From NCBI RefSeq assembly GCF_001447785.1, contig NW_015167071.1, positions 1 through 64,000 of the forward strand: DNA of 64,000 nucleotides, written 5' to 3'. Positions 1-64,000 of the stretch are shown here, piece by piece. Every line of letters begins with the position of its first letter. Within the stretch, counting starts at the first letter, position 1. Under the pieces are notes generated by a model that did no database searches, had not been told where the DNA came from, and worked only from the letters and a program-made list of their open reading frames with translations. Origin of the DNA: Gekko japonicus (lineage: Eukaryota). The translations under genes and the position numbers were made by a program.

Positions 1-21
1 ATCTCTTATGTTCTTATGTTC
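1..21 (+). mobile_element. 3' microsatellite tail of a CR1 LINE that extends off the window start
   Basis: TCTTATGTTCTTATGTTC is the reverse complement of the GAACATAAGAACATAAGA tail of the CR1 at 41915 (similar tail at 16022). Confidence 0.55.
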
Positions 22-446
22 CTGCAGCAGCCATTTTTGACAGACATTCTGTGGCTGTGTGCACAGGCTCAAAAAGTTTGGGGACCATTGGCTTAGAGCT
101 ATTTTAAGTGCACAATGAATAGCAACAATAGACTGCCTGAGTTGGCTGTGCTTTTGGTTCAGCTCTTATATACCCATGTCATCACAGAGCTGGTGAAGTT
201 ACACTGAGCAGTGGTAGGATGCAGGTAGAGTAAGCCACAGATTGTATCCTTGGGCAAAAATGTCCAGAATCAGTTCACCAGGTGAGTAGCTCATCCTTAT
301 GTAACACTGCAACACATCTTCACCATGTCAATTGGCTAGTGTGATTTGGCACTTGCGGTACGGCTTCAGAGTAGAGTTTTCTACTATAGAGCTGCTTTGT
401 ACTATCTGGTATGTTTATTCTCTTTCTCCCTGGTCCTTTTCCACAG

Positions 447-576
447 CATTCCTTGCATTTCAGAAGCTGAAGCCCGGGAAGCTTTTCTTGAGTACGCTTC
501 AAGTCACTGTTGTTACAGCAGCAGCCCTGCCAAAGAGATGGTGGTCAAAGATCTACAGGCATTCAACACATATCGA
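447..576 (+). CDS. SSUH2: SSUH2-like A coding exon (IPCISEAEAREAFLEYASSHCCYSSSPAKEMVVKDLQAFNTYR)
   Basis: Polypyrimidine tract and CAG acceptor ending at 446, GTAAGT donor at 577; 130 nt, the same length as B exon 46665-46794. Confidence 0.93.
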
Positions 577-3500
577 GTAAGTAGTTTATTCTCTTCTCAC
601 TCCCTAATGTACTATGCACTGACTAGCAACATTTATTGGTAATGAACAAATTGTCTCTTGGTGCTGGCTTTTTAGTCCATTGTGGTCTGATGTGTTACCA
701 CAGAGGCTAAAAAGGGAGTTATAAAATGGGAACATCCTGGTAAAAGAGCTACGGCTTGGACTCACCAGTCATTTCCACTGATGGAAGGGACTTCCTTGCC
801 TATCCTTCCCATGCACACACAAAACCTTTATTGGCATGAAAGCACAAAACATGATGGAAATACAGGAAAATACTAAGATGCATCAGTCACTTACTGTCTC
901 TTCTTCCCACTGTGGACTAAAATATTTTCCCATGTTATTTCTGGGGATGTGGGACCCCCAGAACAGCATGAGGAGGGCAGTTAGAGGTCTACAGTGACAT
1001 GGGGGCATCACTGACAATTGTTTCCCCTCTGTGGAAATTCTTCAGTGGTCAAAGCTTAGGTTTGTCACAAACCTTAAGTGAGCTTTTGCCTCTCACTACA
1101 GGCCTCCTGCTGATTTACAGTAGAAGTCATACTTGTTGAACACATGGGCTTGTGGGAAAGATCCCTGAAATAATATCAGCCACTTTCAACATCATAGAAC
1201 CCCTGTCAAACAAGGTTCTCAGACGGGTGTAATGGCTAACAAATGGTTATGTGTTATACTGGTCTGAACCTTGATTGGCAGGGAGTTCAAATGGAAATCT
1301 ACAGTTGAGAGTGGCAGTTCAGTTAAGAAGATGATGTCCAATATTTGTGCTATTATACAAAATATTTGAATTGCTGAATAATAAATTCACAGTCTTGGAT
1401 GCTGTGATCTACCAGCACAAATCTTCCTGTTTTTCCAATCTGCTTTATGCTGATGGATCACAGGATCCAACATTATGAATTTATTTATCAGGAATTCAGA
1501 TATTTTGTATAATAGCACAAATATTGGACATCAAATATTTGTCTATTGCTACAATTGTCTTTATTGGGATTTTGAATTATTACATGTGATGTTCTTTTTA
1601 TATTCTTTGATGTTAAGTTTGTGGTCATTGTGTCCTATGGCATGATCAAATATTGTTTCATTTCATAAGAAGTTAGATAACGCAGTAGAGATTGTATTTC
1701 TTGCCAGTGCTTTCATAGACCCTCTGAATTTAGTGCTGTTTTCTGGTTAATCTCCTAGTATCGCTTGGAGACCTTCACTGAATCTAGGTCTTTGGAATGG
1801 AGGACTAAACCATTTACAGGTAAAAACTACTTAGGGTACATAAGAATGTGTACTTCTTAATGTAAATTGCTGAGAATACAATTGTATCCCAGAGCAGTGA
1901 TCTCCAGTTATTCTATTCTCCATTACTAACGTTGGCCAGAAATGGACAAAGCATGGTGGAGCTCTGGCTGAATGTTTTGCATGTATTGATCATTAAGCAA
2001 CGACTGCTAGTATAATTTCAAGTAGAGTTTTTATGGAACCCATAATCTGTTTTCATCACTACCCATTATATAGTCCATGATTTATTTAGTCTGAAGATAA
2101 GGATTTGTTGGTTGCTCTGACAAAAACTGCAGTTAATTAAGTTCTTAAGCTTTTTGTTTTGTTTTGGGATATGAAATAAATGATATTTCTGTTCTTAGCA
2201 GCTGTCAGTGAAAATTAGGTGTACTGCTAAATGTATGCAGAACACAGAATAGCTTTGGGCTTAGATTTAACAACGAACTGGTCTGTAATCATCTAGGAGG
2301 TTTCATCACATGTATTTCTGCAACAGCTTAGTGAGGAGCAAGGGAAGGGACTTTGGAATTGAAGTTGGTCTTGGCCAACATGACAGGCATCCTGATGCCA
2401 TGGCTGAGCAGGTCTGCCCTTCTGCCTGCTTCTTTTTGTTCATTTTATTCAGTGCAAACTGTGCTTACATGATGAAAAAGGCTATTATCGAAATGGTCTT
2501 TCTCCATTTGGGAGAGGTTGTTTTCTGTAATGACGTATGTGTATGTGAAATTTCTCTGAGTTCTGTATAATTCAGTGTGATTGATTAAAAAGGGCGGGGG
2601 AAAGGAAAGAACAGTAAACAGTCAGAACTTCTGACAGTGGCATGAATGTGGCAAACCATTAATTGGACTGAGCCAGAGCCCACTGAACAGCTGTCTGCTG
2701 GCCTCTGACTGCCCAGCTACCTGGTGTAATTAGGCTGTGAAATATCACACTGGGCATCATAACTGGCTAAACTATATGTACAGTTGGCTCTGAAGAAGTC
2801 AGAAAGCTTTTATTTTTAAGGGCAGATTAACAGATCACATTCTTAAGAAGTGCACCTTAAATGTATGGCCAAGCACATGGGGTTTTGCAGACTTATGCGT
2901 TGTCCAGGTGGCAATGGTCAGCTGCGAAACTTGGTTTGGAAATATTTTGTGAAATGGCACTACACCTTGTGTTTTGAAGCTGCCTTCAGGCAAGAGGAAA
3001 GGCAGGGGATTAACATTAAAATAAATAAGGCAGTTTTTAGGATTAAGAGGGCAATCCTAAACAGAGTTGCGCCCTTCCCAATCCACTGGCTTCAGCAAGT
3101 GAGTTGCAGGTTGGTCCAGGTGAGAGAATGGGTTGGGCCTATATTATCTGTCCGTCTGCCAAAAGCCTAGCCTTTGACCTTATGAAGGAAGAAAATTACA
3201 AAACCAGGGGCACCTTCTCTGACCCTGCTGGGCCCAGTGATATGTAGACATTCCACACCCATGTATCAAGTTCTGCTGGCAGCTAAAAAAGCCTTGAAAG
3301 AGTGATGTAAATTGCCAGGCAAATAGGGTTTCAGTCTAGAACAGATTTTGGTGCAGGCTGGAAGCTTCCTTGTGCCCTCTACCTCATGATTTGGTATCTT
3401 TGCCTTTATTTGAAACTAATCTGACAGCCACTTTTGTAACCATTGTCAGTTTAAAAAAGAATATGTATTTTTGTTCTACTGGCACACTAGGTAGGAAAAA

Positions 3501-6500
3501 TCCCTTGAAGTGTGATTACATTTAGAATTGAGTGTATCTGTGTGTGTATATATATGTGCGTGTGTATGTCAGTTTTTGTTATGCAAAGGAATATTTGTAT
3601 AACAACTCTCTACCACGGTAGTTACAAAGCAGTTACATCAATGTCTCCTTGCAATTCATAGAACGGGCCATGAATGTCAAACATGGTCGGTGGTGATACA
3701 CATAGTACGTGAAATGGAGGCTAACAAACGGAGGTCAGGGAGGAAATTCCTCTGCATAGAGGAGAATGCTGGGAGGGACCTTGTATTTATGAGGTTGGCT
3801 CCCAGTCATGGTTTGTAAAGGAGCACCACTTCCCATATTGTCCAGCATGCTAGTTAAGATCTGACTCACAAGCCCTGCTCTCTGTGCATCCACCTTCAGA
3901 AAAGAGGCAGGTGGTGACAACCGGAGACCGAGGTGTTCTCCCCCCCCCAGTAGTGCCACCTCACCTCACCCTTCCCCTTGAGGCTCTCCTGGTACCCCTG
4001 TTGCTTTCTTGTAGGAACCAGGCCAAAATGTTTCTGTGCACCCAGTATATTAAGTAAGGGTGAACACTATTTCAGTCTGGGTGAACACTATTTCAGTTCA
4101 GTATTTTGTGAACACTATTTCAGTCTGGAAATTTATTTTAAATTGTTCCTAGCTTTTTATGGTGGGCTGGTTTTTTAATGCCTTTCAATTAATACCGTTA
4201 AATACTTTTGTTTTTATTATTTTTATTTTGTAAGCTGCCTCAGGCAGTTTCCTGGAGAGGCAGCATTAAAATGTTCTAAATAAATAAAGAATTCATTCCA
4301 TCTGCATTGGTCCAGAGAGTTTTCTTTAATGTCTGTTCTCATTTGATGAAGACTTCTAATCTTGGACCGTCTGAGATAATACCATGTCATAAGTGCAGGT
4401 ATCTGAAAACACCACAACACATTTTTTTTCTGCTACAGGTAAAATTGACGTGCCTGTTGTCGTAGCTGATTTGCCTTGGAATGTTCCAGTCGCTGTTCCT
4501 AAGATGTTTGAGAACAATACCGAAGAAGTTATGATGCCTCACACAACTTCAATAAAGGTACAGAGGAAATGTGTGCATAAAGGCAAAAGTGGACATGATA
4601 CTGGGAGATATTTGATGGATTTTAACAGGCTAATTTAAAGAAAAATGTTATTGTGAGGAGAAGACAGTTCTGGGAGAAAAAGACAGGTACCTTATTTGCC
4701 TGTCTTTTTGTCCTGTCTGGTGCTGTTTAATGGCATGGAGAGTCAGCTTTGATAGGTGAAACTGTGCAGAAGAGAAGCTAAACACCTTCTACCCCTGTGT
4801 CCCAATCCCAGTCTGAATCAGGTTGCTGCACAGCAGTGATCATCTTTGTAACACTGCTGGGAAGATACGGGCACGTGTCCCTTAGTGCTGCAATTGGTTT
4901 AGCTCTAACTAGTTTGACATTTGCGAGTGACTGTTAGTGACAGTGATTTTAAATACAAATTGGGATATATAAAGAGGGGCAAGACTCAGAAAAGGCCCGG
5001 CAGTCCTTTGCCTATATAATACAAAATAACTTTGTAGAGTTTGTTTTTCCTTAACAGTCAGTCATTTTCTGTTGTTCAAAATGCCACTGAAATCTGTGAG
5101 TCCTAAAGACTCCTTAAAAATCTGAGCTGAGCGAAAATTACATGCTTGAGATATTCAAGCATACCTATCAAGAATTTTTCTAATACTACAAATGCTTTTT
5201 TAAAGAAAATACTTATGTCACTTTTTGGAAACTTCCCAGAGCACTTTACAAAAAAAAAAGGGAAAAAAAGAAACAAAACATTAAAAGATACTAAATCCCA
5301 GCACTATAAATCAAGCCCAGCATAAAAACGTGTTTCCATACTTAATCATCTGCACACACATAGTGTGTATTCTGTTTATATGACAGAGGTGGCCAAACTT
5401 GCTTAATAGAAGCACCTCATAGAACAAATGTCAGATAGTTGAAAGCCACATAGCATGAACAGATATTATACACATATTTTAATTGGAAAATATGCAAATT
5501 TGCTTTTATTAACATTAAATGAAACTGCCAAAAATAAAAACAAAAGGGGTAAAAACATTGCTAATTATATTTATTTGTCTAAGTAAATATCTGGTCAAAA
5601 CATGGAAAAAACATGTAATCCAATTAAATTAAAGATATTTACTGGCTATTAACTGCTATTTAACACTGGTAGCTTGTTTTTCCATAATTCTGATTTAGGT
5701 GGATAATCAGATGGAAAGGTTTTGTGATTTGTTTCATAGTGGCCTTTCAGGTTACTGGCTTTGTAATGACTGAGTGACACATTACAGATATATCCTATTT
5801 TTTTCCTTGTGGTTTGGGGAACTTCCAATTAAGATGTTGCATACTTAGGAGGCAGCTGTTGATTAAACGTTAACGATGACTGCTCTGTTATAACACTTTT
5901 TTCTGTTCTGATTTCAAGGAATGCTCAGTGTGCATGGCTTCAGGAAAAATAACCTGCAAACAATGTAGTGGCCGCACTAAGGTAAGCAGTCTTCTCCCCC
6001 CACCTTAGATTTAGATCTATAATGTGTAGGGATGGGCACAAACCTGCTCAAGAGCCAAAATTTGGGCCAAACATGGGCTGGTTCAGTACTCAGGAACCAA
6101 TATTCAGGGAAGATGCATTCCCTGAACATTTACCAGACTTTGGTCGGTTTGATTCAGCACTTTGGGGCACTACACCCCTGTATTTAACCCTCCAGTTTTG
6201 CTCCCCCCTCTGAAGTGGTGGGAAGCAAAACAGAAGCCATTTCACCGTTACGTTTTGCTCCCTGCCACTTCCAAGGGGGGGGGGAGCAAAACCAAAGGAT
6301 TAAATGAAACACCTTCCAAGGTGATCCCTGCCCCCTTTCTCCTAGTCACAGTGAGCCATGGCCGGGAGTAAGGTGGAAGGGAGTCCCTTGTAGGGTGATC
6401 CCTGCCCCCTTTCTCCCATTCATGGTGAGCCATGGCTGGGGAAAAGGTGGAAGGGACCCCCTTCCAGTGCAATCCCCCCCTTTCCTGGCCACAGCGAGCC

Positions 6501-9500
6501 GTGGCTGGGAGAAAGGGGGGCCCAAACTTGCCAGACTGGTTCAGTTCATGTGGGGTTTGCTCAGTTCAGGGTTTGGCTTGTGGCCCGGCATGAATGCTAA
6601 ATTGCCTTTTTAAGGTTCATGCCCATCCCTAATAATGTAAGCAGTCCTCTATAGTGTTGAATTTATTCTCAATGTAGTTATTTAAATAAAGAAATAAAAG
6701 GAAGATCTTGGGGGAGGATGGGAAGAAAGGTTACTCATGGTATTTTTTCCCCTTGCACTGAAGCCCATTCCAGCAATTCTTGTGATCTAAAGAAGCACAC
6801 CAGAAAGTGAAATAAACGTAATTCTTGACCTCAATGGTACCTCATTTCTGAGGTGTATATTCTGTTTGTACATATGATGTGCTGGCTATACCCTTATATA
6901 TTTGATCTCAGAGGTTAATGGGTCTTGATGTAGGCTATCCCGCTCTTCCCATTTAGTGGCCTTACAACATCAATGAATGTTTTCATTGTAATGCTTATGA
7001 CAATCCAAACACATCTCTGATCAGTGATGAGGTCTGTTCTTCTTGGTCCTGTCTGCTATGCAAGAGGAGCCATTTGTTTCAGTGCCTGGGGATTTGGAAC
7101 CTCTTCCAACTCACAAAAGGCAGCGAAACACACACCCTGCTCCCAGTAGCCAGTAGGAGGAAGAGACAGGAGCAATAGCCTGAACACACTATGTCAACCT
7201 ATGTCCAGCCTCTCCCATTCCCATCTTTCTCCTTCCCTACTTATCAGTGGGGAGAGAAGGTCCTGTTCTGAGCACTACCAATGCTCAAGTTACTTTTCTC
7301 TCCCCTGGCAGGGACAAGCATATGCCCACATATGCCATTCACCCTGGAAGGAATAGCCCTACATTTTGGCACAAAATCTTATTTTCTATTATCCCTCTTT
7401 CCCNNNNNNNNNNNNNNNNNNNNNNNNNNNNNNNNCCCCCCCCCAGAGTACAGTATCTCTTGGAGGCATTTTTCCTTCTCTGTGGTAGGTGGGTACTTGG
7501 GCAAATTCATGGAAAGGCCGAGTAGAAGAATGAAGGAAAGGGGGAGGGGAATCCATCTCCAGCAGCCACTCTGGATTCTCTGATTTTGATTATCTGCAGG
7601 CAGTGTTCCCTCTAAGCTGAGTTAGTGTGAGCTAGCTCAGTTTTTTAGCTTCTGGCTCACACATTTTTGTCTTAGCTCAGGAAGGAGGGCTCCAGATCAG
7701 ACTAATTTATGCAGCCGCCAAATCACTCGCTCACAGCTTTAATGCCAGTAGCTCACAAAGTAGAATTTTTGCTCACAAGACTTCACAGCTTAGAGGGAAC
7801 ATTACCTGCAGGTTTTCCATCCAGATGTGGGATGGCTCCTGGAAACTGAGCAGCATCAATTAACCCAAAGCCCACCACACTGCAGGTGATCAGTGCCATC
7901 TGTTGTTTTACTAAGCAGTTTGATGGACAGGATCCAGAAGGCCACCTGGAAGGTCTTCTACAGCCGGTGCAGGAGTTGGCATCATTCCACCTGCTCTGGT
8001 GTTCCTGGTGGATGTGCTTGATTTCTTCCAAGTGGAGCTAGATGAATTCCCAAGTCTTGAAGAGAAAGTGATCAGCCTGGAGAGCATCTTGGAGGCTGCA
8101 GTGCAAGGCTACTGTCTACAGTACCTTCATCACAAAAACGTTTCCTCTGGATGGCCTTCCTTCGTTCAGAAGCCTTTCATTAAGGCAGCCATCGAAGCTC
8201 TCCATTCTGTTCCTCCGCATGAACTTTCCTCGGTGGTAGCTCTCCTGGTTATCACTGCCTCTGCAGTGTTGATGCCCTGTCAGGAAGCGAAAGCCCTTCA
8301 TCGTACGAATCAGTAACACATTGTGTAGTTTACAGGAAATAATCGTCCTTGATTTTGGTCCCAAGGTTTTGTAGCCAGATGAGCAGTGGTGACATGAACT
8401 CGTCCATCTGGCTTCGTAGGCATCCATCAGGAGAAGAGTGGAGTCCAAACAGCGAAAGCCACTCATTGTTTCCTATGAACATGAGATCTAAGCTCTTGAG
8501 ATTTACCATCAACGATGCTTAGCTGTGTCTTCCAGTCTAGCTGATGCAGTGCCAGCCAGTATCACAGCCCTCTGCTTATAGGGGAGGCCATTCGTTTATC
8601 CCTCTGTTCAGACCCGTTTTGCCATCATGCCAAATAGGGTGCTAATCTGCCTTCATGAGGGGTTATAATCAAGAAGAAAAGTAGTAAGATAGAACCCTGC
8701 ATATTAATTTTTTTTTCCATTTAAAATTAAATCCCAATAGGATCAATGCCACTGGTGTAAAGGAACAGGAGTATTCATTAGTGACACATGCAGCCACTGT
8801 TCTGGAACTGGATCTTCTTCTACCCTGTAAGACAATATACAAAGAAGCATCAGCTGTGCAGTCCTTTCTGGGTGCGGTCACACGCATGAGATAAGGCGGG
8901 GGGGGGAAGTGAGGCTATTTCCTCTGAAGGAATTTGACCCGCAGTTGCATGATCACGCAGTCCTTGGAAGGTGCAGGCACAGCCTGCCACTGCATGATCA
9001 GATGCAACCGCAGGTGAGTCGGGTTTTTTTTTTTTAAAAAAATGTTTGTTTCCGATATGCTTAAATGAGGAATCAATCACATCTCTGCACTGAGGGTTCC
9101 CTATGGAGTTAGCGATGATACGCATACTGAGAAGGGGCGGAGGAAACAATGGCATGGAGTTGGGATGGCCTGATCAGAGCATCCCGATGCCATGAGAGCA
9201 CGCTGGAGCGATCAGACACAGGAAACTCCATCTGTGGCCCGTTGCAACCCGTTTACTACCGGTCTTTCCCCGGTGTCTTTTTACTCCGCTTCTGCGGCAG
9301 AGCGAAACGGGTTGCCGACGGGTGCAGGGCGCTTCCCAGATGTTCGTGTCTGATGGTGCACTTTAAATCCGCCCCGCATTCACGCCTGTGGCACGGCTAA
9401 TTGTGTGTGTGATCACAGCCTCTGTTTTTCAGGCAGGTTTAAATGTTGCACGAACTGGGCTGGGATCCCGTGAATGATCTGAGGCTGATTTCTCACACTA

Positions 9501-10038
9501 CGTTTTGTGCTGATGTATAGATAGATGTATAGATTTGCAGAGTTTGTGTTAGTATAAAAAGCAAGGCGTGTCATAAGGCAATCGAGAGGTGATCCTGGGC
9601 TAGACTGCAGACATTACTTTTCCCTCCCCAGTGTTTTTTTGTTTTTTTCAGAAAAACACCCAAATCAGCCAGTTGTTGTTAAACCCCTGCTCTATAAATG
9701 TGCCTGTGTTTGAGTAATTGAAGTATCTGCAGGGAGCAGCAATAATGTTGCCATCTGTTGGTTATTGACGGTGCTGGAGGAAAAAAAAGACAACTGGATA
9801 AGAAGCTGAGCTTGCATTGTGTCCCCAGATTCAGTAGTGTGTGCCATTAACCAACAGAAAAGCTAAATTACAGTGCCGCTTCTCTTCCCCCTCACCCCCA
9901 GCTTTGTGGATCCTGAAACAAAACTGCAAGCTAGAACATATATTTAATCAGGACCACCAAAAAGCAATTTTTCTCCAGACCAGTTTCCCCAGAAATTTTT
10001 GAGTTCTTTGGTCATCGTCTGGACATGGAACAGGAGTC

Positions 10039-10081
<43 letters not shown>

Positions 10082-13000
10082 GTATTTCTGAATTTCCTGC
10101 TTTGTGCAGGGTTTGGACTGCATGACACTGGAGGTCTCTTCCAACTCTATGATTCTGTGATTCTAGATGCATGATTCAAGAATGGATCTGCCATCATGTT
10201 TTTTTAAGTACCCATGCTGAAGGTGATGTGATTTAATTCAGGCTGGGGATTGGAGTAGCCTATTTCCCCCTCCAGATCTCTCGCACTGGAGTTTTCTATG
10301 GCAGAAAACATGCAGGGACCCAGATGGGCCAGGTATATTTTCCCCTGCAGGGCAAATAGCTACAGAAGTCAGAGGAGGGAGGCTTTACATTGGGAAAATG
10401 GGACTGTGTTGGGAAATATTTGTATGTCCTGTTGCCATTGCCCTGAGCCACATTGTTCTCCCTTTCACCCCGCAGGGGCGTTTCAAGTCTTAAAAATCCT
10501 ATTGTGAAATCCTTCATGAGTAGTCTGGCATCTCTCCTAAAGCCCCCCCACACACACACTTGGGGAATGGGCAGTAAAATAGATTTGACAGTGCATTGCT
10601 GCAGGTTCAGGAAATTTAAACAATTTAAATTTCTTGTCAAGTTAGCTTAAACCATTCATGAGGACCAACTGTTTTAGTGTGTCAAGGAACAGATGATGGA
10701 TGTTTAGGAAGTAAAGTGCCAGTCAAAATTAATGCAAGTGTCACAAAGTTCTTACATCAAAGTCATGCCATCTGAGACCAACCCTGGTAGCTAAGGGTGT
10801 TTTTCTCAAAATATTAATCTAGAAAATACAAAACCATGCAGAACAAGGAAGGAAAAATCTATATGGAGGGTTTTTTTTTTTTTGATATAATTTATATAAA
10901 GTGATATAAAGTAAGCTATAATTCCTCCAGAAGGGGGGAGTGAGGATAACAGACTTTACACCAAATAATTACTATATTATGTCACCAAGGATATTAGGTT
11001 TCATGCTGATGATTTGTCCCCATGGAAAATTGTCTTGTTTTGCCATTCTTCACAGGTGTCGTGCTTGTTCTGGACGGGGAACAGTAAATTGCAAAGATTG
11101 TAATGGACAAGGACGTTTGCTGACATACAACGCACTGGTAGTTAATTGGCAAGTCCCATTGGAAAAACATTATGTGGGAAGGAAGGGGCCACTTCTGAAC
11201 ATAACAAAACTGTTGGTCTTTGTGGGCTGTCTTCCTAGTGAGTACAGTGGCCTGGGTTTGATCTTCAGCATAACCAGAAAAAGGGACCTTGGGTTTTGGA
11301 GATCAGAAAGGAAGGCTGGTTGGGATTGATATCTGCTTCCAGTCAGGTTGACTGTGCAAGAACAGCTGGTTGTTCTATCACGTGAAAAACAGTATCACGA
11401 TTGATGATTATCTCAGAGTGTGTCTTAGGATCAAACTGTACAAGATATTTTAAGATCTATGCATAGCTCTCCAGCATATGCTTTATTGTGAAATAGCAGA
11501 ATGCTTCTATCCCAATTTGGATCAGTGCTGCAGAACCTTCCCCCGTGTGCCCTTTCTGCATCCTCAGCAGGCCCTTGCTAAGTTGCTACTTGGCCCTGTG
11601 GATCAAACAAAGAACCTTCCAGCTCTTGGCATGGTTTGGCCCTTCATCTATGAAAACATTATAGTTTCTGACATTCAGTTCCTCAGAAATAGTACCAATT
11701 ATATTGCTTCATAATTTACTGTCCCCAGATCTGGTGTAGGCCTCTCATGTGACTGCATCACCTCCTCTATGGAGGCCTGGGAAGAGGGAGGGCAAAGGTT
11801 GAAACTGCACGTTAAAAAGGTGGCATATCAGAAATAATGCAATCCTGTGCTCCAAAAATCAGAAACCAAACCCCAGTTTCGGACAGTTACTGATTTTCTA
11901 GACAAATACGTGGTAATTGCATGTTTCTTGCCTTCACAGGAAAAATGACGTGTTTGAATATGTAGCGCATCAAAGAAGTGACTTTCCTGCTAAACTGTTC
12001 CAAGCAGTTACGGGACAGAAGTTGTTTGTTGATGAACAGGATATGGTAATGAAACTCTACAAACAAACGTAAAGTAGCCAGAGGGGCCGGATTAAAAAGG
12101 GGCCAACTTTACATGTTGACAAATATATTTTCCTCCAAATAAGCAGAGTACTTGGGGGCTTTTGAACATCTGAATTTGCCCTTTCCCCAGCTTTTTCTTT
12201 TCAGGAGAAAAATAGGGATGGAAAGGGGGAAGTAGTGGAGAACTATGGTGGCACATATTAATGTACTCTCCCATTGACACTTCACGAGTCTCACCCTTCC
12301 TTTGTAACAAAAAGCATAAAAACAAAGTCCATATGTTCAGCCAAAAATTCTGGGGGTTCCCACTTTTTTTAAAGCTACTTCGAGCTTTTTAAAGATTGGC
12401 TGAAGTAGAAATAGAATAATATATAAAAGTAGAAATTAAATTTAGACTCTCTAGCAACAGTAGGAACTGCGGTGGCTCAAGTGGTTAAGACGCTGAACTG
12501 CAGGCTGTGGAAGGTCGGTAGTTCAGCAGTTCGAGACCCGAGTTGCTGCATGACGGAGTTAGCTCCCGTCTCTAGTTCCAGCTCCTGCCAACCTAGCAGT
12601 TCGAAAGCAAGAAATTGCAAGTAGATAAATAGGTACCACTTCGGTGGGAAGGTAACAGCGTTCCGTGCGCCTTGGTGTTTAGTCATGCCGGCCACATGAC
12701 CACGGAAATGTCTTTGGACAGCGCTGGCTCTTCGGCTTTGAAACGGAGATGAGCACCGCAACCCTAGAGTCGGACTCGACTGACTTTCGAGCAAGGGAAC
12801 CTTTACCTTTACTTTAGCAGCAGTATATCCAGAACAAAAAGCTATATGTCATAGATTGTCACAGCACTATGTCTTGATTTAGGTCATCCTCTTCCATACT
12901 TTGCAGGCAACAGGTTTATACTGAATAGACAGAAATACGCTTGCAGGCTTGTGCAGTGTAGGTTTCTACTGAATGCTTGTGTGAATTCACAAGTATTCAC

Positions 13001-16000
13001 AGTATTTATAATACAAGTATTCACAGTATTTATAATACCCAGACCTTCTAAAATTTCCATACAATTTTCAATTTCACTGAGATGACCATTCATGACAGTT
13101 GTTTGTTAATTCAGGGGAACTTTATATATATATTTTTGCCCTAGAAATGTTCCATTTTGTGTAAATCCGTCAAGTACTGCTGCTGTACAGTCTCCACTTA
13201 ATTATCACTATTATGTTATATTTTAGCCGCCTCAGCATATTCTCTGGACAAAATAAATAAGTAAAATGCTATTACATTTCTACTCCAGCCAGTCTTTTTA
13301 AAAAGCTCGAGAGAGAGCTTACTTTCATTGTGTGTATGTGTGTGCTTATATGTGCATGTTTTCAGTATGCAGTTCACCTTGAATCATGCAAGCACAATGG
13401 CAGTCCAGCAGCTACCCAACACTTGCCTTGTTTTGTGATTGCTTTCCCAGGGACTTTTGAGGCGAGGCCACCCTAAGGCATTATTAGGTCTAGACTTCCG
13501 TTTCCTCCTGTACATTCTGAAAGGGTTTTTTTCCCCCTCATAGATTTACCCAATTATAAATTTCCCTGATAGCAGCATAAATGACGCCTCCAGGAATGCT
13601 GTTGAGAGACATCGCAGTCAGTTTACTTCTACATCACGGATACTGAGACAGGTGAGTGTAGCAGCGGTTTTGCCTCAGCACTCAAAAGAGAGGTGATGAT
13701 TCACAGTGCTGAGTCCACAGAGTGTTCTTTTCTTTTGCCCTGTGAGAATAGAAAATTTTGGCACATGTGGGCATTCCTCTTCTCGTGGAAGGTTGTGGGG
13801 AATTTCTGCCTATTTTTTTTTTAGCATTTTATTTTATAATTTTCATATAACACTGCATACAAATATAAATCTTGATGTAAGCAAATTGAAAATACATTTC
13901 TCTTTTGCATGGTAAGTACAGTTTGTAAAACAATCTATTAACAGCGAGTCTTTTCCTCTAAAATAAATCTATGTTAATGCAGATAAACCAAACTACAACT
14001 TAAACTACAACTTAAACCATTGAACTCTAAACACACGTGTGGACTGACACATAGACAGTATAGCTATATATCTTAGAATAACGCTATTATTTCTTTGTAT
14101 GTTATGGGAGTTGCCAATGAAAATCCCATAAAATCTAACCATTTTGCAAAAAATAGAGTGTCGTTTGATTGTTGCTTCTGGTTTTATGGGGATATTTATT
14201 TTTTTCTACTCTAGAACAAACTTATTTCTGCTTATTATGAGGCCCTTTAGTGAAACTCCGGCCTCAACCATATATGTGAGTTCTACTGCCCTGATAAACT
14301 TTAAATGAAAACTGTCAAGGTTCACTGGAGCAAGAATGGCAGCACAGTCTAATATAAGTAAGGCTATTTCGGAGGAATCCTACCGATTAGGTCAAGGTGC
14401 TGATGCATATTCTAGAGACAAAATGTTTAGAAGTTGACAAGAAGTAGAGAAAGAGGCCCATGAGGGTAAAGTGCTAAGGAGGAAGGAGAGAGTGCAGTGG
14501 GACAACCCAGCAATCACATGTTGTTCATGCAAAGCTGCCATAGCAGCACTGCAAGCAAACCAAAGCCATCAGAATCCAAAAAGGTACTGAGTGTGGAGAA
14601 TTGGGAAGGTGCATTTTGTGATGAGTGCCAGAACAGAGCCACTTGCATTGCAAACACAGGAAACGGCAGGGATAAGGTTGTTCCATTTGTAGGACAAGGG
14701 TCCAATGCATGTGATTTATGAATGTGATTTCTGATGTTTTTCCTGATTTATATACTGACAGCTGCCATTGTGCCTTCTTAGAAACCTGACCGTAGTATAT
14801 TCAGAACCTAGTATTTAGCCCAGATAGAAGTATAGAAGAGAATATATATTCTATGGTTGCATTTCCTTTTAGAAGAAATAGAACTGAAAAGAGCACATAT
14901 AATCTCTTAGAGGCCTTTAGAAGTAATTAGAAAGCAACAGAATGGAATGGGCTTGAGATTATTAGCATACTCAGTAATTGTGAGCTCTCCAGTTGAAGGA
15001 CATCTGAGAGTGAAAGCTCTGTGATGCAGAGAATCTGGATGTTCCCAAACAACATCTTCCTTTGTAAAGCTAGGCCCCAGGAAGTCTGCCAAGAGCTGAG
15101 TCCCATGTGAATCGTTATACCTTATCAGGAAACTCCCCAATACTGTGCTGAGGTAGCTGAGTCCTGAATGAGGACAGAAGCTTTCCCCACTGTTCCTTGA
15201 TGTTTCTCACTGTTCTGGGACCAAATAAGCAGACACAAATACTTGCATCTCTGACCAGCATAGGGGTACACCAGTGGAGAGGTGCCAGCTCAAATGATGC
15301 TACCTGTTTGGCTCCAATTACAGATTTCTTGAAGTGTGAACAATAGGGATGTCATTTGGGGTATAAGACATTCTGCCCTTCCTGGTTGGGGCAGAATACA
15401 GCTTGGTGTCACTGGGTGCTAAGGTATCCAGTCCTGTATTTTCCTGATTATTGCAATAAACAGATATTCATCCTACTCGCTGGACTCTGACTGTGTGTTC
15501 CTCATCCGGTCCCGGGAGCACATGGGGCACAGATTTGGGCATCACTTTGAACTTCTCCTTCCATGCAATTTAGAAATGTATTGAGGTCACAGTGTTTCTC
15601 CACACATACACACCATTTTTCTACAGCAATATTTGGAGTGTACTTAAGTGGGTNNNNNNNNNNNNNNNNNNNNNNNNNNNCATTCGTCTTGTGGTCAGAC
15701 AAATTTTGTCCTTTCCATTGTGTATTTGGTGTATAGCTTCATTATGATCCATTAAGAGTGTCATGTTGCACATTGCAGTCAATGCTCTTCGGCTGTAATG
15801 ATGATACGTGCACCCCCACTCCAAAAAATCTTGGGTACACAAGTGGAAAACTGGAGCAATGAATATATACAAAGCTCCATTCCATGACGGGTCTTTTTAT
15901 TATGAAAGAAAAGCTTGTTGCAGCTTTGAGCCAGTTGCAGAAATGGATTGAGAGAAACTAGGGTAAGCCTACAGCAGCCACATAACAAGAGCTGCTGGAC

Positions 16001-17557
16001 ACTAGAAAATGAAGGATGGGTCATAAGAACATAAGAGACACCAATGTTGGATCAGGCCAAAGGCCCATCCAGTCCAACACTCTGTGTCACACAGTGGCCA
16101 GAAATACCAGTGCCATCAGGAGGTCCAGCAGTGGGGCCAGGACATTAGAAGCCCTCCCACTGTTGACCCCCCCCAAGCACCAAGAAGACAGAGCATCACT
16201 TGCCCCAGAGCCCCTAGCTATACCTTGTGGCTAATAGCCACTGATGGACCTCTGCTCCATATGCTTATCTAATTCCCTTTTGAAGCCATCCATGCTTGTA
16301 GCACCCACCACTTCCTGTGGCAGTGAATTCCAAGTGTTAATCACTCTTTGGGTGAAGAAGGACGTCCTCTTTCCCATGCATAATCTTATAAACCTCGATC
16401 ATGTCACCCCTCAGTCGTCTTTTCTCCAAGCTAAAGAGCCCTAAGCGCTTTAACCTTTCCTCATAGGGAAAGTGTTCCAACCCTTTTATCATTCGAGTTG
16501 CCCTTTTCTGCACTTTTTCCAAAGCTATAATATCCTTTTTAAGGTGTGGTGCCCAGAACTGCACACAGTATTCCAAATGAGGTCTCACCATTGATTTATA
16601 TAGGGGCATTATTATATTGGCTGATCTGTTTTCAATACCCTTCCTAATAATCCCCAGCATAGCATTGGCCTTCTTTATTGCAGTCACACACTGTCTCGAC
16701 ATTTTCAGTGAGTTATCCACTACAACTCCAAGATCTCTCTCTTGCTCAGTCTCTGCCAGTTCAGACCCCATCAATGTGTATTTATATTTAGGATTTTTGG
16801 CTCCAATGTGCATCACCTTGCACTTGGCCACATTGAACCCCATTTGCCATGTTGACGCCCACTCGCCCATCCTTGACAGATCCCCTTGGAGTGCCTCACA
16901 ATCCTCACTGGTTTTCACCACCCTGAACAACTTTGTATCATCTGCAAATTTAGCCACTTCACTGCTTACTCCCATCTCCAAATCATTAATGAACAAGTTA
17001 AAAAGCAGTGGACCAAGTACTGATCCCTGCGGTACCCCACTGCTTACCACCCTCCACTGAGAAAATTTCCCACCTACACTCACTCTCTGTTTTCTATGAA
17101 CTAGCCAGTTTTTGATCCATAAAAGGACTTGTCCTTCTATCCCATGATTTTTGAGCTTACTTAGGAGCCTTTGATGAGGAACTTTATCAAAAGCTTTCTG
17201 GAAGTCAAGGTAAATAATATCTATTGGATCCCCCTTGTCCACATGTTTGTTCACCCCCTCAAAGAACACTAACAGGTTAGTGAGACAAGATCTTCAGTGT
17301 CCTTCTAACAATTTGGGCAAACCATGATACTTGACAAAGGTGTCCCCAGTTCCAAATAGTACCTCACAGTTGAGATCCTGAAAAATATCCTTGTTTTTTG
17401 TCTTTGTTTTTTACAGAAGCAAACAATTGAGCATATACCTCTTACCAGAGTGGAATACAGATGGCATGAGGCATCCTTCTCTTTTTATGTTTATGGAAAT
17501 GAACGCAAGGTGTATACTGAAGATTATCCTAAAAAGTGTTGCTGTACCATCATATGA
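447..17557 (+). CDS. SSUH2: SSUH2-like gene, paralog A (spliced, 9 coding exons seen, 5'-partial; about 301 aa visible)
   Basis: Exons 447-576, 1759-1819, 4439-4557, 5919-5981, 8741-8826, 11056-11148, 11940-12045, 13544-13651 and 17417-17557 splice in consistent phase into one open frame: IPCISEAEAREAFLEYASSHCCYSS..NTYRYRLETFTESR..PW..PHTTSIK, six CxxC repeats, WKNDVFEYV..IYPIINFP..RILRQKQTIEHIPLTRVEY..FYVYGNERKVYTEDYPKKCCCTII*. These motifs match the SSUH2 (C3orf32) family as recalled. It may be an SSUH2-like paralog rather than the strict ortholog. Confidence 0.93.
1759..1819 (+). CDS. SSUH2: SSUH2-like A coding exon (YRLETFTESRSLEWRTKPFT)
   Basis: TAG acceptor, GTAAAA donor, 61 nt, family motif YRLETF.ESR. 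Confidence 0.93.
4060..4126. repeat. Short imperfect tandem repeat GTGAACACTATTTCAGT x3
   Basis: Three copies visible directly. Confidence 0.8.
4439..4557 (+). CDS. SSUH2: SSUH2-like A coding exon (GKIDVPVVVADLPWNVPVAVPKMFENNTEEVMMPHTTSIK)
   Basis: T-rich tract and CAG acceptor, GTACAG donor, phase 1 to 0; PW..P.MF..PH motif. Confidence 0.92.
5919..5981 (+). CDS. SSUH2: SSUH2-like A coding exon (ECSVCMASGKITCKQCSGRTK)
   Basis: AAG acceptor, GTAAGC donor, 63 nt, two CxxC motifs; same size as B exon 52542-52604. Confidence 0.9.
6027..6631. mobile_element. Non-autonomous hAT-type DNA transposon
   Basis: Terminal inverted repeats (TIRs) TAGGGATGGGCA / TGCCCATCCCTA; 8-bp TSD ATAATGTG / ATAATGTA. 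Confidence 0.75.
7601..7804. mobile_element. hAT MITE, about 205 bp, copy 1
   Basis: TIR CAGTGTTCCCTCTAAGCT; 8-bp TSD TCTGCAGG / CCTGCAGG. Confidence 0.85.
7950..8640 (+). mobile_element. Highly degenerate DIRS-like tyrosine recombinase fragment (tentative)
   Basis: Translation W..FVQKPFIKAAIEALHSVPPHELSSVVALLVITASA..AL and a downstream F.PKV resemble the DIRS recombinase pattern WDL.LVL.AL..PPFEPL..LK.AFL.AITSARR. Many stops; boundaries approximate. Confidence 0.35.
8741..8826 (+). CDS. SSUH2: SSUH2-like A coding exon (DQCHWCKGTGVFISDTCSHCSGTGSSSTL)
   Basis: TAG acceptor, GTAAGA donor, two CxxCxGxG motifs; phase 0 to 2 fits both neighbouring exons. Confidence 0.87.
8869..9420. mobile_element. 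CpG-rich MITE-like element (Harbinger-like TIRs, tentative)
   Basis: Imperfect TIRs GGGTGCGGTCACACG / TGTGTGATCACAGCC; related ends occur at 19752 and 59635. Confidence 0.5.
9948..10165 (+). mobile_element. Short interspersed repeat with CR1-like 3' end (contains a (TG)n run at about 10044-10077)
   Basis: Ends GGTCTCTTCCAACTCTATGATTCTGTGATTCTA; related copies at about 20360-20640 (-) and 62495-62706 (+). Confidence 0.6.
11056..11148 (+). CDS. SSUH2: SSUH2-like A coding exon (CRACSGRGTVNCKDCNGQGRLLTYNALVVNW) with GC donor
   Basis: CAG acceptor; 93 nt like B exon 58625-58717; donor is GCAAGT and gives the split TG|G Trp codon seen in B. Confidence 0.88.
11940..12045 (+). CDS. SSUH2: SSUH2-like A coding exon (KNDVFEYVAHQRSDFPAKLFQAVTGQKLFVDEQDM)
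   Basis: CAG acceptor, GTAATG donor, 106 nt like B exon 61123-61228. Confidence 0.92.
12463..12814 (+). mobile_element. Sauria SINE, full length
   Basis: tRNA-like head GGTGGCTCAAGTGGTTAAG, body AGTAGATAAATAGGTACC, (ACCTTT)n tail, TSD TAGCAACAGTA / TAGCAGCAGTA. Confidence 0.85.
13544..13651 (+). CDS. SSUH2: SSUH2-like A coding exon (IYPIINFPDSSINDASRNAVERHRSQFTSTSRILRQ)
   Basis: TAG acceptor after a pyrimidine tract, GTGAGT donor, 108 nt, YPI..FP and RIL.Q motifs. Confidence 0.92.
16022..17295 (-). mobile_element. CR1 LINE, 5'-truncated (reverse transcriptase C-terminal part), with an internal deletion of about 98 bp
   Basis: ORF 16337-17269 has YLDFQKAFDKVPH, GVPQGSVLGP, FADDTKL and RPHLEYC motifs; (TTCTTATG)n tail. 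Confidence 0.95.
17417..17557 (+). CDS. SSUH2: SSUH2-like A terminal coding exon (KQTIEHIPLTRVEYRWHEASFSFYVYGNERKVYTEDYPKKCCCTII*)
   Basis: T-rich tract and CAG acceptor; QTIE.IP, YVYG and DYP motifs; C-terminal CaaX; TGA at 17555-17557. Confidence 0.94.
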   Translation, partial: KQTIEHIPLTRVEYRWHEASFSFYVYGNERKVYTEDYPKKCCCTII

Positions 17558-17560
17558 TTT

Positions 17561-19175
17561 GTGGATCATGACATTTTTGTCTGGACACATGGTAAAGAAG
17601 CCCTGGACATATTCCACCAGGCATTCAATTAATTTTTAATATGCAGGAAATACATTTTCTGGACACTGCTGTAAAAATACACAATAGGCACATAGACAGC
17701 ACTTTATACCAGAAACCTACTGACCGACAAACATACCTACATGCCTCCAGCTACCATCCTAAACATACCAAATGATCCATTTGATACAACCAGACTGTAC
17801 GCAACACCTGCATCTGCTCCAGTCCTACAGACAGAAATTCACACCTGAGGGATCTACAGCAAACATTTTTGGAACTAAAGTACCCATCTGATGTAGTCAA
17901 GGAACAGCTTACAAAAGCCAGAATGGTACCCAGAAAAAACCTGTTGCAAGACAGGCCCAAAAGAAACAATAACAGAAAACCACTAGTGGTCACCTATAGC
18001 TCTCAACTCCAAACAGTTCAACGCATCATCAGCAACTTACAACCTCTACTGGATAAGGACAGTTCTCTTTCACAACTACTTGGGGGGCAAACCTTTCTTT
18101 GCACACAGACATCCCCCCCTCAGTCTCAAACAACTCCTTACTCAAAATAATACAACATCTAATTTGAATGTGGACACTGGTACCAGAGCTTGCAATAAAC
18201 GCAGATGCCAAAATTGCCATCACATACACCCAGACAACACAATCACTGGACCTAACAAAATTAACTACACCCTGCCAGGCTTATTCACATACTCCTCTTC
18301 TAACATTGTATATGCCATTAAATGCCAATGGTGCCCTTCAGTTCTCTACATAGGACAAACAGGTCAGACCCATTTACCCAAAGGATAAATGGACATAAAT
18401 CTGACATCAAGAATCACAAGACTGAGAAGCCTGTAGGAGAACACTTCAACTTTCCAGGACATTCAATGGGTGACCTCAAAGTAGCTGTTTTATTGCAAAG
18501 GAACTTCAGGAACAGGTTAGAAAGGAAGAATGCTGAGTTGCAAGTTATTGCAATGCTCAGAACAATGGAGTTCCCAGGACTCAACAGGGATATTGGTTTC
18601 CTATCTCACTACATAATGCTAACCTCACTCAGCCCTTACATCTGTATTCTCACCAATCCTCCAGGAGGGCCATACATCCTTTTTATTTTATTTTATTTCT
18701 TATTTGGAATAATAAATTACAATAGTAGATTTTAATGTAACATAATGAATAGTAGAATGTAATGTAGTTTGGGATGGTAGATAAGAATGAATTTGTCTGG
18801 TCTGGGAACAATCACCCCACTCCAAGGAAGAAGATGCTATAAGGTCGCCTCCATGCTTGAGAGGAGACAGATGGAGTGTAATGGAAGGGTTTCAGTTAAT
18901 TACTCTCAGCATTCCACCGTTAATGATACATCTGCCCATTAATCTCCATTTTTAACATATTTATTTCCTTTACTATCCCCCTCCCCCCTGAATTGAACCC
19001 AAACAATTGGTAACCATATAAACTAAAGCTTGTTATTTGTGTTTGGTCCTGGTATTGGTTAAACATTCATTACGCTGCATGTTAATTTACTGGTCACCCT
19101 CTACCTATATGCATGAACTAGTTATTTCCATTGCATTGTATCTGAAGAAGTGTGCGTGCACACGAGAGCTTATTC
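17561..19175 (+). mobile_element. Penelope-like retroelement (RT C-terminus, GIY-YIG endonuclease and 3' end), decayed
   Basis: DIFVWTHGKEAL, HFLDT, LYQKPTDRQTYLHASSYHP, NIVYAIKCQWCPSVLYIGQTGQ, RINGHKSDI..PVGEHFN and GLNRDIGFLSHY, with frameshifts; hammerhead-like relic at 19142-19170. The stretch at about 18680-19000 may be unrelated sequence. Confidence 0.9.
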
Positions 19176-19751
19176 ATTTCTGTTGCAAGACTTACAGAGG
19201 ACGATGTCTCTTAAAAGGGGGGCATCAGGGACAGATCATGTAACACCAGGATTTCTCACTGAAAGCGTGCAATGAAATTTTGCATGGCTATTTGTGCTGT
19301 GTTCATATGCAAAAAGGAAACTTCATATTATAGCAAGTGTTATTTTTATAGCCTCAAAATTTGACCACTATCCTTGTGATAAAATGGCTTTCATCAGTAT
19401 TCCTTATGTTTTTGAAGTTTTAAAATACATATTTACATATTTTAGCTTTTCAATATGTATATTTAGAATGAATCCTATGCTCTATTGTAATACAATCTAC
19501 TGTTAGGGAAGAAATGGGATATGATTTGTTAAGTGCACAGCTCTGCAGCCTTTTGGAATCTTGGGGATGGAAAGCTGAAGTGGAGAGTTGAAAAGGGATG
19601 CGTAAGAGGAATGACTGATTGTCCAGGGCTGAAGAGAAGAAGCCATGAAGTCTAGGGGGCTAGATCGAGGTGCTAAAATGCAACTCTGAACAGAAAAGTG
19701 CTCTCTTAAGATTACTGAGATACTTCAAAGCTACCTGCGTTGATTTATCAG

Positions 19752-20150
19752 GGCCCCAGTCACACGGGCCAGATAACGCGGGGGGGAGGCATGGCTATTT
19801 GTGCCGCCGCAATTTAATTTGCCACTACCTGATCCAACGCTGCGGCGGTGGACCAGGGTCGTTTCTGGCGATGCATGTTTCTGGCGCGCCACGTGCATGT
19901 TTCTGGCGCGCTTCAACGTGGCAAGAAGAGCGCGTTGGAGCGATCAGACGGAGGAGGTCCATCTGCGGCCCGTCGCAAGCTTTTGATAGTGGATTTTCAC
20001 AGGTACCTTTTAATTCCAGATATTCGGCCGGACGGGACGGCCTGGCTACGGGCGCGCGACACTTGCCAGTTGTGCCCGTTTGATCGCGCTCGTAAAACCT
20101 GCCCAGCATCCATGAGTATCCTGCAGCAACTTCTGCGTGTGATCGGGGCC
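19752..20150. mobile_element. CpG-rich MITE (Harbinger-like TIRs)
   Basis: TIRs GGCCCCAGTCACACG / CGTGTGATCGGGGCC; internal repeat CATGTTTCTGGCGCGC. Confidence 0.6.
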
Positions 20151-22777
20151 ATGTATATGTAGTATGTAAATGTCTGAAGCAATCTACTTGTTTAGGGAGC
20201 TAACACTGATTTTAATAGTAAGAAAAGTATGAATGTTCAATTTGTTTTCCTTCATAATAAATTGTTTCTAAAGAAAACAGTTCAGAGTATCTTGCTTACT
20301 TCTCACCCCTCCTACCCACTTAAATCAGGGAGTTTGTTCTTAAATTGGAATTTGACAGTAGAATCATAGAGTTGGAAGGGGCCACCTAGTCCAACCCCCT
20401 GCACAATGCAGGAAATTCACAAATACCTCCCCCTCCACACCCCCAGTGACTACTGTTCCATGCCCAGAAGATGACCCCCCCCAAAAAATCCTCCAGGATC
20501 TCAAGCCAAACTGGCCTGGAGAAAAATTGCTTCCTGACCCCAAAGTGGCGGTCAGCATTTCCCTGGGTGTGTAAAAAAGGGTCACGAGAACTAAGCACTG
20601 AGGCAACCCTTCCTGCCCACGAGAACTAAGCACTTGGAGGCAGAGTTCAAAGGGAACCTCTAGGTGGGGCAGAGGTAGTGGGAGAAGAAGCAGAATAGCA
20701 ATTGCTGAAGCACTCTTGCTGGATCCACTGCCTAGGCTTAACATACGGAAGCAGAGTGAGAGGTTGTGGATGCAGTGCATCAACTTCATTTCTTTCGGAA
20801 CAGCATCTATAGGATTGTGTGTGAGTAATGATAAATGGGTTTGTCCCTGTTTCATATATTGTTCCTGGGGAAAGTCTCAGCTTCTAATGATTAAATGTTG
20901 CAACCTCACTGAATGCTGGACCCAACAGAAACATATAAAGGTTGGGGAGTTCTGACGCAGGATGGCACGTGCAGGGGTCCCCAACCTTCTCGAGCCTGTG
21001 GAATCCTGACACAAGGTGGTGGGTACAAGCACAAAATGGCTGCTGAAGAAGGTGGCGCTAACCACACAGAGGAACAGGAGAGGCAATATTAAAAATACAC
21101 GGGGAAAGAGGGGTGAGTGAGAGTAAAACTGAAGCAATGTTCCTTCAGTCTGCCCAGCCAACTGCATCCCCAATGGCCACTCAGAAGCCCTGCTGGGTAC
21201 AAGCCCCACCCGGCCCTACCCCCTCTCCAAAAGCATTTGGTCAGCAGGAAAGGTGCTGCCGGGTGCCATGAGCACAGCACTCACTCAGAGCCCACCGGAC
21301 AGAAGACTGTTACATACTCTGGGAATACAGTGTTGGTGTGTGTATATAAAGCTGGGTTTTTCAAAAGACGTGAAACCCCCCAAATTGCCCTAGACTCCTG
21401 GCACAAGCCATCAGATTGTTGGGTTGTCATTAGATGTGTCACTTGATTCTCTCCTTATATCCTACTAAAGCAAGCAAGGTAGTTGTTTCTGGGAGATATA
21501 CAGTACTCCTGAGTCACATTTCCACTTCAGGATTCTCTAAAATACTAAGGGATCTCTTCTCTTTGCACTTTAAAGGGTTCTCTGGAAGTGATCAGCTGGG
21601 GTTAGAAGGAAAAAAATTGTGGCCAACCATCCTAAATTCTTAAAATATTCTTTGGGGAAGAATTGGGATAAGGGGATGCACAGTATCGAGTGTGTACACA
21701 CACACACACACACACACACACCCCTTCCGACTTTCTCTTTGAAGGACCCAATATAACAGGAATGGATGCCTTCCCTCTTGGAATTTCTGTTGTTAGAAAG
21801 CTACTATTTACACAAATCAGATCAAAAGAGGAAATAAACCTTTTGTATTTGTCAGTTCATCCAGTGAGAAAAAAAACCAAGAGGTCTGCTGGCTTAGATC
21901 CTGAGCTAAATCTTTGCCCATGGAAGGGATTTCCATGGGGGGGGGGGACATGACTTCCTTGCAGTCCCCCTTCTGTTGTGGTCCAAAATGAACACTGAAG
22001 TAGTAGTCCTGGAGGATGAGATCCCTCTCCCAGAAGCAGCATGAGGGAGGTGCTGGAAGTCTGCAGGAGGAAGGGGTAACCAGAGAAAAATGCCCCCTTT
22101 TCATCAGTGGAAATCTCCCTCTAGATCTAATGTACTGATTTTCTAATTTATGTATACAGCTCCATGCAGACAGAGGGTTCCCAGTTTTCTTCTGTGAGAA
22201 GGATAATGCCCTGTTTACACAATTAGACGTTCCTATGTCTAGACAGAACATTTCTATCAAGGCTTTGGGTCACTCACAATATATTTTGATAGGGATGAGG
22301 GGACAAACCGAAGCTAAATGGATGCTTTAAAATATGAGAAAAACAACAACAATGTAAACATTTTTTTATAAAACACAGCGGGAGCAAACTGGCTGTCAGA
22401 AAATCAATATGTCTACAGGGCAGCCATAGTACTGGAGGAATGTTTCTGAGGGAGGTAATTCAGGAACAATTATTTTGATTAAAGAGTTCTCACTGCTGGA
22501 GAAGGCAGCCCCATCTATATGAGAGGGACAGCTTCACATACTTCAGTGTCTTTAAAACGGTTCAGAGAGGGATGAGCAAAATCACTATGAGGAATTATAA
22601 TGTGCACCCATTTTAAGCAACTTTTGCAATTCAGAATTTGTGAGTTTGCTTCCATCATTCATTGCTTTGTCGATTGTTTGCTTTTAATATAGTGCCTAGC
22701 TCTGACAAGCTCATTAAGTAATGCCTTCTTAGGGAGGGAGTGGTGGTTAAAAGAGTATGCATGGAAGGTTCGTAGTC

Positions 22778-22796
22778 TATTGCCACCTAGTGGCCA
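22778..22796 (-). promoter_or_regulatory. Candidate CTCF site
   Basis: Reverse complement contains GGCCACTAGGTGGCA, matching the CTCF core CCACYAGRKGGCR. Confidence 0.55.
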
Positions 22797-23795
22797 AAAG
22801 GTGTTACAATGTATACTTTCCCTTTCAGTAACCAGTCATCCCCAGTGTGATATTTGAATGAGCCATCAAGTGGAAAGTAATCCCTAAATATTACAGATGG
22901 CTTTCCTTGGGGTGAAAAGGTGATATTGCAAGAGGTGGTTTGCAATGAAAGATCAAGGTACTTTCCCCACCAAAGTTTGACAGCAGTTAACTTTAAACTA
23001 GCCAGTGATATTCAGACTTTTGATCTTGACCCGATCTAGAACCAGGATGGCCCAAATACCACCTTACCCTGGGAACCTTCTGTCCATAAAAGAGGGACCC
23101 CATGACATAGCAAATTGTTCCTCAGACGCCTGGTCCAGATCTCTGATGCTCAGAACTCTAGTTTCCGGCTGAGAACCCCTGCTGCACTCTGCCCCCCCCT
23201 TAAGCCGGTGCCCTGCTCTGCTCTTTGGACCTCAGCCCAGGATTTCAGGTCATGTATCCCTTCCCTAAAACTTCCGAGTTCCTACCCTCCTCCTTTTTGT
23301 AAGTGTGCCCTCTTGTTGGTGTGCGTGTGTTTACTTAGGGAATTAGCTCTCAGATCTTTACATTTTTGTTTTATTTTGTTGTTTTATCAACAAAATTGTT
23401 TGTGTTTAAGATCACTCTCACTCACTTTCTTTCTCCCTAATTTTATTTTGGGGTACCCTTACCAGAGATCCACCCTGGTATACACAGGCTACAAGGTCCT
23501 GCATTATTCCTTTCTGGAACCTTTTAAAAAGCTAATTTCCCTTTCTCTGGGTCCAGGCTGGGTAACACACTCACGGGCTCAAACTCATCATCTTTTCAGA
23601 AAGCTCTCCCAGATTTCTAAGTGTCATCACTGTTCACTGTCAATCTTCCCCCAGCATTACATGAACTCTCACTGGCTGTACTCTGGGAGAGGTGCAACTG
23701 AACCTTTCTGTCACTCCTGTCATCACTGTACACTCAGTAGACAATCATGTAAATGTACAGGGAGCAAATCAATAATTCACCCAGTAAACACAAAC

Positions 23796-24107
23796 TGTAA
23801 TGTATTCATCTCCAACCGCATGCGAGGCTAAGCCTCCACGTGGTCATGCGAAGCTCCCGAGCTTCGCTCTCAGGGACAATGGCTCAAGCGGATCCTAGCC
23901 CGCACCAATAGGAGGGCTAGGCTCCCAGCCAAGGGCCCATGGAACTCTCGGCCACTGTAAATAGCCTATCACTGGTGTGTGGAGGGGTGTTTGGGGTGTG
24001 GGATTGTTGCACATATAAGCCAGCCTGTGAGCCAGGAAAGGTTGTCTTGTTCTTTCCTGAAATAAAGTATGAGAGCTCAATTCACTAGTAAGTCTCAGTA
24101 CTTTTCA
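23796..24107 (+). mobile_element. Solo LTR
   Basis: TG...CA ends, 5-bp TSD CAAAC, internal AATAAA at about 24061; a related sequence lies at about 56300-56610. Confidence 0.6.
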
Positions 24108-24175
24108 CAAACTAAGCGGTGTTTTTAAAGAAATAAAATTCTACCAGTTGGTGTCCATGTTAGTTAGTGTTATTA

Positions 24176-24531
24176 AGGAAAAGGAAAAGGTTTCCCTTTG
24201 CTCAAAAGCCAGTCGAATCCGACCCTAGAGGGAGGTGCTCATCTCTGTTTCCAAGCCGAAGAGCGAGCACTGTCTGAAGACGTTTCCGTGGTCATGTGGT
24301 CGGCATGACTAAGTGCCGAGGTGCATGGAATGCTGCTACCTTCCCACCAAAGTGGTACCTATTTATCTACTTGCAATTTCTTGATTTCGAACTTTCAGGT
24401 TGGCAGGAGCTGGGGCCAGAGATGGGAGCTCACTCCGTCATGCGGCACACTCAAGTCTCGAACTGCCAAACTACAGACCTTCTGATCTGCAGCTCAGCGT
24501 CTTAACCTCTGAGCCACCGGGGGCCCAGTCT
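24176..24531 (-). mobile_element. Sauria SINE
   Basis: Reverse-complement homolog of 12463-12814; flanking direct repeat GTGTTATTA. Confidence 0.8.
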
Positions 24532-25005
24532 GTGTTATTACTTGCAGGCAAATTTTCACACAGCAGCCAGGACCCTGCAGGGGAATTGGTTTCACCTACT
24601 GCAGAGTTGCAGCAGCAACAACAACTTCAAGGCAGCAGGAGATAAAGCTCTGCCACCACGGTTTGAGTTCAGCCACAGAGCTGCTTAGCAGCTGTTTGAG
24701 TTGGACAGCGGTGGGGCAAGAAGAGTCAAGGCTCAGTCCATGAGTGATTACAGTTGTCGAACACATAATCCTCCCCTCAAAGTTTCTGGCATTCCCAATA
24801 CAAATAGAATTCATTGATAATAAATCACAGCAATCCTAGGAAGATACTTGGGAGTACGTGTGCAGCAGGGACTATACTCAGTTTGTAATGGTTCCAGCAG
24901 GCTCGACTGTGATCATGGATAAAAACCCTAAAAGTAACCAAAGGCAAAAAGTATGTTTTTCAACACAGTTGCCCGTTTTGTTGGTGTGTTTTTTAACCAG
25001 TTTTA

Positions 25006-25023
25006 TATTGCCACCTAGTGGCT
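25006..25023 (-). promoter_or_regulatory. Candidate CTCF site
   Basis: Same 17-mer, TATTGCCACCTAGTGGC, as at 22778-22794. Confidence 0.5.
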
Positions 25024-25195
25024 ATTTACAATATAAACTTTTTCTCTCCAGATGTAATAGCTGTGGTAAGGAGGATAAATGATGTAAATACCACTGTTCT
25101 TCATACCTGAAATTCTTGTCATCTGACACCCCCCCCCCCAATTGGGAATTCTCCTCTGTTTGGAGCACTGACCATGTACCTACTGCAGCTCTCGG

Positions 25196-25401
25196 CAAGG
25201 CTCCCTCTAAGCTGTGGAGTCTTGTGAGCAACAACTCTACTTTGTGAGCCACCGGCATTACAGTGGTGAGCAAGCGATTTGGCTCCTGCATAAATCAGTG
25301 TGCTCTGGAGCCCTCCTTCCTGAGCTGAGACAAAAATGTGAGAGCCGGAGGCTAAAAAACTGTGAGCTAGCTCACACTGACTCAGTTTAGAGGGAACACT
25401 G
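25196..25401. mobile_element. hAT MITE copy 2
   Basis: Same family TIRs; perfect 8-bp TSD GCTCTCGG. Confidence 0.88.
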
Positions 25402-25982
25402 GCTCTCGGTATCTTCACTTCGTATCTCCCGTCTCTTCATGTCACTAATGTATATTCACATTCTGATGAAACACTGCAAAAAGCAAAATTGATGTGATTG
25501 TATGTATCAAGATTCCTTTCCTCCCCACCTCACTAACCAGTGAGAGGTATGGAACTGACCTGCTGTAGAGATATGCAGAGCGGCAAAACACTGCACAGAA
25601 AGAATCTTGGTGCTATCATATATATAACATCAAGGGCATTTTGGTAGTTTTTTTTTTTTTAAATCATGCCTGTCCTTTGGTAGCATGACCATTTAAAAAG
25701 CTGAAGAAAATGCAAGGGTAAGATGACAAAATTGACTGAACCCCACATACGGAAAAAATATGGGATGTGTTTGCAGTGGAGACACTATCAAATCAAATCT
25801 TAGAAACCAGCTCTCATGGGTGAGGCATTTCTTGTGATGGAAAACCAATGGGTTGATGACACAGACAAAGGCCATGCTACTTTGTTGCTCCTTCTAGATC
25901 GATCTGCAGCCTTTGATGATGCCATTCTGTTGAGATATATTTGGAGGCAGAAGTAGGTATCAGTGGGTGTGCCTTGGACTGA

Positions 25983-26268
25983 TTGGTGTAGTGGTTAAGT
26001 GTGCAGACTCTAATCTGGGGGAACCGGGTTTGATTCCCCACTCCTCCACTTGCACCTGCTGGATTACCTTGGGCAAGCCCTAGCTCTGATAAGAGCTGTT
26101 CTTGAAAAAAGAGCAGTTTCTGTCAAGAGCTCTCTCAGCCCCACCTACCTCACAAGGTGTCTGTTGTGGGGAGGAGAAGGGAAAGGAGTTTGTAAGACGC
26201 TCTGAGACACCTTTGGGTAGTGAGAGGCGGGGTATAAATCCAATCTCCTCCTCCTCCTCCTCCTCCTC
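25983..26268 (+). mobile_element. tRNA-derived SINE (Squam3-like), apparently inserted in an old L2 RT remnant
   Basis: TGGTGTAGTGGTTAAG..GGTTTGATTCCC A/B boxes and (TCC)n tail; the upstream flank translates DKGHATLLLLLDRSAAFD (L2-like). Confidence 0.7.
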
Positions 26269-28216
26269 ATTCATCAGGGACAGAGTTTCCTTTCCACTGG
26301 AGACCAGTGTGGGAGCTGTCTTGTGGACAGGGCGCAGTCTTATCGCCCATGTTATTCAACCTCTATGTGAAGCCTTTAGGAGGAATCACTCATGGAACTG
26401 GATGGGGAACCAAACTTGCTGAACTGGCTCAGTTCGGGTGAGGGCCTATTAGCTTGGTTTGGAGGCCACCCCGAACCAAACTGGACTGGTTTTTTTGGGT
26501 TCATACGCATTCCTGTTAGGGACTGTGGGCTACACTACTATGTCTAGTATGTACTGTTTGTTGCTGTAAGTATGATCCTACTCTGTAGTTTCTGCACCGT
26601 TTCATGTGCCGCACAAAAGAGATGGGGCACATTGACACAGAAGAGGGGTAGATTGATGGAGAAGACAGGGCAAAAGAGATGGGGATAGGTTGTCACTTTG
26701 TCGGGTTGGGCCTGGCCTTGCGTGCCATAAAATGTAATGCCAGGTACTGGTGACACAGTATAAAGGACAGAGGAGGCTAAGCTCCGAGTTGGTGTGTCCT
26801 CACTGCAATGCCCCATGGGTTGGATGGTGCAAAGGAAAACCTGCATGGGTGGACTGGAGACCCAATGGTGCGGCTCTGGGCAGACAATCCTGCACTGTCT
26901 GGAGGGGGGCAAACCTCTTCCCCAGGCCACTCCTGCTGCCAATGCTGTGAGCCCAGGCTCCAGGGTAAAAATGCGAAATGGCTGGGTGTTGTGAGCTCCC
27001 CCCTGCTTCCAAGCCACCATGAAAGGGGACTGGGAAAACAAGTTGAACTAACCATCATGCCTGCGGAAGTGAGAGAGTGGTGGGGGCCCAGGTGTGTGGC
27101 CACGTGCACAGCAGGACCCAGGCCAAGCAAAGCCTGATAAGCCTGATAAGTTGCTTGCGGGCCCCTTATAAGAGTCCTGGATGGGCCAGTTCCAGCCCCC
27201 AGGCCTTATGTTTGACACCCTTAACCTAGGGAGTTCCTGTTTTCCATGCGAGCAAAAATCCCTGCGTGAAAACAGTCCCAATGAGCTTCATGGCAGAGTG
27301 CAAGTTTGAACCCAGGTTTCCCCAGTTCAGTTTCAGGTATGTAAAAATTATGATACTGAGGTTTAAAGCACATGTATTGAACATATTGGGGGAAACACCA
27401 TTGATATCCAATTCAGATATTTATTTCCTTCCTCAAAGCAGTGTGTTTTTGTAAAACAACAACAGCAACAAAAATGTGCTGGTACGTATAATATAAGGTT
27501 GCACTGATTTCCACAAATTCTCCCCTCAAGACTTGGGAGATGCCCCCCCCCCAGGTGCCAGTACTCAGTACCAGTGAGTACTGCGGTACTGCCACAAAAA
27601 AACCCTCCTGCCTAAAAACATTTTATCAGCAGTGGGAGGCAAAAGGGTTCATATGGGGGAGGGAAAGGAACACACACACATTCCCCCCCAACAGACAATA
27701 GCATGCCATTACATGTGTGGTGGAATGTGCCTGCTCTGGCCTACAGGCCCTATTCCAACCTACCCTCCAAAGTTTTCCCAACACCTGAGGGGCTTTTATC
27801 ACTCTCCGGTAACCCTTCGCCACCATCTGATCTTTGCAGGAGTTACCCACTGGGAGGGTCAGGATTGCCAGCTTCCCTTTTAAGTTCTCAGGCCTTGCCT
27901 CTGTGTCTCCCACTACCCAGCTCCTGGTCACCAGGGGGACCATTTACTGCCTTGTGTATCCCTGGAGGAATAGCTACTTGCCAACTGACTGCTTTCACCC
28001 TCCTGGCACTCCTTTTAAAAATAGCATGTCCAAGATGGTAGAGGTCTATGTGGTACAGAGAATCACTACCAGCATCAAAAGTTATGAAGTATTTATTTAA
28101 GAGAAGCTGTTCACAAGCATAGTTTTAGCACAGCACCAGAATGAGCAAAGGATTAAAAAGAAACGGGTAAAATGCAATTCCTTAGCTTAGGAAGTTACAG
28201 AATTTTAATTACCTTC

Positions 28217-30005
28217 ATAGAATCATAGAAACATAGAATGTGAGAGTTGGAAGGGACCTTGCAGGTCATCTAGTCCAACCCCCTGCACTCTGCAGGAGCA
28301 TAGCCAAAAGATAGCCCTACATACCTACATACCTACAACATATCCGAAAGATGGTCGTCCAGCCTCTGCTTGAAAATGTCCAGCGAAGGAGCAGCACACC
28401 ACCTCCCAAGGCAGACTGTTCCACTGCTCAACCACTCTTACAGTTAGGAAGTTTCTCCTGATATTTAGCCAGTAACGACTCCCTTGTAATTTCCACCCAT
28501 TAGACCTAGTCTTGCAATCCAGAGCAAGAGAGAATAGATCCATTCCATCTTCTACATGACAGCCATTCAAATACTTGAAGACTGCAATCATGTCCCCTCT
28601 AAGCCTTCTCTTTCCCAAGCTAAACATACCCAACNNNNNNNNNNNNNNNNNNNNNNNNNNNNNNNNNNNNNNNNNNNNNNNNNNNNNNNNNNNNNNNNNN
28701 NNNNNNNNNNNNNNNNNNNNNNNNNNNNNNNNNNNNNNNNNNNNNNNNNNNNNNNNNNNNNNNNNNNNNNNNNNNNNNNNNNNNNNNNNNNNNNNNNNNN
28801 NNNNNNNNNNNNNNNNNNNNNNNNNNNNNNNNNNNNNNNNNNNNNNNNNNNNNNNNNNNNNNNNNNNNNNNNNNNNNNNNNNNNNNNNNNNNNNNNNNNN
28901 NNNNNNNNNNNNNNNNNNNNNNNNNNNNNNCAGCCCACTGTTCCAGCCTATCTAGATCATTTTGAATCCTGACTCTGTCTTCTTCAGAATTAGCAATCCC
29001 ACCCAGCTTCGTGTCATCTGCAAATTTGATAAGCATCCCCCCATGTCTTCCTCCAGGTCATTTATAAAAAAATTAAAAAACACCGGGCCTAGGACTGAGC
29101 CCCGAGGCAATCCACTTGAGACTTCCCTCCACATAGACGCAGAGCCATTTACGAGCACTCGTTGGGTACGATTTTTCAACCAACCACGAATCCATCTAAC
29201 GGTTGCACCATCCAGCCCACACTTAATCAGCTTATCCTCAAGGATATCATGAGAAACTTTGTGAAATGCTTTACTGAAATCTAGATACACTATATCCACA
29301 GCATTGCCAGAGTCAACCATTTTAGTAACTCTGTCAAAAAAGGAGATAAGCTTGGTCTGGCATGACTTATTCTTGATAAACCCATGCTGGCTACTACCAA
29401 TTAACTCATTCCATTCAAGGTGCTCACATATAGAGCATTTAATAATCTGCTCTAGAATTTTCCTAAGTATTGATGTCAAACTGACAGGCCTGTAATTTCC
29501 CGGGTCCATCTTTTCCCCCTTCTTGAAGATCGGGACAACATTCGCTCTTCTCCAGTCTTCCAGCACAACACCAGTACTCCAGGACATATCAAAGATTAGA
29601 GCCAGAGGCTCTGAAATAACATCTGCAGTTTCTTTTAGCACCCTGGGACGCAAGCCATCTGGCCCTGGAGATTTGAAAGTATTTAAGGCAGCTAGATGCT
29701 CTCTAACCATTTCCTTACTTACTCTGGACCAGCAGTTCCCCCGTCCTTCATATGCCCTGCCTTCTTCCATTTGTATATAGCTCACCTTATAGTTAAAGAC
29801 CGATGCAAAGGGAGAGTTGAATAATTCCACTTTGTCTTCATCCCTTGTTAAGGCTTGACCATCTTCTCCTAGCAATGAGCTTACCCCATCCATGTTCTTC
29901 TTTTTGCTTTAAACATAGGCATAGGAATTTTTCTTGTTATTTGTAGCATCCCCCACAATCCTCAGCTCCATCTGCGCTTTAGCCTTTCTGACACCATCCT
30001 TCAGC
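28217..30005 (-). mobile_element. CR1 LINE, 5'-truncated (second subfamily), spanning an assembly gap at 28635-28930
   Basis: ORF2 motifs [39 protein letters not shown] and FADDTKL; (ATTCTATG)n tail. Confidence 0.93.
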
Positions 30006-32844
30006 TTTCCAGGACAGCATATGGTTAAATGACTGCCCCCTTTAGACCTCCGTTAAGAGTTCTGTCTGCTCTGATGGACCCAACACCAAAGAGACCCATG
30101 TGGAAGGGCGGGATATGAATCTAATAAATAAATAAAATAAATAAATACAAAATTCCTTGCTCCCCTGAGTTTTATCACCTCTCTTTTCCCCACCCCCTAA
30201 CCAGGTCAGAGAGGCTTTTCCTGAAGTCTCCAGAAAGTTCCTTCCTAAAGTCTCTCTAGTATTTAATTCCTCCACATCTCTGTTCTGTGCTTGGAGAAGT
30301 GGAGCGCTTGACCATCCCATCTTCTAGACCTATTAGCATTTGTATGAAGCATTTATATGAAGATGGGTTGAGGTAAGCCTGGAAAGCAATTGAATTTACT
30401 TCCCCGTTTCCTGCCTGTTTTCTGCTGGGTGGTGGTGGGGGGACTTTTAAAACTCATTTGCTTGTTTCAAATTTCCAAATAAAGAAATGCCTTTCTTCAG
30501 AATCTGGCTACCTTTCTTCAAACTGAAACTTCCAGCGTTGCTGTGTTACTAATGACCTTGTGCAATGAGGAACTGTTATTACGCAATCAAATTCCTGCTT
30601 CCACTCACAAGCTAAGAAAGCTTTTCGAACCTTATGGGGTCATCCTTGATTACTCACGTACCGAACAGCAAACTCCTATTCTCCTCCACTCCTCCACCCC
30701 CCCACACACACAAGGCCTTCTGGGAAACAGGATCCTTTCTCTCTCCCACCCCCCTCAAGTCAAAACAGCAGTGGAGAAAGAATTGTTTATTGGGTGAGTG
30801 TTATTTAAAAGCAATGTTTTCATTTTAACCAAATAAAGGCATCAGTGATAGGATCTTAAAAATGTTCGGTGCTTAATATATTTTGTGAATAATACAGCAG
30901 TAGTATTTTTTGTATGTTAGTGACACCGATAAAATCTAAACGGGGGATATTTGACTTCTCAGTGTTTCAGTGGAAGATGTTATGTTTTCTCCATATGCTG
31001 AGTATAGAAGGGTGGGAAGTTCTTTTGTTCCCAATATAGCAGTGCATTTGTTTGCTGCTCCGTTTCCTTGCATAGTACTTTGCTACTCATTTCCCTAAAT
31101 AATTTCCTACCACTTAAGTAGGCAGGACAAATGTACGCCTCAGTCTGAAAGGGAAAAAGTGTATCCTAAGGAATTTTCTTGCACCTTGGTGTGTCAGAGT
31201 GGGTTCAGGCCCTAGATTCAATGTACAGCTTTGCTATTCCTTGGGTGTTCTGGTCTTCTAAGGGAGATGTGGCTTCCAATCCCACTCCAGGCATGGCAAA
31301 TGCCTATGGCTCAGTGGTAGAGCACATGCCTAGGATTCAGAAAGTTCTAGGTAATTTCCTGGAAATCTCCTGTTTGAGGATCTCAGGTTCTAGGCATAGG
31401 ACTGCCCAAGTGTATTCCTCTGCAGAGTTATGTCAGTAAATGAAACATGATCCTTGTCTGAGACTCTGGAAAGCTACTGTCATTCAGGGCAGACAGTTAA
31501 GGGCTATATTTTCAAATAGGGAGTACACCTGTAACTATTACATTCTTTTCAGCCTTATTTTTAAAGGAAAACTCAAAATATCAGGTGTAATTCTTACCAA
31601 TAATTCTAACTCTTCTCCTAGACTGTACTATTGCAGATTAATGCTAATCATCAAATTGTTTTCTATAATTAAATGCCTAGCATGAAGGAAAGATGGGTTG
31701 GATCCAGGTGAAATTTCCCAATGGTGAATGGAAGTTTCCTTCCCCACCCCACAGCCCACTAGTCTCCAAGAAATGCTGTTCCAAGAAACGCTGAAGAAAG
31801 ACATGAGGGGGATTGGTGGAAATTTCCAGTTTGGTCTGGTTTAATCCAGTGTCAAAGGCTCTAGTTTAGCTTTTTGTCTGGCATGCTAGTCTTTTCAACT
31901 GCAAAGTTCTCTGCCATAGATCAGAGGGAGGAATTGGCTGTCTCTTGCCACCACTGAAGCCAGGGTGGCAGGAAGGAGCCACCACTGCTGCTCACAATCT
32001 TCATAGACAGCTGAGTGTGTGGTGGTAATGGCTACTCCTAGGTGCCACTGTAACTTGCTTTTTCATGAAGAAGCGAACAGTGGGGATGCATTGCCAGCTA
32101 TGAACAGCTAGGCCACTGCTCAGCTACCTGCTTGCTTGTTTCCCTCAGGGTTAGACCATTGTGACTTGTTGGGGAGTACAATGAATTGGCATGTGGTCAA
32201 GGATCATCCAAAGCCTGGGACACACCCCATAAATATTGTAATCAGTCGTAGCAGAGTAAAATTAAGCAATCACAGAACCGCTTTGCCATGTGTCCTAATG
32301 TTCTCCATGTTATGTGTTGTTGTAATCAAAGTATCTTTAATACCATAAGACAAAAGCAACCGGGGCAATTTTAAGCTCACAAAACTCAGGAGGAAAAATG
32401 GTTACACATCTTTTCCCACCACCACTTCCCATCTTTTAATCACAGCCTTCAAGGCTGCTTTTCAAAAAGAAAAAAAGGTGGGGGGACTATTGTGGAAGAT
32501 AAGACAGATAGGAAGGTAAGACCCTAAGTCTTATGCAGCTGAACCATTCAACCTAGACTGAGGTAATGTGGACCAAGTTAATGTCATTTATGAAACACTA
32601 GTTAACAAGGCAGAAACTTGTGGGTTTAATAGATTTTAAGGTATCCTAAAATCCACCCATGCCAGTATTATGAACAGGTGGGCCTATTTATTAAAGGTAT
32701 CCTCCAACATTCTTTTTAATTACATAGTTTTGAAAAGTGAAAATATCGTTGCACCTTTGATTTGCTCCACAGCTGGGCAAACTGTTTACATAGTAAGTAA
32801 ATAATCCTGAAATAGATAATCTCTCGACTGGGACTTTATCAAAG

Positions 32845-33458
32845 CTATTGGCTGCCAATAGCGTACCGGGTCCGCTTCAAAGTGCTGGTTCTTACCTATA
32901 AAGTGCTATATGACCAGGGTCCAGCTTACCTAAGGGACCGCTTTTCCCCATATGTTCCCCCAAGGGCACTACGGTCGGGGGCAAAACATTTTCTGGTCGT
33001 TCCAGCCCCGAGAGATGTTAAATATGCTGCGACTAGGGCCAGAGCTTTTTCGGTGGTGGCTCCTATCTGGTGGAACAAGCTCCCGGAGGAGATCAGGGCC
33101 CTGCGGGACCTTATGCAGTTCTACAGGGCCTGCAAGATGGAGCTCTTCCACCAGGCTTTCGAGTAGAAGCCGCCACCGTCACTGTACCACCATCACGTTG
33201 CCATCTCTGGCGATGCGAACTGGCCTTGGGAAGGGAGAACGGACAGCGTAGACCGATCAAGAAGAGACAGTGGTACCTCTGAAACATTGCACTGGAGTCC
33301 CCGTCTTGGATGATATATTGTTGTGAGCACCAGTTTTAAATGTATAATGTAATCTGATTGTTTTATTTGGTTTTAGTGTTATGTATGGCAATTGCCTCTT
33401 GTTAGCCACCCTGAGCCCATGTGGAAAGGCGGGATATAAGCCTAATAAATAAATAAAT
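32845..33458 (+). mobile_element. L2 LINE 3' fragment
   Basis: WLPIAYRVRFKVLVLTYK..GPAYLRDR..RAFSVVAPIWWNKLP; ends GGCGGGATATAAG..(TAAA)n. Confidence 0.8.
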
Positions 33459-33856
33459 ATGTTAGCCCTCTGCTTATCAGTTAATTTTTACAATAGAATA
33501 AATGTTGTGCTGTTGAGAGTTAGGGTTAGGTTTAGGGGGAAATCCACACCAGGCATTTGGTGACAAGCATGCACTTTCTGTAGCACATGCTCACAGCCAG
33601 CAAACTGTGACTGATTTAGGTCTCTTTCTGCCTCCCCACCATGGTTATCTGTAAAACTGAAGGGAAGTCCTTACATAGGAAGTCCTTACATAGCATCACA
33701 CATTGTGTAACACACTGCAGAACACAAGGACTGGTAGAGTTAAACTTTCAGTGACATTCATATTGCCTCTCAGTGGCTCTTGGGCAAACCCATTTTCTCA
33801 GTCCCACTCCCTATTTACAAAATGGGCCCACTCCCTATTTACAAAATGGGAATAAG

Positions 33857-35569
33857 GAGTTTCTGGTTTTGGCGAGTCGCTGACGGGTGCATTTCATCGA
33901 GCTCCAATGAATGCGACCTGTGACCGTAGTGGCTGGGAGGGGTACTGGATGATTCTGGTCCCCACCGCTGCGAGACCAGCAACGGCAGCAGAAACGCACA
34001 CCGGGACAGGCGAACAGGAGATCAAGCACTTTAAAGGTCTCCCTACCTTACTGAAGCAAGCAGCCGATGAAGAGTGAGTCTGTATGCTTTTAATCCAGAC
34101 AAAAATCTAAGCGGACAGCTTCCCCCAACCCCTTAAATTCAAAAGTGGAGGGAATTGAGCTGGTCTTATCCTGGGAGAAAAAAGCAGCAACTGTAAGAGG
34201 TGGAGGGGGGGGGGAAGCTGATTAAAAAGCATTGTTTAGCACAAATAGAGTGCTGACTGGTTAAAAAGCATGATTGAATAAACCTACAGAGACTTTTTTG
34301 GACTTTCTCTTAATGTAAACAATCCTGCATCGGACTGAAAAAATGGCACCGAAAGTCTTCTCCTTCAGGGACTTTCAGCTCAACAGCATCAGCTTCCAAA
34401 CAGGAAGCAACCATAGACTTTCCAAGCATGTTAACCACTGCACTTCACCCTCTACTGGACCAGATGACTCATCTTAATAATAACTTTGAGACTCTCAAAA
34501 AATAGCTAAAAGAAGTCAATATAAAAACAGAGAATACAGCAAAGTCAGTGCGAAAAGTCAATGCTAAGACAAAAGCATCGAAACAGAGACTGGAGGCAGT
34601 GGAAAAAGAGAAAGCCTTTCATAAACAACAGCTGTTAAAACTACAAATGGAAAAATCATCATTTATCCTGAGATTTCAAGGTATTCTGGAACAAAATGGG
34701 GAAAACCTCAAGGAGATTTTAAGTGACGCCTTGGCACCAGTAGTAGACCTTAAAGCGGAACTTATACAAAACGAAATGGATGTAGTCTACTGGACTTATC
34801 CAGACCACATCAAGAAAAATAAGGTACCTGGTGAAATATTTGTGAAATTCTCCAAAATGTCTATTAGAGATGCTATACTCAAAGCGACTAACAGGATTAC
34901 TCTAAAAATCAAAGGTGAAGAAATTAGAATTTTAAAAGACATTCCATTTGAGATAAGAAAGACGAGACAACAATACAAAAAACTGACAACATATCTACAG
35001 AAAAATTCCACTCCCTACAGGTGGATTTTGCCAGAGGGTCTTATCTTCAACTTCAAAGAGAAAAAATAGATTCTGTTATAAAAGCTAAAGCATTTTTTGG
35101 AACAGCATCAAAAAACAGAGAAAGATGGAAAAGTGGAGGACAACAATGCAGAAGAAGAGTACAGCAGAACTGGGTCAGGAAACAGCTCTACAGCGGGCAG
35201 CTCCTCAGGAGAAGATTCTGAATCTGAAGCTGCCCCCAAACTTCTTAAAGTCAGATGGAACTATGATAAAGATAAGCCTAAAGGGAAAAAAAAACTAAAA
35301 ATGAATGAACCCTGAAAGTTTAATAATATTTAGCTTAAAATACCAGAATACACTTTATTGGCTAATATTGTTTGTACTGGAATATATCTGAATCAGCTAA
35401 TCTCACTCTTCATCATGTAGAATGTTAAAGCTAAGGGAAATTTTGGAAAAAGTAATTCTTTATCATATTAGATCCCTGTTTATCTGTATTTTATAGTTAA
35501 CTTTTCCACGTTCCATGCCCTTTGTAGTATGTAGTGAAAATGTAATAAAAATTTAAAAAAACAAAAAAA
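33857..35569 (+). mobile_element. Apparently full-length L1-related element encoding only ORF1 (half-L1-like), decayed
   Basis: 16-bp TSD ACAAAATGGGAATAAG (33841-33856 and 35570-35585), CpG-rich 5' UTR, disrupted ORF1 at about 34343-35315 (coiled coil, LRFQGILE RRM-like segment, KDIP..YRW..P C-terminal domain), AATAAA and poly(A); no ORF2. Confidence 0.85.
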
Positions 35570-36519
35570 ACAAAATGGGAATAAGAATCTTTTTTTTAGA
35601 AGGCTCTATGAAGGCTTATGCAATTTGTAGATCATTCCTGGTTCCTTTAGATATAATCCTTTGTGGTGACATTTCTACCTTGTATACAATCACAAGGGAG
35701 TGAGGCTCAGGAAAGGCATGACATTTTACAACCAAGTCTCCATTTTCCATGGTGAGCTTCTCTAAATACAGTTAAACAACAAATAAGAAATATACTTCCT
35801 AAGCAATGCTTTCTGTGGATGATCTTCTAACAGGCAAGACAACTCTTCCTGATTGGGGTCAAACTCAGGTCAGCCAAGTCAGCAGATCATAAACTTTTAC
35901 TATAATGTATATTATAAATATACAGTAAAAGCATATAACCAAGAGATCCTTGTCCCTACATTTGTCCGTTTTTACCAGAGAGCCAGTGTGGCGAAGTCTA
36001 GACTAGAATGTCAGACCAGGATCTTTAAGAGAATGATTTAAGCCATTATTATTGCATACATTATAATGGAACAGTCTCCCCCACCAATACTTGTGGGTGT
36101 AGGTTTAGTTCTCATGGGGTGAAGCCTCTGCTTGTTAGTTCTGTTCCTTGGTTTAAAAAATTATAGACTGCTTGAGCTAGCCTGTCTGAGACCAGTTGTG
36201 TCCATCCCTGCATCTTCTTGCTAATAAATGGATATTGTTTTGAATGCAGCTGTATCTCCTATGTGAACCTGACAGCAGGAACCTTAGTGAGTATCCAGTT
36301 CCCAATTTGCAAGCAAAAGGGAACATCTCAAGCGTCCCCAATGGGGTGAAAGGCATGGTATAAATGAAGTAAATAAATAAAGAACATTTGTATTCTTTCT
36401 CTGTTAGTTACTCAACAGAGCTCAGATTATAAAACATCCACAAAAAGATGAAGGCATATCCTAGAGGCCTGAGCTGACTGCTCATCATGTCTAGGATGAT
36501 ACATTTTTAGGGTTGCCAG

Positions 36520-36725
36520 CAATCTTCCCTCTAAGTCGTGGAGTCTTGTGAGCAAAAATTCTGCTTTGTGAGCTCCTGGCATTAAAGTTGTGAGCGAGCG
36601 ATGTGGCTGCTGCATCAATTAGTTTGCTCTGGAGCCCTCCTTCCTGAGCAAAGACAAAAATGTGTGAGCCAGAGGCTAAAAAACCGTGAGCTAGCTCACA
36701 CTAACTCAGCTTAGAGGGAACACTG
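36520..36725. mobile_element. hAT MITE copy 3
   Basis: 8-bp TSD GTTGCCAG. Confidence 0.88.
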
Positions 36726-36771
36726 GTTGCCAGTCTCCAGGTGGTGGCTAGTGATCTCCTGGAATTACAAC

Positions 36772-36977
36772 CATTGTTCCCTCTAAGCTGAGTTAGTGTG
36801 AGCTAGCTCACAGTTTTTTAGCCTCCAGCTCACACATTTTTGTCTTAGCTCAGGGAGGATGGCTCCAGAGCAAACTAATTTATGCAGTAGCCAAATCACT
36901 CACTCACAACTTTAACACCAGTAGCTCCCCAAGTAGAATTTCTGCTCACAAGACTCCATAGCTTAGAGGGAACATTG
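36772..36977. mobile_element. hAT MITE copy 4 (inverted relative to copy 3)
   Basis: 8-bp TSD ATTACAAC. Confidence 0.88.
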
Positions 36978-38312
36978 ATTACAACTGGTCCTCAGGTTAC
37001 AGAGATCAGTTCCCCAGGAGAAAATGGCTGGATTGGATGGTGGACTGTAAGGCGTAATACCCCACTGAAATCCCTCCCCTCCCCAAACCCTGCCCTCCCA
37101 GGCTCCACCCCTCAAATCTCCAACTTATTAGAATGCCACAATGACTCCCATGGTTTTCATTCAAGCTACTTATAGAGAGTTGTGCAGGTATTGCAGTTTG
37201 TCCCTTTATCATGTATCTGAATTAAGAGGTGTGGTCTGTGCCACATTTGAGGATTACAGTCCCCCATGAACATGGTTCAGGATGCTACCTTTCCAGTTAG
37301 GACATTCTTGACAAAATATTTCACATTTCAGTTCTAAGTTTGTTTTTGATCCTTGTCTGTAACTAAACCTCATTGTAATGCATACTGATCCATTGAGGTA
37401 GAAAGCATGCATACATTTACCCCAGTGCAAAAGGGCCATTACATCATTATTTGTACCCTCAGGACTGCATGGTACAGATCATGCATTCAGAACATGTGTC
37501 TTGGTCGTACAACATAGGCCCTGTACAGTTTGCAGTCGATGGAGGTCAAGGACAAGGCAAACAGGTAAAATACCATTCCCCTCCTTCTCCACCACATGTA
37601 CATTTCCACCCAGTTTGTCAACACAGGATTCCAGAAATATGCAGCTGTACACTGTGAAACACATTTTTTTTAAACTTCGGAAAAAGCCAACACTCCTTAT
37701 CTGCACATTCAAGAAGTACAACTCAGACAGCTTCAGGACAGGAAGATCCCCATAACATTTAAATGACCAACCTTTTTACCTCAGAGACTGTCCCTGCCCC
37801 TTAAAAGGTGTTCCACTGGCACAGTGAATCATGAATACCCAAATCTTCTTTCAGAAGATGGTCCATGACACTCTTTGTTTGCATTCTTCCTGACAGAGAC
37901 AAAAGCTGTGCAAGCGATGGAAGTGACCACCTCCTCTCTGCGAGGATTGCAGCAGGTATGACTGAGTCAGCCAGCACTAGATTATGATAAAATCTGAAAG
38001 TTTTCTTCAAGCCAGGATAGCCAGATGGCTAGAGAATTCACAGTCTCCTGGTTGCTCAGCCAGTTGGTTTGCTGCTCCCCAGTACAGATGAGGACAGAAG
38101 GAAGGTGGGAGATAGGGGAGAGAGAGGAGACAAAATAATTATCATTTTGCGAGTACACATTAACTTCAACAAGAGGGTGGGAAATCCTGTAGTGCAATCC
38201 TAAGCACGCTTGCACCCTTCTTAGTCCTTTGAAGTAATCAGTTTGGATTCAGCCAGATTTTCTGCTGTTGAATAAGGGAAGACGGGGGTCACCACTGTCC
38301 ACCAAGAAAACT

Positions 38313-38477
38313 AGTTTCAGAGGCTGTGTTGGTCTGCAGTAGAACAGGTAGATTCGAGTCCAGTAGCACCTTAGAGACAAACAAGATTTTAGGGATATAA
38401 GCCTTTCAAGAACTAAAGCTCCCTTCGACCAAAAAAGGGAGATTTGACTCTCTGAGGTGCTACTGGACTTGAATCAA
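38313..38477. mobile_element. Palindromic Penelope terminal-repeat derivative
   Basis: Inverted repeat GATTCGAGTCCAGTAGCACCT / AGGTGCTACTGGACTTGAATC, homologous to the Penelope end at 46007; flanked by the direct repeat ACCAAGAAA.CT. Confidence 0.6.
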
Positions 38478-39146
38478 ACCAAGAAAGCTGTTCTGGATAT
38501 CATGGGACCTGCATGGATTCAAATCAGCTGGAACACGTGCTTCCATGAAGTGGGAATTGGGTGAGAATGAATGGGAGAATTAGCTGGATCCAACTCAATG
38601 ACCTTAGGAGGCTGTAACCCTGCTTTAGATTATATTGTTTTCCTTTTAAGGAATAACTGACAATGACTCTTTGTACTTGTTTGATTTCAGTTACCTAAGT
38701 TTGTCCCAGCTATCAAATACTAACAATTAGAAAAAGAAACCCTAGCCAATCACAGTAACTTCAGGGCTTATTTCTGACTGAAAATCTTATTAGAAAAGAA
38801 AATGCCTTTTTCAAAATATGTGCCATATGTTCTTTTTTCTAAGGAAAAAATGCATTCATTTTGTTCACTATTCTGCTACTGTGATGAGTGTATTGGATTT
38901 ACTCGTTTATTGTAATGCTATGATGGATACTTGTAAAACTCCAACTGAATGTAAGGACATTTTGACTTTTACATTCCAAAATAATCCTGATTCCTTCAAA
39001 CTGAAATCTGTGGGACTCAAAATGTCTGCTTTTACTGACTTGCTGGGAAAAAAACTCTTGGCCTCCCAGTTTCAGATTTGTGCTTCAGCAATAAAACCCA
39101 CTATGATGGATTGCACAGAAAAGTAGGCTTTTTAAAATGCTGCTGG

Positions 39147-40226
39147 TGTCAGACAGTCAGGGATTTCATGAGTTAATCTTCTCTGAAGAGAAGAGCTTAT
39201 GTGATTGGCTGCTCTACTAGCTCTCTGATTGGCCAGCATCAGCTGAGAGAGGAAATAAAACAGCTGATCTGGAGGGAAAAGAGGTATTTTGCAATTTTTG
39301 GATCAGTAGCTTGAGGGTTTGGCTCTTGAGGGAAGAGACATTTGGGAATCAGTGTTTTCTGACAGGCAATAGTCAGAAAAGTACTTCTACAGAGAGAAGA
39401 GAAATGCCATTGTCTTAAATATATTAAAACTGCTCTGAGGGAGAACTTAGATTCTCAGTCAGGAAAGCTACAGAACAGCCTTATGCAGACCAAGAATACT
39501 GGAGAAGGATTTGGCAGAAGGTCTGGGTAGTTAGAGAGAACTCCCATACAAGTCAAAAAGGAGTTATTACTTCTTAGGGACAAGGAGAATAACTTCCTGC
39601 CAGTGAAAGGGCTTGGGAAGAGAACCCTGGTCTGTGATAAAGGGGAGAAGCTAAGACACCTCAGGCGTTAGGGAAAACCTGTAATATCTGAAGGAATAAA
39701 TCTACTCTAAAGGAAGAAATCTATAAACTGTAAGGAAATAGTGTTCTCCAGAAGAAACATTATTAAGAAGTGTTAGTGCTGAAATATACTAAACAAGGTA
39801 CCTCTCAAAGAAAGAACTAGAAAACCCTGAAACAAAACTACAAATACACTCTCTTAAATGTTCTAAGAATTCAGTATATATTAGAAAGGTTTTTTTTACT
39901 GCAGCAATCTCAAAACCTTGACTATTCCTGTTATACATATATTCCCTGCCCATTTAATAAAATCTTTATTCTGTTTTTTGAAAATCAATTTGCTTCAAGT
40001 GCCATCTCACAAGGGTTTATAAAAAAGGACAGCTCCTGTCTTTCCCTCAAGTTCCTATACTGGGTCTAAAGCCTAAACCAGTATATAGACAAAGGTTGGG
40101 ACAGTTTCAAGTTTATATCAGTAGAGAATATACATGCTACTGTAGGGCAACTCAGTCACTGAGGGGAACTGAAGATTTGGTGGGAAAAATCTGCCAGACA
40201 GTTGGGGAGATACAGGGGTCTGTCAT
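39147..40226 (+). mobile_element. Probable solo LTR (Gypsy-like), old
   Basis: TGTCAGA...TCTGTCA ends, purine-rich body, AATAAA at about 39956; no clear TSD. Confidence 0.35.
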
Positions 40227-41477
40227 ACCCACAGCATGTGAACACCACAAAGTTCTGCCTAAAGCACCGAATGCCTTCCTCTTGCTCAAAGACATCCTCC
40301 ACTACAATTACAGCATGAATTGTGAAATTCCACATACTTGGTTCCTGTTCAGAAAGATCCTCTCATACCTTCCTGTACCCAAGCACCTAATGGGAGGCAG
40401 AGTTAGGCTCAAATATTTACACATACTCTGACTCAGTGACAATCAGTTGGGCTGTAGTAACAACAAACCTACTGATGTTATCTGGACTGCTCTGGAAGTG
40501 AGAATAGTTTTGAATTCATCCATATGCAACGGAAAGTATTCAGAGACAGTTGTGACCCAATGAGCATGCCAGGTATGTAAAACGAGAGCATAAGAATAAA
40601 CCGCTTCTTTACTTTGTTCATGTTTAGAGCTAAGTTCAGTAGTGGCAGCTAGTGTGCCAGGAAAGTTCGAAAGCCTGGTTGTCAAATGGTCTGAGAGATG
40701 CAGAACAGATGAAAAATAAATCCTCCATTTGGAATAAAAATTCAAAAATAGCTGCTGACATTCTTGTTGGTCATCAGCAACAACCAGGGTAAAGTTTTTT
40801 TGTTTTTTTTAAATGGCTTTATCTGCTGGCTAATTGGCATATGACAGAATGTGATGTGCTGTAATTAAGACAGAATAATGTTCCACTGCATGCATTTAGA
40901 AAACACAGCCCTTTTAATTCTAAGGCTTCCTTTCCACACACACACCATTCTCTCTGAGCTTCACAAATGAATGTTCTTAAGAAACAGGGGATTCTGATTC
41001 CAGTTCAGCACATGACCTTGTATTTATACTGTACTCTAACTAAGACCTTTGGTCCAGCACAGGTAAATATAGTCTACTTTGAATGGCAGGGTCTCCAGGG
41101 TCTCAGGCAGAGGGCTTTCACATCATCTACTATATATTCTATTTAGCTGGAGATTCTAGGGACTGAATCTGGGACTTTTTGCATGTGTGCTCTATTGCTA
41201 TGCCATGATTCCCCACTTCATTATAGTGTAGAGTGGAATCCTGCTTATTTTAAACATGTGTCTTCAGCTGACAGTGCTGACTTTTTGTTTGGCATGGGAG
41301 AGCTTTGTGTCATGTTGTTGAACTCTGATGAAGAGGAAGAAACTGCCAATTAAGCCAGCAGAGAAGGCCTAGCCAGGAAGTCTGAAATCCACATGCCCTA
41401 CTTTTTTTGCTCAGCAGTGAGTAAAAGGTAGTCAGCAAATGCATGTCTTTGTTTATTTTAACTTGGTATACACCAGC

Positions 41478-41690
41478 CTGTATAGCCCAGGCTAGCCTTA
41501 TCTTGTCAGATCTTGGAAGCAAAGCAGGGTAGGCTCTGGTTAGTATTTCGATGGGAAACCACCAAAGAAGTCTAGGGTTGCTATGCAGAGGCAGGCAATG
41601 GCAAACAACCTCATTTTCTTGCCTTGAAAACCCCATGGAGACTCCATAAATCAGCTGCGATGTGAAGGCACTTTCCATCACTATCACCAT
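41478..41690 (+). mobile_element. 5S rRNA-derived SINE
   Basis: ATCTTGTCAGATCTTGGAAGC..AAGCAGGGT..GGTTAGTATTT.GATGGGA.ACC is homologous to the 5S internal control region and is followed by a non-5S body. Confidence 0.75.
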
Positions 41691-41914
41691 AGACCAGGGC
41701 TCAGCTTTTTCATTTTTAGAAAGATTCCATGGTGAGCCCTGGTTTGAATTAAACCTTGAAATCCAGGTGAATGAGTTAAATTGGTTTTTTTAGCCTGTTC
41801 CATATCTTGATCCTTCCAGAGGCATCACTCAGGAAAGAATTTTTTTAAAATAGTTCATAGTAACTTTCTTGGACAGAATCAGTCCAGGACACTTTGTCTG
41901 ACTTTCTCATTTAT

Positions 41915-43310
41915 GAACATAAGAACATAAGAGATGCCAATGTTGGATCAGGCCAAAGGCCCATCCAGTCCAACACTCTGTGCCACACAGTGGCCAGAAA
42001 TACCAGTGCCATCAGGAGGTCCACCAGTGGGGCCAGGACATTAGAAGCCATTCCACTGTTGACCCCCCCCAAGCACCAAGATGACAGAGCATCACTTGCC
42101 TCAGAGTCCCTATCTATACCTTGTGGCTAATAGCCACTGATGGACCTCTGCTCCATATGCTTATCTAATTCCCTTTTGAAGCCGTCCATGCTTGTAGCCG
42201 CCGCCACTTCCTGTGGCAGTGAATTCCAAGTGTTAATCACTCTTTGGGTGAAGAAGTACTTCCTTTAATCCGTTATAACCCGACCGCTCAGCAATTTCAT
42301 GGAGTGCCCACGAGTTCTTGTATTGTGAGAAAGGGAGAAAAGTACCTCTTTCTCTACCTGCTCTTTCCCATGCATAATCTTATAAACCTCAATCATGTCA
42401 CCCCTCAGTCGTCGTTTCTCCAAGCTAAAGAGCCCTAAGCGCCTTAACCGTTCCTCATAGGGAAAGTGTTCCAACCCCTTTATCATTCGAGTTGCCCTTT
42501 TCTGCACTTTTCCCAAAGCTATAATATCCTTTTTAAGGTGTGGTGCCCAGAACTGCACACAGTATTCCAAATGAGGTCTCACCATTGATTTATATAGGGG
42601 CATTATTATATTGGCTGATCTGTTTTCAATACCCTTCCTAATAATCCCCAGCATAGCATTGGCCTTCTTTATTGCAGTCACACACTGTCTCGACATTTTC
42701 AGTGAGTTATCCACTACAACTCCAAGATCTCTCTCTTGATCAGTCTCTGCCAGTTCAGACCCCATCAACGTGTATTTATAGTTAGGATTTTTGGCTCCAA
42801 TGTGCATCACCTTGCACTTGGCCACATTGAACCCCATTTGCCATGTTGACGCCCACTCGCCCATCCTTGACAGATCCCCTTGGAGTGCCTCACAATCCTC
42901 ACTGGTTTTCACCACCCTGAACAACTTTGTATCATCCGCAAATTTAGCCACTTCACTGCTTACTCCCATCTCCAAATCATTAATGAACAAGTTAAAAAGC
43001 AGTGGACCAAGTACTGATCCCTGCGGTACCCCACTGCTTACCACCCTCCACTGAGAAAATTGCCCACCTACACTCACTCTCTGTTTTCTATGAACTAGCC
43101 AGTTTTTGATCCATAAAAGGACTTGTCCTTTTATCCCATGATTTTTGAGCTTACTTAGGAGCCTTTGATGAGGAACTTTATCAAAAGCTTTCTGGAAGTC
43201 AAGGTAAACAATATCTATTGGATCCCCCTTGTCCACATGTTTGTTCACCCCCTCAAAGAACATTAACAGGTTAGTGAGACAAGATCTTCCCTTACAGTAC
43301 CCATGTTGAG
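41915..43310 (-). mobile_element. CR1 LINE, 5'-truncated, near-identical to 16022-17295
   Basis: Uninterrupted 332-aa RT ORF at 42265-43263; (TTCTTATG)n tail. Confidence 0.95.
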
Positions 43311-43771
43311 TGGTGAATTACAAAACACCTGTAATTGGACAGATTCTATGTAATCTGACCTTTTAACATTTATTATTACAATAACACTTCTGAACTTTGA
43401 AATTGGAAAGTAGTTCCCTAATCTCTTTCAGCTGCCACCACCTTGTGATTTTAAGTAACAATGTTTCTTCCTTTTTTTTAATCTTAAGCATGTAGATGAA
43501 AGGAAGTGATTTCCTTGTAGCCATGGTATCCAACCACTTATCTCCCCACCCAACATCTAATACTTTGTCCTCTGGGCCATGTTTTATCTCTGTATGATTC
43601 ATAGTGCTAGCAAGGTTAAAGTTATAAGAATCACGTGCTTGTATAAGACATATTTATTGAGAACTAGGTGGCGGATTGTCCTGCTGTATCTGTCACATGA
43701 ACAGGGGAAGAGCAGTTCTTGGAGTTTGTGAATTGTTTCCTTCTTCAACACTTAGACTTTCTGTGTTATAG

Positions 43772-43873
43772 GTGCATCTGGCCCATGTTCTGCCTATGAA
43801 GGAGCCTCTGCACCCCCTTTTGAGCTAATTGGCAATAGCTCTACAGATGAAAACAAAAGAATGAATGATACTG
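43772..43873 (+). CDS. SSUH2: SSUH2-like B N-terminal exon (GASGPCSAYEGASAPPFELIGNSSTDENKRMNDT)
   Basis: TAG acceptor, GTAGGT donor, phase 1 to 1; SAPP.EL motif resembles SSUH2 N-termini. Confidence 0.7.
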
Positions 43874-46800
43874 GTAGGTATACTCTCAATCTCTGACAGT
43901 GCTATCCTAAACAAAGTTACACCCTTCTAAGTCCTTTGAAGTCAATGGCCAAATGGGGATTTAATGTGAGTCCAGTGTGATCCTGGTGGCATTGCTTGTG
44001 GGAATTAAGAGGCAGAAAAACAGACCAAATTTCAGTGAAGAAAATGTCACAACTACCTTTAGTGCGGTTCAGGATGCAAACTTTTGAGTCATATGCATCT
44101 CTTCTACAAGCTGGATGCTCAAGAAAAGAGGGAAAAGAGGAAACCAGATATTCCTGTAACAGATCGGACCTTCAGATTGTTCATTACTGATCACTAAACA
44201 ATGCCTTCAGCTCATCTGTCTCTAAATAAGCAGTAAAACAAAAAGTTATAAATGTAGCTATCGTGTTATGTTTCATCCATACTATTTCAGGAGGCAAATC
44301 TGGTCAAGCTGAACAGTTGCCCCATAAGGAACATGAAGAATTTGGTCCACACCAGAGAGACCTGAAGTAAGACTTCTCTTAACTGCTGCCATTTTTATTT
44401 GTGCTGATAGGATGAACTTTTACCAATATTTAAAACCACAGAGTGGAATCTTGGAAACTTGCATATGGGTTGCTTGGTCCGGCTTGGATGACACTGAATA
44501 GTGTTTTTTCCCCTATGCCATGTACTTTCAGATGTTTCCCCAAACCCTGCTTTGCTGCAATGCCTTTCCTGTTATATTTCCACAACAAAAGGGACTAGAC
44601 ATTTTTTTAAATATAAAAGCTGGGAATTCATTACCTGTTTTTAAAAACTCCTGGAAAAACCCTGTAGTAGACGTTAATTCTTCCCACTTTTTAGAATTGC
44701 TCCAAACATTACAAATTTCCCATAGGGAATCCACCTTGCTTGTAAGAGAAAGCATACAGCATGATACAACTGGGTGGATACAACTGGGTGGATACAACTC
44801 TGCTATTGAACCTACTGGGTAGCCGTGGGCTACTCAATTGCTGTCAGCCTACCCTGCCTCACAGGTTATTGTTGTGAGGATAAAATGGAGGATTGATGTT
44901 GTAAGGTATGATGTACTGTGCTCTAAAACCTCCTAAGTGCTGTGTAAACATGTGAAGGACTGTGAAGGGTTAATGCCTCACAGAGACAGACAGCCTTGAG
45001 TGAGAGGCTGCTCAAAGGGATTTGATTAGTTAGTGTCATTGAGCAGAAAGATTTGGGAAGTAACTGCTGAGGAGGACTCAGTTTAGCTCTGACTGAGAAC
45101 TGGAACAGTTTAGTTTAGCCCTGAGGAGAGTTTAACACTGAGGACTGAGCAAGAGTCCAGTAGTAACTTTTTTTTTAAAAAAATCATATTTTTATTGAGT
45201 ATACATTTCATAGAACTATTTCATACAATATATATATTTGTACTCTATTTCATAATCTAACAAAAAAGAGGTTACATTCCCTCTGTATGACCAACAAATT
45301 AAACTTAATCCAAATCCAGTTTGTATCCTCTTCTTTTTCTTATTCCCATAACCTACCCACGTATAAAACCACCATGCAAATTCCTCTAAATCATGTTCTA
45401 ATCATTAATACATCTTCCTTTAATTCTTCATAATTTGTTACCCATTCAATCTTCTAATTTTTGTTTTATACGTTCAATCGCTATAATTCTATATTCTTCT
45501 ATACCTAAAAAAGAAAGCTGGATGGGGTTGCCTCTGATACTGAGGGCTGAAGAGGAAACCCCTTCAGCACGAAGGTAGCCCTCCTACCTACTACCAGAGG
45601 TCTTGAGGGAAGCACACCCTCCACCTCCTTACCATGCCCTCTAATTATAACAGATATACTTTTATGTTAGTTACCACTTTGTTTACTATTAATAGATAGT
45701 TGCTGCTTAGCATATAATTCTAAATTCCCATCATTCTCATTTAATTGCTCTCAAAAAATCTGTTATACTGATAGCATAAATAAACTCTCTCCTTTCAAAC
45801 ACCTCCATCTGATTGTTTAATCATCACTTCCAGTAGTTTCTTTCCAGAATACTCGTCGTGTGCTGTAGATATCTTGCCATTAAGATTGACCACTAGATGG
45901 CCCAATGCGAGCCATCTATATTTACTCCCATGTTCTCTCAGTTTCTTTGTTATGTCTTGAAACTTCCTTCTCGTGAGAAGTATCTCAGCTGGAACATCGG
46001 CAAATAGAGTCCAGTAGTACCTTAAAGACTAACAAAAGACTAACAAAATTTGTAGCAGAGTATGAGCTTTCATGAATCATTGCTCACTTATTCAGATACA
46101 GCTAGAATGTGAGTCCATCTGTCCTACTTATGGGGAAATGGACTGATTTCAGATGACAAATGACATTAGCAGGCAAATAACAATAGCAGGCATGATTGGA
46201 TTAGGTGTGATATGCAGAGGTGTAGTAAGCATGCAAAAATCAGCATTGGTAATGAGACGGGAAACCTAGGTCTCAGGTCCAGCTGTGGAACTGGGAAGGT
46301 TGGCAAGGAGGAGTGGGAGGATTGCTGAAGACCCCCATTCAGGCCAAAAAAAGGGATAAATCTTCTAGTTAGAGAAGTGATTCTTTACCCAGTTGGAAAG
46401 GGAGATAGCTCAAAGAGCAGGGTGATCCCTGGTGTGTTTAGGGGAGGAATTTGGGTACTGGTAGTGTATCCCTGCCTTCTGAAACCTGGAGTCAGTTAAA
46501 CTTAAGAAAGTGAACCAGATCTTTATATGTGCCACACTGCATGAGAGTTTCTTGTAAGGAAATATGTAATGTTTGTTACATTATATGCTGTCTTGCACTG
46601 ATGTAAAAAAATGAAGAGTAAGAGGTTATCTAGAAACTACCTATCTCTTTGTTTCATTCCCCAGTACCCTCTACGTTTCTGAGCAGGATGTTAAAGAAGC
46701 TCTTCTGCAATATGTATCCAGCAAGCATTTCTATAGGTCCACCCCTGCAAAGCATATGAAAATCCAGAATATTATCCCTCTCAACACGTATAGAGTATGT

Positions 46801-49800
46801 ACTATAGCTGCATAAAATGAATTAACCTTTTCTTTTCTTTTTTTTTTAAAAAGCTCCATCAAGTTTTGCACTGCAGTTCATCTTGACTGTATTCAAGTCT
46901 TGCTCTAGAGATTCAGTCAAAATACAAATTACAAACCTACCTGTCAGCTGAGGATCTCTTTGGACACCCCACTCCATCTCTCTTCTCTTTCAGAAGTGAG
47001 GCAGGGAGTGACAAATAAACTGAGCTCCGTGGATAGTGGTACCCATTTTGGACCACCCTCCCTTTTAAGTGCTTACCTGGTGTTGGACCATTTAAATTTT
47101 GGGTTGGGATGAAGAGCTGGCATTTTGTTGATTTGATATCCTCATTTGTTTATTTTAAGAAATTGGTCCTTTTATGTTCATTGATATATTTGCTGCTATT
47201 CCAGACAGTGATCATCAAAAGTGATTTTTATTGTGAATTTTCATTTATGTGTAATCCATCTTGAGAACCAGTTCCCAGCTGAGATACCAAGAGATACAGA
47301 TTAATTTATTAATTGGTTAATTAATTTGTTAAATGTCCACAGTTCCCTATTTATCTTATGTTAGGTCTAAACTAGACATGACCAATGTTCCATCTAAGCT
47401 GTGGAGTTTTGTGAGCAAAAATTCAACTTTGTGAGCTACTGACATTAAAGCTGTGAGCAAGTGATTTGGCTACTGCAGAAATTAGTTTCCTCTGGAGCCA
47501 TCCTTCCTGACCTAAGTCAAAAATGTCTGAGCCAGAGGCTAAAATACTGTGAGCTAGCTCAGACGAACTCATCTTAGAGGGAACACTGGACATGACAGCA
47601 TCCTTATGGCTTCCACGAGGATACTGCTGCCTCCATTTTAAAGTCATTTTAAAATGTAGTCAGGGCCCAGTCCTGATCAGGCTCACAGTAAGGTGAGCTG
47701 AAGTACTCTTGTTCTCCTCCCTCCCACACCTTTTCAAGTGCTGAAATAGCCACCTGCACCCCCTCACAGCTGTTTCAGTTTGGTGTAGTGGTTAAGTAAA
47801 GGTAAAGGTAAAGGTTCCCTTGCTCGAAAGCCAGTCGAGTCCGACTCTAGGGTTGCGGTGCTCATCTCCATTTCAAAGCCGAAGAGCCAGCACTATCCGA
47901 AGATGTTTCCGTGGTCATGTGGCTGGCATGACTAAACACCAAGGCGCACGGAACGCTGTTACCTTCCCACCAAAGTGGTACCTATTTATCTACTTGCAAT
48001 GTCTTGCTTTCGAACTGCTAGGTTGGCAGGAGCTGGGACCAGAGACGGGAGCTCACTCTGTCATGCGGAAACTCGGGTCTCGAACTGCTGAACTACTGAC
48101 CTCCCACAGCCTGCAGTTTAGCGTCTTAACCTAATCTGGGAGAACCGGGTTTGATTCCCCACTCCTCCACTTGCACCTGGCTGGATGACCTTGGGCAAGC
48201 CATAGTTCTGGCACAGCTGTTCTTGAAAAAAGAGCAGTTTCTGTCAGAGCTCTCTCAGCCCCACCTACCTCACAGGGTGTCTGTTGTGGGGAAGGGAAAG
48301 GAGTTTTTAAGCCGCTCTGAGACTCCTTCTGGTAGTGAAGGGCGGGGTATAAATCCAATCTCTTCTTATTATTTTTCTTTCAGCACCTGAAAAAGTGCAG
48401 GAGAGAACAAGAGTAATCCGCAGCATTGTAATATGACTTTAGAATGGCAGCAGCACCCTTGTGGTGACCATGAGGATGCCACCATGTGGCCTTAGACAGA
48501 TTTATTAACAAACGAAAGCAATTTACAAAGGCTTAGAAATCTTTGTTCTTCTTCTTAGCTTCATGTGTTCCAAGACTGAATTTAGAAACCTGTATTCAGT
48601 TGAACTTTGGCTCCAGTTACGATCTCATTGAGAGAAACACTGCTTTGTCCCCCCTGAGGCAGCCAATTATGTTTTGTGGGTGTTTTGTTTGCATTAAAAT
48701 CACTTCAGTGCCACTTCCATTATAGTTTACGTACATAGTTGCTCTTGTGCGTTCTCAGTATCGCTTGGAGACCTTCACTGAATGTCGACAGACACACCGG
48801 GCCAGTGAGCTTTATGATGGTGAGTTACACAGGAGAAAGAAGGAAGTCCGATCAAGAGTGATTTTCGCAGAAGAGATTCCACTTTGCAGCTCCGCGGTCT
48901 CTCCTTTGAGCTAATGGGTTTCTTACACATCTTCCAGTTCAGAGAGCATTGAGCAACACTGTCTTTTCTTTCTGTTTCCAGTGGCAGATATGAGCTTCTG
49001 AACTGCTGTGGGCAGGAGTCCCATTTCCTCATGTACAGCTCATTTCCTTTTAGCTCCTGTACAATGAAATTAGTTTATTCTGTGCTCAAAGCATGAGATT
49101 TTGGACATCCTTCCTTTCAGGAAAGAGCAGAGCCTGGGGGGTTGAGAGCAAATGGTTCGCTGTAACAGAAAATTAATTAATGATGTATTATCTGCCTTCG
49201 AAGGAAGTCATGGGCCACTGATGCCTTCCCATGATAATTCTCAATCTTTTTGTAGTTTTGCTACTCAATGGGAAATATAGGGATACTTTCTTCTTTCAAT
49301 GATAGCAGCTAAAGAGTAAAGCTCCTACTTAAATATACTTTTGTGACCACTGATCTGTAAAGGATATCCAATACTGAAAGCTTAGCAACTCAATGAATGG
49401 ATGGGAGAAATTGTTTTCAGTGATTCTGTATCTGAAGTTAGCCAGGCAGTTTACACTTTCTCCCTGAAACTGTGGCAGAAGCATTAAATGCTTTTGTAAA
49501 TAGCCTGTTGTACTAGCAGTAGTCATAAGAAGGGGGGAAATAGGACTGACTTGCAGCTGTAGTCAATGCTCCCTCTAAGCTGTGGAGTCTTGTGAGCAAA
49601 AATTCTACTTTGTGAGTGACCGGCATGAAAGTTGTGAGTGAGCGATTTGGCTGCTGCATAAATTGGTTTGCTCTGGAGCCATCCTTCCCGAGCTAAGACA
49701 AATATGTGTGAGCCAGAGGCTAAAAAAACCGTGAGCTAGCTCACACTAACTCAGCTCAGAGGGAACACTGGCTGTAGTATAACTACATTTAAAGCAATTT

Positions 49801-52800
49801 ACTAGACACCTGTGATTCAAGAACAGCTATGATTCTCACTGAAGAATGCTAGACATATGGATGTGGTAGCAAGGTAGAAGCCAGGAGATTTGGGAATATG
49901 GTTACTCTTTGTCCTAATGTGCATAATTTTCCTTTTGAGTAATCTTTTTTAAAAAAATTTGTTCCAGGTAGATTCATAGACTCCCGTGATGTTGCGCCCC
50001 CTCCTGCCCCTTGGGATGTAGTGGTGGATCCTCCTCCATTGTTCACAGACTGTAAAATGCATATCCCAATACCACATACGTATTCAGTGGAGGTAAGAAT
50101 CACAAAACACTGCCTTCTGTATACAGCATTTTAGCATTGATACTCCTATGCAGACACAGGTTTAAGTGATTTCCCCTGAGGTGTTTATGTATTTATTTTG
50201 TTTAAAATAGTGTGCTCCACCTTTGTACCTTACAAGGTCTTAGAAATCAAAGCTGTGTATCACATCAGTGGCTGAATAGGGAATGACGGACAGGCATTTT
50301 GAGTCTATAACCCTTTCCGTTCATTACATTCCAGCACTCCTAATGCAGAGATGAGGTTGCCGTTTTGCCTGAATCAGGCAACATGCATATATTCTGGCTT
50401 TGGTACATGTGATCATAGAATCATAGAATGTTAGAGCTGGAAGGGATCTTGAAGGTCATCTACTCCAACCCCCTGCACTCTGCAGGAGCATAGCTGAAAG
50501 ATAGCCCTACGTATCTACAACATACCCGAAAGATGGTCATCCAGCCTCCGCTTGAAAACATCCATCGAAGGAGCATCCACCACCTCCTGAGGCAGACGGT
50601 TCCACTGCTCAACCACTCTTACAGTTAGGAAGTTTCTCCTGATATTTAGCCGGTAACGGCTCCCTTGTAATTTCCACCCATTAGATCTAGTCTTGCAATC
50701 CGGAGCAAGAGAGAATAGATCTGCTCCATCTTCTACATGACAGCCCTTCAAATACTTGAAGACTGCAATTGTGTCCCCTCTAAGCCTTCTCTTTCCCAGG
50801 CTAAACATACCCAACTCTTTCAGCCTTTCCTCATAAGAGTTGGATTCCAACCCTCTCACCATCCTGGTTGCCCTCTTCTGGACACGCTCAAACTTGTCAA
50901 CATCCTTCCTAAAATGTGGTGCCCAAAACTGAACACAGTACTCCAGGTGAGGCCTGACCATAGCAGAATAGAGCGGAACTACCACCTCCCTTGATCTGGA
51001 CTCAATGCTTCTGTTAATGCATCCTAAGATCAAAAACCTTGCTTTTTCATGGTATTCATTTGTGCTTTTGGGAGCTGGAACATATGTTCACTTCCATGCA
51101 GTATGCTTTGCCAGTACATGTGACAGGACTGCTGGAAATGTAACAACTCAAAGGGACTTTTTACTCTAGAGAATAATCCTTCATCTAGTGAAAGGAAACT
51201 GCTAATTCATTCTAATATCCTGTCCTAAAACATAAAGATGGATTACGTATTACGGTGGTGGTGGTGGAAAGTGCCATCCAGTTGCATTTGATTTATGGCA
51301 ACTCCGTGAGGTTTTCAAGGCAAGAGATATTCTGAGATGGTTTGCCATTGCTTGGCTCTGTATAGTGAGCCTGGAATTCTTTGGTTGTCTCCCATCTAAA
51401 TACTAAGCAGGGTCAACCCTGCTTAGCTTCCAAGATGTGATGAGATCAGGCTAGCCTTGGCCATCCAGGTAATGGATGAAAACAGGGAGGAACTTCAATG
51501 GGGTATAATGCCATAGAGTCCTCCTTCCAAAGCAGCCATTTTCTCCAGGTGAACTGATCCCTATCACCTGGAGATCAGTTGTAATCCTGGGAAGTCTCCA
51601 GCAAAGTTCCCTCTAAGCTATGGAGCCCTGTGAGCAAAAATTCTACTTTGTGAGCTATTGGCATTAAAGTTGTGAGCAGGAGGTTTGGTTGTTGCATAAA
51701 TTAGTTTGTTCTGGAGCCATCCTTCCTGAGCTAAGACAAAAATGTGTGAGCCAGAGGCTAAAAAACTGTGAGCTAGCTCACATTAACTCAGCTTAGAGGG
51801 AACACTGGTCTCCAGGCACAATCTGGAGGTTGGCAACTCTAGGTCTATGGGTCAAGGATAATGGTTCAAGGGCTTCCTGTACCAGGTCCGTGGAGGCACC
51901 AAGGCCCCAGGCCAAATGAAGGCACCATCCAAATGATGTCCCAGGGTGTTCACTTAAGCTGTACTGCATACCATTCAAACAACTTGACCTGCACATCTAC
52001 CACCACAAGGGAGGACCAGTTCGTTCTTCCTGACAGCCACCTACTGTGTGCTTGGTAGAGCCAGAACATGGCCAGTGGATGCAACATACTGCCAGCAGAG
52101 CCTAGTGGATGCTGGGTATGCCTGAAGTGCCTGCAGAAAGAAAGTGAGCTCCTCAGTGGAGATGATGAAATGTCATGTGTTCGGTGCACTGACCCCAATA
52201 GAATCTGCCCTGTGAGGAGAGGCTGAACAAAGCCTGAGCAGCTCACACTCCCTCGTGCTGGGGAGGATGTTGTGGCAAAGAGCAGACGAGGCAGCAACAA
52301 ATAAGGACAAAAGCAGGGTTCACTGGGGAAGGGTATAGATGGACTGGGCAGGCTCCCACTGAACAAGGTAAAAATATCTTAGCCCTCAGTACCCACCCCA
52401 TGTATTCCTTCACATGTGCTAACTTCTGTGATGGTTTTCTTTTGCATCATGGCTGTGTCTGACTGTGTTTCTTGTAAAATATGCACTGTGGAAGCTTTGC
52501 AAATGGTTCAGTTATGCTGACCTCTTTTTTTCTGATTTTAGAATTGTCCAGACTGCAAAGGACGCGGCACAACTGTATGCCCATCATGTATCGGAACTGG
52601 CAAGGTAATACCAATTCTTATCAAGTATCTCTGTCCCTTTCCATGTGTAATTTTAATCTGTGAAAAATGGGCACATAAAGGCTTAAGAACAAAGAAGAAA
52701 AAAGGGAAAAAAACTGAACCTAAACCTAGAATTCAGAACCTAAAAAGGTTAGTCAAGAATAGAAGAGGGCCAACTCTAAAAATCTAATTATAAAACATAC

Positions 52801-55800
52801 AAAAATATACATGTATTTATTCAACATAAATTAAAATAACAAACAAGGGCCCATTCATACCTCATATACAAATATAAAAACATACAAGGGCTAATAAGAT
52901 AGACCTAACGCATTTCGGCCTTTACAGGCCTTCCTCAGAGGTCTAATACAGACAGAACATGTTGGCTGATATGCAAAAATACTTCCAATCATACATATAC
53001 AAAATATGGAATAAAGACCAGAAACCAATTGTTCCAAAGTTTAACCACTGGGCAAAGAAAATAAATACAAAAATACAAATGAAGCCTCCAGTGCAATCAC
53101 ATGTCCAGCAGTACTTCTCTCTGGTCAACTGTATATTCTTCTGAGATTGTATAGCCAAATGTTCCCAATAAAATTTCTGCAGATTTTGCCAGTTCTCCCA
53201 TCCCACTGCAGACTTCCAAATATCCCATGTTGCCCTGACCTGGATAGCCCAGGCAAGCCCAATCTTGTCAGCTATCAGAAGCTAAGCAGGGCTGACCCTG
53301 GCAAGTATTTGGATGGGAGACCTCCAAAGAACACCAGGGTTGGGAGGCAAAGGCAGGCTATCAAGCCACCTCTCTGAATATCCTCCATGCCCCAGTAGGA
53401 GTCACCAGAGGTTGCCATGACTTTCAGGCATGGGCACATGCACACACACACACACACACAAATGTAAAAATACACACCCCCAATCAAAACAAAACCATAT
53501 ACCCCATGTTGTTCCCCATTCCTCCAGGAACTGCTTTGAAATAGGAGGTGGGAAATCCCTTCTGTCTGGACAAATCTCTAGTGGATCCAGCCATTGTGTC
53601 TATAAAATAAACTGCTCAACAAAGTGATCTCATTCCCATATAATAAAAACCAAACATGCATTTAGAAGGTAATTGATATATGTTCATGACATCCAATATT
53701 CAATTTCTATAAGGTTTAAAGAAAATGTCTATACAATTCTGAGTCAGTGGTTTTATGCACGGGATAAATTAAAAGAAAAACATGTACAATACTGTTTTAG
53801 TTCATTACTGGAGTATTGGCTAAGCGGGACCAAGTATGATGTGTGTTAGGTGGGGTTGCATACTCCAAGAGAGTATGAAAAGGTCAACAGGATATAGTTC
53901 CCTGCAAATAATAAAGTTGTGTTTACTGTGTGTGGTGAGAGGCAAGGTAATCATGTAAATCTAATCAAAAATGTGATTACTGCAAAAATTAACAAGAGAG
54001 TGCAAAACTGGAAATATGCCCATTGGTCAGAAATCATGGCACATAATGGACTGGGCTGTATGAGTCCCTTCTTCCATGTCAGGGAGTCATGCACCAGCGT
54101 AGAAGCCTTCTCTGATGAAGCATGATCCGGCCATTGTCTCTAAAATATGCTGGATTGATAATAAGTAGCTCAGTTTTTCTTATCAGTTTTAATATGGTGT
54201 TTAATAAACATATTTGATCATTAACTCCTGCCAACCTAGCAGTTCGAAAGCAAGAAATTGCAAGTAGATAAATAGGTACCACTTCAGTGGGAAGGTAACA
54301 GTGTTCCGTGCGCCTTGGTGTTTAGTCATGCCAGCCACATAGAGCTGCCAAATCCCCCCGGGGGGCGGATTTCCCCCTGCTTTGGAGGCCCGATTTCCGC
54401 CACGGTGGAATTGGGTCCCGGGGGGAACTCCGCCCCCCGAAGCTGCGTCACCAGAGGTGACACAGGATGTACGGCACGTTGGGGGTGTGGCCCAGATCAT
54501 TCTGGGCCATGCCCCAATGTGCCCTACGTCCTGCGTCACTTCCAGTGACACTCTGGCGGCGCGCGCACACACACACACCCGCAGCCAGCTCCCAGACCCA
54601 GCAAACGCTCCCCCGCCGGTGAGTAATTATGATTTGGCAACCCTACGGCCACATGACCACGGAAATGTCTTTGGACAGCTCTGGCTCTTCGGCTTTGAAA
54701 CAGAGATGAGCACCGCAACCCTAGAGTTGGATTTGACTGGCTTTCGAGCAAAGGAACCTTTACCTTACCTTTGATCATTAAAAGCAGGTTAGAGCAGGAT
54801 AGGTTGCTTTTGTATGTGTCTGTATAGACACATAGGCTTTTGCATTATTTTTTGTTTGGTTTTAGACTGAGAAATTGCAAATTAAAAAAAAAAAAACCAC
54901 CCCTGGTAGGTGATATTCTTTATTGGGCCAACATTTCATGAAGTGAATGCAATCACTTGAAGTTTAGACAGAAATTAGAAGACATAATTAATTGCCCATA
55001 AGGTAAGGTGAGTTAAAAATGCAAGTCAAATTCTGAAGGAAACAACCTGAAGTAAATTATTTTACCAAATATTGTCCATAGTTTAAGCAGCAGGGAGTTC
55101 ACAGTAGCTTTAGTAGCAGCAGCTCTGAATTCCAAAGAACATGTTACTACATGAGAATTGTGAGGTGTTACAATAGAACTATTTTCTCCCACTTACAAAT
55201 TATGGTGCAAATTCACCCATATAATCTGTGGATTATGACAATTGTCCCTAACTGTTTTCAGTGCTAGTTTATTCTTGTTCTTAAGATTCATTTGATGAGA
55301 CATTTGGTTTTAAAAGCTCTGTCACACATGAGAAGAAGAACAATGGGTTGAAAAATATGACAACCCCCCCCCCCCCAAATGGATATGACTGTTTCACCTC
55401 CACTGCAGACAAGCCACTGAAAAGAACTCCTACAAGAACCATTCTCATCTCAGGAGATGAAACTGCCTCATGAAACAACTGGCCGTTTCATTAGTATTCT
55501 TCTGTCCAGATGAAGTGAGCCAATAAATCAGCAATAAAGGAAGTATGGAGGAAACATGGCTCTTTGGTGTTAAAATTCAACAGTTACTGAGCAGCCACTC
55601 TGCTACCTTGACAAATTATCTGTCACAGCATAAAGTCAGGAAAGAGATCTCAGTGAACAGTCATTTTAAAAGAAAAGGGAATCACTTAAATTGTTTGGGT
55701 GCTGAGTTTAAAATTTCCAGAGTTACCATAAAGTAGTTCAGGGCAGCCTCTCCTTCAGGCTCAGACCAGAAGGCCTGAAGAGACTATGATGGACCCCTGC

Positions 55801-58800
55801 TTCTTCTTCTTTCCTGTAAGGCAGGTTTTCCCACCAAAATGTTGTTCCCCACTCTCACTGAGCAGCCTCTTAGTAGTGTTTTGATAATAGAATTATAACT
55901 TTCTGCATCTCCCACCCTGTGATTGAGAAGTTATTTGGCTTTTGCCCAGGCCAGAGATTTATTGTAGCTAAGCAGGAGCCCTCTTATAAATCCCTTTGGA
56001 AATGACACTTGACACGGAGATTTTATTGAACAGGCACAGGAATAGGGCAGGGGATGAGAAGAGGTAAATTTTGTTGTTTATACAAATTATGATATTTTGA
56101 ACAGGCAACAGAGTATAGTTGAAGCCAGGGCTATTTTTGGGCACGAATGCACAGGAATGGTGTTCTGGCTGGCTTCAGAGTTGGCCACGCCCACACCTAC
56201 AGCATGCCTGGCCACAGAGGGAAGGCATGGGGTGTGACCTAATATGCTAATAAGCTGCATTGTCAGGGGTGTGGTCTAATATGCTAATGAATTTCTGTCA
56301 ATAATAGACTTATGACTCTCTGCATGTCCCACCCTGTGATAGAGAAGTAATTTGGAGGAGGAGAGTCGTGTTATGTATTGGGACTGGAACATTCCAGGAC
56401 TGGTTTTATCAAAGACTGCCTGAGCTTGGAACTCTAGAACAACAGCTCACAAGGACTCTGGAGGTGACCAATGAGGAATTCATGTTATGTAAATAGCCTA
56501 TCCTTGGGAGTTAGGTATGGTGTTTGCATGCTATTTAAACAAGGCTGTTGCCCTGGAGTTTAGTCTTGTATCTGCTGAATCACTAATAAAGCTGAGCTGA
56601 TCACTAGACTTGGGGTCTATTATGCTAATGAGTTCCTGCTGGTCTTTTTCTACAAAAAAAGCCCTGGTTGAAGCTATAACTGTGAGAGGTTTGTTTTGGA
56701 GATTACTTTCAGCAACAGTGTATCTTAATACATTTTCATATAATTATCTGAGTTTCCAGGAAGTTAGTACTTTCTTCCTGTGTTTAAATATTTTCCTTGT
56801 GGGATTACACCTTTCCTTTGAGTCATCCAGCTGGCTTCATGTGGAGGACTGGAGGATCAAACCCAGTTCTCCAGAGTAGAATCTGCCACTTTTAACCGCT
56901 ACACCAAGCTGGCTCTAATTCTTTGTTCCTCCCATCAGCTTCCTCTACCAGTTCCTTCCTGTAGTCAGAGAAGGGGGGTGCATGCAGGCAGCAACCAGTC
57001 AATCAAACTGTGCTTTACAGTGAGGCATTAACTCCTTATCTCCCAGGTCACTGCTTTTGATGCACTAAGCATCCTGGTTTTGGAGGTCAATTCATCACAG
57101 GCTGCGGTCACACGGAACATTAGCCACGCTAGAGAGATGGCTAATTTGTTAATCACCCTATCCCAGCTTACGCCCTCCAGCTCTGCCCCCACGCTATGGA
57201 TTTCTGAACTTTTCCTTAAATGTGAGGGTACACAGTAAGGGCAAGGAGTTGTGTCCCTTCACTTCCCAAGTGAACTTTTCTGTTTCCCTCAGACCAACAC
57301 ACACACCTCCTGACTGGCAATTGGCAAGCCAAAGTCCAAATGACAACTGGCTCATTCTGACCAGACTGTGGTTCACAGTGAGGCATTAACGCCTAATCTC
57401 CTAGCTCTTTGAATCTGATGCACTAAGCATACTGCTTTTGGAGGTCAGTTTATCATAGAGACATTTTTAGAGGGGGGAAGAACACTTTGTATCATAGAAC
57501 ATTTGCATTTATGGTTTCTGGGTACTATGAATGAATGCCCCACATTGGCAATCACCCCAATACCCTTACATTGGAGCTGCTACCACCACCCGGCTGACAG
57601 ATTACCAGAGCCTCTCTTTCTCCCGCCGCATCCCCCTCTTCCCCAGCATTTTGTTTGATAAATGGTCGTGCAACATATAGAAAGACTTGCTCATCTTTCC
57701 AGTTCTCTAATTTATTTATGCAAAATGAAAAACTGCTTTTCCTAAAATTATCCTCATAATGCTGTTGTTAAAGTGTCTGCAGTTGGAGTATAGTATCCTG
57801 ATCTGTAGTATTGTCCTGGCAGACACATTTGTATCCACTTGACTGAGTTTTTAGAATAAGTTTTCAGAGACAGAGAATGAAATGGATGTTTTTTTCTTCA
57901 TGTGTAGAAAACGTGTTCTGCTTGTAATGGGAGTGGATCCTCCTGGCAAGAAGATTTCCAAATTTGCACGTTCTGTGGAGGTTCAGGAAAGGTTAGGTAA
58001 GTGAGTAAAGGGTAAGTTATGTGCACTGGTACTTCCTTTTTATAGTAACCAGAATAACTTTGTTGCAATCCTTGGCTTCTTCAGCAAGGAGAATTTGTGA
58101 AGAATGCTGTCACTTATTAAGATATCTGTGTAACAATTTAGAATCCTCCAGCATGCAATTTAGTATCTTCTCCACTATTTACCTTAGTCACTCCCTACAA
58201 AAGTAGCTATTCATACCAATATTCCCATTTTACAGAATAGAGACTGAGAAATTATATGGAAGATCTTGCATCATTGCATCTTACCAAATAAATTATAACT
58301 AACCAACGTCATTACTTTAAAATAAAATTCTAGTGCCATGAAAAAAGATTTAAAACATACTGAGAAGAAGAGGCAGTAGTTTACATAAATGTTTTTGGTT
58401 TGGATTCAGCAATTCCCTTCCATCAAGTCTTCATCCAAAAGAAAAAGACTTCCTTTGACAAAAAGAGACCTTTCTTTTCTATGAGAAACTGCTATTCCCT
58501 ATTGAAGGACGTCTTTCTCCTCTGAAGGACATCTTAGCAGAAGAGAGTCATGGGATCCAACTTAGCAGTAGGAAGTCACAGAGCCAACCCATGGGGTTTA
58601 AGTTTTTCTCTTTCCCCTCCACAGTTGTTTCAACTGTCACAGCAGTGGAATGCTGAAGTGTTATCGTTGCAATGGGACTGGCATCTTACTGTTTCATACT
58701 GAACTAACAATAACTTGGTAAGTTGAAACCCTTAAAGAAGAATGTTTTAATGAATAGGTTGTATGGTTTTTACACAGCCCTTAAACTTTTTGAAGTTATA

Positions 58801-61228
58801 TCCTCCCATAGTACCAGTACAGTTTTGTACAGAGTTTTATCTTGTGCATGTTTGCCCATTAATAGAAGAACATTGTTCTTCATGGAATACCTAAGCCAGT
58901 GTACAATCGATCAATGAAAATTCTGGCATGATATTTTATAGTAGATTCCTCTGTATTTCAGTTTCCCATGACAGTCCTTGTGGCGTAGGACTAGGGGTGT
59001 GCACTTGTATATACCGAGCTGAATAGATACATGAAAAATAACTCATTGGTATCTTTTTAATATTTATTCAGCTGAATACAGACACGAAATCTGTATTTGG
59101 CTACTGTAGTAGCTCTGCCTAAATAAAAGCCGATATTATTTGATTTTTATTTGGGATTGAGGCCTGACTCCAGTGAGAAGGGAAGAGGTTTAAACTTTAA
59201 ACTCCTTCCCTTCTCTCTTGAGCAGCACCACAGCTGTGGTCCGACTCCAGGGAGGGGATGGAAAGGAGTTTAAACCCCTTTCCACCCCCTCTCCTAGCCA
59301 GGACTGTGTGGTGGGGAGGGAGAGCCCTCCTGGGCACACACAGATCCCTGGGTGGCTTCTTCTGTGGGGTGGGTTAAAAACCACCCCATAGAAGAAGCTG
59401 GCCCTGCCAGCTCAGTCTCAAGAAATTATTTGGGCTTAAGGGGTTTAAAGTTTAAACCCCTCCCTTCCCAGAGGTGGGCCACAGCTGCGGAGTCACTCCA
59501 GAGAGAAGGGAAGGGGATTAAACATTAAACCCATTCCCTTCTCTCTGGAGTCATGCTGCAGCTGTGACCTGACTCCAGGAAGGAAATATATTCATGTTTC
59601 TTGAGTATTAACCTGAATACCAGCACAATACTGAGGCTGCGATCATACGTACCAGAAGCTGCGACAGACATGCGATTCCCCTGTGGATTAAAGGAATGCG
59701 ATCAGATGGACACATCTGTCCAGTGTCCCTGAGTCATTGGCGAGGCGTCTTGTTGCGCCGCAGGAGTGTCGCAAAAAGCCACCAGGGAAAGGCTAGTAGT
59801 ATCCGGAAGTGTGGGGCAGGCGGGCGGAAGTCTGATTGCACAAATACGCTGTCATGATCTGGGCTGTGCCAGTAGATGCCTACTAAGCCCAAGGAGCCTG
59901 GCTAGCAGTAGGTGAGGCTGGGCCTACAACTCCCAGAAGCAATGTTCCCTCTAAGCTGTGGAGTCTTGTGAGCCAAAATTCTACTTTGTGAGCCACTGGC
60001 ATTAAAGTTGTGAGCGAGCGATGTGGCTGCTGCATAAATCAGTTTGCTTTGGATACCTCCTTCCTGAGCTAAGACAAAAAGGTGTGAGCCGGAGGCTAAA
60101 ACACTGTGAGCTAGCTCACACTAACTCAGCTTAGAGGGAACACTGCCCAGAAGCCCCTGGGAGGTTTTGGAGCCAAAATGGACCAATAGGAAAAGAGGAG
60201 GGCTGGGAATAAAAGTTCTGGAGCAGCAGGAAGAGCTGTTCTTTCTTCCAGAGGGCAGAGCCAGGAGAAAGGCTGCTGCAGGGGAAAAACCCTCATCCTG
60301 GGGGAAGGCTGAATAGTGTAAGGCCACTTGAGATAATGAGCTAGGGAAAGTAAATTTAGACGCGTTAGGGCATTTGATTTCTTTTCACCCACTTACTGTT
60401 ATTATTCTGCACTTTGTTGTTTGACCTCCTATAAAATAAACCTTTCCCTTGTTTTGCTCTGCCTGGTCCTCATGCCTGTTATTCAGCTTAAAGGGAGGTC
60501 TGAAGGTCTTGGGAGGGTACTCTGGGCCTTCTCAAGGGAACCTAAATCCAGAGTGGTGGCAGCGTCAGGTGACACCCCACCTGAGTCATGACACGCGCAT
60601 CAGTTCATCCTGGGGCAAACAGCCTCGCTTCCCGCCCGCAGTTCCTCGCTGGTGTGATCGGAGCCATGTACTGGTATTCGGGAATACTCTGGAATCCCGA
60701 ATATTTTCAGGTCAATAGTACCTGAATCCAAAGTCAATGGAATTTTGTTTTTCTTGCACACCCCTACTGTCTTGAGTAAATGGCTAATTTGAGTAGAAAA
60801 CAGAATTGCCTCGCAGTCTCTGATATTTGGATCCATAATTTGAACAAAATGCTTCCACTAACAGTGCAATCCTAAACAGAGTTACACTGGTCTAAATCCA
60901 GTGAAGACAGAAGAGTGTAACTCTGCTTAGGATGGCAGTGTAAGTCATCCAGATTACAACAGTAGAAATTGGAGAAAATCTGAGCCATGATTTAATACAT
61001 CTTTTGAGTACCATCAGAGTTGGGGGATGACATGGAGTCAGCAGTTATCAGATTTGCTCATCTTTAAATTTGTATCATAACAAGAAAACCAACAATGCTT
61101 TATGTCTCTCTCTTCTCAACAGGAAGAACAACATATCAGAACATGTAGTAGACAAGAATTCAGACTTTCCAATTTTCCATTTGCAGGAAGTGACTGGGAA
61201 AGGAATATTTACTGATGAGCACTCTTTG
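43772..61228 (+). CDS. SSUH2: SSUH2-like gene, paralog B (spliced, 9 coding exons seen; first exon uncertain, last two exons expected beyond the window)
   Basis: Exons 43772-43873, 44291-44366, 46665-46794, 48759-48819, 49968-50092, 52542-52604, 57908-57996, 58625-58717 and 61123-61228 all have AG/GT boundaries and join in frame without stops. The seven exons shared with paralog A have identical phases. Confidence 0.92.
44291..44366 (+). CDS. SSUH2: SSUH2-like B exon (GGKSGQAEQLPHKEHEEFGPHQRDLN)
   Basis: TTTCAG acceptor, GTAAGA donor; phase 1 to 2 exactly bridges 43873 and 46665. Confidence 0.7.
45166..46005 (-). mobile_element. 5'-truncated L1-related element: ORF1 C-terminus followed directly by 3' UTR and poly(A)
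   Basis: 14-bp TSD AGAGTCCAGTAGTA (45152-45165 and 46006-46019), poly-T at 45168; the - strand translates FADVPAEILLTRRKFQDITKKLREHGSKYRWLALGHLVVNLNGK...GGV* (stop at 45795-45797). Confidence 0.8.
46006..46278 (-). mobile_element. Penelope-like 3' end with a degenerate hammerhead motif
   Basis: The - strand reads DLGF.SHY (end of the ORF), then CTGAATAAGTGAGC..CATGAAAGCTCATAC..TTGTTAGTCTTTAAGGTACTACTGGACTC. Confidence 0.7.
46665..46794 (+). CDS. SSUH2: SSUH2-like B exon (TLYVSEQDVKEALLQYVSSKHFYRSTPAKHMKIQNIIPLNTYR)
   Basis: CAG acceptor, GTATGT donor, 130 nt, homologous to 447-576. Confidence 0.92.
47383..47588. mobile_element. hAT MITE copy 5
   Basis: 8-bp TSD GACATGAC. Confidence 0.88.
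47776..48375. mobile_element. Squam3-like SINE (+) interrupted by a Sauria SINE (-, about 47797-48131)
   Basis: The head TTTGGTGTAGTGGTTAAG is separated from its continuation CTAATCTGGGAGAACCGGG by a reverse Sauria SINE starting with (AAAGGT)n. Confidence 0.8.
48759..48819 (+). CDS. SSUH2: SSUH2-like B exon (YRLETFTECRQTHRASELYD)
   Basis: CAG acceptor, GTGAGT donor, 61 nt. Confidence 0.93.
49564..49770. mobile_element. hAT MITE copy 6
   Basis: 8-bp TSD GCTGTAGT. Confidence 0.88.
49968..50092 (+). CDS. SSUH2: SSUH2-like B exon (GRFIDSRDVAPPPAPWDVVVDPPPLFTDCKMHIPIPHTYSVE)
   Basis: CAG acceptor, GTAAGA donor; PWD..PPLF..PH motif. Confidence 0.92.
50413..51031 (-). mobile_element. CR1 LINE 3' fragment (same subfamily as 28217-30005)
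   Basis: ILGCINRSI..RPHLEYCVQFW..ERVQKRATRM..LGMFSLGKRRLRGD; (ATTCTATG)n tail. Confidence 0.92.
51260..51470 (-). mobile_element. 5S rRNA-derived SINE
   Basis: Reverse complement of the 41478-41690 family. Confidence 0.7.
51602..51807. mobile_element. hAT MITE copy 7
   Basis: 8-bp TSD GTCTCCAG. Confidence 0.88.
52542..52604 (+). CDS. SSUH2: SSUH2-like B exon (NCPDCKGRGTTVCPSCIGTGK)
   Basis: TAG acceptor, GTAATA donor, two CxxCxGxG motifs. Confidence 0.92.
52901..52944 (-). ncRNA. Minimal type I hammerhead ribozyme motif
   Basis: The - strand reads AGACCU CUGAGGA A GGCCU-GUAA-AGGCC GAAA UGCG UU AGGUCU: 6-bp stem I, CUGANGA core, 5-bp stem II with a GNRA loop, GAAA, a short near-palindromic stem III and a GUU cleavage triplet. 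Confidence 0.7.
53232..53440 (+). mobile_element. 5S rRNA-derived SINE
   Basis: GAAGCTAAGCAGGG..AGTATTTGGATGGGAGACC matches 5S boxes A and C. Confidence 0.75.
54222..54772 (+). mobile_element. Sauria SINE (5'-truncated) interrupted by a hAT MITE at 54340-54645
   Basis: SINE body and (ACCTTT)n tail; the insert has TIRs TAGAGCTGCCAAATC / GATTTGGCAACCCTA and 8-bp TSD CAGCCACA / CGGCCACA. Confidence 0.8.
57908..57996 (+). CDS. SSUH2: SSUH2-like B exon (KTCSACNGSGSSWQEDFQICTFCGGSGKV)
   Basis: TAG acceptor, GTAAGT donor, two CxxCxGxG motifs, phase 0 to 2. Confidence 0.92.
58625..58717 (+). CDS. SSUH2: SSUH2-like B exon (CFNCHSSGMLKCYRCNGTGILLFHTELTITW)
   Basis: CAG acceptor, GTAAGT donor, 93 nt. 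Confidence 0.92.
58992..60766. mobile_element. Nested transposon stack: hAT-like element > Harbinger-like MITE (59635-60665) > solo LTR (59850-60593) > hAT MITE copy 8 (59940-60145)
   Basis: Paired ends TAGGGGTGTGCA / TGCACACCCCTA, GGCTGCGATCATAC / GTGTGATCGGAGCC and TGTCATGA / TCATGACA; innermost TSD CCCAGAAG. Confidence 0.7.
61123..61228 (+). CDS. SSUH2: SSUH2-like B exon (KNNISEHVVDKNSDFPIFHLQEVTGKGIFTDEHSL)
   Basis: CAG acceptor, GTAACA donor, 106 nt. Confidence 0.92.
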
Positions 61229-61769
61229 GTAACACATTAAAACAACACTGGGAGGGTGTTAAAAATCACTGATGATATAGCTGTAAGTTGTATATTGCCT
61301 TTCCTAATTAACAAAACAAAACAAAAATCACATGCTGTCTGGTGTACTTAGCCATTTTTGTACAGCCATCAGCAGCACTTGGAAGCATTTGTTTTATCCT
61401 CAGCAGTGTGGCAGGCAAATCAGCCTCTTGTGTATACAAGCAGTTTTTAAAACTTTAGCCTTATATTGCAAAAGCTTTCCACCCCTAATATATAATAAGA
61501 ACACAGGAATATGAAATGCAGACAGTAAGGACAAGGAATAAAATATAAGTAAATACAAACCATATTCATGCAGAAGGTTACAATGTTACAGCAATATATG
61601 ACAGGCTTAAATACCTTTTAGAGGTTAGTTAGAATACGACTATTATAAAATACATTTGGATTTATTAATTCTCTTGCTAAGGACATCTAGATAGTGAGCT
61701 TTTCCAGTCGCCCTGAGCTGTCCTTGGCTGGAAGGTCAGGGTAGAAATTTGAGAAATAATAATAATAAT

Positions 61770-62160
61770 CAGGGCTTTTTTTGTAGAAAAAGACCAGCAG
61801 GAACTCGTTAGCATAATAGGCCACACACAACAGCAGAAACATATTAGCATATTAGGCCACACCCCTGACAGCACAGCTCATTAGCTTATTAGGCCGCACC
61901 CCCATGTTACCAGAAGTATGGACATCCAGCCACACCGACCTTTTGCTTCTTATTCTGTTTACCTTGTTTGTTGTCAAAACCAGGGCTTTGTTTGTAGCAG
62001 GAACTCCTTTGCATGTTAGGCCACACACCACTGTAGCCAATCCTAATGAGTTTCTGCTGTTGGGTGTGGTCTATTATGTTAATGAGTTCCTGCTGGGCGT
62101 GGCCAACTGGGGAGCCAGCCGGAACTCCGTTCCTGTGCGTTCCTGCCCAAAAATAGCCGT
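61770..62160. mobile_element. hAT-like MITE fragments (TIR CAGGGCT...)
   Basis: CAGGGCTTTTTTTGTAG heads at about 61770 and 61981 with repeated CATATTAGGCCACAC; a related copy lies at about 56126-56666. Confidence 0.55.
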
Positions 62161-63639
62161 GATAATAATAAATAATGGTTGTTTCAGTGATGATCCACTA
62201 GCCACTGTTATTCTGCTCAATAGTACTCAGGGCTGTTGAGAGCCACCATGGGCCACTGGACAAAAATTCAACCCCCCCCCCCCGACCCTGCTCCATACCA
62301 ACTATCATAACAAAAGAACTCACTTGGCTGGCTGTTACCATGAATCTGTAGTAATTAAAAAATGGCCTATCTTTTATTTATTTACTTTATTTATATCCTG
62401 CCATTCTCCCTAATGGGAACCCAAATTATCCTCTCCTCCATTTTATCCTTACAAAAACCCAGTGTGGTAGGGGTCAAGGTCACCCAGCAAGCTTCCTGGA
62501 GTCAGGAAGCAGTTTTTATCCCGGCCAGTTTGGCCAGGGATCCTGGAGGGCTGTTGTTGTTGTTTTTTGTCATCTTTGGGGCATGGAACAGAGGTTACTG
62601 GGGGTGTGGGGGGAGTATTGGTGAATTTCCTGCATTGTGCAGGGGGTTGGACTAGATGACCCTGGAGGTCTCTTCCAACTATATGCTTCAGTGATTCTAT
62701 GATTCTGTTGCATAGTGGGGATTTGAACATGGGTATCCCAGATCCTAGTCCAGCACTTTAAACACTACATCCCGCTGGCAGGCATAACTCATCAGAGAAT
62801 AAAAGTAGGAGCCACAAAATTGATCTCTGGCTTCAGGATGATTGTAGGAGTTCCAGGGTCAAAACTGAAAGGTGTGTGAAAATCCTGGCCCAGGAGAGGT
62901 GATGCTAAGGGTCTCTGTTTGTGACAGGCATAACTCAGAAAATGCTGCTATATGTTTGAAAACTGGCCACCAATGCCAGTATGATGATGGAAGCTGCAGT
63001 GCTAAAAATGAAGGGAATGGGGACACTCTGAAACATGGAATAAGAGAGCTTTTAAGGAACCTATCATGTGTCTTTAATATTCAGATCCCCAGCCCGCCAT
63101 GGAAGACTGCTGGGTGACACACTCTCAGACAGACCTGTGTCATAGGGCTGTTGTGAGGATAAAATGGAGGACAGGAGAACAATGCAGCTGTGGGTCCCCA
63201 CTGGGGAGAAAGACTGGGTATGGAATTTGTTAAAAATCTATTTTTTAAATTTTAGGATAACAGTGGGGGTACAGAAAAAAGGGGGGAAAGGGTTATACTA
63301 CATAATTAAGTTTGTCAAAGACAATGACATAGTATATAATGTATGGGACAGAAAATATTTTCCCTTTCGTCCTCTTCGTTATAATTTTTAAGATATCTAT
63401 AATATATAAAAGGCAAGTCGTGCTGGCAACGACTCACCTACTCTCCTATTGCCTACTGAGGAAGCTGCCTTGGTGTTGTAGTGGCCCGTCCCATTGGCTC
63501 CTCCATTCTTAAGTTGGGAGTCCCAAGAGGGTATGGGGCATTAGCAGGGAGTCAGTTGAAGTGTTAATCTGTTAAACTGTTAAATGGGGCCAGTTCTTTA
63601 GAGTGGTGGCTTGATAGCCTGCCTCTGCATCCTGTGCCC

Positions 63640-63745
63640 TGGTATTCCTTGGAGGTCTCCCTTCCAATTACTTGCCAGGGTTGGCCCTGCTTAGCTTCCG
63701 AGATCTGATGAGATCGGGCTTGCCTGAGCAATCCAGGTCAGGGCT
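63640..63745 (-). mobile_element. 5S rRNA-derived SINE head
   Basis: Reverse complement contains GCCCGATCTCATCAGATCTCGGAAGCTAAGCAGGG. Confidence 0.7.
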
Positions 63746-63804
63746 GCTGAAGATATTTTATTTGTTTTTCACTAGAATTTCCAGCCTTTTGGTGCATTTA
63801 AGGT

Positions 63805-63893
63805 ATAAAGGTAAAGGTTTCCCTTGCTCAAAAGCTAGTAAAATTTGACTCTAGGGGGCAGTGCTCATGTACGTTTCCAAGCCAAAGAGCCAG
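63805..63893 (-). mobile_element. Sauria SINE 3' fragment
   Basis: (AAAGGT)n followed by TTCCCTTGCTCAAAAG..TGCTCAT..AAGCC.AAGAGCCAG, as in the other copies. Confidence 0.65.
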
Positions 63894-64000
63894 TATCAGT
63901 CACTTAAAACAAAGCAATGTTACCATCACACTTCAATACACCTTGATTACACTCAAATGTATAAGAAAACATAATACAAAAAGGATGTGAAACTGTCTAT

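Follow-up and report, generated by a model that had tools for sequence, protein, structure and literature searches.

Mammalian HAL1 (half-L1) elements were reportedly described by Smit in 1999 and by Bao and Jurka in 2010. In the parts of the literature consulted here, HAL1 is an L1 derivative that encodes ORF1p only and that arose several times in mammals (PMC5753468). Guinea pig HAL1 kept its coding capacity for 29-44 Myr, and HAL1-type elements have been proposed to need their own ORF1p (PMC3627910). HAL1 has been mentioned together with premature polyadenylation (PMC4859970) and is named, with HeT-A and Ag-Sponge, as an ORF1-only LINE (PMC5786205). The HAL1 descriptions that we found are all mammalian: no report of a reptile HAL1 was met in the literature searched, outside whose scope lay subscription journals, supplements, Repbase and Dfam. 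The terms "non-autonomous" and "nonautonomous" do not occur in the consulted part of a vertebrate L1 survey (PMC5381506), and the consulted part of bioRxiv 10.1101/050880 has no mention of ORF1-only elements.

The window, by which we mean the whole 64,000-nt stretch of Gekko japonicus DNA that was analysed, contains a dead, decayed copy of an ORF1-only (HAL1-type) retroelement family. Like mammalian HAL1, as portrayed in the passages cited above, the element is a non-autonomous L1 derivative with ORF1p only and a long-kept coding capacity, of a type assumed to depend on its ORF1p in cis and on ORF2p in trans. Unlike mammalian HAL1, it belongs to one clade that is split into four groups (A, which includes the window copy, B, C and D), one of them with near-identical copies, and a short hairpin precedes the tail in groups B, C and D. 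HeT-A of Drosophila and Ag-Sponge of mosquito are likewise ORF1-only, non-autonomous LINEs, but their parent clades are Jockey and CR1 instead of L1 (PMC5786205, in part). Lizard clade-1 L1, according to the consulted part of the survey (Boissinot and Sookdeo, 2016; PMC5381506), has an L1 ORF1p, poly(A) and a 5' start, GACTTCCGGT...ATGGCG, that recurs in similar form in groups B, C and D and as a variant in A; the gecko element differs in being without ORF2 and in having a 5' UTR of about 0.56 kb vs. 1.3 kb. The clade-1 5' pattern GACTTCCGGTG-N8-ATGGCG has similar, inexact counterparts in A-D and no exact match in the gecko's own genome (G000). The HAL1-type design is already known; the added interest of the gecko elements lies in the depth of the clade, its likely single origin and its recent activity. 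The window copy has the following parts:

33841-33856, + strand: 5' target-site duplication (TSD), 16 nt, 100% identical to 35570-35585
33857-34342, + strand: 5' UTR, likely an internal promoter (sequence reading)
34343-35298, + strand: L1-type ORF1 with coiled coil, RRM, CTD and acidic/serine tail; broken
35299-35543, + strand: 3' UTR, family-specific, with no similarity to the 3' UTRs of sampled autonomous L1s
35544-35549, + strand: AATAAA polyadenylation signal
35550-35569, + strand: decayed, A-rich poly(A) tail
35570-35585, + strand: 3' TSD, 16 nt, 100% identical to 33841-33856

The original prediction of a 1.71-kb unit with a perfect 16-bp TSD held: a 1713-nt unit (33857-35569) is flanked by two identical copies of ACAAAATGGGAATAAG and ends in the AATAAA and poly(A) that had been claimed for it. 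Contigs from two DNA runs of a single study (X1, X2) contain both junctions as well, so that an assembly error is unlikely to be the source of the structure. No joint corresponding to an empty site was present among the joints listed in X1, X2 and X19, and one RNA run placed few reads, on both strands, over the copy. At its 5' end the unit has the (G)ACTTCCGG-like terminus typical of the family. Its 5' UTR is CpG-rich as proposed, with 13 CpG in the first 220 nt (observed/expected 0.76) and a ratio of 0.55 over its whole length vs. 0.23 for the whole window. Compared with the rest of the family, this UTR is 100 nt short; the missing piece follows 33960 and lies between short GGTC repeats, so that the family unit is about 1.8 kb.

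ORF1 starts with an ATG at 34343 and is broken, as foreseen, by an in-frame stop (34503-34505) and several small indels. Alignment with sister copies places its end at about 35298 and gives a 3' UTR of about 245 nt; the predicted 3' UTR thus exists, with bounds other than the proposed 230 nt or so from 35315. A 187-aa open piece of ORF1 matches human LINE-1 ORF1p (PDB 2ykp, E 3e-4). The Pfam Transposase_22 profile, which had been suggested as a check, scored below threshold (14.5 bits, cut-off 22.4), and it was by PDB and fold matches and by its place among L1 ORF1s in the trees that the frame was recognized as L1 ORF1. The AlphaFold model used for fold comparison, that of an intact relative and with a mean pLDDT of only 59, has a long helix followed by RRM-like and CTD-like domains, and its 10 best fold matches are human ORF1p structures, 2ykp among them.

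The window element belongs to a multi-copy family whose members share both ends and poly(A), many of them with TSDs of their own. In a DNA search of G000 with a 1704-nt query (best 40 of 3607 candidates scored), 29 of the 30 best matches extended to query position 1673 or beyond, which confirms the common poly(A) site that had been expected of a family. A search with the 3' UTR (best 40 of 102 candidates scored) fetched 30 loci, all with family sequence, not ORF2, directly upstream. Full-length group A copies are mostly about 1.8 kb; 16 sampled copies of the window subfamily differ on average by 7.9% in ORF1, and the best 150 loci scored in a group A protein search are 60-100% identical. Twenty diverged group A loci, read with 6 kb of downstream sequence, have the same ends as the window family and no ORF2 start, and in a second organism's DNA run (X19) pieces at least 90% alike were found across the element. 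Exact TSDs of 10-21 nt flank 27 of 62 group A loci, and the corresponding counts are 13/30 for B, 16/30 for C and 28/50 for D, with a finder that missed more than half of the loci and returned a few TSDs that look spurious. In 63 of 84 cases a pyrimidine (C or T) immediately precedes the TSD; the TSD itself opens with A in 58 of 84, an A-richness partly forced by the adjoining tail. Of 63 group A copies, 51 have the coiled-coil motif RhxxhE, which the consulted part of the L1 survey ties to trimers and calls rare in lizard L1 (PMC5381506).

The claim that the unit leaves no room for ORF2 extends to its relatives. No ORF2 start follows ORF1 in any of 184 distinct ORF1-anchored loci of the clade (74 of A, 30 of B, 30 of C and 50 of D, three A loci without an ORF1 match being excluded), whereas an ORF2 start was present within 900 nt in 24 of 30 L1-type ORF1 loci outside the clade. 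Continuation of most copies into ORF2 had been named as the finding that would count against a family; none of the copies read continues into an ORF2 start. ORF2-like sequence lies within 900 nt after ORF1 in four of the 184 loci, each time starting inside the protein, at residues 83, 397, 472 and 609. In one the element sits within an L1 ORF2, with ORF2 pieces on both sides (L138); in another the ORF2 piece begins beyond the element's poly(A) (L227); a third stretch is a 28% match (L229), and the fourth is a fusion of element and ORF2-like sequence for which no explanation was found (L118). Loci picked by the 5' end motif had no ORF2 start either (0/20); two had ORF2-like matches, one from an inserted LINE of another clade and one 3 kb off and internal. 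In the genome searches, the best 40-150 of thousands of candidates were scored, and long N runs often interrupt long young L1s in the assembly, so that a clade member with ORF2 could have escaped notice.

Several rearranged loci were met on the way. At L140 (1516-3872 and 6363-7021), the 3' part of a group A copy is fused to L1 ORF2 at residue 83, its 5' part being inverted 2.5 kb further on, an unexplained rearrangement or template switch. L301, a candidate for ORF1 followed by ORF2, was rejected because the element there has been interrupted by an insertion of a LINE from a different clade. A group A copy at L320 (1528-4746) holds an inserted LINE that we take to be RTE/BovB-like and whose open frame spans 1051 codons. 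At L285, AATAAA and poly(A) come immediately after an ORF1 from an ORF2-bearing L1 clade; this is probably a single truncation event, and events of this type could give rise to new half-L1s. In mini copies of about 0.15-0.8 kb (L300, L303, L314), which have apparent TSDs, internal deletion has brought the 5' part up against the final 35-50 nt and the tail, apparently via short homologies.

The predicted squamate ORF1-only family is supported, but its extent had been drawn too narrowly, the window family being one twig of a four-group clade. The three further ORF1-only groups are each about 1.8 kb; throughout A-D the 5' UTR is about 0.56 kb and ORF1 about 310-335 codons long, and intact ORF1 frames are present among the relatives of the window copy. 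Groups B and C were reached through ORF1-only elements met as insertions within sampled autonomous L1s (best 150 loci scored and 30 read for each), and group D through the best outside protein, P0001 (129 loci scored, 50 read). ORF1p identity among these four co-existing groups is about 40%. In a maximum-likelihood tree of 40 ORF1 proteins, A-D and P0001 fall on one side of a branch with support 100/100, the other side holding 15 ORF2-bearing ORF1s of G000 and 11 outside proteins, with a midpoint root only; FastTree recovered the same clade from 97 and 80 rows with support 97 and 94. The 5' UTRs point the same way. Beyond the first 25 nt, alignments across groups gave z values of 4-26 in 17 of 18 pairs, while against three autonomous UTRs z was at most 4.3, with hardly any alignment. 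The groups share GAATTGAGGC-like and GTAAACA motifs, the latter (34315-34321 in the window) lying 10-25 nt before the ORF1 start in all seven aligned UTRs of A-D, with TAAACA preceded by G in six and by A in one; we take it to resemble a forkhead-factor site. Between AATAAA and the poly(A) tail, B, C and D have a short GC-paired hairpin (L171, L200, L259; -5.8 to -11.7 kcal/mol for 45-nt tails) that differs in sequence by group, was absent from three group A tails checked and could be a recognition or processing signal for ORF2p.

From these sequence comparisons, a single and old origin of the clade, by loss of ORF2 from an L1, is likely. Its ORF1p is only about 30-40% identical to those of the autonomous L1s sampled in G000. 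A homologous-protein search with one ORF1 found none at E 0.001 among 369 candidates; a profile search gave 538 relatives at E 0.001, the best of which are known as proteins alone. The window-lineage ORF1p groups with L1 ORF1s of squamate type, which makes an origin independent of mammalian HAL1 likely. The nearest named protein relatives are squamate and human ORF1p is about 15% identical, which also speaks against descent from mammalian HAL1, itself not in the trees. Downstream of its ORF1, L274 contains a further element that shares the 5' UTR motifs of the clade and whose ORF1 start is divergent; it may represent a fifth group.

ORF1 is under purifying selection in the source lineages, as judged from codon comparisons. 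Pairwise dN/dS (kappa fixed at 3; the 5'-truncated, misaligned L030 omitted) is 0.70 among 16 sister copies, or 0.81 without CpG codons, and net dN/dS between subfamilies is 0.12-0.35; a further comparison had a like trend. Intact frames are over-represented among copies that were chosen by protein score; the nearest contrasts (A1-A2 and A1-A3), which rest mostly on copies chosen by DNA, give 0.12-0.21. No stop position is common to more than two of the 16 sister copies, and the sole indel common to most of them is in frame. The private stops and frameshifts indicate that the sister copies descend from an intact source and broke down once inserted, and spread of the window subfamily with a dead ORF1 was rejected for the same reason. 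The tree of the copies is ladder-like, with many successive subfamilies.

The clade was recently active. All 20 group D copies compared (L250-L269, e.g., L259:907-2748) encode an identical 308-aa ORF1p, with 0-2 nucleotide differences in 927 nt, although these copies were chosen for equal scores and repeat collapse in the assembly could inflate their identity. The 5' 29-mer of the young D copies occurs exactly 47 times in G000. The second organism's DNA run matched a young D copy in only three short pieces at 95%, so that the D burst looks recent. Three RNA runs cover a young D copy lengthwise (280, 150 and 490 reads, at least 99% alike); the reads are on both strands, and read-through from host genes is a possible source. 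Skip joints in the reads of the young D copy were considered as empty sites and rejected, since they do not fall on the TSD. In one D copy (L260), the 3' end is found in inverted orientation on the 5' side, presumably as in L1 twin priming. On the strength of their near identity, the group D copies are likely still mobile.

How might such an element move? We are confident that the window holds a dead copy of a multi-copy HAL1-type element that likely borrows LINE-1 ORF2p and likely uses its own ORF1p. An intact source copy would be transcribed from the 5' UTR and polyadenylated at its own AATAAA, and the element's ORF1p would coat its own RNA. L1 ORF2p made elsewhere would bind the poly(A) tail of this RNA, nick a pyrimidine|A-rich site and copy the RNA by target-primed reverse transcription, which would leave the 10-21-nt TSD. 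We infer mobilisation by L1 ORF2p in trans, the TSDs and target signature being L1-like. No autonomous partner was found among the sampled L1s, which share neither the 5' nor the 3' end with the element and whose 3' UTRs are short and without similarity to its own. With a slight leaning beyond even, we further favour an ancient single lizard lineage of ORF1-only L1 parasites that outlived its parent, has its own promoter and a selected ORF1p, radiated and is still jumping.

The groups could instead stem from repeated separate truncations of unassembled or unsampled autonomous L1s, the ORF1 constraint being that of those parents. L285 demonstrates that L1 polyadenylation right after ORF1 is possible, and the scoring of best candidates only, with long N runs in many autonomous loci, leaves room for such parents. 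We nevertheless consider this improbable, because ORF1-ORF2 junctions do assemble outside the clade (24/30) and are absent within it (0/184), and because unit length and 5' UTR motifs are common to all groups, whose 3' ends are also similar. Slightly less credible still is an ORF1-only element moved by another LINE clade (RTE, CR1, L2 or Tx1). Reverse-transcriptase fragments that we take to be CR1-type are common, a presumably RTE-like element has a 1051-codon frame, and no L1 partner was matched by sequence; but the poly(A) tail, the 10-21-nt TSDs and the pyrimidine|purine target junction fit L1, and the ORF1p groups with L1 ORF1s. CR1 and RTE elements have short tandem repeat ends and need their own 3' sequence, which also disfavours them as the source of the machinery.

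Purifying selection on ORF1 is also what a domesticated host copy, comparable to mammalian L1TD1, would produce if it spawned processed pseudogenes. The many successive subfamilies of the ladder-like tree, four co-existing groups far apart in protein and the full L1-type 5' termini of the copies make this very unlikely. As to a single prematurely polyadenylated or internally deleted L1 copy, events of that kind exist (L285; PMC4859970, in part), yet the copies here number in the dozens, are dispersed and share their ends but not their TSDs, which already refutes it, and we give it practically no weight.

The lizard clade, likely independent of the mammalian elements, deep and recently active, suggests that L1 evolution has led repeatedly to an ORF1-only way of life, and that this is a stable state. 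If the lineage is as old and as active as favoured above, it would represent a long-lived class of protein-coding parasites beside SINEs and a natural system in which to study the need for ORF1p in cis and the means by which the preference of L1 for its own RNA is overcome. The near-identical intact copies make the proposed requirement for own ORF1p directly testable (PMC3627910, in part). For annotation, hundreds of copies would count as broken L1s or escape ORF2-based surveys.

Among the outside proteins, one from a gecko differs by about 0.05 substitutions per site from an L1 ORF1 of G000, and the L1 ORF1 proteins P0004 and P0010 are annotated publicly as "apolipoprotein A-IV-like" and "myosin-6-like", likely misannotations. 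Near the insertion, a perfect 24-nt tandem duplication (33803-33850), in a target stretch that may resemble an old MIR-type SINE, overlaps the 5' TSD, and a 15-nt tandem duplication lies at 33663-33692. Elsewhere in the window, LINE reverse-transcriptase fragments that we assume to be of the CR1 clade lie on the minus strand at 16337-17293, 28952-29908, 42265-43317 and 50515-51087.
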